46,388 nucleotides of DNA from Methanomicrobiales archaeon. GTDB lineage: Archaea; Halobacteriota; Methanomicrobia; Methanomicrobiales; Methanoculleaceae. Within the stretch, counting starts at the first letter, position 1. Every line of letters starts with the position of its first letter. Position numbers and translations under genes: made by a program. The notes under the pieces are model-generated. The model searched no databases, was not told the origin of the DNA, and saw only the letters and a list, made by a program, of their open reading frames with translations. The stretch spans positions 1-46,388 of the forward strand of contig JAAZOW010000188.1 in assembly GCA_012797575.1 (NCBI GenBank). Reading direction: 5' to 3'. Below are positions 1 through 46,388 of this stretch, in pieces.

Positions 1-558
1 CTGTTCCCCGGGGTAGATCTTCAGGGTATCGTGCTTCTTGATGCCGCCCCGCACGATGCCGCCGAGGATGACCGTCCCGATACCGCGGACGTTGAAGTGG
101 TGATCGATGGGGATCGATCCCACGGTGCCGGCACCGGGTCGGACGGAGGCGCGGGTGTGCGCCTCCGCGAGCAGGCGATCACGGAGCGCGATCGGGTCTT
201 CGTCCACGAACTCATAGCGCTCGAGCACCGTTCCCCGGAGGAATGGCATGAGATCTTCAGGGACGAGGTAGTTTTGAAGGACGATGTAGCCCCGCCCCAC
301 ACCTACCTCATCGAGCATCAGCACCCACTCCCCGAAGATCGGTGTAATCTCGCTCACCACGATGAGGGCTGCATCAGCCATCGACGCCGCATAGAAGAGC
401 GGGGCCAGCCGTTCGGGATATCGGGTCGGCTCTATGAAGGTGACGGTGTCATCGCCCTTCTTCAGGTTGTAAAACACGATATCGGAAGCCGTGCCTCTCT
501 TCCCGAGGCTCTTCGCGTAGCCTTCGGGTCCCAGCACGGCGACATTCAGGTTGCCCAT
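1..558 (-). CDS. SelB/EF-Tu-like protein (archaeal SelBL-type), 3' end runs off window
   Basis: Manual minus-strand translation from ATG 558: MGNLNVAVLGPEGYAKSLGKRGTASDIVFYNLKK...PIDHHFNVRGIGTVILGGIVRGGIKKHDTLKIYPGEQ. IDxxFxVxGxGTV is the EF-Tu/SelB domain II signature; the P-loop is degenerate. Missing from the ORF track because it is open at the window edge. Alternative ATG at 570. Confidence 0.85.
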   Translation of the reverse strand, partial: MGNLNVAVLGPEGYAKSLGKRGTASDIVFYNLKKGDDTVTFIEPTRYPERLAPLFYAASMADAALIVVSEITPIFGEWVLMLDEVGVGRGYIVLQNYLVPEDLMPFLRGTVLERYEFVDEDPIALRDRLLAEAHTRASVRPGAGTVGSIPIDHHFNVRGIGTVILGGIVRGGIKKHDTLKIYPGEQ

Positions 559-741
559 ATTCCAGATCATTTGGTCATCCAGAAGGATGAGTCTTGCTCT
601 GCACCAGAGTGTCTCATGCCCCCCGCGCGCCTCTGGGTTTGCCCCACGCCAAAACCCCTTGAAGGAAGGGGAGCCGGGCACGCGCACCGCATTGCTAACC
701 AAATGGGTTTTAACAAGGTAAATTTAACTTTACTATGCTCT

Positions 742-1692
742 ATGCGGAGAACGGCATCGATCACGATCCTGGCCCTCATCGGCATACTCCTTGCCAGCAT
801 GGCCTGTGCTATCATCATGGGACCGGCCAGTATGTCTCTTGGATCCCTGATTGCGCTACCAAACGCGTGGAAGATCTTCTGGGATGTCAGGCTGCCGCGG
901 GTGATCGTCGCGGTGCTCGTCGGGTGCGCGCTTGCCGTGGCGGGTACCGCCATGCAGGGGCTGTTCCGGAACTCCATGGCCGACCCCTACATCATCGGCA
1001 CATCGTCCGGCGGGGCGCTTGGCGCCACGCTCTCGATCGTCTTCTTTGCGGGTACAGGAAGACCGGTCTTTGCATTCATAGGGGCGACGGTCGCCACATT
1101 CACCGTCTACACCATCGCCCGTCAGGGCGGAAAGGTTCCGGTCGAGACGCTCCTGCTCTCCGGTGTTGCTCTCTCCATGCTCCTCTCAGCGTTTCTCTCA
1201 TTCCTCATGTACACCGCCGGGCGAAGCCTGCACCAGATCATGTTCTGGTTGATGGGCGGCTTCTGGAACGTCTCGTGGGATGATGTCCTCATCGCCACCC
1301 TCATTCCGATCGGGTGCCTGGCCATCTATTTCTACGCCCGTGATATGAACATCATATCGCTCGGGGAGGAGGATGCGATCCATCTCGGCGTGAACGTCGA
1401 GCGGCTAAAACAGCTCCTCCTCTTTGCAAGCGCCTTCCTGGCCGGCATCGCGGTCTCGATCGCAGGAGCGATCGGGTTCATCGGTCTGATCACCCCGCAC
1501 GTGATGCGCCTGATCGTCGGACCTGATCATCGTATTCTCCTCCCCGCAGCAGCACTTGCGGGAGGGATCCTTCTCCTCTGGTCTGATACGCTTACAAGGA
1601 CGTTTGCAGGTGATATGCCGGTCGGGATCATCACCTCCTGCTTTGGCGCACCGTTCTTCATATACCTCCTGCGGAGTCGGATGAAAGCATGA
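742..1692 (+). CDS. btuC: FecCD/BtuC-family ABC permease (cobalamin/Fe-complex)
   Basis: RLPRV, GLFRNSMADPYIIGTSSG, SLGEEDAIHLGVNV and GAIGFIGLITPH motifs. Start moved to ATG 742 because the upstream extension overlaps the minus-strand gene. Confidence 0.9.
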   Translation: MRRTASITILALIGILLASMACAIIMGPASMSLGSLIALPNAWKIFWDVRLPRVIVAVLVGCALAVAGTAMQGLFRNSMADPYIIGTSSGGALGATLSIVFFAGTGRPVFAFIGATVATFTVYTIARQGGKVPVETLLLSGVALSMLLSAFLSFLMYTAGRSLHQIMFWLMGGFWNVSWDDVLIATLIPIGCLAIYFYARDMNIISLGEEDAIHLGVNVERLKQLLLFASAFLAGIAVSIAGAIGFIGLITPHVMRLIVGPDHRILLPAAALAGGILLLWSDTLTRTFAGDMPVGIITSCFGAPFFIYLLRSRMKA

Positions 1693-2933
1693 AACCAGTC
1701 GAGGTCATCGGTATCGATGTCTCCTACGGCGCAAAGAAGATCCTCGAGACCATATCGCTGCACGTCGAGAAGGGTGAGATCCTCGGGATCATCGGGCCGA
1801 ACGGGGCCGGGAAGACGACGCTCATCAAGGCGATGAGCCGGATAGTCGCGCCTGAGAATGGGGAGATCCATCTCAATGATCGGAACCTGGATTCTTTCAG
1901 CTTCCGTGAGCTGGCCCAAAAGATCGCTGTCGTGCCGCAGGGGTTCTCGATCAGTTTCGATTATACCGTGCGCGATGTCGTCATGATGGGGAGGCATCCC
2001 TACATCGGGAGGCTCTCCTCCGCGACACCCCGGGACCTGGAGATCTGTGACCATGTCATGCGGCTTGCAAATGTCACACACCTCGCCGCCTCATCGGTCA
2101 ACGAGATCAGCGGCGGCGAGCGACAGCGGGTGCTCATCGCCCGGGCGCTCGCTCAGGAACCCCGGATCCTTCTCCTTGACGAGGCGACATCGAACCTCGA
2201 TATCAGCCACCGGATTGAGATCTTGAATATCATCAGGGATCTCTCTACTGAGGTCACTGTGATAAGCGTCTTTCACGACCTGAACCTGGCGGCCTATTAC
2301 TGCGATCGCCTGATCATGTTGAAAGATCGGCGGGTGTTTGCCGCCGGAGAGCCGCAGGATGTGCTGACGCAAGAGACGATCCATGCGGTGTACGGGATCG
2401 ACGTCCTGGTAAAGACCCACCCACTGACTGGTAAACCCTACATCCTCCCTGTGTATGGGCATACCCCGGACCGCCAGCCCAGGAGGGGTGTACATGTCAC
2501 GTGTGGCGGGGGCACGGGGTCTGACCTCCTCTATGCCCTCCACAGGGAGGGATTTCGGGTGAGCACCGGTGTGCTCAACCTCTTGGATACCGATTATGCA
2601 ACCGCGACGGCTCTGGGTATCCCCTGCATCACCGAAGCGCCGTTTGCTGCGATCTCTTCCGACGCACGCGCTGCCCTCCGGCAACGGATCGACGCCGCGC
2701 ACGCCATCATCGTCACCGCGATGCCCATTGGGCCGGGGAACATCGAGAATATAAGGATACTGAAGGATTACCCCGATAAACCCATCATACTCCTCTGCGG
2801 CGGTGTGAGCCCATCCTTCGAGGATCACACCGGGGGCGAGGCTGATGCGATCATCCGTGAACTGCTCGGCCGGGGGGCGGTCAGGGCGGGGCGGATCGAT
2901 GAGGTTCTGCGGATCCTCAAAGCGATGGATTGA
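1689..2933 (+). CDS. btuD: ABC ATP-binding subunit (BtuD/FepC family) with C-terminal extension
   Basis: Walker A GPNGAGKT, signature SGGERQR, Walker B LLLDE; 4-nt overlap with the permease. Confidence 0.9.
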   Translation: MKPVEVIGIDVSYGAKKILETISLHVEKGEILGIIGPNGAGKTTLIKAMSRIVAPENGEIHLNDRNLDSFSFRELAQKIAVVPQGFSISFDYTVRDVVMMGRHPYIGRLSSATPRDLEICDHVMRLANVTHLAASSVNEISGGERQRVLIARALAQEPRILLLDEATSNLDISHRIEILNIIRDLSTEVTVISVFHDLNLAAYYCDRLIMLKDRRVFAAGEPQDVLTQETIHAVYGIDVLVKTHPLTGKPYILPVYGHTPDRQPRRGVHVTCGGGTGSDLLYALHREGFRVSTGVLNLLDTDYATATALGIPCITEAPFAAISSDARAALRQRIDAAHAIIVTAMPIGPGNIENIRILKDYPDKPIILLCGGVSPSFEDHTGGEADAIIRELLGRGAVRAGRIDEVLRILKAMD

Positions 2934-3071
2934 TCTCTGGATGCGGTCAGGGGCATCCAGAAGAGATCGGAGCGGTGAGATTGCATGCAGGCGCCAGACG
3001 CTCAAGTGAGATCTCAGGTGGTCAGTTGCCTCGCAGTGCTCCATGTCTCTTACTCCTCTAAGATCGCTGGG

Positions 3072-3483
3072 TAGTGCATCGCATCACCGTATCTTCGAAG
3101 GTTTTGATGCGTGAGGTGCAGTGCCAACAATCACGCGGAGTGAGGGTAGTGGCCTGGTTTTGCGAGGTCTCCCCCCCTCCTTTCAATATGCCCCCACCCC
3201 GCCCGGCTCATCGCACCTCCTCCCCCGCCCCGAGGGGGCGAGGGCAGTCGTGGTGATACCCGGGGGGGGCCGTATCATCAGACACTGGGCCGTGGGAGGT
3301 ATACACCCGTGGGGGTGGGGCAGACGGGGATGGAGCAAAAAGCTCCCTCCCCTGTCTCTGGCATCAATATGCCCCCACTCCGCCCTCTCCCCGGGCAGAG
3401 TGGCCTCACGCGAAACTACAAAGGGCGCGAAGAGGAGAAAACACCCCTGAGGATCTCTGAAGATAAGATGACAACGAGCAGTA
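3072..3483. mobile_element. MITE-like modular intergenic repeat, copy 1
   Basis: Starts TAGTGCATCGCATCACCGTATCTTC and ends GACAACGAGCAGTA; shares arms and modules with copies at 3855, 41390 and 45967; no transposase. Confidence 0.75.
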
Positions 3484-3519
3484 GGGCACTACCGAAGATA
3501 AGTGTCGGGGGGATCCCGA

Positions 3520-3711
3520 TCAGACCTTGTAGGCCACGAGCGAGAGGCCTAGACGGCTCTCAAGTTCCTGGATCTGTCTGAGATCCCCCTCATTCAGCTC
3601 TGCATATGCCGGCTTTGCATATGCTACGATCGTTACACCGAGTTCCTCTTCACAGCGTTGCACCTGCTTCACCTGTTCAGGTGCCAGATCTGCATACCTC
3701 GCAGTGATCAT
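3520..3711 (-). CDS. Small 63-aa two-repeat hypothetical protein
   Basis: Internal duplication YADL..EQVKQVQRCEEELGVTIVAY / YAEL..GDLRQIQELESRLGLSLVAY; TATA-like element at ~3744-3753. Confidence 0.8.
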   Translation of the reverse strand: MITARYADLAPEQVKQVQRCEEELGVTIVAYAKPAYAELNEGDLRQIQELESRLGLSLVAYKV

Positions 3712-3854
3712 GATTCTGATCCCGGACTACTGGTAGTTATTGGGTATATTATAGGTTGCGGAGGGGCAAGACTCCGCATATGGAGGGGGGCGCTGAGAGG
3801 TTCCAGATGTTTTTCCGGATCGTGAGTGCGACAGCCATCATTGCTGGCAGACCT

Positions 3855-4265
3855 TAGTGCATCGCATCACCGTATCTTCAAAGATTTCGATGCGTAAGAT
3901 GTAACGCCAACAATCACGCGTAATGACGACAATGACCTGGTTTTACGAGGTTTCCCCCTTCTTTCAATATGCCGGTATCCCCCATCCCGCCCGAACCGGT
4001 GGCAGTCGTGGTGATACCTGAGGAGGGGCGTATTCGGGAGAGCGAACCCACACACCAGCTCCCCCTTCAGGTTCTCCCCCTACACTGAGCCGTGGGAGGT
4101 ATCTTCACGGGGGAGGGGCAGACGGGGATGGAGCAAAAAGCTCCCTCCCCTGTCTCTGGCATCAATATACCCCCACCCCGCCCTCTCCCCGGGCAGAGTG
4201 GCGCCAGAGAAGCCAGAGGAATACCCCCGAAGATCTCTCGAATGTATGATTGACAACGAGCACTA
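3855..4265. mobile_element. MITE-like modular intergenic repeat, copy 2
   Basis: TAGTGC...GCACTA inverted termini; arms and internal hairpin module nearly identical to copy 1. Confidence 0.8.
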
Positions 4266-4431
4266 TCAGGTTTGACTGGAGATTACACCGGTGAGGGGAG
4301 CATGTGTGCTTCTGGATGGATCGGCCTTTGCGTGGTGCCGGCCGGATCGGGAGGCCTGCTGGCACACCAATTGCTTCTCCGCAACGGGTGGATATGTAGA
4401 TGTTTATCCCCGAAAGTGCAATGTACCTGGG

Positions 4432-5478
4432 ATGATGAAAGCCAGATGCCTGTTGTTCTCTCTTGGACTGATCGTCTTTGCGGCGGTCTTCATCGGTGCG
4501 GTAAGCGCATCAGACCTGGTGCCGACAGGGGATGCCGGAAGGACTGTGACGGTGATCGATGGCCTCGGGGAGACCGTCACCATCCAGGGGATACCGCAGA
4601 GGATCGTCTCGCTCGCGCCTTCCAATACCGAGATTCTGTATGCTATCGGTCTTGAAGACCGGATCGTCGGTGTCACCGACTACTGCGATTACCCTCCGGC
4701 AGCCGCCGATAAAGAGAGGATCGGCGGATACAACACCATCAGCGTCGAGAAGGTGCTCGCAGCCGATCCGGACCTTATCCTTGCTGCCCCCGGCAGCACT
4801 GAGGAGGTGGTCAACCGCCTGCGAGCCCTCGGTATGACTGTTGTCACCCTCTATCCGGAGACGATCGATGATGTCCTGCAGGATATCGACCTTCTTGGGA
4901 GGGTGACCGGGCAGGAAGAGCAGGCGGCGGCGTGTGTTGAGGGGTTGCAGGAGCGCATCAGCGTGGTTGCCGAAGGGGTGGATGGCCAGGGAGAGAAGCC
5001 GTCGGTTGTCCATGTCGTCTGGCACGATCCGATCTGGATCAGCGGCGACGGGACGTTCCAGAACGAGGTTATCACGGCAGCGGGGGGGACCAATGCGTTT
5101 GGCTCGGTCGATGAGTGGGGTATCGTCAGCCTTGAGGAGTTCATCGCAACCGATCCAGACCTCATCCTTGTGAGTTCAGGAACCGGCATGACCGAGGAAG
5201 GACATGATGTCATCCAGGACTACTTCCTGAATGAACCCCGGATGCAGGGACTAAAAGCCGTCCAGAGCGGTCACGTCTATGTCATCGACACCGATATCAT
5301 CAGTCGAGGTGGCCCCCGGATCGTGGATGCGCTGGAAGAGGTAGCGGCCATCCTCCATCCGGGCACCTTCGGGGCAGGTGCGCCAATGGCAGCCCAGACG
5401 GTCCAATCACCGGGATTTGGTGCTATGGCGCTTGTGGGCGCACTGTTCGGCGTCTTCCTGTTCAGAGCGAAGAAATAG
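4432..5478 (+). CDS. BtuF-like ABC substrate-binding protein with PGF-CTERM anchor
   Basis: Signal peptide; PQRIVSLAPSNTEILYAIG, GVTDYCDYP and ISRGGPRIVDALE motifs; C-terminal QSPGFG + hydrophobic stretch + RAKK. Confidence 0.88.
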   Translation: MMKARCLLFSLGLIVFAAVFIGAVSASDLVPTGDAGRTVTVIDGLGETVTIQGIPQRIVSLAPSNTEILYAIGLEDRIVGVTDYCDYPPAAADKERIGGYNTISVEKVLAADPDLILAAPGSTEEVVNRLRALGMTVVTLYPETIDDVLQDIDLLGRVTGQEEQAAACVEGLQERISVVAEGVDGQGEKPSVVHVVWHDPIWISGDGTFQNEVITAAGGTNAFGSVDEWGIVSLEEFIATDPDLILVSSGTGMTEEGHDVIQDYFLNEPRMQGLKAVQSGHVYVIDTDIISRGGPRIVDALEEVAAILHPGTFGAGAPMAAQTVQSPGFGAMALVGALFGVFLFRAKK

Positions 5479-5646
5479 GGCCAGAACAACAGATATTGGA
5501 GAGCGGGTGCGGCCCGCGGCCCTGCATGCCGGTCATGCCCATCGAGACAGACTCGACTGCGCGCGGTGCCCCCCGGCCAGGCGGGTCAGCGATCCCGCCC
5601 CACTCTTTTTCAGAGATGATGATGCTCGATCGGGTCAGAGATATCC

Positions 5647-5690
5647 GTGAACTACCCCGCGCTCGCGGGCGGGGTCTTCCCGCTACGCCC
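5647..5690. mobile_element. Isolated IS200/IS605-type end hairpin (remnant)
   Basis: GTGAACTACCCCGC-GCTCGCGG-GCGGGGTCTTCCCGCT resembles the GT(C/G)AACTACCCC...GGGG.CTT subterminal hairpin of IS200/IS605 ends; no tnpA/tnpB nearby. Confidence 0.5.
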
Positions 5691-5784
5691 CCTTCACCCC
5701 CGAAAGATAAACGATGTGCCGGCATCATACCGTCTCCCCTGGTACCTGGGAAGAACAAATAACTTAGTGGTAACTAAAAATCAT

Positions 5785-5810
5785 TTTATAAAGTTTTATT
5801 ACATTAAAAC
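5785..5810 (+). promoter_or_regulatory. TATA box and adjacent palindrome upstream of the surface-protein operon
   Basis: TTTATAAA (5785-5792) followed by GTTTTA-N6-TAAAAC (5793-5810), 16 nt before ATG 5827. Confidence 0.5.
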
Positions 5811-5826
5811 AACTGTACTTGTACTA

Positions 5827-8800
5827 ATGAAATTGAATCGATCTCTACTCATCATTGGGGCTGTATTGCTCTTGCTCCTGCCTGTCGGGGCGGCGAGCGC
5901 ATCATACCCGATGTTTCATCACGATGAGCAACGGACCGGCTACGTACCTGAAGACGGGCCGCAGACGAACGCCATCCTCTGGGTGGCAGAGACCGCTGAA
6001 TTTGCCGACGGTTCACCGGCGGTGCATAACGGAAAGGTCTTCGTCCCGACCTGGCCGGACATGGATTTCAATAAGATCGGTAAAATGGGACTCGTCTGTT
6101 ACGATGCCACCACAGGTGTTGAACTCTGGACGAACGAGCTCGGTGGCACCGATGTCGGCTCGGTCTCGGGCGCCGCCATCGCCGATGGGCAGGTCTATCT
6201 CGGCGGGACCGATGGGCGACTCTACTGTATTGATGAAGAGACGGGAGAGAAGCTCTGGGTAAGCGACCAGATCGATACGACCGGCTACTTCGGGCTTACA
6301 TCCTCGCCCCTTGCCTACGGAGAGATGATCTATGCTCTTTCAGCCTCCGACGGCGTGCTGCACGCCTTTAGATCTGATGGATCCGTGGCGTGGACCTTTG
6401 AGACCGGTAACGGTGTGCTCTCCTTCACCTCCCCTGCAGGCTACGATGGTAGGATATACTGTGCAGGAAGCAGAAGCCAGATCTTCTGCATCGATCCCGC
6501 GACGCCGCAGAGCCCTGTCTGGACCTTCAGCCAGGGCGGGTCGGTGAAGTCTTCGCCGGTCATCGGCGAGGACGGGACCGTCTACTTCACCACAAATTCG
6601 CGGTGTTACGCCCTCGACGGCACCACCGGCACGGAGCTATGGAACAGCTTTGTGACCGGAACGGCGGCGACCCCTGCCCTTGCCAACGGGCGCATCTATG
6701 TTGGGGCCTATGATGGTCTCCACTGCCTCGATGCGCCGACCGGTGAGGGGGTATGGCACTTCCCGGCAGGTGAAGTGAACGTTGCACCGGTCGTAGCAGG
6801 AAACCTCGTCTATGCCGCGACCAATGAGAAGACTGGTACTGTATATGCGGTGGATTCCGGGACTGGCGAAGAGGTCTGGTCATATACCCTCGACGCTCCG
6901 GATGGCGGTGTGTTTGCTGCATTCTTTGCCTCCTCACCTGCGGTATCTGACGGTGTCCTCTACATCGGCGCCGAAAATAACCGTTTCTACGCCTTCGGGG
7001 AAGGATCAGTACCAGAGCCTGGATTTACCGGGTGGAGCGGAACGGTGCGCTTCACGGACGGCCAGACCTTCGCGGTCACCCCGTTCAACAACGAGAGCAC
7101 TACCTACACGATCAGCCGGACTTCAGCCCTCGGGGCTCTCGATGCCGCTGCAGCAAAAGGCGGGTTTAACTACACAATCCAGGAGACCGATTTTGGTCCG
7201 TTCCTCTACTCCATCGGCGATATCGCCTACAACGAGACCTCCTGGGACTCCTGGCTCTACTCGGTCAACGGGGTGCCTGCTGAGGTTGGGGCAGCAGACT
7301 ACCCCCTCACCGACGGTGATGTCGTCACGTATTGGTATGGAGCATGGGGGTCCACCCCGGAGGCTGCCAGTGCGGTGGTCACCATCACCGCCTCCATTCC
7401 AGTCTCGCCTGAACCAGCGTCTGTGCTATGGAACGGGACCGTAGCCCTGACAAAAGGAGAGACCTTCCTGTTCACTCCCTCAAACAACGCCTCAGCCTCG
7501 TACACGATCGACCGAACCACCGACCTCGGGGCTCTCGCGTTTGCAGCAGGGGCGGGGAACTTCACCCTCAACGCCTCTGACTCCTGGTATGCATCCATGA
7601 AGTCGTTCTTCCTTGAGGATATCGCGGGAATCGCAAACAAGGATTGGACGCAAGAAAACGCACGATCCTGGAGTATCTTCATCAATGGCGCGCCAGCACC
7701 TGCAGGACTCGGGGCGAACGCCCTCACCGACGGTGACCGGGTTGCCTTCTACTACTGCCCCTCGGATCCGATCACCTATGCGCCGCTCATCGATCAGGCT
7801 GATCACGTCATACTCATCGATATAGCCGTCCGCGACTTTGCGTGGGAGGGTTCGGTCAGCCTGGTCAACGGCCAGACCTTCGCGGTCACCCCGTTCAACA
7901 ACGAGAGCACTACCTACACGATCAGCCGGACTTCAGCCCTCGGTGCTCTCGATGCCGCTACAGCAAAAGGCGGGTTTAACTACACAATCCAGGAGACCGA
8001 CTTTGGTCCGTTCCTCTACTCCATCGGTGATATCGCCTACAACGAGACCTCCTGGGATTCCTGGCTCTACTCGGTCAACGGGGTGCCCGCCGAGGTTGGG
8101 GCAGCAGACTACTCCCTCACCGACGGTGATGTCGTCACGTATTGGTATGGAGCATGGGGGTCCACCCCGGAGGCTGCCAGTGCGGTGGTCACCATCACCG
8201 CCTCCATCACGAAACCTGGGGGCAATGGTGGCGGAGATGACAGCGGAGGCGACTCTTCACCCTCCTGGATCACCGTGACCCTTGAATCCGGGACGTTCCC
8301 TCTCACCGCAGAGAACAGCAAAAAAATCTATGACGTCAACCGGCAGACAGCGCTCGGGGCGCTGGACGCAGCTGGGGTCGGGTATACCATCGACGACTCC
8401 TATTACCAGCAGTATGGATCGCTCTTTATAGACTCTGTCAAGGGAAGGAAGAACGAAGGAACGAAGGGCTGGATGTACCAGGTGAATGGTGCAACCTCCA
8501 GCGTCGGTGCCAATGCGCAGGCTGTCAGAGACGGCGACGAAGTTATCTTCTTCTGGAGTGAGAGCATGAGTGCAACTCCGGCGACCTCAACGGATGTCAT
8601 CTCCATCAAGGTCGTGATCCGGGGGTCATCCGGCGGCTCCAGCCCCGACTCATCCAGCGGAGAGAGTTCCGGTTCATCGCCCTCTCCTGCTGGCGGTGAT
8701 CCCGCGGATGGTGGTGATCAGGGCTCCGCGTCATTCCTCTTCAGGTTGCCGACCGGAGTCACCATTGAGCTCGGGGAGTGGGGTCAGGCCTTCTCGGTCG

Positions 8801-9573
8801 ATATGGCTGATCCGGCTGCTACCGAGGAGAGGATCGCCGTATCAGGAAACACCCTCACGATCAACCAGAGTGGTCTCGTACTGACCATCGCCGCGAAGAA
8901 CATCAACACGAAGGGCGATGTGGCAAGTGGCCTCATCGAGAGTGTCACCGCGGCAATCGCTCCCGTTTCCAGGAATATCGAGGGCGTGGGGATCGTAACC
9001 GCATCTCTCGATCTCAACCTCACCGGTATACCGGCGGCTGACGGTCGACTTAATATCACATTCAACGCCACCCCGGATGTAGCAACGGCAAACGCTTTCA
9101 CCCTTGCCGCTACGGAGGAGAATGAAGAGATCACTGCTCTTGCCTACACCATGACTGTCACGCGGACCAATCTGGAGAACGGTGAAGATATCGCTGGAGC
9201 GATGATCCGGATGACCATAAACCCCGAATGGGTGGAGGAGCACGGCGGCGCTGATGCCCTCAGGATCGCACGATTCGCAGAGGACGGTACATACCAGATA
9301 CTCGAGACGCGGGTTACCGGGACCGATGAGGGCGAGAACCTGATCGTCGAGGCGATCTCACCTGGCGGCCTATCGACCTTCGGGCTGCTGGCGGTCGTGG
9401 CGGCACCTGCTCCCATGGTACAGGATCCCCTGACAACCTCCGTAGCCACAGATACGCCCACCCCAGCGGGTACACCGAGCTCCCTCTCATCCCCATTCAT
9501 TCTCACGGCGGGGGGTGTGCTCCTGCTCATCGGAGCGGCGCACCTCGCTTCCAGGAGGAGGGGACAGCCGTGA
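5827..9573 (+). CDS. Large surface protein: PQQ-like beta-propeller + 4 DUF4430 (transcobalamin beta-like) repeats + PGF-pre-PGF-like domain + C-terminal TM
   Basis: Signal peptide from ATG 5827; repeated D..TG..LW propeller motifs; four T/SALGAL...FL.SI.GI...W.Y.VNG....VGA....L.DGD.V..Y repeats; C-terminal ...EAISPGGLSTFGL, TM and RRR. Confidence 0.8.
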   Translation: MKLNRSLLIIGAVLLLLLPVGAASASYPMFHHDEQRTGYVPEDGPQTNAILWVAETAEFADGSPAVHNGKVFVPTWPDMDFNKIGKMGLVCYDATTGVELWTNELGGTDVGSVSGAAIADGQVYLGGTDGRLYCIDEETGEKLWVSDQIDTTGYFGLTSSPLAYGEMIYALSASDGVLHAFRSDGSVAWTFETGNGVLSFTSPAGYDGRIYCAGSRSQIFCIDPATPQSPVWTFSQGGSVKSSPVIGEDGTVYFTTNSRCYALDGTTGTELWNSFVTGTAATPALANGRIYVGAYDGLHCLDAPTGEGVWHFPAGEVNVAPVVAGNLVYAATNEKTGTVYAVDSGTGEEVWSYTLDAPDGGVFAAFFASSPAVSDGVLYIGAENNRFYAFGEGSVPEPGFTGWSGTVRFTDGQTFAVTPFNNESTTYTISRTSALGALDAAAAKGGFNYTIQETDFGPFLYSIGDIAYNETSWDSWLYSVNGVPAEVGAADYPLTDGDVVTYWYGAWGSTPEAASAVVTITASIPVSPEPASVLWNGTVALTKGETFLFTPSNNASASYTIDRTTDLGALAFAAGAGNFTLNASDSWYASMKSFFLEDIAGIANKDWTQENARSWSIFINGAPAPAGLGANALTDGDRVAFYYCPSDPITYAPLIDQADHVILIDIAVRDFAWEGSVSLVNGQTFAVTPFNNESTTYTISRTSALGALDAATAKGGFNYTIQETDFGPFLYSIGDIAYNETSWDSWLYSVNGVPAEVGAADYSLTDGDVVTYWYGAWGSTPEAASAVVTITASITKPGGNGGGDDSGGDSSPSWITVTLESGTFPLTAENSKKIYDVNRQTALGALDAAGVGYTIDDSYYQQYGSLFIDSVKGRKNEGTKGWMYQVNGATSSVGANAQAVRDGDEVIFFWSESMSATPATSTDVISIKVVIRGSSGGSSPDSSSGESSGSSPSPAGGDPADGGDQGSASFLFRLPTGVTIELGEWGQAFSVDMADPAATEERIAVSGNTLTINQSGLVLTIAAKNINTKGDVASGLIESVTAAIAPVSRNIEGVGIVTASLDLNLTGIPAADGRLNITFNATPDVATANAFTLAATEENEEITALAYTMTVTRTNLENGEDIAGAMIRMTINPEWVEEHGGADALRIARFAEDGTYQILETRVTGTDEGENLIVEAISPGGLSTFGLLAVVAAPAPMVQDPLTTSVATDTPTPAGTPSSLSSPFILTAGGVLLLIGAAHLASRRRGQP
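7058..8207 (+). repeat. 340-bp intragenic direct repeat (7058-7397 and 7868-8207)
   Basis: Copies offset by 810 nt; 8 mismatches counted by eye. Confidence 0.9.
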
Positions 9574-11543
9574 AGCGTGGCATCAGCATCCTGCTCGCCA
9601 TCCTGTTCTGCATAGCCTCCTGCGGCGCATACCCCATGAGCCCGGACGATCCGGCCATCCAGACCTCCCTGACCTACCTCCGCAGCTGTCAGAAGAGTGA
9701 CGGAGGTTTCGGGGAAGCAGGACGCGAGAGCAGCCCCGGCACGTCGTCGTGGGCGATAATGGCCGCCGTCGCCGCGGGTGAAGATCCGCGGGAGTGGGTT
9801 ACGGATGGGAATTCGATCATCGACTACCTCCGTTCGATGAACGACGACATCCTGGCAAAAGGAGGGACTGTTGATATCGCCCGCACCATCCTGACGCTGG
9901 TCGCGGTCGAAGAAGACCCCCGTGCCTTCTGCGGGACTGATTACGTCGCGGACCTGGGATCACGAGTGAAACCCAGCGGTCAGGCAGGAGATCATGTCTT
10001 CACGACCGCCTGGGCGGTCATTGCCCTTGCCTCGGTCGGGGAAGATACTAGTGCATCGGCCGCATGGCTGGCATCCCAGCAGAACGCAGACGGAGGCTTT
10101 CCCTGGACACTAGGTGCCGAGAGCGACCCGGATGATACGGGTGCCGTGCTTGAGGCCCTTGCGGCGGCGGGCATCTCCCGCGACGCAACCGTGGTGCAGA
10201 ATGCGTTTACGTACTTGAAGGGGATGCAGCAGGAGGATGGCGGTTTCCACTACGGAGGAACGAGTGCTACGAATTCTGCATCCGATTCTTGGGTCATCCA
10301 GGGCATTGTTGCCGCAGGGGGTAACCCTGAAGAGTGGAGAGTGGGTGAGGTGAGTCTGATTGACCATCTTATCGGTCTGCAGAATCCCGATGGATCGTTC
10401 CGCCACACTGTCCATGTGACCGACAACCCTTGTGGGATGACGGCAAGTGCAGTCCCTGCCCTCCTCGGAAAGCCCTACCCGGTGACCCCTTCAGAGTCTC
10501 TGTCGCCATCATCCGTCCCATCCACACCACGTGCCACGACAATCTCTGCTCCTACCGTACCATCAACCCAAACGCCCGCTCCGGTGGCAACAGGCACCGG
10601 TGAGAGAGTCGTGACGGTGACCGATGACTTTGGAGAGGTCGTCACCATCCATGGAGTGCCGCAGAGGATCGTCTCACTTGCTCCCTCCAACACCGAGATC
10701 CTGTACGCTCTCGGCCTTGAGAACCGGATCGTCGGTGTCACCGACTACTGTAACTATCCGCCGGCAGCCTCTGATGTACCCAAAGTCGGTGGATATAGCA
10801 CCATCAGTATCGAGCGGGTGCTTGCAGCCGATCCCGATCTCGTCTTTGCCGCGATGGGCAATACCGAAGACGTGGTCAATCATCTCCGAAGCCTTGGGCT
10901 GACCATAGTCTCCCTCAACCCTGAGACGATCGACGATGTCCTGTATGATGTTGAACTCCTTGGAAGAGCAACCGGACAGGAGGAACAGGCAGCGGCATGT
11001 GTGGAGGAACTCCGGACTCGCATCCAGGCAGTAACCGAAAAGACCGAAGGATTGCCAGAAAAACCCACGGTTGCCCATGTTATCTGGTATGATCCCATCT
11101 GGGTCAGTGGCCGTGGGACATTTCAGGACGAGGTGATCAGAATGGCCGGGGGTCTCAATGCGTTCGATTCGGTCGAGGGATGGGGTATCGTCGGCCTTGA
11201 AGAGTTCATCACCACGAACCCGGATTGCATTTTCGTCAGCTCAGGCACCGGCATGGACGATGGAGGGGGTGACATCGTCTATGATTACTTCATGAGCGAG
11301 TCCCGGCTGCACCATCTCGATGCAGTCAGGGATGGGCGTATCTTCATCATCGACGCTGATACCATCAGTCGTGGGGGTCCGCGGATCGTTGATGCGCTCG
11401 AGGAGGTGGCCGGAGATCTCCACCCCGATCTCTTTGGATCGAGCACCTCAGACACAATTCCTGTAGCGCAATCCCCGGGTTTCGGTGTGGTTGCGCTCAT
11501 CTGTGCATTTTTCGCTGTCTTCCTGATCAGGGTGAAGAGGTAG
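9570..11543 (+). CDS. Prenyltransferase/squalene-oxidase-repeat (alpha/alpha barrel) domain fused to BtuF-like SBP, PGF-CTERM
   Basis: QKSDGGFG, QNADGGFP, QQEDGGFH and QNPDGSFR repeats; Pro/Thr/Ser linker; SBP domain paralogous to 4432-5478; QSPGFG-TM-RVKR tail. Confidence 0.85.
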   Translation: MKRGISILLAILFCIASCGAYPMSPDDPAIQTSLTYLRSCQKSDGGFGEAGRESSPGTSSWAIMAAVAAGEDPREWVTDGNSIIDYLRSMNDDILAKGGTVDIARTILTLVAVEEDPRAFCGTDYVADLGSRVKPSGQAGDHVFTTAWAVIALASVGEDTSASAAWLASQQNADGGFPWTLGAESDPDDTGAVLEALAAAGISRDATVVQNAFTYLKGMQQEDGGFHYGGTSATNSASDSWVIQGIVAAGGNPEEWRVGEVSLIDHLIGLQNPDGSFRHTVHVTDNPCGMTASAVPALLGKPYPVTPSESLSPSSVPSTPRATTISAPTVPSTQTPAPVATGTGERVVTVTDDFGEVVTIHGVPQRIVSLAPSNTEILYALGLENRIVGVTDYCNYPPAASDVPKVGGYSTISIERVLAADPDLVFAAMGNTEDVVNHLRSLGLTIVSLNPETIDDVLYDVELLGRATGQEEQAAACVEELRTRIQAVTEKTEGLPEKPTVAHVIWYDPIWVSGRGTFQDEVIRMAGGLNAFDSVEGWGIVGLEEFITTNPDCIFVSSGTGMDDGGGDIVYDYFMSESRLHHLDAVRDGRIFIIDADTISRGGPRIVDALEEVAGDLHPDLFGSSTSDTIPVAQSPGFGVVALICAFFAVFLIRVKR

Positions 11544-11562
11544 AGGCGGGGGCGGCAACAGA

Positions 11563-12675
11563 ATGTGGCAGAACCTCGCTCTCCTCTTTTCTCTCATGGT
11601 TGCTGCGGTGGGAGGCTTTGCATGCCCCGTACAGGGGCAGGCGCTATCCGGTGAAATGATATGGCAGTTCGGGACCAACGATCAGGTTTTAGCGGTTGCG
11701 CTCTCAGAAGACGGCCTCTTCGGTGCCACGGTCACAGGGGAGAAGGTATACCTCTTTGACGAGAACGGCACGAAGCTCTGGAGTTACCCGGTGTCGTGCG
11801 GCAGGAGTGTGGCCATATCCTCCGGCGGCGAACACATAGCAGCCGGCGGGGACCACCTCCTGCTTTTTGACCGAAGCGGGGAGGTGCTCCGCCGCTACAT
11901 GCCTGCATCCCGGGTTCAGGGGATTGCCATTGCCGCAGACGGGCAAGCGATCTATGCAGGGACCGGCGCCGGTCTTCAAGTCTTCTTTCCCGAGAGCGAC
12001 CAGACGGCTGCCAGCGCCGCCTGGTCCTCCGGTACAAAAGACCCCATCAGAAGTGTCTCGATAGACAAAGAGGGGTCTGGTGTCGTTGCCGCCGGCGAAT
12101 CGGGGAACATATACTTCTTCAGCGGGGAGGGGCAGCTGCTCTGGAACTACAAGACGGGCAGCAACGGCATCCGGGCGGTCATATCCCATGATGGTCTGGC
12201 GGTAGCTGCGGTGTCGTCCCAGCGAACCATGTACCTCCTCAACAGACATGGGCGGTTGCTCTGGAAATCTCCGATGGACGGCAGAGCTGTGGATATCTCA
12301 CTCTCCGGAGATGGATCGACTCTTGTGCTGGCGGGTGAGGGTATCTCCGTGCTCGGTCGGGATGGAGAGACCTTGTGGAAGGGTGTGCCCGGAGAAGAGA
12401 TCCGGTGTGTCTCCGCATCGCCTGACATGACCCGCATCATCACCGGTGCGCTCGACGGGACTGTATCGGTATTCAGGTTGCAGCCAGAGACTCCCTCCGT
12501 CGGTAGCACGCTATCGCAGGATGCTGCCGCAACCATCGAGCCCCTCCAGACCTCCGTTGCCCCGGATCCGGGGCGGACAGCCCCACAGCAAGGTGCGCTA
12601 CTCCCGCTGGCACCATTGGTCACCGTGAACGCATGCGTTGTAGCGTTGATATGGTGGCGAAGAGAGAAACAGTAA
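11563..12675 (+). CDS. WD40/PQQ-like beta-propeller membrane-anchored protein
   Basis: Signal peptide; repeated VAIS.DG...A and G..LW motifs; C-terminal hydrophobic segment + WWRREK. Confidence 0.8.
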   Translation: MWQNLALLFSLMVAAVGGFACPVQGQALSGEMIWQFGTNDQVLAVALSEDGLFGATVTGEKVYLFDENGTKLWSYPVSCGRSVAISSGGEHIAAGGDHLLLFDRSGEVLRRYMPASRVQGIAIAADGQAIYAGTGAGLQVFFPESDQTAASAAWSSGTKDPIRSVSIDKEGSGVVAAGESGNIYFFSGEGQLLWNYKTGSNGIRAVISHDGLAVAAVSSQRTMYLLNRHGRLLWKSPMDGRAVDISLSGDGSTLVLAGEGISVLGRDGETLWKGVPGEEIRCVSASPDMTRIITGALDGTVSVFRLQPETPSVGSTLSQDAAATIEPLQTSVAPDPGRTAPQQGALLPLAPLVTVNACVVALIWWRREKQ

Positions 12676-12683
12676 TCTGAACC

Positions 12684-13427
12684 ATGTCTCTAAAGGACTC
12701 TATCGGCTGCTCCACCTGTTGCCTGATGGACCGATCTCTTGGGGAGGCGCTCGACCTCGTCGCCAGCCGGACGAGGCTTGCCGAGATCTTCTCAGACGGT
12801 CCGCACTCCCTCTTCTGCTCAGAGGAGATCTGTTACTCCTTCGACCTTCGGTACACGGTCCATGCCCCGACCGCTGATATCAACATAGCATCCGATAACG
12901 AGCACCTGCGGAGGGCGACCATCAGGGTCCTTGCGGATCTCGCAGAAGTCTGCGATCGTATCGGGGCTGCGCGGCTGGTCATCCACCCGGGGCATGTCTG
13001 GGGTGAGGAGGTGCGGGGCGCGGCTACCCGGGCCCTCGATCGTTCGCTCGATGATCTGGCTGATATCCAGAAGGAGATGAGCGTCCAATTCGCCATCGAG
13101 AACATGGGGGCGTGGGATATCTGTTTCTTCCGGGAGCCCGGGTTCATCGACCGCCTCACTGCGCTTGAACTCGGGTTCACCCTTGATGTGGGGCACGCCC
13201 ACGTCAACGGCAATCTGGAGGCATTCCTGGAGAGCGGTGGTGCGATCCACGTTCACCTGCATGACAACTGTGGCAACCGAGACGCTCACCTGGGGTGCGG
13301 CGAAGGAGAGATCGATTTTTCTCATGTACTGCAGGCAATCCCGTGGAACACCACGAAGGTCATCGAACCAACCTCGTTTGATCAATACGAAGGGAGCCTC
13401 GAGCACCTGAGGTCGCTCGTGCCCTGA
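12684..13427 (+). CDS. AP endonuclease 2 / sugar-phosphate isomerase TIM-barrel metalloenzyme
   Basis: TVHAP, VIHPG, AIENM, TLDVGHA, HVHLHD and DAHL..GEG.ID motifs. Confidence 0.85.
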   Translation: MSLKDSIGCSTCCLMDRSLGEALDLVASRTRLAEIFSDGPHSLFCSEEICYSFDLRYTVHAPTADINIASDNEHLRRATIRVLADLAEVCDRIGAARLVIHPGHVWGEEVRGAATRALDRSLDDLADIQKEMSVQFAIENMGAWDICFFREPGFIDRLTALELGFTLDVGHAHVNGNLEAFLESGGAIHVHLHDNCGNRDAHLGCGEGEIDFSHVLQAIPWNTTKVIEPTSFDQYEGSLEHLRSLVP

Positions 13428-13431
13428 ACTT

Positions 13432-13839
13432 TCATGGGTCTCGCCCGAGCAACCGCTTCACTGCCGCACGGAACGTGAGGAACTCTTTTGAGATCTCAGC
13501 CCCCTGAGAGCCCGGGTAGGCGTTAGCACCCCGGGCGGTGACGCGATGGCCATCGATCTCCAGCCGCAGGTGCCAGTAGGTGACATCGCAGCAGGAGTGG
13601 GCGGAGACATACTCCTGCTCCCACTCCCAGACACCAAGCCGGTCTGTGGTCTCCAGGAACCGCGCCCACTCCTCGGGTGTGGGGGATGCCTCCATCACGA
13701 CCCCGGAGTAGCCTCCTCCGCTCGCCCACTCGTAGAGGAGCCTCCCGTCCACGAGCCTGACGTAGAAGGACGGCCCGGCACTCCCGCCGATGTAGAACTC
13801 GAAGACCTCCGGGAGAGTCGGTGCGGTGCACATACTCAT
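13432..13839 (-). CDS. Hypothetical protein
   Basis: Protein-like C-terminal part of the 239-aa ORF (FEFYIGG...W.W...Y...DVTYWHL...G.NAYP); start set at ATG 13839. Confidence 0.65.
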   Translation of the reverse strand: MSMCTAPTLPEVFEFYIGGSAGPSFYVRLVDGRLLYEWASGGGYSGVVMEASPTPEEWARFLETTDRLGVWEWEQEYVSAHSCCDVTYWHLRLEIDGHRVTARGANAYPGSQGAEISKEFLTFRAAVKRLLGRDP

Positions 13840-14038
13840 GGCTATACGAGCAGCAGAGCCAAATACCCTGCGACTAAAAACCCCAGACAGCAGAGCCAGG
13901 CGACATCGGCCCTGCCCGGAGCGGTAGCCATACAGGATGAGGACGGGAAAGAGGCCCCGGGGTAGGCTGCGACGAAAGCGATGACGAGAGGGATACACCC
14001 CCGCCAGATAGATCCTGGAGGCGATGGACCCGATCCCG

Positions 14039-15034
14039 TCAGGTGCGAATAGCAGATCTGGCGGCGGCGATATGCGCTTCCACGAGCAGTCGGGTGCTTG
14101 CCTTCGCATCGCCGCCCTGGGGCGTAAAGCGTGCTCCATCAAAGGCAGCAAAGATCGATCCTATCGCTGCGGCATGCGATCTGGCGTAGCCTCCCTCAAG
14201 TGCAAGGGCGAGAGCCCCCGGCCTCGCCTCCAGCAACATCCCGGTCAGGGCCCCGAAATCCTCGGGATGAAGGAGCATTGAGCCGAATGGATCATCGAAC
14301 GACGCATCCTGCCCCGCCGAGACCACGATGAGGTCCGGATCGAACCGCTGGATCGCAGGGAGGAAGATCTTCTGAAAGACCAGGGCATAGTCGGCTCCGG
14401 TCGAACCTGACTCGAGGGGCGCGTTGATGGTATACCCAACACCCGCGCCGGATCCCTGCTCCTCCGGCCACCCGGTCCCCGGGAAGATCCCCATCTCGTG
14501 TACAGAGCAGTAGAGCACCCGGTCGGAGGTATAAAAGGCCGCTTGTGTCCCGTTTCCGTGATGCAGATCCCAGTCCACGATGGCGATCCGGTCGACCTCA
14601 CGGAGTGCCCGGGCTGTGGCGATGGCAATGTTGTTGAAGAGGCAGAACCCCATGGCCCGGTCAGGCGTGGCGTGGTGTCCGGGTGGACGCACCATAGCAA
14701 AAGAATGCTCCCCGCTGAGCGCCTGCTCCACCGCCTGTTGGGTAGCCCCGACAGCGTACAGCGCTGCATCGAATGATCCCCGGGTGACGTAGGTCTCGGG
14801 GTCGAGGTAGCAAGCCTCGCCTGGAGGGCACGCCCTGCAGAGAGAGTGGATGGTGGCGATGTGCTTGGGGGTGTGCACCAGTGCAAGATCTTCGGGCGGG
14901 GCTTGCTCTGGTGCTATACGCTTGACGCCGTCCGGCACCCCGATGAGGGCGGCCTTGAGGCGCGCCTCCGACTCAGGGTGGTCGGGGTCGTCATGTGCTG
15001 CAAAGGAATCTCCTGTAACGACTGAACTGGGCAC
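14039..15034 (-). CDS. Histone deacetylase family (AcuC/HDAC) protein
   Basis: HPE, RPPGHHA, GFCLFNN, DWDLHHGNGTQ, SAGQD and LEGGY motifs. Confidence 0.92.
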   Translation of the reverse strand: MPSSVVTGDSFAAHDDPDHPESEARLKAALIGVPDGVKRIAPEQAPPEDLALVHTPKHIATIHSLCRACPPGEACYLDPETYVTRGSFDAALYAVGATQQAVEQALSGEHSFAMVRPPGHHATPDRAMGFCLFNNIAIATARALREVDRIAIVDWDLHHGNGTQAAFYTSDRVLYCSVHEMGIFPGTGWPEEQGSGAGVGYTINAPLESGSTGADYALVFQKIFLPAIQRFDPDLIVVSAGQDASFDDPFGSMLLHPEDFGALTGMLLEARPGALALALEGGYARSHAAAIGSIFAAFDGARFTPQGGDAKASTRLLVEAHIAAARSAIRT

Positions 15035-15244
15035 CGCTGATCAGGACTACTTTGTTGGCGCCTGAATATGAACCTTATTGACCGGGCAGGTCTTCGGGAT
15101 CGTCACCAAAGTTCATGCAACCTCCCGCATATCTGACCCCACGGTTCAGTTCTGGTATGGCCGGCGCACCTGCTGGACGAGGTCTCTGATGCATGTCGCA
15201 CCGGCTAACCGGTGGAGCTCTCTTCAGGGCGAGACCTCTCCTGC

Positions 15245-15260
15245 AAAAAACCAAAAAAGA
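15245..15260 (-). terminator. U-tract terminator of the beta-helix gene
   Basis: Minus strand TCTTTTTTGGTTTTTTG ~20 nt after the stop at 15280. Confidence 0.55.
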
Positions 15261-15279
15261 TTGAGATCCTCTATACTGG

Positions 15280-16737
15280 TTACGTGCTGGCAGGTGATAT
15301 CGTCATACCCGCTGTCTGGACGTTTTGGCCACCCTCGACCACGAACGCCTGGGCGGAGTCAGAGAAGATCTCTCCGGTGTACTGGACGTTCTGATTATTC
15401 TTTGCATAGACCAGTGTGTTAACCCGGTCGCCTGAGGCATGGATATCCACGGAAGCGTCGCTGAACTGATTGTTCGTGCCGCCAAGGCTTGCACCTTTAC
15501 CGTCGATCCCGGCAGGATTTTCCAGATGGAAGTCTTTTATCTGGACGTCTTTAGCAAGATCAATCTGAAGGCCGTAGCCGTGGGAGTCGATGCTTGTACA
15601 GTTCTCCATCACCAGGGAGGGCTTGGCCGAGCGGCATGGGACACTGTAGTAGCCGGCGGGTTTCCGATGGGTGTAGTCGGTCTTCCCGGCACCGGTCTCA
15701 CTCTCGACGCAGTTGTAGAGCTTACCGCCGTTGGTGGTGTAGAACCCATACAGGGAGTTGCCCTCCGCGATGCAGTCGAAGAACGTCACATCGGCGTTCG
15801 GGGCGTAGTAGCCGCATCCGAAGTAGTGGGTCGACATATCGCTCTGCTGATAGGGCCTCGCCGGGTAGGGTTTCTGCCCGTTGTCGCGGCTCACGCAGTT
15901 CTCGAGGACACAGTCAACCTTCTTCGGGTCGAACTCAAAGTGGAACCCGGACTCGAGGTTTCCCTCAGCAAGGCAGTTCTTCACCCGAAGCCCCTCGATA
16001 TCGTTTAACTCCGCAAAGTCAAACCCGGTGATCCAGGGATTGAACGCCCCGTACTTACCGCAGTTGATCGCGCTACAGTTCTCATAGCGGACATCCTTGA
16101 TCACCTTGTTCGTCGTCCCCCAGGCGTTGTGGAGGAATCCGTATGTCCCGGTATCCACGACCTTGCAGCCCGTGAACTCTATATCCTGAAGGGTGGGAGC
16201 ATATACCGTTGGGTCGTGGATCAGGAGATAGACCGCCTGAATGCTTGTATCTGCAGTTCCTGTGATGTTGTGGAGCTTCGCATGGCTCGCACGGATGGTC
16301 ATCACACCGAGCCACTTGACGCCACTGCTGTAGCCGGTCCCCTTGACATAAAACCCGTCCAGAGTCACATATTCGCAGTCCACGTTGATACGGCCATCGC
16401 GGGTGAATGATAGATACGTCGCATCCGGACCCTGGCCTGAGAGCGTCGTGCCCGCCTTCGGCACTATGATCCCGGCACAGTTGAACGTGCCATCTGAGAG
16501 GATGGCCGTACCGCCATCAGGCAGTGCAGCGAGTGCCGCCTGGATCTCAACATGGTCATCAACTCCATCACAGATGTAGTCTGCCTGGGCCTTTGACAGT
16601 TCGTTGCTATCACTTGCAGCCACGGTGAGCGTGGCCGGACTTGCAGACTCAGCTGCACTCACCGGAGTGAATACCGGTATAAGGCAGAACACCAGAAGTA
16701 CTGCAGCCAGTCTTAGTATATTTCGTCTGTCTATCAT
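15280..16737 (-). CDS. Secreted right-handed parallel beta-helix protein (pectate-lyase-like fold)
   Basis: Signal peptide; ADYICDGVDDHVEIQAAL...GGT..LS.GTF start; repeated ENC.S.N/NC.AEGN rungs. Confidence 0.8.
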   Translation of the reverse strand: MIDRRNILRLAAVLLVFCLIPVFTPVSAAESASPATLTVAASDSNELSKAQADYICDGVDDHVEIQAALAALPDGGTAILSDGTFNCAGIIVPKAGTTLSGQGPDATYLSFTRDGRINVDCEYVTLDGFYVKGTGYSSGVKWLGVMTIRASHAKLHNITGTADTSIQAVYLLIHDPTVYAPTLQDIEFTGCKVVDTGTYGFLHNAWGTTNKVIKDVRYENCSAINCGKYGAFNPWITGFDFAELNDIEGLRVKNCLAEGNLESGFHFEFDPKKVDCVLENCVSRDNGQKPYPARPYQQSDMSTHYFGCGYYAPNADVTFFDCIAEGNSLYGFYTTNGGKLYNCVESETGAGKTDYTHRKPAGYYSVPCRSAKPSLVMENCTSIDSHGYGLQIDLAKDVQIKDFHLENPAGIDGKGASLGGTNNQFSDASVDIHASGDRVNTLVYAKNNQNVQYTGEIFSDSAQAFVVEGGQNVQTAGMTISPAST

Positions 16738-17251
16738 GCTATTTCAGCCTCTCTGTGAGGTAGAACTACCGTCTTTCAATCACCATATAAATATTTTTTT
16801 AGCAGGATAAAATGAATTCAAAGAGATAATTTGGAATACGGGCAAGTAACATCCAATATATTTCGGATATTGTCCATGAATCAAAAGATAGAGGAACACA
16901 AAAAGATATTATATGATTGGTGGAGCTAAATTCGAAAACCATAAATATTCGCGCCTTCTGATGCCAGACCGCTGGATCTCCCGTTCCCGGGGCGCTTCCA
17001 CACGAGGTGGATGGATATTCGATCGCGTGCGCCGGGACGATCCTGGGGTTCTGACCACCAGCACCTGGAAAACCTCCACCACCACCTGGATGATCGGTAT
17101 CCTGATGTACAGGCACCATACACGCCCAAGATGCGAAGGTTGGCGCCCGGGTGAGCATCTGCTCAGGAACGCATCGCCACCGTCCGCACCCTGACCCAAC
17201 GGTGCATCAGGGCGCAATCTCTATATAGAGAGTCTCCATAGAAACGCCCCT

Positions 17252-18427
17252 ATGCGAGTGGCCTGCCTGACCTTCTGGTTCTACGACTACACCATCCAGA
17301 TGGCAAACGAACTTGCCCGGCACGCCGAGGTGCTGCTCCTGCTCCCTGACTACAGGTCAGAGGAGTACCTGGAGGATATCGGTCCGGGGGTCGAGGTCCG
17401 CACCTTCGACTACTCCCGACATGCCGGGCGGTTGGGACCGTCGTGCTACTCGATGATACGGGACATCATCGCCATGATCGATGACTTCAGGCCAGATATC
17501 GTTCACTTTCAGGTGAATAACCCAATGCTCTGCCCGCTCATCCCTATGCTCCGGGGATATCCGCTGGTGGCGACATTCCACGACATCGAACCGCACCCCG
17601 GCGAAGACCACCTCCTGGATATCGGCTCCCTGCTCTACCGATTCACCCTGTTCATATCGAGGGCCTTCGCGGACCGGATCTTTGTACATGGCAACACACT
17701 CAAAGGTATTCTGGTAGAGAAGTACCGCGTCCCTGGCCGGAAGGTACACGTCATACCGATCGGTGAGCACGAGGTGACGCCGTTTACAAAGCATGCGCAG
17801 GAAGGATTGAAGCCGCCAGGGCCCCGGGTGCTCTTTTTTGGTCGCATTCATCGTTACAAGGGACTTGACTGTCTGATCCAGGCGGAACCACTCATCACCA
17901 GGGAGATCCCGGATGTCCGGATCGTCATCGCCGGCACGGGCGAAGACTTCGGGAAGTATGAGGAGATGATGGCGGGCCGGGGGGTATTCGAGGTCTACAA
18001 CTACAGGATACCCTACGAAGAGGGTGCCCGGCTCTTCCAGCAGGCGAGCGTCGTGGCACTCCCGTATCTTGAGGCATCCCAGAGCGGTGTCGTACCAACC
18101 GCATACGGGTTCAAGAGACCGGTGGTGGTCACGGATGTGGGGGGCCTGCCAGAGATCGTGGACGACGGCACGACCGGATATATCGTCCCACCCCGAGACC
18201 CGGCTGCGCTTGCTGATGCCATCGTGAGCCTCCTCAAGGACCCGGAGGCGTGCCGGCGCATGGGAGAACAGGGCTACACAAAGCTGAAGACCGATATGGC
18301 CTGGTCCACGATCGCCGCATCTCTCCTTGCGGTCTACAACGAACTGGCTCCACCTCCAGGGGATGGGAGATCCTCTGCAGGAGGGGCTGCAGGTCTGGTA
18401 GTGCCTGCTATCGATGAAGAACCATGA
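17252..18427 (+). CDS. Glycosyltransferase family 4
   Basis: LFFGRIHRYKGLD, ALPYLEASQSGV and PVVVTDVGGLPEIV motifs. Confidence 0.92.
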   Translation: MRVACLTFWFYDYTIQMANELARHAEVLLLLPDYRSEEYLEDIGPGVEVRTFDYSRHAGRLGPSCYSMIRDIIAMIDDFRPDIVHFQVNNPMLCPLIPMLRGYPLVATFHDIEPHPGEDHLLDIGSLLYRFTLFISRAFADRIFVHGNTLKGILVEKYRVPGRKVHVIPIGEHEVTPFTKHAQEGLKPPGPRVLFFGRIHRYKGLDCLIQAEPLITREIPDVRIVIAGTGEDFGKYEEMMAGRGVFEVYNYRIPYEEGARLFQQASVVALPYLEASQSGVVPTAYGFKRPVVVTDVGGLPEIVDDGTTGYIVPPRDPAALADAIVSLLKDPEACRRMGEQGYTKLKTDMAWSTIAASLLAVYNELAPPPGDGRSSAGGAAGLVVPAIDEEP

Positions 18428-18761
18428 TCGAGACTGCGTGCTGGAGGTCTATCGGTGTACAGGAGGGCAGTGTCCGTGAAGGACCTGAGGGCAACACTTT
18501 AATAGATTGGCCTGGTAGTAACTGCACCTGCACAAGCATGCGCGCCCACTGCACGCCAGTAAAAACCCATGATGTCCCTTGGGCCACAGGCACACTGGGT
18601 GCATTCTCATACGAAGAGAATGTACCCTCGCGTGAGATTTGCGCGGCGCAACAGATGAGCTATCCAGCAGAGGCCACCACCCCGGATACCAGCTTCTCCC
18701 ACGCGGCTATGCTACAGAGGGGCCTCTACACACCAACCCACCCGGAGACACAGAGGACGCC

Positions 18762-20954
18762 ATGCACCTTCCAAACCCGCTTCAGTTGAATGACTGGGAC
18801 AACAGGAGGCTCTTCTGGACACTTCAGGCCCTCCAGATCACCCTCATCGTGGTGGTCTGTCTCGACCTCATCGGTTACCACATACCGATTGCCCGCGAAG
18901 CCCTGGCCTTCCTCTACGTCACTTTCCTGCCCGGGGTTCTGGTACTGAAGGCGCTCAGGCTTCACGGCCTCGGCACGATCGAGACGGTGCTCTACTCTGT
19001 CGGGTTGAGTCTTGCGGTCCTCATGTTCACCGGCCTTGCTGCGAACATCATCTACCCTCTGCTCGGGTACATGCGGCCATTCTCGCTTGAGGCCCTCTTT
19101 CCCCTGCTCATCGCAGTCGTGCAGGCCCTGCTCGTTCTCGCGCTCACCAGGGATCGGGAATACTCAGATCCCGATCCCCCTGTTTCGATCATTCCCCCCG
19201 CCCCGGCAGTGCCACTCCTGGCGCTGCTCCCGTTCCTCGCGATCATCGGGGCGTACGTGCGCAACGAGCACCACATGGTTACATACCTCTTCCTCCTCCT
19301 CGTCCTCATCGCCGTGATCGGCCTCGCCATCGGGTTTGACAGATTCATCCCGCCCTCCTGCTACCCGTTGGCGGTCTATACTATCGCACTCTCGCTCCTC
19401 TACCATACCTCGCTGATATCGGGGTATGTCTGGGGTTATGACATTCACCATGAGCTCCACCTCGTAAACGGTGTGCTCGGATCAGGTCTCTGGGATGCGA
19501 GCATCCCATACAACACCAACGCGATGCTCTCGGTCGTTGTGCTCGTACCCATCTACTCTCTCATCACGGGCATGGACCCTGTCTGGATCTTCAAGATAGT
19601 CTTCCCACTCCTCTTTGCACTCGTGCCGCTCGGTCTCTACCACATCTTTGCGAAGCAGACCAATGCAAAGATCGGGTTCCTCGCGGCCTTCTTCTTTGTC
19701 GCATTCTTCACGTTCTACACAGAGATGATCTCGCTCGCTCGCCAGCAGATCGCTGAGATATTCCTTATGCTGACGATCCTTGTGATGATCGATAAGGCGA
19801 TGAACCGGGCCCGGTGGGCGCTCCTCCTCGGCACATTTGGTATTGGCATGATCGTCTCGCACTATGGGCTATCATATATCTACCTCTCCGCGCTCGTCCC
19901 GGCATGGCTGCTCCTCGTCTTTTCAGAAAATCTCCCCGCCGGTATACGAGAAAAACTCTCGGTGGTTGGAGATAACCCAAGCTGGGGGATGGCCTCAAAG
20001 GTGCAGGCCCGGACGCTCGTCCTCCCCTACATTCTCATACTCGCCGTCTCTGCCTACCTCTGGTACTCGACGGTGGCCGGGGGTACAGCATTTGCCACCA
20101 TCACCGGCATCGGGGATAAGATCGTAAGCGCCCTCTTCGTAGGGGCGTTAAGTCCCACGACTGCTCAGGGCATGCACATCCTCACCACCCAGGCGGTCTC
20201 ACCCTTGCACAGTCTGGCGAAGGTCGTCCATGTCGCCACCCAGGGGCTCATCTGCGTGGGGCTGCTGGCAACCCTCTTTGGGCGCGAACGGTGGAGAATA
20301 AAGCCTGAGTATATCGCTATATCGCTTGTCTTCCTCGCGATCAATCTGGCCGGGATCGTTGTCCCCTTCTTCGCAAGCTCGCTCAATACGAGCAGACTCT
20401 ATCATATCACCCTGATCTTCCTTGCTCCGTTTGCGATCATCGGGGGCATAACACTCTACGAAGCCGTGGTGGGAAGGATACCCCAGGTAAGAGTCACCCC
20501 ATTTGCAAAATCAGCTTACCAGGTGTTGGCGATCTTCTTTGTTGTATTCTTCCTCTTCAATACCGGGCTCATCTACCAGATCACAGACGACCGCCCGACG
20601 TCGATAGCGCTTGAGACCACCGGAGATAAACCGGTCTTTAACGGCAGAGAGGTGGTGGGGGCGGGGTGGCTCCTCTCCGCAGGGAGCAAACGCCCCATCT
20701 ATGTCGATGGGATGCGCTGGTGGCTCTTGCTGGGCTTTGGTCCCGATCATCAGCGCTACCTCCCGGCGAATGTATCGTTGATAGAACCAGATTCCTACCT
20801 CTACTTTGGCACGCACAACATCGTGAGGGAGAGTGTCCGGATTGAGGTGACGGAACATGCGGTCACCATGGCGGACTATACCGATGCCGGGAGATTCATC
20901 GGAGATCGGGACAAGATCTATGATAATGCAGGTTCCGCCATCTACCATTGGTGA
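18762..20954 (+). CDS. DUF2206-like polytopic membrane protein
   Basis: Many TM helices; G.DIH.E, NAMLSV, LARQQIAE, SHYG and LNTSRLYH motifs; start set at ATG 18762. Confidence 0.8.
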   Translation: MHLPNPLQLNDWDNRRLFWTLQALQITLIVVVCLDLIGYHIPIAREALAFLYVTFLPGVLVLKALRLHGLGTIETVLYSVGLSLAVLMFTGLAANIIYPLLGYMRPFSLEALFPLLIAVVQALLVLALTRDREYSDPDPPVSIIPPAPAVPLLALLPFLAIIGAYVRNEHHMVTYLFLLLVLIAVIGLAIGFDRFIPPSCYPLAVYTIALSLLYHTSLISGYVWGYDIHHELHLVNGVLGSGLWDASIPYNTNAMLSVVVLVPIYSLITGMDPVWIFKIVFPLLFALVPLGLYHIFAKQTNAKIGFLAAFFFVAFFTFYTEMISLARQQIAEIFLMLTILVMIDKAMNRARWALLLGTFGIGMIVSHYGLSYIYLSALVPAWLLLVFSENLPAGIREKLSVVGDNPSWGMASKVQARTLVLPYILILAVSAYLWYSTVAGGTAFATITGIGDKIVSALFVGALSPTTAQGMHILTTQAVSPLHSLAKVVHVATQGLICVGLLATLFGRERWRIKPEYIAISLVFLAINLAGIVVPFFASSLNTSRLYHITLIFLAPFAIIGGITLYEAVVGRIPQVRVTPFAKSAYQVLAIFFVVFFLFNTGLIYQITDDRPTSIALETTGDKPVFNGREVVGAGWLLSAGSKRPIYVDGMRWWLLLGFGPDHQRYLPANVSLIEPDSYLYFGTHNIVRESVRIEVTEHAVTMADYTDAGRFIGDRDKIYDNAGSAIYHW

Positions 20955-21284
20955 AGGATCGGGCTTGGTACACCGTCTCATGTGGTTCCCTACCCGAGCT
21001 CTGCCTCACACGAAACCACCGAGATCTGGATTGTCTGGTCGAGAGGTGTACCCCCTGCGGGGAGGGAGAGCTCTTTTCCTCTCCGGTCCACTGCCTCAAG
21101 GAGATCTTGGGATAGAACCATATTCTCAGGTTCGTTTCCCTGGCACGATTTTTGATGGAGAGGACCTCCGAATGCGCGGGCGGGGGAGGAGGCGCGACGA
21201 GCCGGGTGAGGCCGGGGGGCCACCCGCCCTCTCTCACCACAAAATGCGGGTAGCGCTCACGAAATGAGGTTCACGTCCCATCGA

Positions 21285-21671
21285 TCAGATATCCAGGATT
21301 GGTTCAAACTGTGACTTCCCGACCGGTCCGTAAAAACTTGTTATCTTCGGATCCAGGCCGCAGATCGGGCAGACATAGTTCTCTGGCAGATCCTCAAACG
21401 CGGTACCTTTCGGGTAGCCCCGGAACGGTTCGCCGCGCTTCCTGTCGTACACGTAGCCGCATATCTTGCAGATATACCTCGTTGGCTCCCAGGGCACAAA
21501 TCCCCACGTCCCGATCGGCCCTTTGCCGGTCGCGCCACAGACCGGGCATAGGTAATCCTCTGGCAGATCCTCAAACGCGGTCCCGGCCGGGATACCGCGA
21601 TGTGACTCACCCCGTAGCGGCGAGTAGATGTAGTTACAGTACTTGCACCGGTATCGCTTCACGCCCTTCAT
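21285..21671 (-). CDS. Tandem two-domain rubredoxin
   Basis: CKYC...[16 protein letters not shown] and CKIC...[16 protein letters not shown]; start ATG 21671. Confidence 0.88.
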
Positions 21672-21838
21672 GCAGATCACACTCATCCAGGGATTTCTAC
21701 CAGATAAGGTTTCCCGTGATCCTGCGCGGTAGCCGGTGACAAGCACCCCTGCCGGAGTGCAAGCGCGAGCTGATGCGAGAGAGAGAGCAGGGCGTGTTTG
21801 TCCCCTGCTCTCGCCGGATCAGGTATGTCCAGGCCGGG

Positions 21839-22231
21839 CTACCAGGAGACCTCGCCTGTATCTCCGTTCACCGTCACCCTGGTGCCGGGTGGCAGATGGG
21901 AGAACTCTGGAGGAAGGCGATCGATCATGGGAATCTCCGCAATGATCGCCCCGACCGCGATTATCGGTTCGGCCTCAGTATTGATGATTGCAGCAGGGGC
22001 AAGGCCGTTCTGTCTCAACGCGTAGATGACGTAAGATCCTACCGTCGATCCCTTCCCGTACGGAAAAGATAGCACCCGCCCGGCGATCGACTGCCCTTCA
22101 AGCGGGTGGCCCCGTTCCACGACGATACCGGTCTTGGGGTTGACGCCCGAGAGGAACGATATGGGTTCGGGTGATACGAGGAGTTCCCCGGTCCCTATAC
22201 CCCTGGATATGCCTCTACCTAACATGATCAT
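21839..22231 (-). CDS. DUF126 / aconitase X swiveling-domain protein (phosphomevalonate dehydratase small subunit-like)
   Basis: ISFLSGV.PKTG...HPL.GQSI.G and GKGSTVGSY motifs. Confidence 0.85.
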   Translation of the reverse strand: MIMLGRGISRGIGTGELLVSPEPISFLSGVNPKTGIVVERGHPLEGQSIAGRVLSFPYGKGSTVGSYVIYALRQNGLAPAAIINTEAEPIIAVGAIIAEIPMIDRLPPEFSHLPPGTRVTVNGDTGEVSW

Positions 22232-22268
22232 CGCCACCACATTATAATGAGGTTAGGGATCTAATTAT

Positions 22269-23441
22269 ATGAGTGACATGGACGAAACCCTTAGCAACAG
22301 CCCTGGAAGCGAGCACGACATGCTCAAACTCCAGATCCAGGATCTGAAAGCGCAGATCCTGGACTATAAACTAAAGAACGAGCTACTCGAGAAAGAGCTC
22401 CTGCAGCTCAGGAAAGAGAACGGTCAATTAAAACGGATGCCGCTGTTTGTTGCTGCGGTGGTTGATGTCCTGGATGGTGGTGAGGTATACCTCCGGCAGC
22501 AGGGCAACAATCAGGAATACGTCACCACAGTCAATAAGGAGCTCCACCGCATCCTCAAACCCGGGATGAAGGTAGCGGTGAATAATACCCTCTCTATCGT
22601 CAAGACAATCGGCAATATCTATGACTCAAGGGTTAGAGTCATGGAGCTCGATGAACAGCCTGGCGTAACGTTCAAGCAGATCGGCGGCCTGAAGAGCGAG
22701 ATCGAGGAGGTCAGGGAGGCGGTTGAGTATCCGCTCACGAAACCGGAGGTCTATGAGCGTGTGGGAGTTGAGCCCCCCAAGGGTATACTCCTTTACGGCC
22801 CGCCCGGGACAGGGAAGACCCTGATCGCAAAGGCGATCGCCAACCAGTCTCATGCGCGGTTCATCAGGATGTCAGGGAGCGAACTCGTCCACAAGTATAT
22901 CGGGGAAGGCGCGCAGCTCGTGCGGGAACTCTTCGTCCTTGCCCGGGAACGGGCTCCGGCGATCGTTTTCATCGATGAGATCGACGCGATCGGGAGCATG
23001 CGCACCAACGACGGCACCTCAGGGAGCGCTGAGGTCCAGCGGACACTCATGCAACTCCTCGCTGAGATGGACGGGTTTGGGAACCGGGGTAACGTCAGGA
23101 TCATGGCAGCGACCAACCGGATCGATATGCTGGATCCGGCCCTGTTACGCCCCGGCCGATTCGACCGTATCATCCAGGTCCCCCTCCCTGATGCCGGGGC
23201 ACGTCTTGAGATCCTGAAGATCCACTCTGCGAAGATGACCCTTGCCGGAGATGTAGACCTCTCGGAGATCGCTGACCTCACCGGGAAGTCCACCGGCGCC
23301 GAGCTTCAGGCGGTCTGTCGTGAGGCAGGCATGATGGCGGTTCGCAAGGATGCCAGGGCCGTCGAGCGGGAAGACTTTCTTGCGGCGATCAAGAAGGTGC
23401 AACGCGAGGTGGCGGCGCCTGACGCCCGCATGTATATCTGA
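22269..23441 (+). CDS. pan: Proteasome-activating nucleotidase (paralog 1)
   Basis: N-terminal coiled coil, [26 protein letters not shown]; C-terminal MYI. Confidence 0.92.
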   Translation: MSDMDETLSNSPGSEHDMLKLQIQDLKAQILDYKLKNELLEKELLQLRKENGQLKRMPLFVAAVVDVLDGGEVYLRQQGNNQEYVTTVNKELHRILKPGMKVAVNNTLSIVKTIGNIYDSRVRVMELDEQPGVTFKQIGGLKSEIEEVREAVEYPLTKPEVYERVGVEPPKGILLYGPPGTGKTLIAKAIANQSHARFIRMSGSELVHKYIGEGAQLVRELFVLARERAPAIVFIDEIDAIGSMRTNDGTSGSAEVQRTLMQLLAEMDGFGNRGNVRIMAATNRIDMLDPALLRPGRFDRIIQVPLPDAGARLEILKIHSAKMTLAGDVDLSEIADLTGKSTGAELQAVCREAGMMAVRKDARAVEREDFLAAIKKVQREVAAPDARMYI

Positions 23442-23577
23442 CGTGGGATCTCCTGGATCCACTCTTTTCCTCCCTCTGCATGCCGCATAAAGGGTACGGT
23501 TCCGTGCCTGACCGATGCAGCTGCCCCGGGCTGCTCTGCTCCAGGAAAGTCTTATCGATACCCCATCTACAAGATAT

Positions 23578-24024
23578 ATGGTGAACGTCCTCCTCATCCA
23601 GTTGGAGGGTGTTGATCTCTACGCCACCCTGATCAACTCTGAGACCAGCAGGGATGCCCTACGTTTCTACCGACCTGATAGGCTGAAGTGCGGTATACGT
23701 GCCCGGACAGCGTCGCTTGGGAGTGCGCTTGCCCTCACCTCAGAGCTCCGGTGGTACATCCAGCGGTACGTTGGAGAGATCCTCTTCGAACCCGAGGAGG
23801 GCATCTTCTGTTCATCCAGTCTTGCCCAGCAGATCTATAGGCGCGATGTAAAACCCATGCCGCCCTGGAGATATCGTTGCCTCTATCGCGTATCCAGTCA
23901 TCTGATCGACATCATATGGATGGATGCGGGCACAGTGCCCCAGGTATATGCGGACCAATTTGAGCCTGATGATACGGTGCTTGAGGTCTGGTGCACGGAG
24001 GAAGAGCACCGAGCTGGATTGTAA
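23578..24024 (+). CDS. Conserved archaeal hypothetical protein (DUF5804-like)
   Basis: VDLY..L..SETSR.AL.FY, SLGSAL.L..ELRWY and VLEVW motifs recognised from memory. Confidence 0.7.
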   Translation: MVNVLLIQLEGVDLYATLINSETSRDALRFYRPDRLKCGIRARTASLGSALALTSELRWYIQRYVGEILFEPEEGIFCSSSLAQQIYRRDVKPMPPWRYRCLYRVSSHLIDIIWMDAGTVPQVYADQFEPDDTVLEVWCTEEEHRAGL

Positions 24025-24074
24025 AGCGCATCGGCGAGTATGTGCCTGTGGGGAGAGGGGACCCCTCTGGCGGC

Positions 24075-26597
24075 TCACCCCGCAAGCCTTCGGACGAAGT
24101 GCCCGCCGGTGATCCCCCCGAATGCCCGCTTTTTCACCGCATCTTTGAGCGCGCTGAGCGTACCCTGATCTCCCCGGCAAGCAGCTGCGACCCCGTCAAC
24201 GTAGAGCCGGGTCATCTCCCCGGCATACCTGGGCCCGCGCCCCCGGGCATCGATCACGACTGCATCGATGCCCATCCCGACGATCCGGGGCAGATGGTCG
24301 ATCAGGCAGGTCTCGACGGCGTTGGCGATATACGTCAGGGATTCGCCATCACACCGGAGCGGAAAGATGCGGCCCCGCCGATCTTGCAGCCCCAGGAACC
24401 GGTTGCCAGGAGCTGCCGCCGCCGGCCGATCCTCAGTCACCATCGCCTCGATAGTGCCCTGCACGAGCACCTCAAGCAGTGGGACGTCCCCGCCCCTTGA
24501 CTCTGCAAGGCGGGTTAGATCAGCGGCCGGGAGTTCCGGGGATACTGTGCACCGTAGGAAGAGCGGGGCCAGCTCCCTGAGAGTTCGGCGGTTCCAGACG
24601 TTCAGACCGGCAGCCCCGAAGAGCTCCATCCGGGGTTCGGCCTTCCGCACCGCATCCGCAGCGCCGAGCCCGCTCACCATGACGCCGTGGATATCCGCAT
24701 CATGGAGTGACGGGAGGAGCGGGATGGCTGCATCAAGAAAGGCGCGCCGCGTGATGGATGGCCACTTCCAGACAGGTTCCGTGCTACCGGCCCGGCAGAG
24801 AGCGGCAACCTCCTCAAGGAGGGTCGGGGTCATCGGGTCGACCGGTTCGAAGTAGATAGTCCGGGCGCCGGCCCGGGTGGCGGCCTCCACGCCCTCCGGG
24901 GTGTCGGTGTAGACTGAGACCGAGGGGACCTGCTCCATGACCCTGCCCGGGTGCGTCAGCCCGGCGATAGCAGCCTCTGCCCGATCCCGGGCCTCCCGCA
25001 CCGCGTCCGGGCCCGGACGCCATGCAGCGGCTATGGTCTCCTCGACCCTCCCTAAGAACGCCCGGCGAGCCCGGTTCAGTGCGCCTGGAGGCGCAAAGAG
25101 CCCGCCCGGGTAGTCGAGATCCAATCTGCGGATGATAAACGGTGTCCCTCCGGTCCTGGTGAGCTGCCCCGCGATATCCTCCGCAGAGAGTGGCCGGCTC
25201 CGTGCCGGCTCCATCCGCAGGTCTGCCCGGTAGGCAGCCTGGAACCGCTCTCCATTGCGCCCGAAGAGCGTCCCCTCAAAACAGGGCACGCCGTCATCCC
25301 AGGTGACCGCAAGATCGATCGGCAACGGCTGTAGACCCTCAAGGATCTCTCTTGTCTGTTCCTCCAGATCCGCGCTCTTCGTCAGCAAGACCCTCATCCC
25401 CCGATCGACGGGTGCGGGAACTCTGACCCGCACCATACCTCGGCGGAGAGCGGGGGTGCCGTGGACGATGGTGCCCACATCCCGATCTGGATCGTCTGTG
25501 CAGAAGGCCAACCCGTCGCCGGAGCGGGGCACGACCTCCCCGGTGAGGCGGACAGTCGCCTCCCGCCTCTGCGGGCTGTAACTGACCACCGAACCGAGCG
25601 GGATCCCCCGGTTCCCGGGCCGGTCGCGGGCCATGATATCGGGTGCGCTGAGGATGTAGCCCTCGGTGAACTCGCGGTTGAATGCGAGCGCGAGATCACG
25701 CATATCCTCCCCGGAGGGTGTCCAGGCCTCCCCGGCGGCGATCGTATCGAGGGCGCGCCGGTAGATCCCCACCACCGTAGCAACGTATTCCGCTGAACGC
25801 ATCCTCCCCTCTATCTTGAGTGAAGCCACCGGTGCACGTGCTATCCGGTCGAGATATGGGTATATCGCGAGATCCCGGGTCGAAAGCAGGTACGGTCCCT
25901 CTGCAGGCACGGTCTGGAGGGCTTCTGGGCGGCCATACTCATCCTTCTCAGCGATCACGAGCCGATAGGGCTTCCTGCACGGCTGAGCGCACATCCCCCG
26001 GTTCCCGCTCCGGTTCCCGATCATCGAGGAGAGGAGGCATTGCCCTGAGTAGCAGTAGCAGAGCGCACCGTGGACGAAGACTTCGATACCGATCCCCGAG
26101 ACCCCGGCGGCGATATCCTCAATCTCGGGGAGGGTGAGTTCCCGTGCCAGGACCACACGGGAGAACCCCTCCCGCGCGGCCCGGGCCACGCCTTCACGGT
26201 TATGGATCGTCATCTGGGTGGAGGCGTGGAGGGGTAGATCCGGGATCACCTCCCGGGCGAGTGCCGCAACGCCGATATCCTGCACCAGGATGGCATCTGC
26301 CCCGATCTCATAGAGCCAGAGGAGGTAGCGGATCACGTCGGGGAGTTCGGCATCACTGATGAGGGTGTTTACGGTGATGTAGACCCGGGCACCCTGGAGA
26401 TGCGCATAATCGATTGCAGACCGGAGTTCATCATCCGAGAAGTTCGCTGCATACTGCCTTGCCCCAAACCGCCTCCCCGCAAGATAGACCGCATCCGCGC
26501 CAGCGGCCAGAGCGGCGGCCAGAGCCTCCGGCGATCCGGCAGGTGCAAGCAGCTCCGGAGATACGATCGGATCGGCTCTTGAGTGATCGTGTGGCAT
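24075..26597 (-). CDS. Peptidase U32 family protein with DUF3656 (RlhA-like hydroxylation protein)
   Basis: ELLAPAG, HASTQ, EVFVHGALCYCYSGQC...NRGMCAQPCR and LKIEGRM motifs; large C-terminal region. Confidence 0.88.
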   Translation of the reverse strand: MPHDHSRADPIVSPELLAPAGSPEALAAALAAGADAVYLAGRRFGARQYAANFSDDELRSAIDYAHLQGARVYITVNTLISDAELPDVIRYLLWLYEIGADAILVQDIGVAALAREVIPDLPLHASTQMTIHNREGVARAAREGFSRVVLARELTLPEIEDIAAGVSGIGIEVFVHGALCYCYSGQCLLSSMIGNRSGNRGMCAQPCRKPYRLVIAEKDEYGRPEALQTVPAEGPYLLSTRDLAIYPYLDRIARAPVASLKIEGRMRSAEYVATVVGIYRRALDTIAAGEAWTPSGEDMRDLALAFNREFTEGYILSAPDIMARDRPGNRGIPLGSVVSYSPQRREATVRLTGEVVPRSGDGLAFCTDDPDRDVGTIVHGTPALRRGMVRVRVPAPVDRGMRVLLTKSADLEEQTREILEGLQPLPIDLAVTWDDGVPCFEGTLFGRNGERFQAAYRADLRMEPARSRPLSAEDIAGQLTRTGGTPFIIRRLDLDYPGGLFAPPGALNRARRAFLGRVEETIAAAWRPGPDAVREARDRAEAAIAGLTHPGRVMEQVPSVSVYTDTPEGVEAATRAGARTIYFEPVDPMTPTLLEEVAALCRAGSTEPVWKWPSITRRAFLDAAIPLLPSLHDADIHGVMVSGLGAADAVRKAEPRMELFGAAGLNVWNRRTLRELAPLFLRCTVSPELPAADLTRLAESRGGDVPLLEVLVQGTIEAMVTEDRPAAAAPGNRFLGLQDRRGRIFPLRCDGESLTYIANAVETCLIDHLPRIVGMGIDAVVIDARGRGPRYAGEMTRLYVDGVAAACRGDQGTLSALKDAVKKRAFGGITGGHFVRRLAG

Positions 26598-26733
26598 TCT
26601 GATCCAGTACAGTCACCCTGCCGGCCTATATACCCACTCTGGCAAGACCCAGGAATGCTTGCCTTCATCCACTCGGTCCCAAGGGGGGTGTCACCCTTTT
26701 TTTTGCGAAGAGGACCAATCGAGAGGGAGGATC

Positions 26734-27555
26734 ATGGATACGGTCGGGGTTATCGGTTGCGGAGAGATGGGGCGCATGCTGGTGGACGGGTTTCTTTCGT
26801 CGGGGGTGCTCCGGGCTGATGAAGTTGTGGTCTCATCGAGGAGCAAGGGGAGCCTGGATACATGCGCGGCCGCCTGGCCGGGGATCGGTATCGCGGCGAC
26901 AAATACTGAGCTCGCCCGGCAGTGCCGCCTGATCATCATCGCCGTCAGACCGCAGGAGATCATGGCTGTCCTCCGCGAGATCGCTCCGGTGATGGATGGT
27001 AGTGAGCATATCGTCTCGCTTGCCGCTGGCGTAGGCCTTGCGGATCTTGAATCGGTATTCTGGGGTTCGGTCACCCGCACTGTGCCCACGATCACGTCCC
27101 GGGCTTGGCAGGGGACGACGCTGATCTGCCACGGACACCGGGTTGGGGCGGGCGACGCCATCCGGGTGGAGGAGCTCCTCTCCTCCATCGGTGACGTGAT
27201 GCTCGTCGGAGAGGATGAACTCGCGGTGGCAACGCTCCTTTCGAGCTGCGGGCCGGGGTTGCTTGTTGCCATCATCGAGGAGATGGCCCAGGCGGCATCC
27301 CGCGCAGGTGACCTCTCGTACGACCGGGCTCTTTCGCTTGCGACGGGGATGGCCATGGCCACGGCTGCCTGCATGAGAAAGGCCGGCGAAGCACCGCCCG
27401 ACCTGATCCGGCGGGTTGCGACCGGTGGCGGCATGACCGAGGTCGGGGTGCAGGAGCTCCGTGAACGGCTGCCCATGATCTTTGATGAGGTTTTTGCCGC
27501 TATGCTGGAGCGTCATGGTGCGCTTGAGAGATGGTGTGGCAGGAAGTCGCCCTGA
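26734..27555 (+). CDS. proC: Pyrroline-5-carboxylate reductase family protein
   Basis: [27 protein letters not shown] and [10 protein letters not shown] motifs; GGAGG SD; divergent from canonical ProC. Confidence 0.75.
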
Positions 27556-27611
27556 TCCTGGGAGGGTGCGGGCAGGCTTTAAGTGGTGGGGCGGCTACAT
27601 CTCCGGTGGAT

Positions 27612-28241
27612 ATGAAGATCGTCGTCTCTGTGGAGGATACCGGCTCTATCGATGAGGTGATAAAGTATAGCCCAACGTTCATCGAGCTCAGGCTCGACCG
27701 GATGGCCGATGATCCGCTGGATCAGGTCCGTGCGGTCCGGGAACAGACCGCCATCCCCCTTATCGCCACGCTCAGGAGCAGGGAAGAGGGGGGAGATTTC
27801 GTCGGCGGCGCGGATCTCTGGGCTCGCATCGTCAATCCGATTGCGAAGTACGTTGATCTCGTGGATATCGAGGCCCGTTACCGGGACCATGCACCGGCCA
27901 TCAAGAGCCAGGGGGTCCAGATAATCGCGTCCCTCCACACGAACGAGATGCCTTCTCCCTCAGAGCTGAGAGAGATCGAGGGGATGCTCAGATCGTATGG
28001 CGACATACCGAAGATCGTCGTGAAGCCCCGCACCCCCGATGACCTCCTCGCGCTCATCGCGTTCACCCATCATGCCCAAAAGCCCATCTGCACAAGCGTC
28101 ATGGGCTCTGAGTTTCGCTACGCACGCGCGATCCTGCCGCTTCTCGGCTCGGAGTTCACCTTCTGTCACGCCGGAACTCCGACGGCCGGGGGGCAGTACC
28201 ACATACGGGAGATGCGGCAGATCGCGGACCTGATGAAGTGA
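27612..28241 (+). CDS. aroD: Type I 3-dehydroquinate dehydratase
   Basis: IELRLD, IATLR..EEGG, VDIE, IIAS.H, DIPKIV and A.GQ motifs. Confidence 0.88.
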
Positions 28242-28301
28242 GGGGAAGAGGGACTTCACGGTCCCTTTCACCGATAACCAGGCAAATCATTCAGCTTTCT
28301 G

Positions 28302-28661
28302 ATGTGTACGGCCATCTTACCTGTGATCTGGCGGACCCTGCATTGCAACGATTGTATTACAGTCGATCTCGCATCTGTTGAAGTTGCAAATGTTGCCCGG
28401 AAGCGGGTCCGCCATTCAGGTCAGGAGATCATCAGATCCGGGCTGGCCGACGCTCAGGCATTTGTCCGGGAGACCTGCCATGTGGTACCGGCCCGTGACC
28501 TGATGCCCGCGACATACGATCTGGCGTGCAGCCACGGGATCACAATCTACGACGCCCTCTTTGTTGCCGCGGCGGTCCAGTGCGGGACCGGCCTGGTGAC
28601 CGGCGACGGCAGGCTCCACGACGCAGTGAAACCAGTGGTGACCACGCAACTGGTCCGTTGA
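28302..28661 (+). pseudogene. N-terminally truncated PIN-domain (VapC-like) remnant
   Basis: EVANV, ITIYDALFVAAA and LVTGD.RL present; first-strand Asp motif and an antitoxin gene not seen. Confidence 0.65.
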
Positions 28662-28827
28662 CACGGGCCGGGTAGCCCGCCAGAGAAATGGAGCCACGAA
28701 TCACTCCGTGGTCTATTCCCCGCTCGAAACCCTTCGGGTCTCTCCAGCGCCGGCCCGTCGCACTTCGCACCTAGCGATGTTCGAGTTCCGTTCCTGCGGG
28801 AACGTCGTTCTAGCGAACCGTCGCACC

Positions 28828-29817
28828 CTACCCCCGGTACTTCCTCTGCTCAAGCAGAGCATCGACGATGACGAGCGCGAGCATGCACTCCGCGACCGGG
28901 ACGATGCGCGGGGCGATGCAGGGATCGTGCCTCCCTTCGACCGATACATCCCGCTCGGCCCCGGTCGTATCCACGGTCCGTTGCGTCCGCCGTATCGAGG
29001 GCGTCGGTTTGACCGCGACCCGGACGACGATATCCTGCCCGGTGCTGATCCCACCGAGGATGCCCCCCGCGTGGTTGCTTGCAAACCCAGAGCTCGTGAT
29101 GGGGTCATTCATCTCGCTCCCGAACATCCTGGCGGCGCCGAACCCCTCGCCGATCTCGACGCCCTTCACCGCGCCGATGCCCATCATCGCCCCGGCGATG
29201 GCGGCATCCAGTTTCCCGAAGACCGGATCCCCGAGGCCCGGCGGGCAGCCGGTCGCCGTCACCTCGACGATACCCCCCACGGAGTCCCCGGCATCCCGGG
29301 CGGCACGGATCTCCGCCTCCATCGCCTCCGGCTCCACCGTCCCGTGGACCTCGATGACCCTCCCGCTGACCTCGATACCCTGCGGCGCGAGGCAACGCAT
29401 CGCCACCGCCCCGGCTGCGACCCGGGCAAGGGTCTCCCTCCCAGAGGATCTTCCGCCGCCCCTGTGGTCGCGGAGCCCGTACTTCGCCTGCCAGGTGTAG
29501 TCAGCGTGTCCGGGCCTGAATACATCCCGGAGGGCATCGTAATCCCCCGACCGGGCATCCTGGTTTCTTACGACGAGTGCGATGGGGGCACCGGTCGTCC
29601 TCCCCCCAAATGTCCCCGAGAGGATCTCAACCCGGTCAAGTTCCTGCCGTGCTGACTCAAGCGGACTCTTTCCCGGCCGTCTCCGGTCGAGGTAGGGCTG
29701 TATATCGGTCTCGGTGAGGCCGATCCCCGGCGGGCAGCCGTCGATGACCACACCCACGGCCTTCCCATGGCTCTCGCCAAACGTTGTGCACCTGAAGTTT
29801 CTCCCGAATGTGTTCAT
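28828..29817 (-). CDS. aroC: Chorismate synthase
   Basis: [27 protein letters not shown] and GRHDPC motifs. Confidence 0.96.
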
Positions 29818-31169
29818 TGAAGCATCCCCCGGATCAGTGCGGGCGTGACCGCGATCCCGGTCATCAGCTGGAACTGCGCCACAGCCTGGTGGATGAACAT
29901 CTCAGTCCCCGGTATCACCTCACACCCTGCCCTCTTCGCGGCCCTTATGAGAGGAGTCTCCGGCGGCGTGTAGACGAGGTCAAAGATGGTCATCCCCGGT
30001 TCAAGGTCATCAGGTCCGAGCAGGGCCCGGGTATCGGGATCCATACCGACCGGGGTTGCATCTACAACCACATCGGCGCCACTCTCTCTGAAGTCTTTTA
30101 GTGCTCCCCACCGGCACCTGAACCGCTCCGCAAGCCTCCGCGCCGCATCAGGGCGCCGGGCAAGGATCGAGACGTCCATATCAAGCGACATGAGAGCATA
30201 GGCCGCCGCAGCCGCTGCACCCCCGGCACCGAGGACGACCGCCCGCTCACCCCGCCGGTGGGCGAGCGGCGTGCGCACGCCGATCCAGTCGGTGTTGTAG
30301 CCGTAAAGCCTGTCGCCGCACCGCACAACGGTGTTCACCGCCCCAATAGCCGCTGCATGATCGTCCACCTCGTCGACGTGGCGCATCACATCGGTCTTGA
30401 ACGGTATGGTGACTGAGAGCCCTTTTGTGGGGAGGAGCGAGGCGAGGCGGACGATCTCTCCCACATCAGGCCACTCGATGGAGGTGTAGTGGTACCGCAT
30501 ACCAAAATGGGCGAAGAGTCGATTGTATATGAGCGGGCTCCTGCTGTGGGCGCAGGGGTTACCAGCAATGCCGCATACCCTGAGCTCCGGATCGTGGGCG
30601 ACCATGCTCTTGAGCTCAGAGAGCCCGAACCGCTCAAGGAGGACGTCACGTTCATGCATCGCGGCCGAGGAGATGGTGTCGTCTTGAAGGATCAGGTCTG
30701 CGATCTCCTCCGGCGTGCGCCGCCCGGTATCGATACAGGCATCGGCCGCGCCCAGGTATGCCTCCCTCCTCCGTTCAAGGAGGGCTCGAACCTCCTCTGC
30801 CGGCGGAAGATCGGTCAACTCCGGTCGATCGCTCCCGGTGATCCGATCCCGGATGACATCGGGCGGAGCCGTGAGGAGGATGACCGTGCCGCGCCATCTA
30901 AGGTCAGCGACGTTTTCCGGGTTGCAGACTGCACCGCCGCCGGTGCTGATCACCCCGTTTGCGTCCCGGAGCGATGCTATCACCCCTCGCTCGAGGTCCC
31001 GGAACCCTGCCTCCCCGCGCCGGCTGAATATCTCCGGGATCGTCATGCCTGCCCGACGCTCGATCAGTGCATCGGCATCAAAGAAGGATACTCCCAGCCG
31101 CTCAGCAAGGATCTGTCCGACCGATGTCTTCCCGGTCCCCCGGAACCCTGCAAGGACGATCTTTCTCAC
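29814..31169 (-). CDS. aroE: Shikimate kinase - shikimate dehydrogenase fusion (AroK-AroE)
   Basis: N-terminal [17 protein letters not shown] and STGGG (AroK); C-terminal HSRSP, SVTIPFK, GAVNT, NTD and GAGGAA (AroE); GTG start at 31169 overlaps the aroA stop. Confidence 0.9.
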
Positions 31170-32434
31170 AGCAACCCCTCCCCGTAAAGCGCCTCCCAAA
31201 ATCCCGGGAAGGACTTCTCCACGCACCCGGGATCGCGGATCGCCACGCCACCGACCGCGAACCCGAGCACCGCAAAGGCCATCGCAGTCCGGTGGTCATC
31301 GCGCGGGTCGACGAGCACGCCATGGAGTGGGGCGGGCGTGATCGTAAGGGAGTTCTCCGCGACCTGAACCTCCGCTCCCATCCTCCGGAGGATCTCTGCA
31401 GTCACCCTGACCCTATCACTCTCCTTGTACTGCAGATGCGCGATCCCCCGAATCGTCGTCGGCGATGATGCCGTCGCCGCCACCGCTGCGAGCGTCTGGA
31501 CGGTGTCGGGAGATGATGACATATCGATATCGATCCCGGAGAGGTCACCCGCCCGCTCCACCGCCACCACATCGGCGCCGGTGGTCACGTGACATCCCAT
31601 GGCCTCGAGTGCGGTGAAGAACCGGCGATCTCCCTGGACCGATGTCGGGGAGAGGCCCGTGACCGTGACCCGCCCGCCGCAGACGGCTGCCACCGCGAAG
31701 AGATAGGATGCTGACGAGTAATCCCCCTCGATCCGGTAGTTCCGCCCCCGGTAGGCTGCACCGCTCTTCACTCTGAACCAGTCGTAGCCCCGCCGTTCAA
31801 GCCGGGCGCCGAACCTGAGCATCACATCCACCGTCACGTCGAGGTAAGATCGGGAGGCCGGTGGCGCCGGGAGCGTGAGTTCCACATCTTCATCCGCGTA
31901 GGGCGCCGCCATCAGTATGGAGGATATGAACTGGCTGCTCATGCTCCCATCGACCTCTGCCTTCCCGCCCCTGAGCCTGCCTGAGATCCGGATGGGGGGA
32001 AAACCCGGCCGAGCCATGAACGCAATATCGGCGCCGAGGGCTCGCAGGGCGTCGGCGAGCGGCCCTACCGGCCGCTCAAGCATCCGGGCACTCCCCGTGA
32101 GCACCACCGGGTGCGGGGCGATGAGCGCCGTCGAGGTGAGCAACCGCAGTGTCGTCCCTGAGTTCTCGCAATCGATCGTAACCTCGCCCGACACCGGGAA
32201 AGTCCCGCCACACCCGGTGACGGTGATCTCTCCTGAGCTCCACTCCACCGGCACACCGAGGCTCTCAAGCCCCCGGGCGGTCGCCTCCGTATCGATGGCG
32301 CGGAGGGGTGCCATGATCCGCGATCTTCCTGAAGCGAGCGCAGCGGCGATCAGCGCCCGGTGGGTGTAGCTCTTGGAGGGGGGCGCCTCGAACGTCGCGT
32401 CGACCGGGCCTATCCGCGATATGTTGATGATCAT
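31166..32434 (-). CDS. aroA: EPSP synthase
   Basis: PPSKSYTHR, NSGTTLR, SSQFIS, KESDR and DHR.AM motifs; ATG 32434. Confidence 0.95.
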   Translation of the reverse strand: MIINISRIGPVDATFEAPPSKSYTHRALIAAALASGRSRIMAPLRAIDTEATARGLESLGVPVEWSSGEITVTGCGGTFPVSGEVTIDCENSGTTLRLLTSTALIAPHPVVLTGSARMLERPVGPLADALRALGADIAFMARPGFPPIRISGRLRGGKAEVDGSMSSQFISSILMAAPYADEDVELTLPAPPASRSYLDVTVDVMLRFGARLERRGYDWFRVKSGAAYRGRNYRIEGDYSSASYLFAVAAVCGGRVTVTGLSPTSVQGDRRFFTALEAMGCHVTTGADVVAVERAGDLSGIDIDMSSSPDTVQTLAAVAATASSPTTIRGIAHLQYKESDRVRVTAEILRRMGAEVQVAENSLTITPAPLHGVLVDPRDDHRTAMAFAVLGFAVGGVAIRDPGCVEKSFPGFWEALYGEGLL

Positions 32435-33225
32435 ATCCCCGGCACCCCCATGCGGGCGTAGCACCCAAGCTCCCTGATGGTGGTCACCCTCATAAGTTCC
32501 TCTCTCGCCTCCTGCCATCCTCCCGATATCTCAAGGTCGATGAAGAAGAGGTAACTCCCGATCCCGCGCCGGGACGGTCGGGATTCGATCCTGGTCAGGT
32601 TGATTCCCCGCCGGGCAAAGACTCCCAGGATATCGGCGAGGAGTCCGACGCGATCGATCTTCGGGTCCACAAGAAGGCTACATTTCGTGCACCCATCGTC
32701 GCTACGGGGGGTTGATGATACCTGCACGAACCGGGTGGTGTTGTCCCTGCTGTTCTGGATATCCCAGAGCACGATCGGGAGATCGTAGATCGTCGCTGCC
32801 ATCTCTGGTATGATCGCACCGGCATGGCCATCCCCCTGCATCGCCACGGCGCTTGCTGCGTTGCTGCTCGTATGCACGACCTCCACCCCCAGGCGTTCGA
32901 GGAGGATGGAACACTGTTCGTGGGTCTGCGGGTGGGCATATACGACCCGGAGCTGCTCCGGCTTCCTCCGGGCCGCGAGGTGGTGGCGGACCGGCATATA
33001 GGCCTCTCCTGTGATGGAGACGCCGAACTCAACGAGGCCCTGGAGCGTCTCCCCCACGCCGCCGGCCTCGGAGTTCTCGATCGGCACAAGGCCGTCAACT
33101 GATCCCCCCGCCACACGCTCGATGATGGCGCGGATTGTTGGCAGGAGTTCGATATCGTCAGCGTAGAGCCGTGCGGCGAGCTCGTGGCTGAACGTCCCTG
33201 CCGGACCAAGCGTCAGGACGGTCAT
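32431..33225 (-). CDS. pheA: Prephenate dehydratase with ACT domain
   Basis: LGPAGTFS, PIENS, NTTRF and INLTRIESRPS motifs. Confidence 0.93.
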   Translation of the reverse strand: MTVLTLGPAGTFSHELAARLYADDIELLPTIRAIIERVAGGSVDGLVPIENSEAGGVGETLQGLVEFGVSITGEAYMPVRHHLAARRKPEQLRVVYAHPQTHEQCSILLERLGVEVVHTSSNAASAVAMQGDGHAGAIIPEMAATIYDLPIVLWDIQNSRDNTTRFVQVSSTPRSDDGCTKCSLLVDPKIDRVGLLADILGVFARRGINLTRIESRPSRRGIGSYLFFIDLEISGGWQEAREELMRVTTIRELGCYARMGVPGI

Positions 33226-34055
33226 CTCGCCACCATATGGTTGATGAGATCATCGGTCTCTTCTGTGGCGGCCGCGAGGTACGAGGCGTAGTGGGCGGCA
33301 TTCTCGGCGAAGAACGCCTGGAACCGATCGCTGTCGCCGGACTCCACGATCTCCCGGAGCGCCCGGACCGCCTCCGCAAACGTGGCAAGCATCTCTGGGA
33401 CGGCAGGGTTCATCAGGAGCATATCCCCATAGAGCCCCGCGTCCTGTGCGAGAAGCCGCCCTGCAAGCCCCATCTCAATCCGGTAGATGGGGCTGGTAAA
33501 CGAGAGGGTCTCATCCACATCGGTGCCGGTCCGGCGGATCGCCTCCGCCTTTGCGAGCGCTCCGAAGTGGGTGAGCCCCTGGATCACCGCCATCATCCGG
33601 TCGTGATCCTCCGCCGTTGTAAGGGTTATGGCCGCTCCCTGGTCGCGGAAGATCGAGAGGAGTCTCTCAAGGGTCGTGGGGACGCACCGGGCCGGAATCG
33701 CGACGATCGTCTGGCCTCTGAGCGATACAGCACCCGGTCCAAACATCGGGTGGAGCCCGATCACCTCGGCGCGGGAGGCAAGCATCGCCCGGACCGGTTC
33801 GACCTTGAGGGAGGTGAGGTCACAGAAGATCTGATCTCGTGTGAGCAGTGGAGCGATCTCGAGGATGACCCCAACGGTAGCGCGGATCGGCACCGAGACC
33901 ATGACAAGGTCAGCCATCTCCGCGACGTCCCGATTGGTGAGGGCTGTCTCTCTCCCTGAGACGATCACCTCCAAGCCCGCCCCTTCAAAGACCTCGGCGA
34001 AGAATCGCCCCATCTGTCCGGTGCCGCCTATGATGCCTGCAAGCATTGCCATCAC
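33222..34055 (-). CDS. tyrA: Prephenate/arogenate dehydrogenase
   Basis: IIGGTGQMG, D.TS.K, HPMFGP and HD.MMA.IQGL.H motifs. Confidence 0.92.
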   Translation of the reverse strand: MMAMLAGIIGGTGQMGRFFAEVFEGAGLEVIVSGRETALTNRDVAEMADLVMVSVPIRATVGVILEIAPLLTRDQIFCDLTSLKVEPVRAMLASRAEVIGLHPMFGPGAVSLRGQTIVAIPARCVPTTLERLLSIFRDQGAAITLTTAEDHDRMMAVIQGLTHFGALAKAEAIRRTGTDVDETLSFTSPIYRIEMGLAGRLLAQDAGLYGDMLLMNPAVPEMLATFAEAVRALREIVESGDSDRFQAFFAENAAHYASYLAAATEETDDLINHMVAR

Positions 34056-35041
34056 TTCTCGAGGATGGTCTCGGCGACAGCGATGCCGAAGTGCCGCCCG
34101 CCCTCCGTGACGCTCCCGAGCACCCGGTCACCCACAGCGAGGCGGGCGACCGATATCGCTCCACCGTCCTCCGCGACAAGCCTGATGGTCTCAGCGTTCT
34201 GAAGGACGAGGCTCACCTCCGCATCTCCGGCTTTTGCCTCGACGAGGAGAAGCGGGCGGCGTTCGATCTTTGCCCGGCCGACGATCACCTCGCGGGTCGT
34301 GCCGGTATGCTCGACGATGAGCACCTTATCCCCTGCCGCAAGATCGGTGAGGTAGGCGGTCCTCCCGTCAGGGAGGAGGGTGTAGGCGTGCACCGCTCCG
34401 GCATTCACCCGGAACGGGCGCGGGGCCACGTAGGGGTTCTCCAAGGTCTCTGGATGTACCATCAGGAACGCCGACGATGTGTTGCCGACGAGCATCCCGT
34501 CCCCGTCGGAGAGGAGGGAACAGGTATCCACGCAGACCCGGTCCCCCATGCCGACGGGAGCGATCCGGGTCACCTCGAAGGGTATGAGGGTGACCTTGGC
34601 GCCCAGACCTGCGATCACGCCTGCCACCCGCCGGATCTCGGACGGATCATCCGTCACAAGCAGGATACCCGCAACCCCCCGTTCGAGGACACTCAGCGCG
34701 ATCTCCGCCTCATCTGCGTTCGTGACTTCAGCGATGATCCGATCGGACTGCGCGGCAAGGTTTTCAAGCGGGATGACCGTCCAGTCCCCGGTCTTTGCGA
34801 TGACGTAACCCGCCCGGGAGAGCCTGAGCGCCTCCTCCTCAGCTGCCTTATCGGTGATCTCAACCTCAAAGATATCCTCTCCGGGGACGAGATCGCCGCC
34901 CTCAGCGATGGTCGTCACCCGCCCGAGCTCGCGCACACGGTCGGCGTCATCCACCATCAGGGCATCGGCCCCGCTCTCGATCGCGGTGGTCGCGAGATCT
35001 TTCCTCCACGGCCGGACATCGACCCAGAACTGCTTCATCAT
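34052..35041 (-). CDS. 3-dehydroquinate synthase II (AroB')
   Basis: DWTVIPLEN, GDRVCVDTCS, RPFRVNAG, QNAETI and GRHFG motifs. Confidence 0.93.
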   Translation of the reverse strand: MMKQFWVDVRPWRKDLATTAIESGADALMVDDADRVRELGRVTTIAEGGDLVPGEDIFEVEITDKAAEEEALRLSRAGYVIAKTGDWTVIPLENLAAQSDRIIAEVTNADEAEIALSVLERGVAGILLVTDDPSEIRRVAGVIAGLGAKVTLIPFEVTRIAPVGMGDRVCVDTCSLLSDGDGMLVGNTSSAFLMVHPETLENPYVAPRPFRVNAGAVHAYTLLPDGRTAYLTDLAAGDKVLIVEHTGTTREVIVGRAKIERRPLLLVEAKAGDAEVSLVLQNAETIRLVAEDGGAISVARLAVGDRVLGSVTEGGRHFGIAVAETILEK

Positions 35042-35829
35042 CCACGCTCCAGCGCATCGGCCGGGTCTGTCCCTTCATGCACCACCCGGCAGATCGAGCC
35101 TATGAACCGGCCGGGATCTTCACGCTGGAAAGCGTTTCTTCCCATGCAGACGCCCGCCGCGCCCGCCGCGATGGCATCGTGGATGGTCGTGAGCGTCTCA
35201 AGATCGCCGCCCTTCTCGCCGCCGGCGATCATCACCGGCACAGAGCAGGCTTCGGTGATCTGATGGAAGGTCTCCGGGTCCCCGGTGTAGTTGGTCTTGA
35301 TGAGATCTGCCCCGAGCTCCTCGGCGACCCGGACGCAGTGCCCGATCGCCTGCGGTTGCCGGGGATCGATCCTCTCGCCGCGTGGGTAGATCATGATCAG
35401 GAGTGGCATCCCCCAGCGGTTGCAATCCCGCACCACCGCGCCTGCGGACTCGATCATCCGCGACTCGTTCGGCGCACCCAGATTGATGTGGATCGAGACC
35501 GCATCAGCGCCGAGAGCGACCGCCTCTTCCACGGTGCAGACAAGCACCTTGTCGTTTGGGTCAGGGTTCATCGATGTGCTCGCAGAGAGGTGCACGATAA
35601 GACCGATATCTTTTCCGCGTTTCCGGTGCCCCCCCTTTACCATACCCTTGTGGAGCACGATGGCGTTTGCCCCCGCCTCACTCACCTCGCTGACGATCTT
35701 CGTCATATCGCGGAGCCCCTCGATCTGGCCCATGGTGAACCCGTGATCCATGGGAATAACCACGGCGCGACCGGTGTTCCGATCCATTATCCGCTCAAGG
35801 CGGATCTCCTTTCCGATCATACCCATCAC
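35038..35829 (-). CDS. 2-amino-3,7-dideoxy-D-threo-hept-6-ulosonate synthase / class IA aldolase, paralog B
   Basis: [26 protein letters not shown] and GRN motifs. Confidence 0.9.
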
Positions 35830-36617
35830 GCCCTGAGGATCTCCACTGCTTCCTCTGCAGACCTTCCTTCATGGATGATCAGCGCCGCGGCCCGTATCAG
35901 GCGATCGGGTGCCTGGTGCTGGAAGGCGTTCCTCCCGATCGATATCCCGGCGGCGCCCCCTTCCATCGCGCCCTCCACAAGGTCGAGTATCGCGTGGTCG
36001 TCGGTCTTCGATCCGCCTGCGACCACGACTGGAACCGGGCATCCTCTCGTCACCTCACGGAACGAGTCTGGATCCCCGGTGTAGACGGTCTTGACGATGT
36101 CGGCACCGAGTTCGGCCGCCACCCGCGCAGCGAGTTTGACGCTCTCGACCCCGTACTCATCCACGACTTTCCTGCCCCTCGGGTACATCATCGCAAGGAG
36201 TGGCATTCCCCACTCCATACATGTAATCGCGACTTCACCGAGGTCTTCAAGCATCTTTGCCTCGGAGTCGGCTCCGACGTTGATATGCACTGAGACACCG
36301 TCGGCACCCATCTTCAGGGCGTTTGTGACGGTGTTTACGAGCACTTTGTCGTTCGGGTCGGGGCCGATGCTGGTGCTCGCTGAGAGGTGCATGATAAGGC
36401 CAACATCCTGCCCATGCCCCCGGTGGCCGTGTAGCGCAAGCCCTACGTGCCCGATCACTGCGTTTGCTCCCCCGTCGGCGACGAGGTCGATAGTCGCTCC
36501 AAGATCGACCAGTCCCGGTATAGGTCCAAGCGTCACACCGTGGTCAAGCGGTACGATGATGGTCCTGCCGGTATTCCGATCCATGATACGTTCCAGACGA
36601 ATCTCTTTTCCTCTCAT
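35826..36617 (-). CDS. 2-amino-3,7-dideoxy-D-threo-hept-6-ulosonate synthase / class IA aldolase, paralog A
   Basis: [20 protein letters not shown] and GRN motifs; GGAGG SD before ATG 36617. Confidence 0.9.
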
Positions 36618-36665
36618 AATAACAACCTCCCCCGGATCTTGAGTGAACACAATATCCGAAATGAC

Positions 36666-36809
36666 TCAAAACCAGGTAAAATAGCGATAGAACGCTGCCG
36701 CTCCGTGATAACGGATACCGGCGATTAAAAGTTGGCGTGTTGCTCCTGCACAGGCGATAGCTGCTCCGTTAACCGAGGTAAAGGCGGTCACCGGCGAAAA
36801 AACATTCAC
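36666..36809 (-). CDS. Putative 47-aa leader peptide ending FYRYFTWF
   Basis: Open from GTG 36809 to TGA 36666, downstream of the operon TATA box; 6 of the last 8 codons are aromatic; no SD before the GTG. Confidence 0.4.
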   Translation of the reverse strand: MNVFSPVTAFTSVNGAAIACAGATRQLLIAGIRYHGAAAFYRYFTWF

Positions 36810-36816
36810 CTTGCAT
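36769..36816 (-). CDS. Putative leaderless 15-aa uORF MQGECFFAGDRLYLG
   Basis: ATG at the expected transcription start, ~23 nt after the TATA box; contains UUU UUC. Confidence 0.35.
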   Translation of the reverse strand: MQGECFFAGDRLYLG

Positions 36817-36838
36817 TGTGCGTATGGTTGTGCATACT

Positions 36839-36847
36839 CATATAAAA
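36839..36847 (-). promoter_or_regulatory. TATA box of the aromatic biosynthesis operon
   Basis: Minus strand TTTTATATG; best TATA match upstream of the operon, implying a ~200-nt leader. Confidence 0.6.
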
Positions 36848-37142
36848 GTGTTCCGGATTGTTGTGCGGGGGGGCAGGCCGTGGGTCGGCCCGGGCTTCGT
36901 GGGACCCCGCATCCGTGTATCCGGAGACCTTGCTGGCTTTTGGTATGAGAAGTCCCCGGTTCTGTTCCGCGCTCAGGCTCCAGCTCCCCCTGGAAGGAGA
37001 GGGTGTCCTCCTGCTCCCTACCGCGCGACGCGATACCCATCGCCACCTCCTTTGCTTGAGCGGCCCCGGAGAGGGGGTGGGTTTCATGCGTTCAGCCTCC
37101 TGCCGCCGCTGACGTTTTGTGGGAAAAGTAGCTATTACAGCC

Positions 37143-37628
37143 TCACTTTCGGCTCTTCTTGAATGCTATGACATCGCCGACGGTCATGGTCATGCGCCCC
37201 GGCCCGCTGGCGGGGGTGGCATCTTCAGGCGAATCGAGCAGCCGGATCTCAAGCGTTCTCTCAAGCTTTCGCCGGAGATCGTCTTCGGGAATGAGATCTC
37301 CTTTCTCGATCTTCTTAATGAGGACCTCACGCTCCTTGATCTCCTGTGCGAGGTCGAGGGTAGACCATCCCTTCCCTTCCCGGGCGACACGGATCCGGTC
37401 GGCGTAGTCTTCAACGATCTCTCCTTCCATCAGATCAAAGACATCGCGCGGCCGCCTTCTGGTCTGCGTGACGGCGAAGCCTGGTTTTTTCTGGATACCT
37501 ATCTGTCGGGATTGCTGGACTTCTGTACCGTGTTTTGCACATCGGACACAGACACAGAGCTCTGCACCTTCGATCTGGATAGTCTTCGGCGGTCCCTGAA
37601 TGAGGGCGCCGCATAGTTCACACTGCAT
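37143..37628 (-). CDS. mbf1: Archaeal multiprotein bridging factor 1
   Basis: Zn ribbon CELC...CVRC plus HTH (IR.ARE.KGWS..DLA..IKE); T.GD tail. Confidence 0.92.
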
Positions 37629-37685
37629 AAGTCTCGCAAACAACTTTATATTCATTTTAACCTATATAATTATTTGAGGAGACCT

Positions 37686-38924
37686 ATGGGAGATATCGCT
37701 CGGCAAGCATCAGAGAAGGATACCGGTGAAGACATCTACCAGTACCTCCTGGAACGGATAACGAACCTCGAAAATCGAAACCTGGAGCTGCGAGAGCAGT
37801 TCCGCCAGATGGAGTCCGAGAAACGATACATTGAGACCCAGAAGATCCGCTACGAGCGTGAGCTGCGCAAACTGAAGAGTGAGATTGAGCAACTCCGAAG
37901 CCCTCCTCTCGTGATCGGGACGGTAACAGACGTGATCGACAACAGCCGGGTGATTGTGCGAAGCAGCGCAGGACCGCGGTTTCTGGTCCGTACATCACAA
38001 CTTATCGACCCTGATCTCCTCAAACCTGGTGTGCGGTGCACACTCAACCAGCAGTCCCTGGCGATCGTGGACGTGCTCCCCACAAGCTATGACGCGCAGA
38101 TCTACGGTATGGAACTGGTGGAGTCTCCAGAGGAGGCCTATGAGAATATCGGAGGCCTTGAACCACAGATCGAGGAGATACGAGAAGCGGTTGAGCTTCC
38201 CCTGACAAAGCCGCATCTCTTTGAGAAGGTCGGGATCTCCCCCCCGAAGGGTGTGCTGCTCCACGGGCCGCCCGGCACGGGGAAGACGCTTCTCGCACGG
38301 GCGGTAGCACATCACACGAACGCGCATTTCCTCCGCGTGGTCGGCTCAGAACTGGTGCAGAAGTACATCGGCGAGGGCGCGCGCCTGGTCAGGGAGCTCT
38401 TTGACCTTGCGAAGCAGAAGGCGCCATCCATCATCTTCATCGATGAGATCGATGCGATCGGCGCGCATCGGAACGATTCGACGACGTCGGGCGACCGCGA
38501 GGTCCAGAGGACGCTTATGCAGCTCCTGGCCGAGATGGATGGATTCGAGGACCGGGGCGACGTCAAGATCATCGCCGCGACCAACCGGATCGATATACTC
38601 GACCGCGCACTCCTTCGCCCGGGCAGGTTTGACCGGATGATAGCGATACCGCTCCCCGATAACCAGGGAAGGTTTGCCATCTTGCGGATCCATACCCGGA
38701 ACATGAACCTTGGTGAGGATGTCAACCTCTCGGAGGTAGCCCGGCTCACGGAGGGAAAGAACGGCGCCGATCTCCGGGCGATATGCATGGAGGCAGGCAT
38801 GTTCGCCATCAGGAGGGAATGCGATACGGTCGGCCACGAGGAGTTCATGAAAGCGATCGATAAGCTCTCGGTCGACTTCGATCAGCACCACTTCCACACG
38901 ACCTACGGCGAGATGTTCGCCTGA
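37686..38924 (+). CDS. pan: Proteasome-activating nucleotidase (paralog 2)
   Basis: Coiled coil, PPL..G OB entry, [17 protein letters not shown]; divergent from mbf1; C-terminal MFA. Confidence 0.94.
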
Positions 38925-38956
38925 AACACAACCATTTTTAGGGCGAAGCTCGGATC

Positions 38957-39220
38957 TCAGCCTTTCGTCTGCGGTTTGAGTTCGATCTCATCGAACGTGA
39001 CGACGTGGGAGTCGAGGACGTTGCCCCGGCCATCCACAAAGATCTGGACGAAGATCTCGGCTGGCGTGTTCTCCAAGGATACGGCGCCCTCGTGCTCTGC
39101 CCTGACATCGAAGCCAAGGGATACCAGCTCATTGCGGACGGCATCCCGGGTGTGATAGGCCAGGAGGGTGTCTCTGACCTTCTGGATGATGCTCTGTTGC
39201 TGTTCCTCATCTGCGACCAT
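38957..39220 (-). CDS. Small hypothetical protein
   Basis: 87-aa acidic, protein-like ORF with GAGGGG SD-like sequence. Confidence 0.7.
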
Positions 39221-39509
39221 AACCCCCTCGTGCAGCCTTGTGCTATATCAAGTCTTGGGGGATGCCGGGTGGAGCTGCTCTCGCCCACAGAACAATAGCC
39301 TCATACTCCACGCACGAATGCGATCCGCCCAAGGCCCCGGGCAGGTGAGCCACAAAATGATCTCTTCGTCGCCGGAATGCGTCACCTCGTGGTATTCTCA
39401 TCCTGCCACCCTGGAGCTCCCGGCCCGGAACTCCGGGGTGGATGCGCCCGGGCGCTCTGCACCAGAGTTATTACCGAGAGAAGCAACCTATCAGACAGAC
39501 GTGATGGAT

Positions 39510-40178
39510 ATGGTTTCACCGTTGATTCTGGTCAATCTGAAGACCTACCATGAGGGTATGGGCCAGAGCGCCCACCGGATCGCTGCTGCGGCTGAGAGAG
39601 TTGGGAAGGAGAGCGGGATCGTCATCGGCGTCGCACCGGTCTTCACTGAGATCCGCCCGATGAGCCAGCACTACGCAATACCAGTCTATGCCCAGCATAT
39701 CGATGCGATAACCCCCGGCGCCCACACCGGCCACATTCTGCCTGAGGCCATCAGAGCGGCGGGCGCACGGGGCACCCTGATCAACCACTCCGAACGGCGC
39801 CTCACCCTGGCCGACATCGAAGCCTGCGTCCAGGCCGCAAAGAGGCTCCAGCTTGAGTCGGTCGTCTGCACGAACAACGATCCCACCAGCGCTGCAGCGG
39901 CAGCGTTCCAGCCTGACTATGTGGCGATCGAGCCCCCGGAGTTGATCGGGAGCGGGATCTCAGTCTCAAAGGCCGATCCGGGGATCATCGAGCGTTCTGT
40001 GAATGCTGTCAGGGCCGTGAACCCGGACGTGAGGGTCCTGACCGGGGCGGGGATCCAGTCGGGCGAGTGTGTAAAAATTGCAGTCGATCTTGGGACCGCA
40101 GGGGTCCTGTTGGCATCAAGCGTCGTCAAGGCCGAAGATCCCGAGGCGGTCCTCCGGGACCTTGTCTCACTGGTATAG
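39510..40178 (+). CDS. tpiA: Triosephosphate isomerase (archaeal type)
   Basis: [29 protein letters not shown] and LLAS motifs. Confidence 0.95.
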
Positions 40179-40300
40179 TCGGCGCCCGCCGTCCCAACCT
40201 AATTTTTCCACCCCGTGCTGGTACGCTGAGTCTAGCCGGGCGAGTGGTGGTTCATGGGAAGTGCAGGGAGAGGCTTTCCATGCCCCCGGTAGCGGTGCCC

Positions 40301-40855
40301 TTACATTATCAACGATATCAGGTCGTGCTTGGTGATGACGCCCTGCACCTTTCCCTTCTCGAGCACGATGATCGCATGGTTGTGGTGCAGGAGGTGGACG
40401 ATCGTATCGATAGGCGCCGTCGGAGGGACCGTCGGAAAACCGGGTTCTATACAATCCCGAACCAGCTTCTGGTGCGTCTGGTGAAATCCTCCTTCCCCCA
40501 TAGCATTCATGATCGCCGATTCGGATATGCATCCTATAGGTATTCCACCCTCGAGCACCGGGAGCTGGGAGATGCCGTTCTGGCCCATGATCTTGACGGC
40601 GTGGTTGATAGGGTCATCGTCGGCGACAGAAAGTACGGGTGACGTCATCACATCGGCCGCTGTGATCGTTGAGCGCTCTGCTGCCTGTAAAACCTCCACG
40701 ATCTTTGTGAGGGTGCTGACTCTCGGATCCACGCTGCCGGATTCGATCCGCGCGACCATAGATTGGCTGATTCCGGCCATACGAGCCACATCTGCCTGTT
40801 TCAAACCCATGCGAATCCTCTTCTCTCGCAGCTCGGCCGGAGTGGGTATCTCCAT
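40301..40855 (-). CDS. XRE-type HTH + CBS-pair regulator
   Basis: LKQADVARMAGISQSMVARIESG.VDPR HTH followed by two CBS domains. Confidence 0.9.
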   Translation of the reverse strand: MEIPTPAELREKRIRMGLKQADVARMAGISQSMVARIESGSVDPRVSTLTKIVEVLQAAERSTITAADVMTSPVLSVADDDPINHAVKIMGQNGISQLPVLEGGIPIGCISESAIMNAMGEGGFHQTHQKLVRDCIEPGFPTVPPTAPIDTIVHLLHHNHAIIVLEKGKVQGVITKHDLISLIM

Positions 40856-40984
40856 ATTATTACTATAGGTAATTTTCCCACTTATACTTTCGCCACCACG
40901 GTTCATATCTCTGGCCCGATGTCCAGGAGCTGCTCCCCGGAGAAAATATACGATCTAGACGGGCGCTTTCAAGAAGATAGCAAG

Positions 40985-41334
40985 GAGTGGGAGGAGTAAG
41001 CCTCCTTCTGTTCTGTGCGGCATTCAGCTACGCGCCATACCCGGGCGGATACCAGACGATCCATCTGCCCTACTCTGGTTTGCACCCGCAGGGATTCACC
41101 GTTTCATCGTATCCTGCTGCTACGTTCAACGAGTTATCGCGTGGATTCCACGCATTCTCGCTCTTGTCAATGAAGAGCTCGATCGTTTCATCACTGACAG
41201 CAGGCCGTGTCGTTTCTGTGTCATTGCCGTGGCTCTCGCCACCCGCATTTGCATGCGGCTACGTGTCTGGTTGGTGGGAGGACTTTCCTCAGCAGCACAG
41301 GTCATGTGCCACCGTCAGCCGCACTCTCCCTCTC
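40985..41334 (-). ncRNA. rnpB: Archaeal RNase P RNA
   Basis: Minus strand has GAGGAAAGTCC (P4 5' strand), ACAGAAAC and the 3' AACAGAAGGAGGCTTA; complementary P1 ends; TATA (TATATATT) at 41357-41364. Ends approximate. Confidence 0.93.
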
Positions 41335-41389
41335 CCCTATAATATTCTCCGGAGAGAATATATACCTGTGGTCACTCCCCGGGATCGGG

Positions 41390-41566
41390 TGGTGCGCCAT
41401 GTCACCGTATCTTCAACGATCTTGACGTGTGAGAGTGGATACGCCAACAATCACGTGGAATGACGGTAGTAACCTGGTCTGTCTGCTCTCAATATGACGG
41501 CAAAGGGCGCGAAGAGGGGCAAACACCCCCAAAGATCTCTCGAACTTAAGGTGACAGCGAGCACTC
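41390..41566. mobile_element. MITE-like repeat, short copy 3 (internal modules absent)
   Basis: Same left arm (TCACCGTATCTTCAA..GCCAACAATCACG) and right arm (AAAGGGCGCGAAGAGG..AGATCTCTCGAA..GAGCACT); ~35-bp imperfect TIRs. Confidence 0.75.
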
Positions 41567-41696
41567 GATCGTGCATACCGCACAAGACCACGGGGCGCCC
41601 ATGCGGCCGCACACGCGCATACCGGATGAGGAGATCCCGGAGGAAGGGATGGATTTATATACTCGTGGTTGAGTCCTATCCCCTGGTAGTATCACC

Positions 41697-42266
41697 ATGG
41701 GGGGAAGTGAGGCCTGTACGCACCTTGAGCTAGCGGCAATCTTTGCGGCGTTCATCGCTGTCACAACACTCTTCTCGTTCGTCTCGCTCGGGGTGGGCGC
41801 TATGGGAGGTGGATCACCGGCCTGCACGGACAGATATCCGATCCTGGCAGCGGGGGAGTCGCATCTCGCGCTGTCCGGGGAGATCGTCGGCTCCCTATCT
41901 GATCCGGGCCTCCCTGCAGCCAGCATCGATACCCTCACCTTCCGCATAGCCCATACAGGAGAGGGCAGTGCCATCGAGCTTTCCCGGGTCACCGTGACGA
42001 TCATGGCGGGAGACTACCTCGAGATCCTCGCGCGATCAGGGGACTCCCTCCCTGGCCCGGGGATGTGGATGGCAACACCGCTTCCGGGTGGAGACGGCGC
42101 ACTCCTCGAACCGGGGGGGGAGTGCACCGTCTGGGTCTGTCTCGATCGCCCCATACCTGCCGATGGTGACCTGATCATCAAGGTGCGCCCGGAGGGGTGC
42201 TGGCCCTGCACGATCGCGGGGCCGATCAGGGATCTTGCGGTCGATGCATCGGCCTCCCTTCCGTAG
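41697..42266 (+). CDS. Divergent archaellin-like protein
   Basis: N-terminus CTHLELAAIFAAFIAVTTLFSFVSLGVG parallels the archaellin FTGLEAAIVLIAFVVVAAVFSYVVLGAG helix; C-terminal LLEPG and KVRPEG motifs. Confidence 0.6.
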   Translation: MGGSEACTHLELAAIFAAFIAVTTLFSFVSLGVGAMGGGSPACTDRYPILAAGESHLALSGEIVGSLSDPGLPAASIDTLTFRIAHTGEGSAIELSRVTVTIMAGDYLEILARSGDSLPGPGMWMATPLPGGDGALLEPGGECTVWVCLDRPIPADGDLIIKVRPEGCWPCTIAGPIRDLAVDASASLP

Positions 42267-42304
42267 AAAGACCAAAAGTATTCAATCTCACACGATCCAC
42301 CCTG

Positions 42305-42871
42305 ATGGCAATGCTGACCCCGGAAGAAGGCAGAATGGCAGTAGGTCTGGCACGGAGCACCATCGAGAAAGTCGTACGAGGTGAGCGGACAGTACCACAA
42401 AACCTCCCGGCGGCCTTCCAGGAGAGACGTGGTGTATTCGTCACGATCACACGAAAAGGGCTTTTACGCGGATGCATCGGCCTCCCGTATCCCATAGCGC
42501 CGCTCGGTGAGGCGGTCGTCGAAGCGGCCGTATCGGCGGCTCTTGAGGACCCCAGGTTCGTACCGGTATCCTCCCGGGAGCTCCCTGAGATCGAGGTTGA
42601 GGTGACGGTACTCACTGAGCCCCGGCCGCTCGATTGCCCGCCCGAGGAGCGCCCCGACTGTATCGATGTCGGGAAGCATGGTCTGATCGTCAGCGGGCTC
42701 GGGAGAGGAGGCCTCCTCCTCCCCCAGGTCCCGGCAGAATATGGCTGGACCAGCACGGAGTTCCTCGACCAGACCTGCCTCAAGGCCGGTCTCCCGGCTG
42801 AGTGCTGGAGACGCGATGACGTCACGGTACAGGTCTTTGAGGGGCAGATATTCAAGGAAGAGGCGGTTTAG
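42305..42871 (+). CDS. AMMECR1-domain protein (TIGR00296-like)
   Basis: [26 protein letters not shown] and CLKAG motifs. Confidence 0.93.
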
Positions 42872-42876
42872 CCCGA

Positions 42877-44328
42877 ATGACGATCGATTTTGAAGTCATA
42901 CACAAAGATATCGCTGGAAGGGTCGGCAAACTCAGGGTGAACAGCAGAACGGTCCGGACGCCTGCACTCCTCCCGGTCATAAATCCCCACCTCCCTCTGG
43001 TGACCCCCCGCGAGATGCAGGAGATGGGGGTCGAGGCCCTGATCACGAACGCCTACATCTTCAGGCGGAGCACGGAGTTCTGTGATCAAGCGCTTGCGGA
43101 AGGACTCCACCGCGTCCTCGATTTCGATGGAACCATCATGACCGACTCCGGATCGTTCCAGCTCTCGGTCTACGGCGAGGTCGAGGTGACCAACCGGGAG
43201 ACGCTTGAGTTCCAGCAGGCGATAGGAAGCGACATCATCGTTCCCCTGGATATACCGACTCCGCCGGACGCGGGCCGGGAGAGGGCCGCACGCGAGCTTG
43301 CGATCACCATGGACCGGATCCGGGAGGCCCAGCGGCTCTTCCCTGATGCAAACCTTGCAGGGCCACTCCAGGGCGGGACCTTCCCGGATCTGCGCGAGGG
43401 GGCCGGTCGAGCCGTCCGGGATCTCGGGATCTCATTCTGCCCGATCGGCGCTGTTGTGCCGTTGATGGAGAACTACCGCTACCAGGACCTGGTCGAGGTC
43501 GTCCTTGCAGCCAAACGTGGTCTCTCTCCGGCGACGGCTGTCCACCTCTTCGGCGCCGGCCACCCGTCTATGTTTGCCCTCGCCGTCGCGATGGGATGCG
43601 ATCTCTTCGATTCGGCCGCGTATGCACTCTTCGCCCGGGAGGAGCGGTACATCACCCCGCATGGGAGCTTCAAACTCGGTGAACTCGCTGAGCTTCCCTG
43701 CCCCTGTCAGGTCTGCCGGTCGATGACCGCAGAAGAACTCCGTCGGTCTGAAGACCGAGAGCGTCTGCTCGCCCTCCACAACCTCTACGTCACCCTTGCA
43801 GAGATCGCCCGCATCAGACAGGCGATCCAGGATGGGACCCTCTGGGAACTGGTCGACGAGCGGTGCCGGAGCCACCCGCGCCTGCTCGCCGGCTACCGGA
43901 GACTCCTCGATCATGCGGCCGACCTTGCACAGTATGATGCCGTCTCGAAGCGCCGGTTCTTCTACCGTGGGTCAGAGAGCTGCCAGCGGACAGAGGTGTT
44001 GCGCTACCATGAGGTCATCCCCCGCATCCCGATCGGGGAGCGGGTGCTCGTCTCGTTCGACGGCAAGGCGGTACCCGGGTTTGATACGGTGCTGAACTTC
44101 AAACCTCCCTTCGGACCGTATCCTGTAGAGCTTGCAGAGACGTTCCCGATAGGCCAGAGCGAGATCCCGGACTGGGACGACGATATGGTCAGATCGGGGT
44201 GCGCAGGCATCCGGGCCCTTATGGCAGCCAATCCGGGGAGCCAGCTTGCTGTCCGGTGCAGTGACGCGTGGGCACCCCTGGTCCTTGAGGAGGTACCCGG
44301 TGTGGAGGTCTACCATGAGTGTGTATGA
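42877..44328 (+). CDS. tgtA: tRNA-guanine(15) transglycosylase (archaeosine)
   Basis: [28 protein letters not shown] and C.C..C...H zinc site. Confidence 0.95.
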
Positions 44329-45955
44329 GGTGAAGAGGCGTGACGGGCTTGCGCGGATAAGTGTCTATGAAGATGGGGAGAGGAGCATCTCACTCCCGGC
44401 GGCGCTGGATACGGATGATCTCTTCCCGGCGCTTGGGAGGCGTGCCCTCTCAAACGTCCCGCTCTCTGCAGGGGAGGCGCTTGTCAAGGACTACTTCTCC
44501 CCGGGAGAGGGGGAGCAGCCGATAACCGTCCACCCTCTTGCCCCGCCGGCTCCGGAGTCGGGGGACTGCGCCCTGGTCGCAAACTGGCACACAACGCTCA
44601 AGGATCCCAGGAGCTACGCAACGCGGCTTGCGGTCTTAAAGGGGAGCACACCTCCGGACACCGCCTGGTACGCCCCGGCATCGGCCCTTCCCTCGACCGC
44701 CTGCCTCCTCATCTACTCTGGCTTTGATATATTCGATTACCGGGCCGTCGATCTCGCATCCGCGCAGAAGGTCTTCTGCCTGGCGGAAGGAGAGTTCCCT
44801 GCCTCTCTTATGGAGATGGGGATCTGTGGGTGTGAGGGGTGTCGGACCGGCGACCTCTTGCGGCATAACCGCCTCGCCCTGGACCGCGAGATCGGGCTCG
44901 TGCGCCACTACATCGAGGCAGGAAGGCTCCGTGAGCTGATGGAATCACGATGCCGCGCAGATGCGGCGCAGGTGAGCATCCTTCGATTCCTCGATCGGGA
45001 TTATGGGTTTATGGAGCGTGCCCTCCCGGTGGCACGGGCGGTGCCGATGCTCGCCGCCACGGCTGAGTCGCAGAATCGGGCCGAGATCCGGCGGTTCGCC
45101 GACCGGGTGATCGAACGGTTCATCCCCACCCGGACCGATATCGCGGTCCTCCTCCCCTGTTCGGCGCGGAAACCCTACTCCCTCTCCCGGAGCCACCGGC
45201 TCTTTATGAGCACGGTGAACCGGCGGGCGCACGAACTGATCGTCACATCGCCCCTCGGTCTCGTGCCCCGGGAGCTGGAGCGGGTCTACCCGGCCGGCCA
45301 CTATGACGTGCCGGTGACCGGATACTGGGACCGGGAGGAGTGTGCCTTCATAGCCGATATCCTCGCCCGTTACTTCGCCGCCCACCCCTACCGACGGGTG
45401 ATCGCCCACCTCGAGGGGGGAGCGCTCACCGTCGCGGAGATGGCGGCGGAGGCCTGCGGCATCGATCTTGAGGTGACGTGTCAGGGACACCCGACGGCGC
45501 CGGAATCTTTGCGCATGCTCAATGCCGCCCTTGAGGGCGAGCGACGGATGCAGACCGATATGGTCAGGGGCACGGTCTCCTGGCAATTTGCGACAGATAT
45601 CGAGACGAAGGGGCTCTCCCTCCGTGGCAGGAGCATGCAGATGGCAGTCCTCCGTGGGCGGCAGCAGCTCTTCAGCGTCGATGAAGGGACGGGGCTCTTC
45701 CGCCCGACGTTTGAGGGGTGGAAGATGATCCCGGAGGGTTACCGGGTCAAGATCGATGCGTTCGTACCACAGGGCGATATCCTCGCCCCCGGGGTTCTGG
45801 ACTGCGACCCCCGGATACGGGAAGGTGACGAAGTGCTCGTAGAAGGGGCGCTCGCCTACGCCACCGGGCGGGCTGTGATGGGGGCGGACGAGATGCTCCG
45901 GTCGAAGCGCGGGGTCGCGGTCAGGGTCCGGAAGACGAAGAAAGTGGGGGTGTAA
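44315..45955 (+). CDS. arcS: Archaeosine synthase subunit alpha
   Basis: RDGLAR start, [35 protein letters not shown]; C-terminal PUA domain; overlaps tgtA. Confidence 0.92.
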
Positions 45956-45966
45956 GAGGGCTACCG

Positions 45967-46388
45967 TAGTGCGTCGTGCCAATCCTTCAAAGATTTTGAC
46001 GTATGAGAGTGGATACGCCGACAATTACGCGGAATGAGGGTGGTAGCCTGGCTTTGCGAGGCCTCTCCCTTCTATCAATATGCCAGCATCCCCCACCCCG
46101 CCCCCGAGGGGCGGGGGCAGTCGTGGCGATACCCGGGGAAAGGCCGTACCCGGGGTGTATCCCCGGACATTGGACCGTGGGGGATATACACCCGTGGGGG
46201 ATATACACCCGTGGGGACATCGCCCCGGGGGTGGGGCAGATGGGGCGGGGGCAAAAAGCCCCCTCCCCTGTCTCTACTTTCAATATGCCAGCATCCCCCA
46301 CCCCGCCCGGCTCGCCGCGCCTCCTCCCCCGCCCCGGGGGGCGGGGGCAGTCGTGGCGATACCCCGGGGAAAGGCCGTACCCGGGAGA
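45967..46388. mobile_element. MITE-like modular repeat, copy 4 (runs off window)
   Basis: TAGTGCGTCG start, shared left arm, duplicated internal module and a 17-bp tandem repeat at 46175-46217. Confidence 0.75.

What the first reader, a model, noticed from the sequence alone, without database searches (positions are those of the whole stretch)
36618..36850. Candidate archaeal leader-peptide attenuator for the aromatic amino acid operon (uORF ending FYRYFTWF)
Seen: the best TATA box (36839-36847, minus) lies ~220 nt upstream of the first of eight overlapping chorismate/Phe/Tyr genes. The leader carries an open frame 36809-36666 (VNVFSPVTAFTSVNGAAIACAGATRQLLIAGIRYHGAAAFYRYFTWF*). Its last 8 codons include 3 Phe, 2 Tyr and 1 Trp, covering all three chorismate-derived amino acids, and it stops 48 nt before the first gene. 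U-tracts overlap these codons. Known: bacterial trp/phe operons sense charged tRNA through such leaders; archaea couple transcription and translation and terminate at U-tracts or via aCPSF1/FttA; the characterised archaeal aromatic regulators I know are proteins such as TrpY. Inference: ribosome stalling on aromatic codons controls read-through or downstream initiation. Caveats: U-rich sequence favours Phe/Tyr codons by chance, and the GTG has no SD.
Basis: partly seen in the sequence, partly recalled or inferred. Interest (0 to 1): 0.85.

Follow-up and report, generated by a model that had tools for sequence, protein, structure and literature searches.

The report
Frameshift-gated aromatic amino acid leader
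Ahead of the aromatic amino acid operon of this methanogen and its order lie two overlapping tiny reading frames; ribosomes short of phenylalanine or tyrosine likely slip one base from the first into the second and so likely switch the operon on, which would be an amino-acid-sensing frameshift switch in archaea.

Summary
The aromatic-tailed frame (ORF B, 36809-36666) is real (2 of 5000 shuffles) and conserved across all six families of Methanomicrobiales. Of 183 distinct leaders, 156 are two-frame, 25 are one fused frame from ATG to tail, 2 are neither. All 155 scored two-frame leaders carry two +1-prone sites, YTT-Phe and YTT-Tyr; fused forms arose at least 4 times and 0 of 24 keep such a pair. 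A hairpin follows the tail stop and often covers the Shine-Dalgarno of the first gene. Best reading: hungry-codon +1 frameshifting sends ribosomes to the tail and opens the operon. The output step is less sure (hairpin opening versus FttA termination); Trp sensing is not conserved (99 of 179). Nothing is shown experimentally. Not found in ten literature searches. This scan noted the same system before on another genome (e1-6492365).

The parts
36840..36847 (-). TATA box of the leader
   Evidence: Sequence; a TATA-like hexamer starts 28-32 nt before the ORF A ATG in 158 of 180 leaders; the same spacing peaks before ATGs of long ORFs in G000 (8.3 per position at 28-33 against 2.7 at 40-110)
36769..36816 (-). 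ORF A, 15 codons, likely leaderless (ATG at or next to the inferred transcription start)
   Evidence: 14-26 codons in 155 leaders, stop codon varies TAG 84/TAA 45/TGA 26, stop 1-2 codons after the Tyr in 139 of 155
36793..36810 (-). 5' hairpin, 6 bp (36810-36805 with 36798-36793), site 1 P codon in its loop; also holds an SD-like GGTGA
   Evidence: 785 of 786 cells paired in 131 short leaders, slid controls 194-645; a re-registered stem in the 24 long leaders, 217 of 240
36796..36801 (-). Predicted +1 shift site 1: TTT then TTC (Phe)
   Evidence: P codon TTT 139/CTT 16, A codon TTC 137/TTT 18 of 155
36778..36783 (-). Predicted +1 shift site 2: CTT then TAC (Tyr)
   Evidence: P codon TTT 109/CTT 46, A codon TAT 123/TAC 32 of 155
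36666..36809 (-).
   Evidence: open from site 1 to the tail in 155 leaders, 28 different ATG-to-stop lengths from 112 to 295 nt; no Pfam or NCBIfam match
36666..36692 (-). Aromatic, U-rich tail (FYRYFTWF) and stop
36628..36664 (-). Predicted hairpin starting just after the ORF B stop; its 3' arm reaches the 5' part of the SD
36625..36630 (-). Shine-Dalgarno sequence (GGAGGT) of the first gene
   Evidence: Sequence; SD-to-start register in G000 peaks at 14-15
35826..36617 (-). First operon gene, ADH synthase (aroA')
   Evidence: TIGR01949 and NF005556 above cut-off
28828..35829 (-). Seven further overlapping genes for chorismate, Tyr and Phe synthesis

Best explanation
The leader holds two overlapping reading frames, and ribosomes that likely start at the first base of the mRNA are predicted to slip +1 from ORF A into ORF B when Phe- or Tyr-tRNA is scarce, run to the aromatic tail and likely switch the operon on. 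Shown in sequence: ORF A, ORF B in +1, two YTT-T sites with a Phe and a Tyr codon next in frame A, the tail, and conservation across the order. Inferred step 1: leaderless initiation at 36816. Inferred step 2: with amino acids plentiful the ribosome reads both sites and stops after 15 codons, leaving about 150 nt bare, so the operon stays low. Inferred step 3: with UUY or UAY empty in the A site, the P-site tRNA on UUU or CUU re-pairs on the overlapping UUU and enters frame B. Inferred step 4 (least sure): a ribosome pausing on the last aromatic codons or at the stop covers the 5' arm of the hairpin that follows and frees the SD of aroA'; masking of the U-rich tail from FttA/aCPSF1 may add to or replace this. 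My odds: sensing leader 0.93, entry by +1 shift 0.7, output mainly by SD opening about 0.5.
For: Order-wide architecture: 156 two-frame and 25 fused of 183 leaders. P codon is TTT or CTT at 310 of 310 sites, never TTC, ATT or GTT, though TTT is 29% of Phe and CTT 16% of Leu codons in G000 and the pairs YTT-TTC/TAC are avoided in its ORFs (observed/expected 0.31-0.59 against 1.2-1.7 for YTC). On a tree of 153 rows the first base of the P codon changes 6 and 9 times, only between T and C, while neighbouring first positions take transversions (14 and 22 changes); the A codons change synonymously in frame A 10 and 13 times, which is non-synonymous in frame B; the ORF A stop changes identity 15 times. 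Fused leaders arose at least 4 times, align to two-frame relatives with a 1- or 4-nt loss at or next to site 1 (L134-L140, L190, L191, g11/g19 group) or at site 2 (L103), and 0 of 24 keep a YTT-Phe/Tyr pair. L106 has the ATG of frame A away from the promoter and there it has an SD-like GGGAG in front. Shift sites sense only Phe and Tyr, matching the operon's pheA and tyrA genes. Tail Tyr+Trp codons: 549 in frame against 11 and 121 in the other frames. A stem starts within 12 nt of the tail stop in 152 of 155 and 24 of 24, with a different arm sequence in each clade and double changes in 5 of 8 clade alignments; SD at least half paired in 100 of 155; median cost of opening the start region falls from 9.7 to 5.7 kcal/mol with a ribosome at the stop. 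Precedent: a hungry sense codon after CUU gave +1 shifting in 70S extracts (PMC6321510, passages); shifted ermCL ribosomes unfold structure and permit ermC initiation (PMC5009743, passage).
Against: No transcription start, footprint or trans-frame peptide was observed; RNA contigs ran through the region and could not show a start. Frame B has GTG or ATG three codons before site 1 in 154 of 155. The site 1 A codon lies in the 5' stem, so its conservation has a second explanation. T-runs are deletion hot spots and any fusion must fall before the ORF A stop, so the junction positions are not independent proof; several fused alignments are weak. The +1 relation was part of my class definition, and tails were picked for at least 4 aromatic codons. 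The cost of opening the start region is not above shuffles (84 of 155 above the shuffle mean; fused 9 of 24, median 3.6 against 5.5). The SD is fully unpaired in 31 of 155 and 9 of 24, and half paired in only 2 of 14 fused leaders with spacers of 80 nt or more. The hairpin position control is modest (158 of 179 against 105-119 in shuffles), and the Methanoculleus consensus stem is 4 pairs with no double change. Stalls 8 codons before the stop rarely help (20 of 155). GGTGA sits at the relaxed initiation spacing (register 14), not the tight RF2 spacing (recalled), and the 5' hairpin is weak (about -6 kcal/mol). pheL shows that real leader frameshifting can be incidental (PMC3082878, abstract).
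Confidence: 0.62

Rival explanations
1. Same frameshift-gated entry, but the output is transcription termination: a bare U-rich tail is cut by FttA/aCPSF1 (or a terminator forms), and a ribosome carried into frame B and stalled on the tail protects it.
For: Tails prefer the U-ending codons (TTT:TTC 414:187, TAT:TAC 390:53; aroA' itself 66:383 and 65:331) and 152 of 179 have a U run of 4 or more. FttA binds and cuts U-rich RNA, and exclusion by a coupled ribosome is hypothesised (PMC11616081, passages). It covers the leaders whose hairpin is far from the SD. In the g19/g11 leaders the tail, both arms and a downstream repeat could by eye form alternative pairings ending in a U run (not tested).
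Against: The middle of frame B has the same U-ending preference (183:80, 106:42) and U runs of 4 or more in 106 of 179, so the bias is not tail-specific; U-ending codons may instead be slow codons. It does not explain why the hairpin's 3' arm reaches the SD in most clades. No terminator-like site in the window.
Confidence: 0.2
2. ORF B starts at its own GTG/ATG (36809 here) and is an ordinary leader peptide; ORF A competes for or modulates that start, with no frameshift.
For: RTG at that place in 154 of 155, with 6 GTG-ATG swaps on the tree. Frame B codons after it vary mostly at third positions.
Against: Only 7 nt precede the GTG in 131 of 155 leaders, so no SD fits. The hairpin predicts the same letters: the R pairs with T as A-U in 15 and G-U in 7 of 24 long forms, and the single GTA exception goes with an A-T pair. 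It does not explain why the P codons are never ATT or GTT, which are silent in frame B, nor why fused forms use the ATG and lose the sites.
Confidence: 0.1
3. RNA polymerase slips on the T run and makes a share of mRNAs one base shorter, fusing A to B; the fused peptide is then a plain leader.
For: Site 1 is a run of 6-7 T in most leaders; archaeal frameshifted genes often lie in A/T tracts (PMC8211752, passage).
Against: CTT variants leave 4 T at site 1 (16 leaders) and 3 T at site 2 (46); frame A keeps Phe and Tyr synonymously; no indel listed in contigs of 4 RNA runs, a weak test since contigs drop rare variants.
Confidence: 0.04
4. The element is a structured RNA or DNA site for a protein or tRNA (T-box-like), and the frames are by-products.
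For: A conserved 5' hairpin with a U-rich loop; an 18-nt repeat and a near-palindrome across codons 7-10 of ORF A.
Against: No Rfam match; whole-leader folding z = -0.9; an ATG at fixed distance from TATA, a stop that changes identity, length changes that keep the frame and in-frame Tyr/Trp enrichment all point to translation.
Confidence: 0.04

Closest known systems
ermCL ketolide-induced frameshifting (as summarised in PMC5009743, passage; original paper not read)
   Same: A leader ORF whose frameshifted ribosomes run on into the spacer, unfold structure and allow initiation downstream.
   Different: Trigger here would be lack of charged tRNA at Phe/Tyr codons, not a drug; the shift is +1; two tandem sites; the second frame ends in its own sensor cluster; archaeal.
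Bacterial pheL/trpL leader-peptide transcription attenuators (PMC3082878, abstract; trpL from general knowledge)
   Same: Short leader frame rich in codons for the pathway's end products before the biosynthetic genes; the 25 fused leaders look like this.
   Different: 156 of 183 leaders are split over two frames; no intrinsic terminator in the window; the pheL +1 shift is at the stop and was judged incidental.
Mycobacterial leaderless polycysteine sORF attenuators (10.1101/834739, abstract and passages)
   Same: Likely leaderless start, sensor codon tract, predicted relief of SD occlusion by a stalled ribosome.
   Different: No frameshift gate there; there the tract itself pairs with the SD, here a hairpin after the stop is the better-supported occluder.
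RF2 (prfB) +1 programmed frameshift (PMC6321510, passages)
   Same: P-site CUU (or UUU) followed by U, slow A-site decoding as the sensor, +1 direction.
   Different: A site is a sense codon; the shifted product is not a functional protein; the SD-like element is at initiation-like spacing.
Archaeal aromatic regulators TrpY and Tar (PMC6737238, passages); archaeal fucA1 -1 frameshift (PMC8211752, passages)
   Same: Same pathway (TrpY, Tar); same domain of life and recoding (fucA1).
   Different: TrpY and Tar are DNA-binding proteins; fucA1 is -1, inside a gene, and the only demonstrated cellular case in that 2021 review.

Membership tests
Bacterial-type leader-peptide transcription attenuator (pheL/trpL) | Short leader ORF enriched in end-product codons | tested here: met
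Bacterial-type leader-peptide transcription attenuator (pheL/trpL) | One uninterrupted leader ORF from start codon to sensor codons | tested here: not met
   Split over two frames in the window and in 156 of 183 leaders; met in 25
Bacterial-type leader-peptide transcription attenuator (pheL/trpL) | Intrinsic terminator hairpin with U tail and a competing antiterminator | tested here: not met
   0 terminator-like sites in 36600-37200; g19/g11 leaders suggestive by eye, not tested
Bacterial-type leader-peptide transcription attenuator (pheL/trpL) | Expression responds to charged-tRNA level through the sensor codons | not testable with these tools
   Needs reporters or ribosome profiling
Leaderless sORF translational attenuator (mycobacterial polyCys type) | Start codon at the 5' end of the transcript | tested here: inconclusive
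   Inferred from TATA spacing (158 of 180; genome-wide peak); not mapped
Leaderless sORF translational attenuator (mycobacterial polyCys type) | Structure hides the downstream SD and is opened by the stalled ribosome | tested here: inconclusive
   SD half paired in 100 of 155 and 11 of 24; opening cost falls near the stop but is not above shuffles
RF2-type +1 programmed frameshift | P-site codon able to re-pair at +1 (YUU followed by U) | tested here: met
   310 of 310 sites; only T-C changes
RF2-type +1 programmed frameshift | [quoted passage not shown] | tested here: not met
   Phe and Tyr codons instead
RF2-type +1 programmed frameshift | SD-like element abutting the E site | tested here: not met
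   GGTGA is 4 nt before the P codon, the modal initiation spacing in G000; RF2 spacing recalled
RF2-type +1 programmed frameshift | Trans-frame product detected | not testable with these tools
   Needs mass spectrometry or reporters
ermCL-type frameshift induction | Alternate frame of the leader runs to the structure that covers the downstream start | tested here: met
   Frame B ends just before the stem
ermCL-type frameshift induction | Shift induced by a ribosome-bound antibiotic before a resistance gene | tested here: not met
   Downstream genes are biosynthetic; the conserved sites are Phe/Tyr contexts
T-box or other Rfam cis-regulator | Match to a curated covariance model | tested here: not met
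   Only a chance hit, E 3.5, outside the leader

The most novel reading that the evidence does not exclude
A chromosomal, order-wide archaeal switch in which amino acid starvation itself drives programmed +1 frameshifting at tandem Phe and Tyr codons, with the frameshift as sensor and a ribosome delivered to a second frame as effector; fused leaders are its repeatedly evolved, ungated form, and the Trp-codon mini-frame over the trpE start may be a second recoding switch in the same organisms.
Probability: 0.6. Interest if true: 0.93.

Novelty: new variant of a known kind. Interest (0 to 1): 0.85.

Why it matters
Leader-peptide control of amino acid synthesis was not found described for archaea in my searches, and the known regulators of this pathway there are DNA-binding proteins (PMC6737238). 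A 2016 review states that no useful starvation-specific product of hungry-codon frameshifting is known and that the best leader candidate, pheL, was incidental (PMC5009743); a 2021 review lists one demonstrated frameshift in an archaeal cellular gene, and it is -1 (PMC8211752). This element gives a compact, conserved test case with exact predicted sites, natural fused controls and one-base mutations that separate the models. It also offers a way to test whether ribosomes shield archaeal mRNA from FttA, and a Phe/Tyr-responsive part for methanogen genetics.

Tried and rejected
Rfam scan of 36550-37200: no real match. Pfam and NCBIfam on frame B: none. Whole-leader folding: z -0.9. RNA run contigs (4 of 22 listed runs laid) span the leader and the upstream gene and show no start or end; uninformative for the transcription start. 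The five-codon -1-frame ORF behind GGTGA (36805) was rejected: its start or stop is missing in many leaders. The His-rich 11-codon frame ending at 36806 begins inside the TATA box and was not seen in relatives. A hairpin of the same geometry at unit 2 fails. The 16S 3' end was not found in G000, so the anti-SD is recalled; tRNA-Leu(GAG) and tRNA-Tyr were not found in this 85% complete assembly, so wobble decoding of the P codons is untested. Scans of G000 for other leaders of this build found only this one; G000 has no PF00425 match. Outside the order the exact motif was in 0 of 333 genomes, and 30 outside ADH synthase loci showed no such leader by eye, 3 of 30 passing the aromatic count alone; diverged versions could be missed.

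Full report
Observation. The tail is unlikely by chance: 2 of 5000 dinucleotide shuffles of the leader give 6 of 8 aromatic codons before a stop. The nearest named loci are Methanoculleus and unnamed Methanomicrobiales at 92-95% identity of the first gene's protein.

What was missed. An ATG at 36816, 31 nt after the first base of the TATA box, opens a 15-codon ORF A that stops at 36769. ORF A contains TTT-TTC (36801-36796) and, six codons on, CTT-TAC (36783-36778). At both, a tRNA on the first codon could re-pair one base forward on TTT, which is frame B.

Sample. I collected 221 loci upstream of the first ADH synthase; 38 were dropped as duplicates or for having under 260 nt upstream, leaving 183 from all six families of the order. 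My script classed 155 as two-frame, 24 as fused, 1 other and 3 without the start motif. By hand, L106 is two-frame with an SD-led ATG, L131 is fused, L157 is a fused type broken by a frame change (perhaps an assembly error) and L105 is a distant locus without the leader. The class rule demanded a +1 frame with at least 4 aromatic codons in its last 12, so that part is built in; that only 2 of 183 fall outside is not. Counts below use the 155 and 24. Kin are not independent, so I also counted changes on a FastTree of 153 aroA' genes; 27 rows without a full gene were left out.

ORF A is under selection as a translated frame (inference). A TATA-like hexamer starts 28-32 nt before its ATG in 158 of 180 leaders; long ORFs of G000 show a peak at the same spacing, so leaderless starts are plausible here. 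Its stop is TAG 84, TAA 45, TGA 26, changes 15 times on the tree and lies 1-2 codons after the Tyr in 139 of 155. The Phe and Tyr codons change synonymously in frame A (10 and 13 times), which alters the residue in frame B.

The shift sites. The codon before the Phe and before the Tyr is TTT or CTT at 310 of 310 sites. Its first base changed 6 and 9 times, always between T and C; A or G would be silent in frame B and transversions do occur at neighbouring first positions. These are minority codons in G000 and the pairs are avoided in its ORFs (the avoidance may have other causes such as U runs). Fused leaders arose at least 4 times on the tree; alignments place a 1- or 4-base loss at or next to site 1 or at site 2, clearly for L134-L140, L103 and L191 and more loosely for the others, and none of 24 keeps a YTT-Phe/Tyr pair. 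This says that translation from the ATG into the tail is a working unit. It is not proof of shifting, since T runs lose bases easily.

The rival start. Frame B has GTG or ATG three codons before site 1 in 154 of 155. A 6-bp hairpin explains those letters without a start codon: 785 of 786 cells pair in the 131 short leaders (slid controls 194-645), and the 24 long leaders re-register the stem with 217 of 240 cells paired, the variable base pairing as A-U or G-U in 22 of 24. The structure was derived from these sequences, so the slid control favours it. The stem also covers the site 1 Phe codon, weakening that codon as independent evidence; the P codons and site 2 are outside conserved pairing. 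The role of the hairpin is unexplained: it may tune initiation or refold behind the ribosome. An upstream hairpin stimulated +1 shifting at CUU plus a hungry Cys codon in 70S extracts, but that stem had 12 pairs (PMC6321510, passages). GGTGA lies at the modal SD-to-start spacing from each P codon, so it could hold a paused ribosome but is not an RF2-type stimulator.

The tail. The last 12 codons hold Phe in 179, Tyr in 169, Trp in 99 and all three in 93 of 179. Tyr plus Trp number 549 in frame against 11 and 121 in the other frames, so U-richness alone does not account for it. In contigs of runs X6 and X9 the window's Trp codon reads Arg.

The output. A stem starts within 12 nt of the tail stop in 152 of 155 and 24 of 24; a stricter test gives 158 of 179 against 105-119 in shuffles. 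Arms differ by clade and show double changes in 5 of 8 clade alignments, none in Methanoculleus. The SD is at least half paired in 100 of 155 and 11 of 24. Taking a 12-nt downstream footprint (PMC4833913, passage), the median cost of opening the start region falls from 9.7 to 5.7 kcal/mol with a ribosome at the stop, by 2 or more in 92 of 155; in the window from 17.9 to 9.4-13.7. Against this, the free cost is not above shuffles (84 of 155; fused 9 of 24), and long-spacer fused leaders mostly leave the SD open (2 of 14 half paired). So FttA/aCPSF1 termination on the bare U-rich leader is a serious rival or partner (PMC11616081, passages; PMC8716108, listing only). Either way the direction fits a biosynthetic operon: only starved ribosomes would reach the tail.

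Range. The exact two-site motif is in 41 of 401 genomes of the phylum, all in this order (41 of 68), one copy each, no control hits. Thirty ADH synthase loci outside the order show no such leader by eye; many carry a DNA palindrome at the promoter instead.

Comparison and novelty. It works most like ermCL frameshift induction joined to a pheL-like sensor and an RF2-like slip site, but fails a defining feature of each family. Searches returned no description of it; the library lacks most subscription papers. I recall, without having read it here, a proposal of translational attenuation by a two-codon frame before trpY in Methanothermobacter; that would be an archaeal precedent for uORF sensing but not for this design. 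Passages of the M. mazei Ribo-seq paper mention uORFs generally and no attenuation or frameshift (PMC11456600); I read no supplements, and small-ORF tables there or elsewhere could list related frames.

Verdict. Real, conserved, very likely a translated aromatic sensor; entry by regulated +1 frameshift is the best explanation; output unresolved; no experimental support yet.

Noticed in passing
L253, L254, L255, L287-L290, L292-L300, L302-L315 (trpE starts of relatives): A mini-frame M-P-V-(E/D)-W, 5-13 codons, overlaps the trpE start in another frame. Its Trp codon overlaps the trpE-frame ATG (13 of 30 loci) or a CTG (17 of 30); 12 of 30 have no ATG/GTG/TTG in the first 60 trpE-frame codons. 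Motif in 75 of 151 genomes of the order; in a phylum sample 20 of 251, all in the order. Likely a Trp-sensing translational or recoding switch; mechanism unexplained. TrpE identity checked by Pfam for L253-L255 only.
   Followed up: partly
L262-L284 (ADH synthase promoters outside the order); 13 of 180 leaders inside it, e.g. L030, L078, L190: A palindrome (GTGCTA...TAGCAC type) directly after the TATA box, a likely transcription factor site.
   Followed up: partly
L119, L126, L131, L136, L141-L159 fused leaders: Strong hairpin after the stop, far from the SD; tail, both arms and a downstream repeat could form alternative pairings ending in a U run, like a classical attenuator.
   Followed up: no
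L106:1250-1315: Two-frame leader whose frame A ATG has an SD-like sequence in front instead of lying at the promoter.
   Followed up: partly
window 36674 and 36660: Strain variants in runs X6 and X9: the tail Trp codon reads Arg, and a predicted G-U pair of the 3' hairpin becomes G-C.
   Followed up: no
window 28828-36617 and 27531-28241: The operon has two tandem ADH synthase paralogues and a shikimate kinase-dehydrogenase fusion, no chorismate mutase was identified among the eight genes, and a type I dehydroquinase-like gene lies convergent just beyond it.
   Followed up: no
family f6, genus g19: 32 of 45 genomes lack a match to the first ADH synthase at E 1e-105; many are incomplete and some show only the weaker paralogue-level match.
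   Followed up: no
L252:660-700, L255:575-615: TGTACA boxes at trp promoters, recalled as TrpY sites.
   Followed up: no
G000 tRNA set: ARAGORN lists a tRNA-Thr with anticodon AGT, unusual for archaea (recalled); may be a miscall or contamination.
   Followed up: no
window 37143-37655: The aMBF1 gene precedes the leader, also in many relatives of the genus.
   Followed up: no
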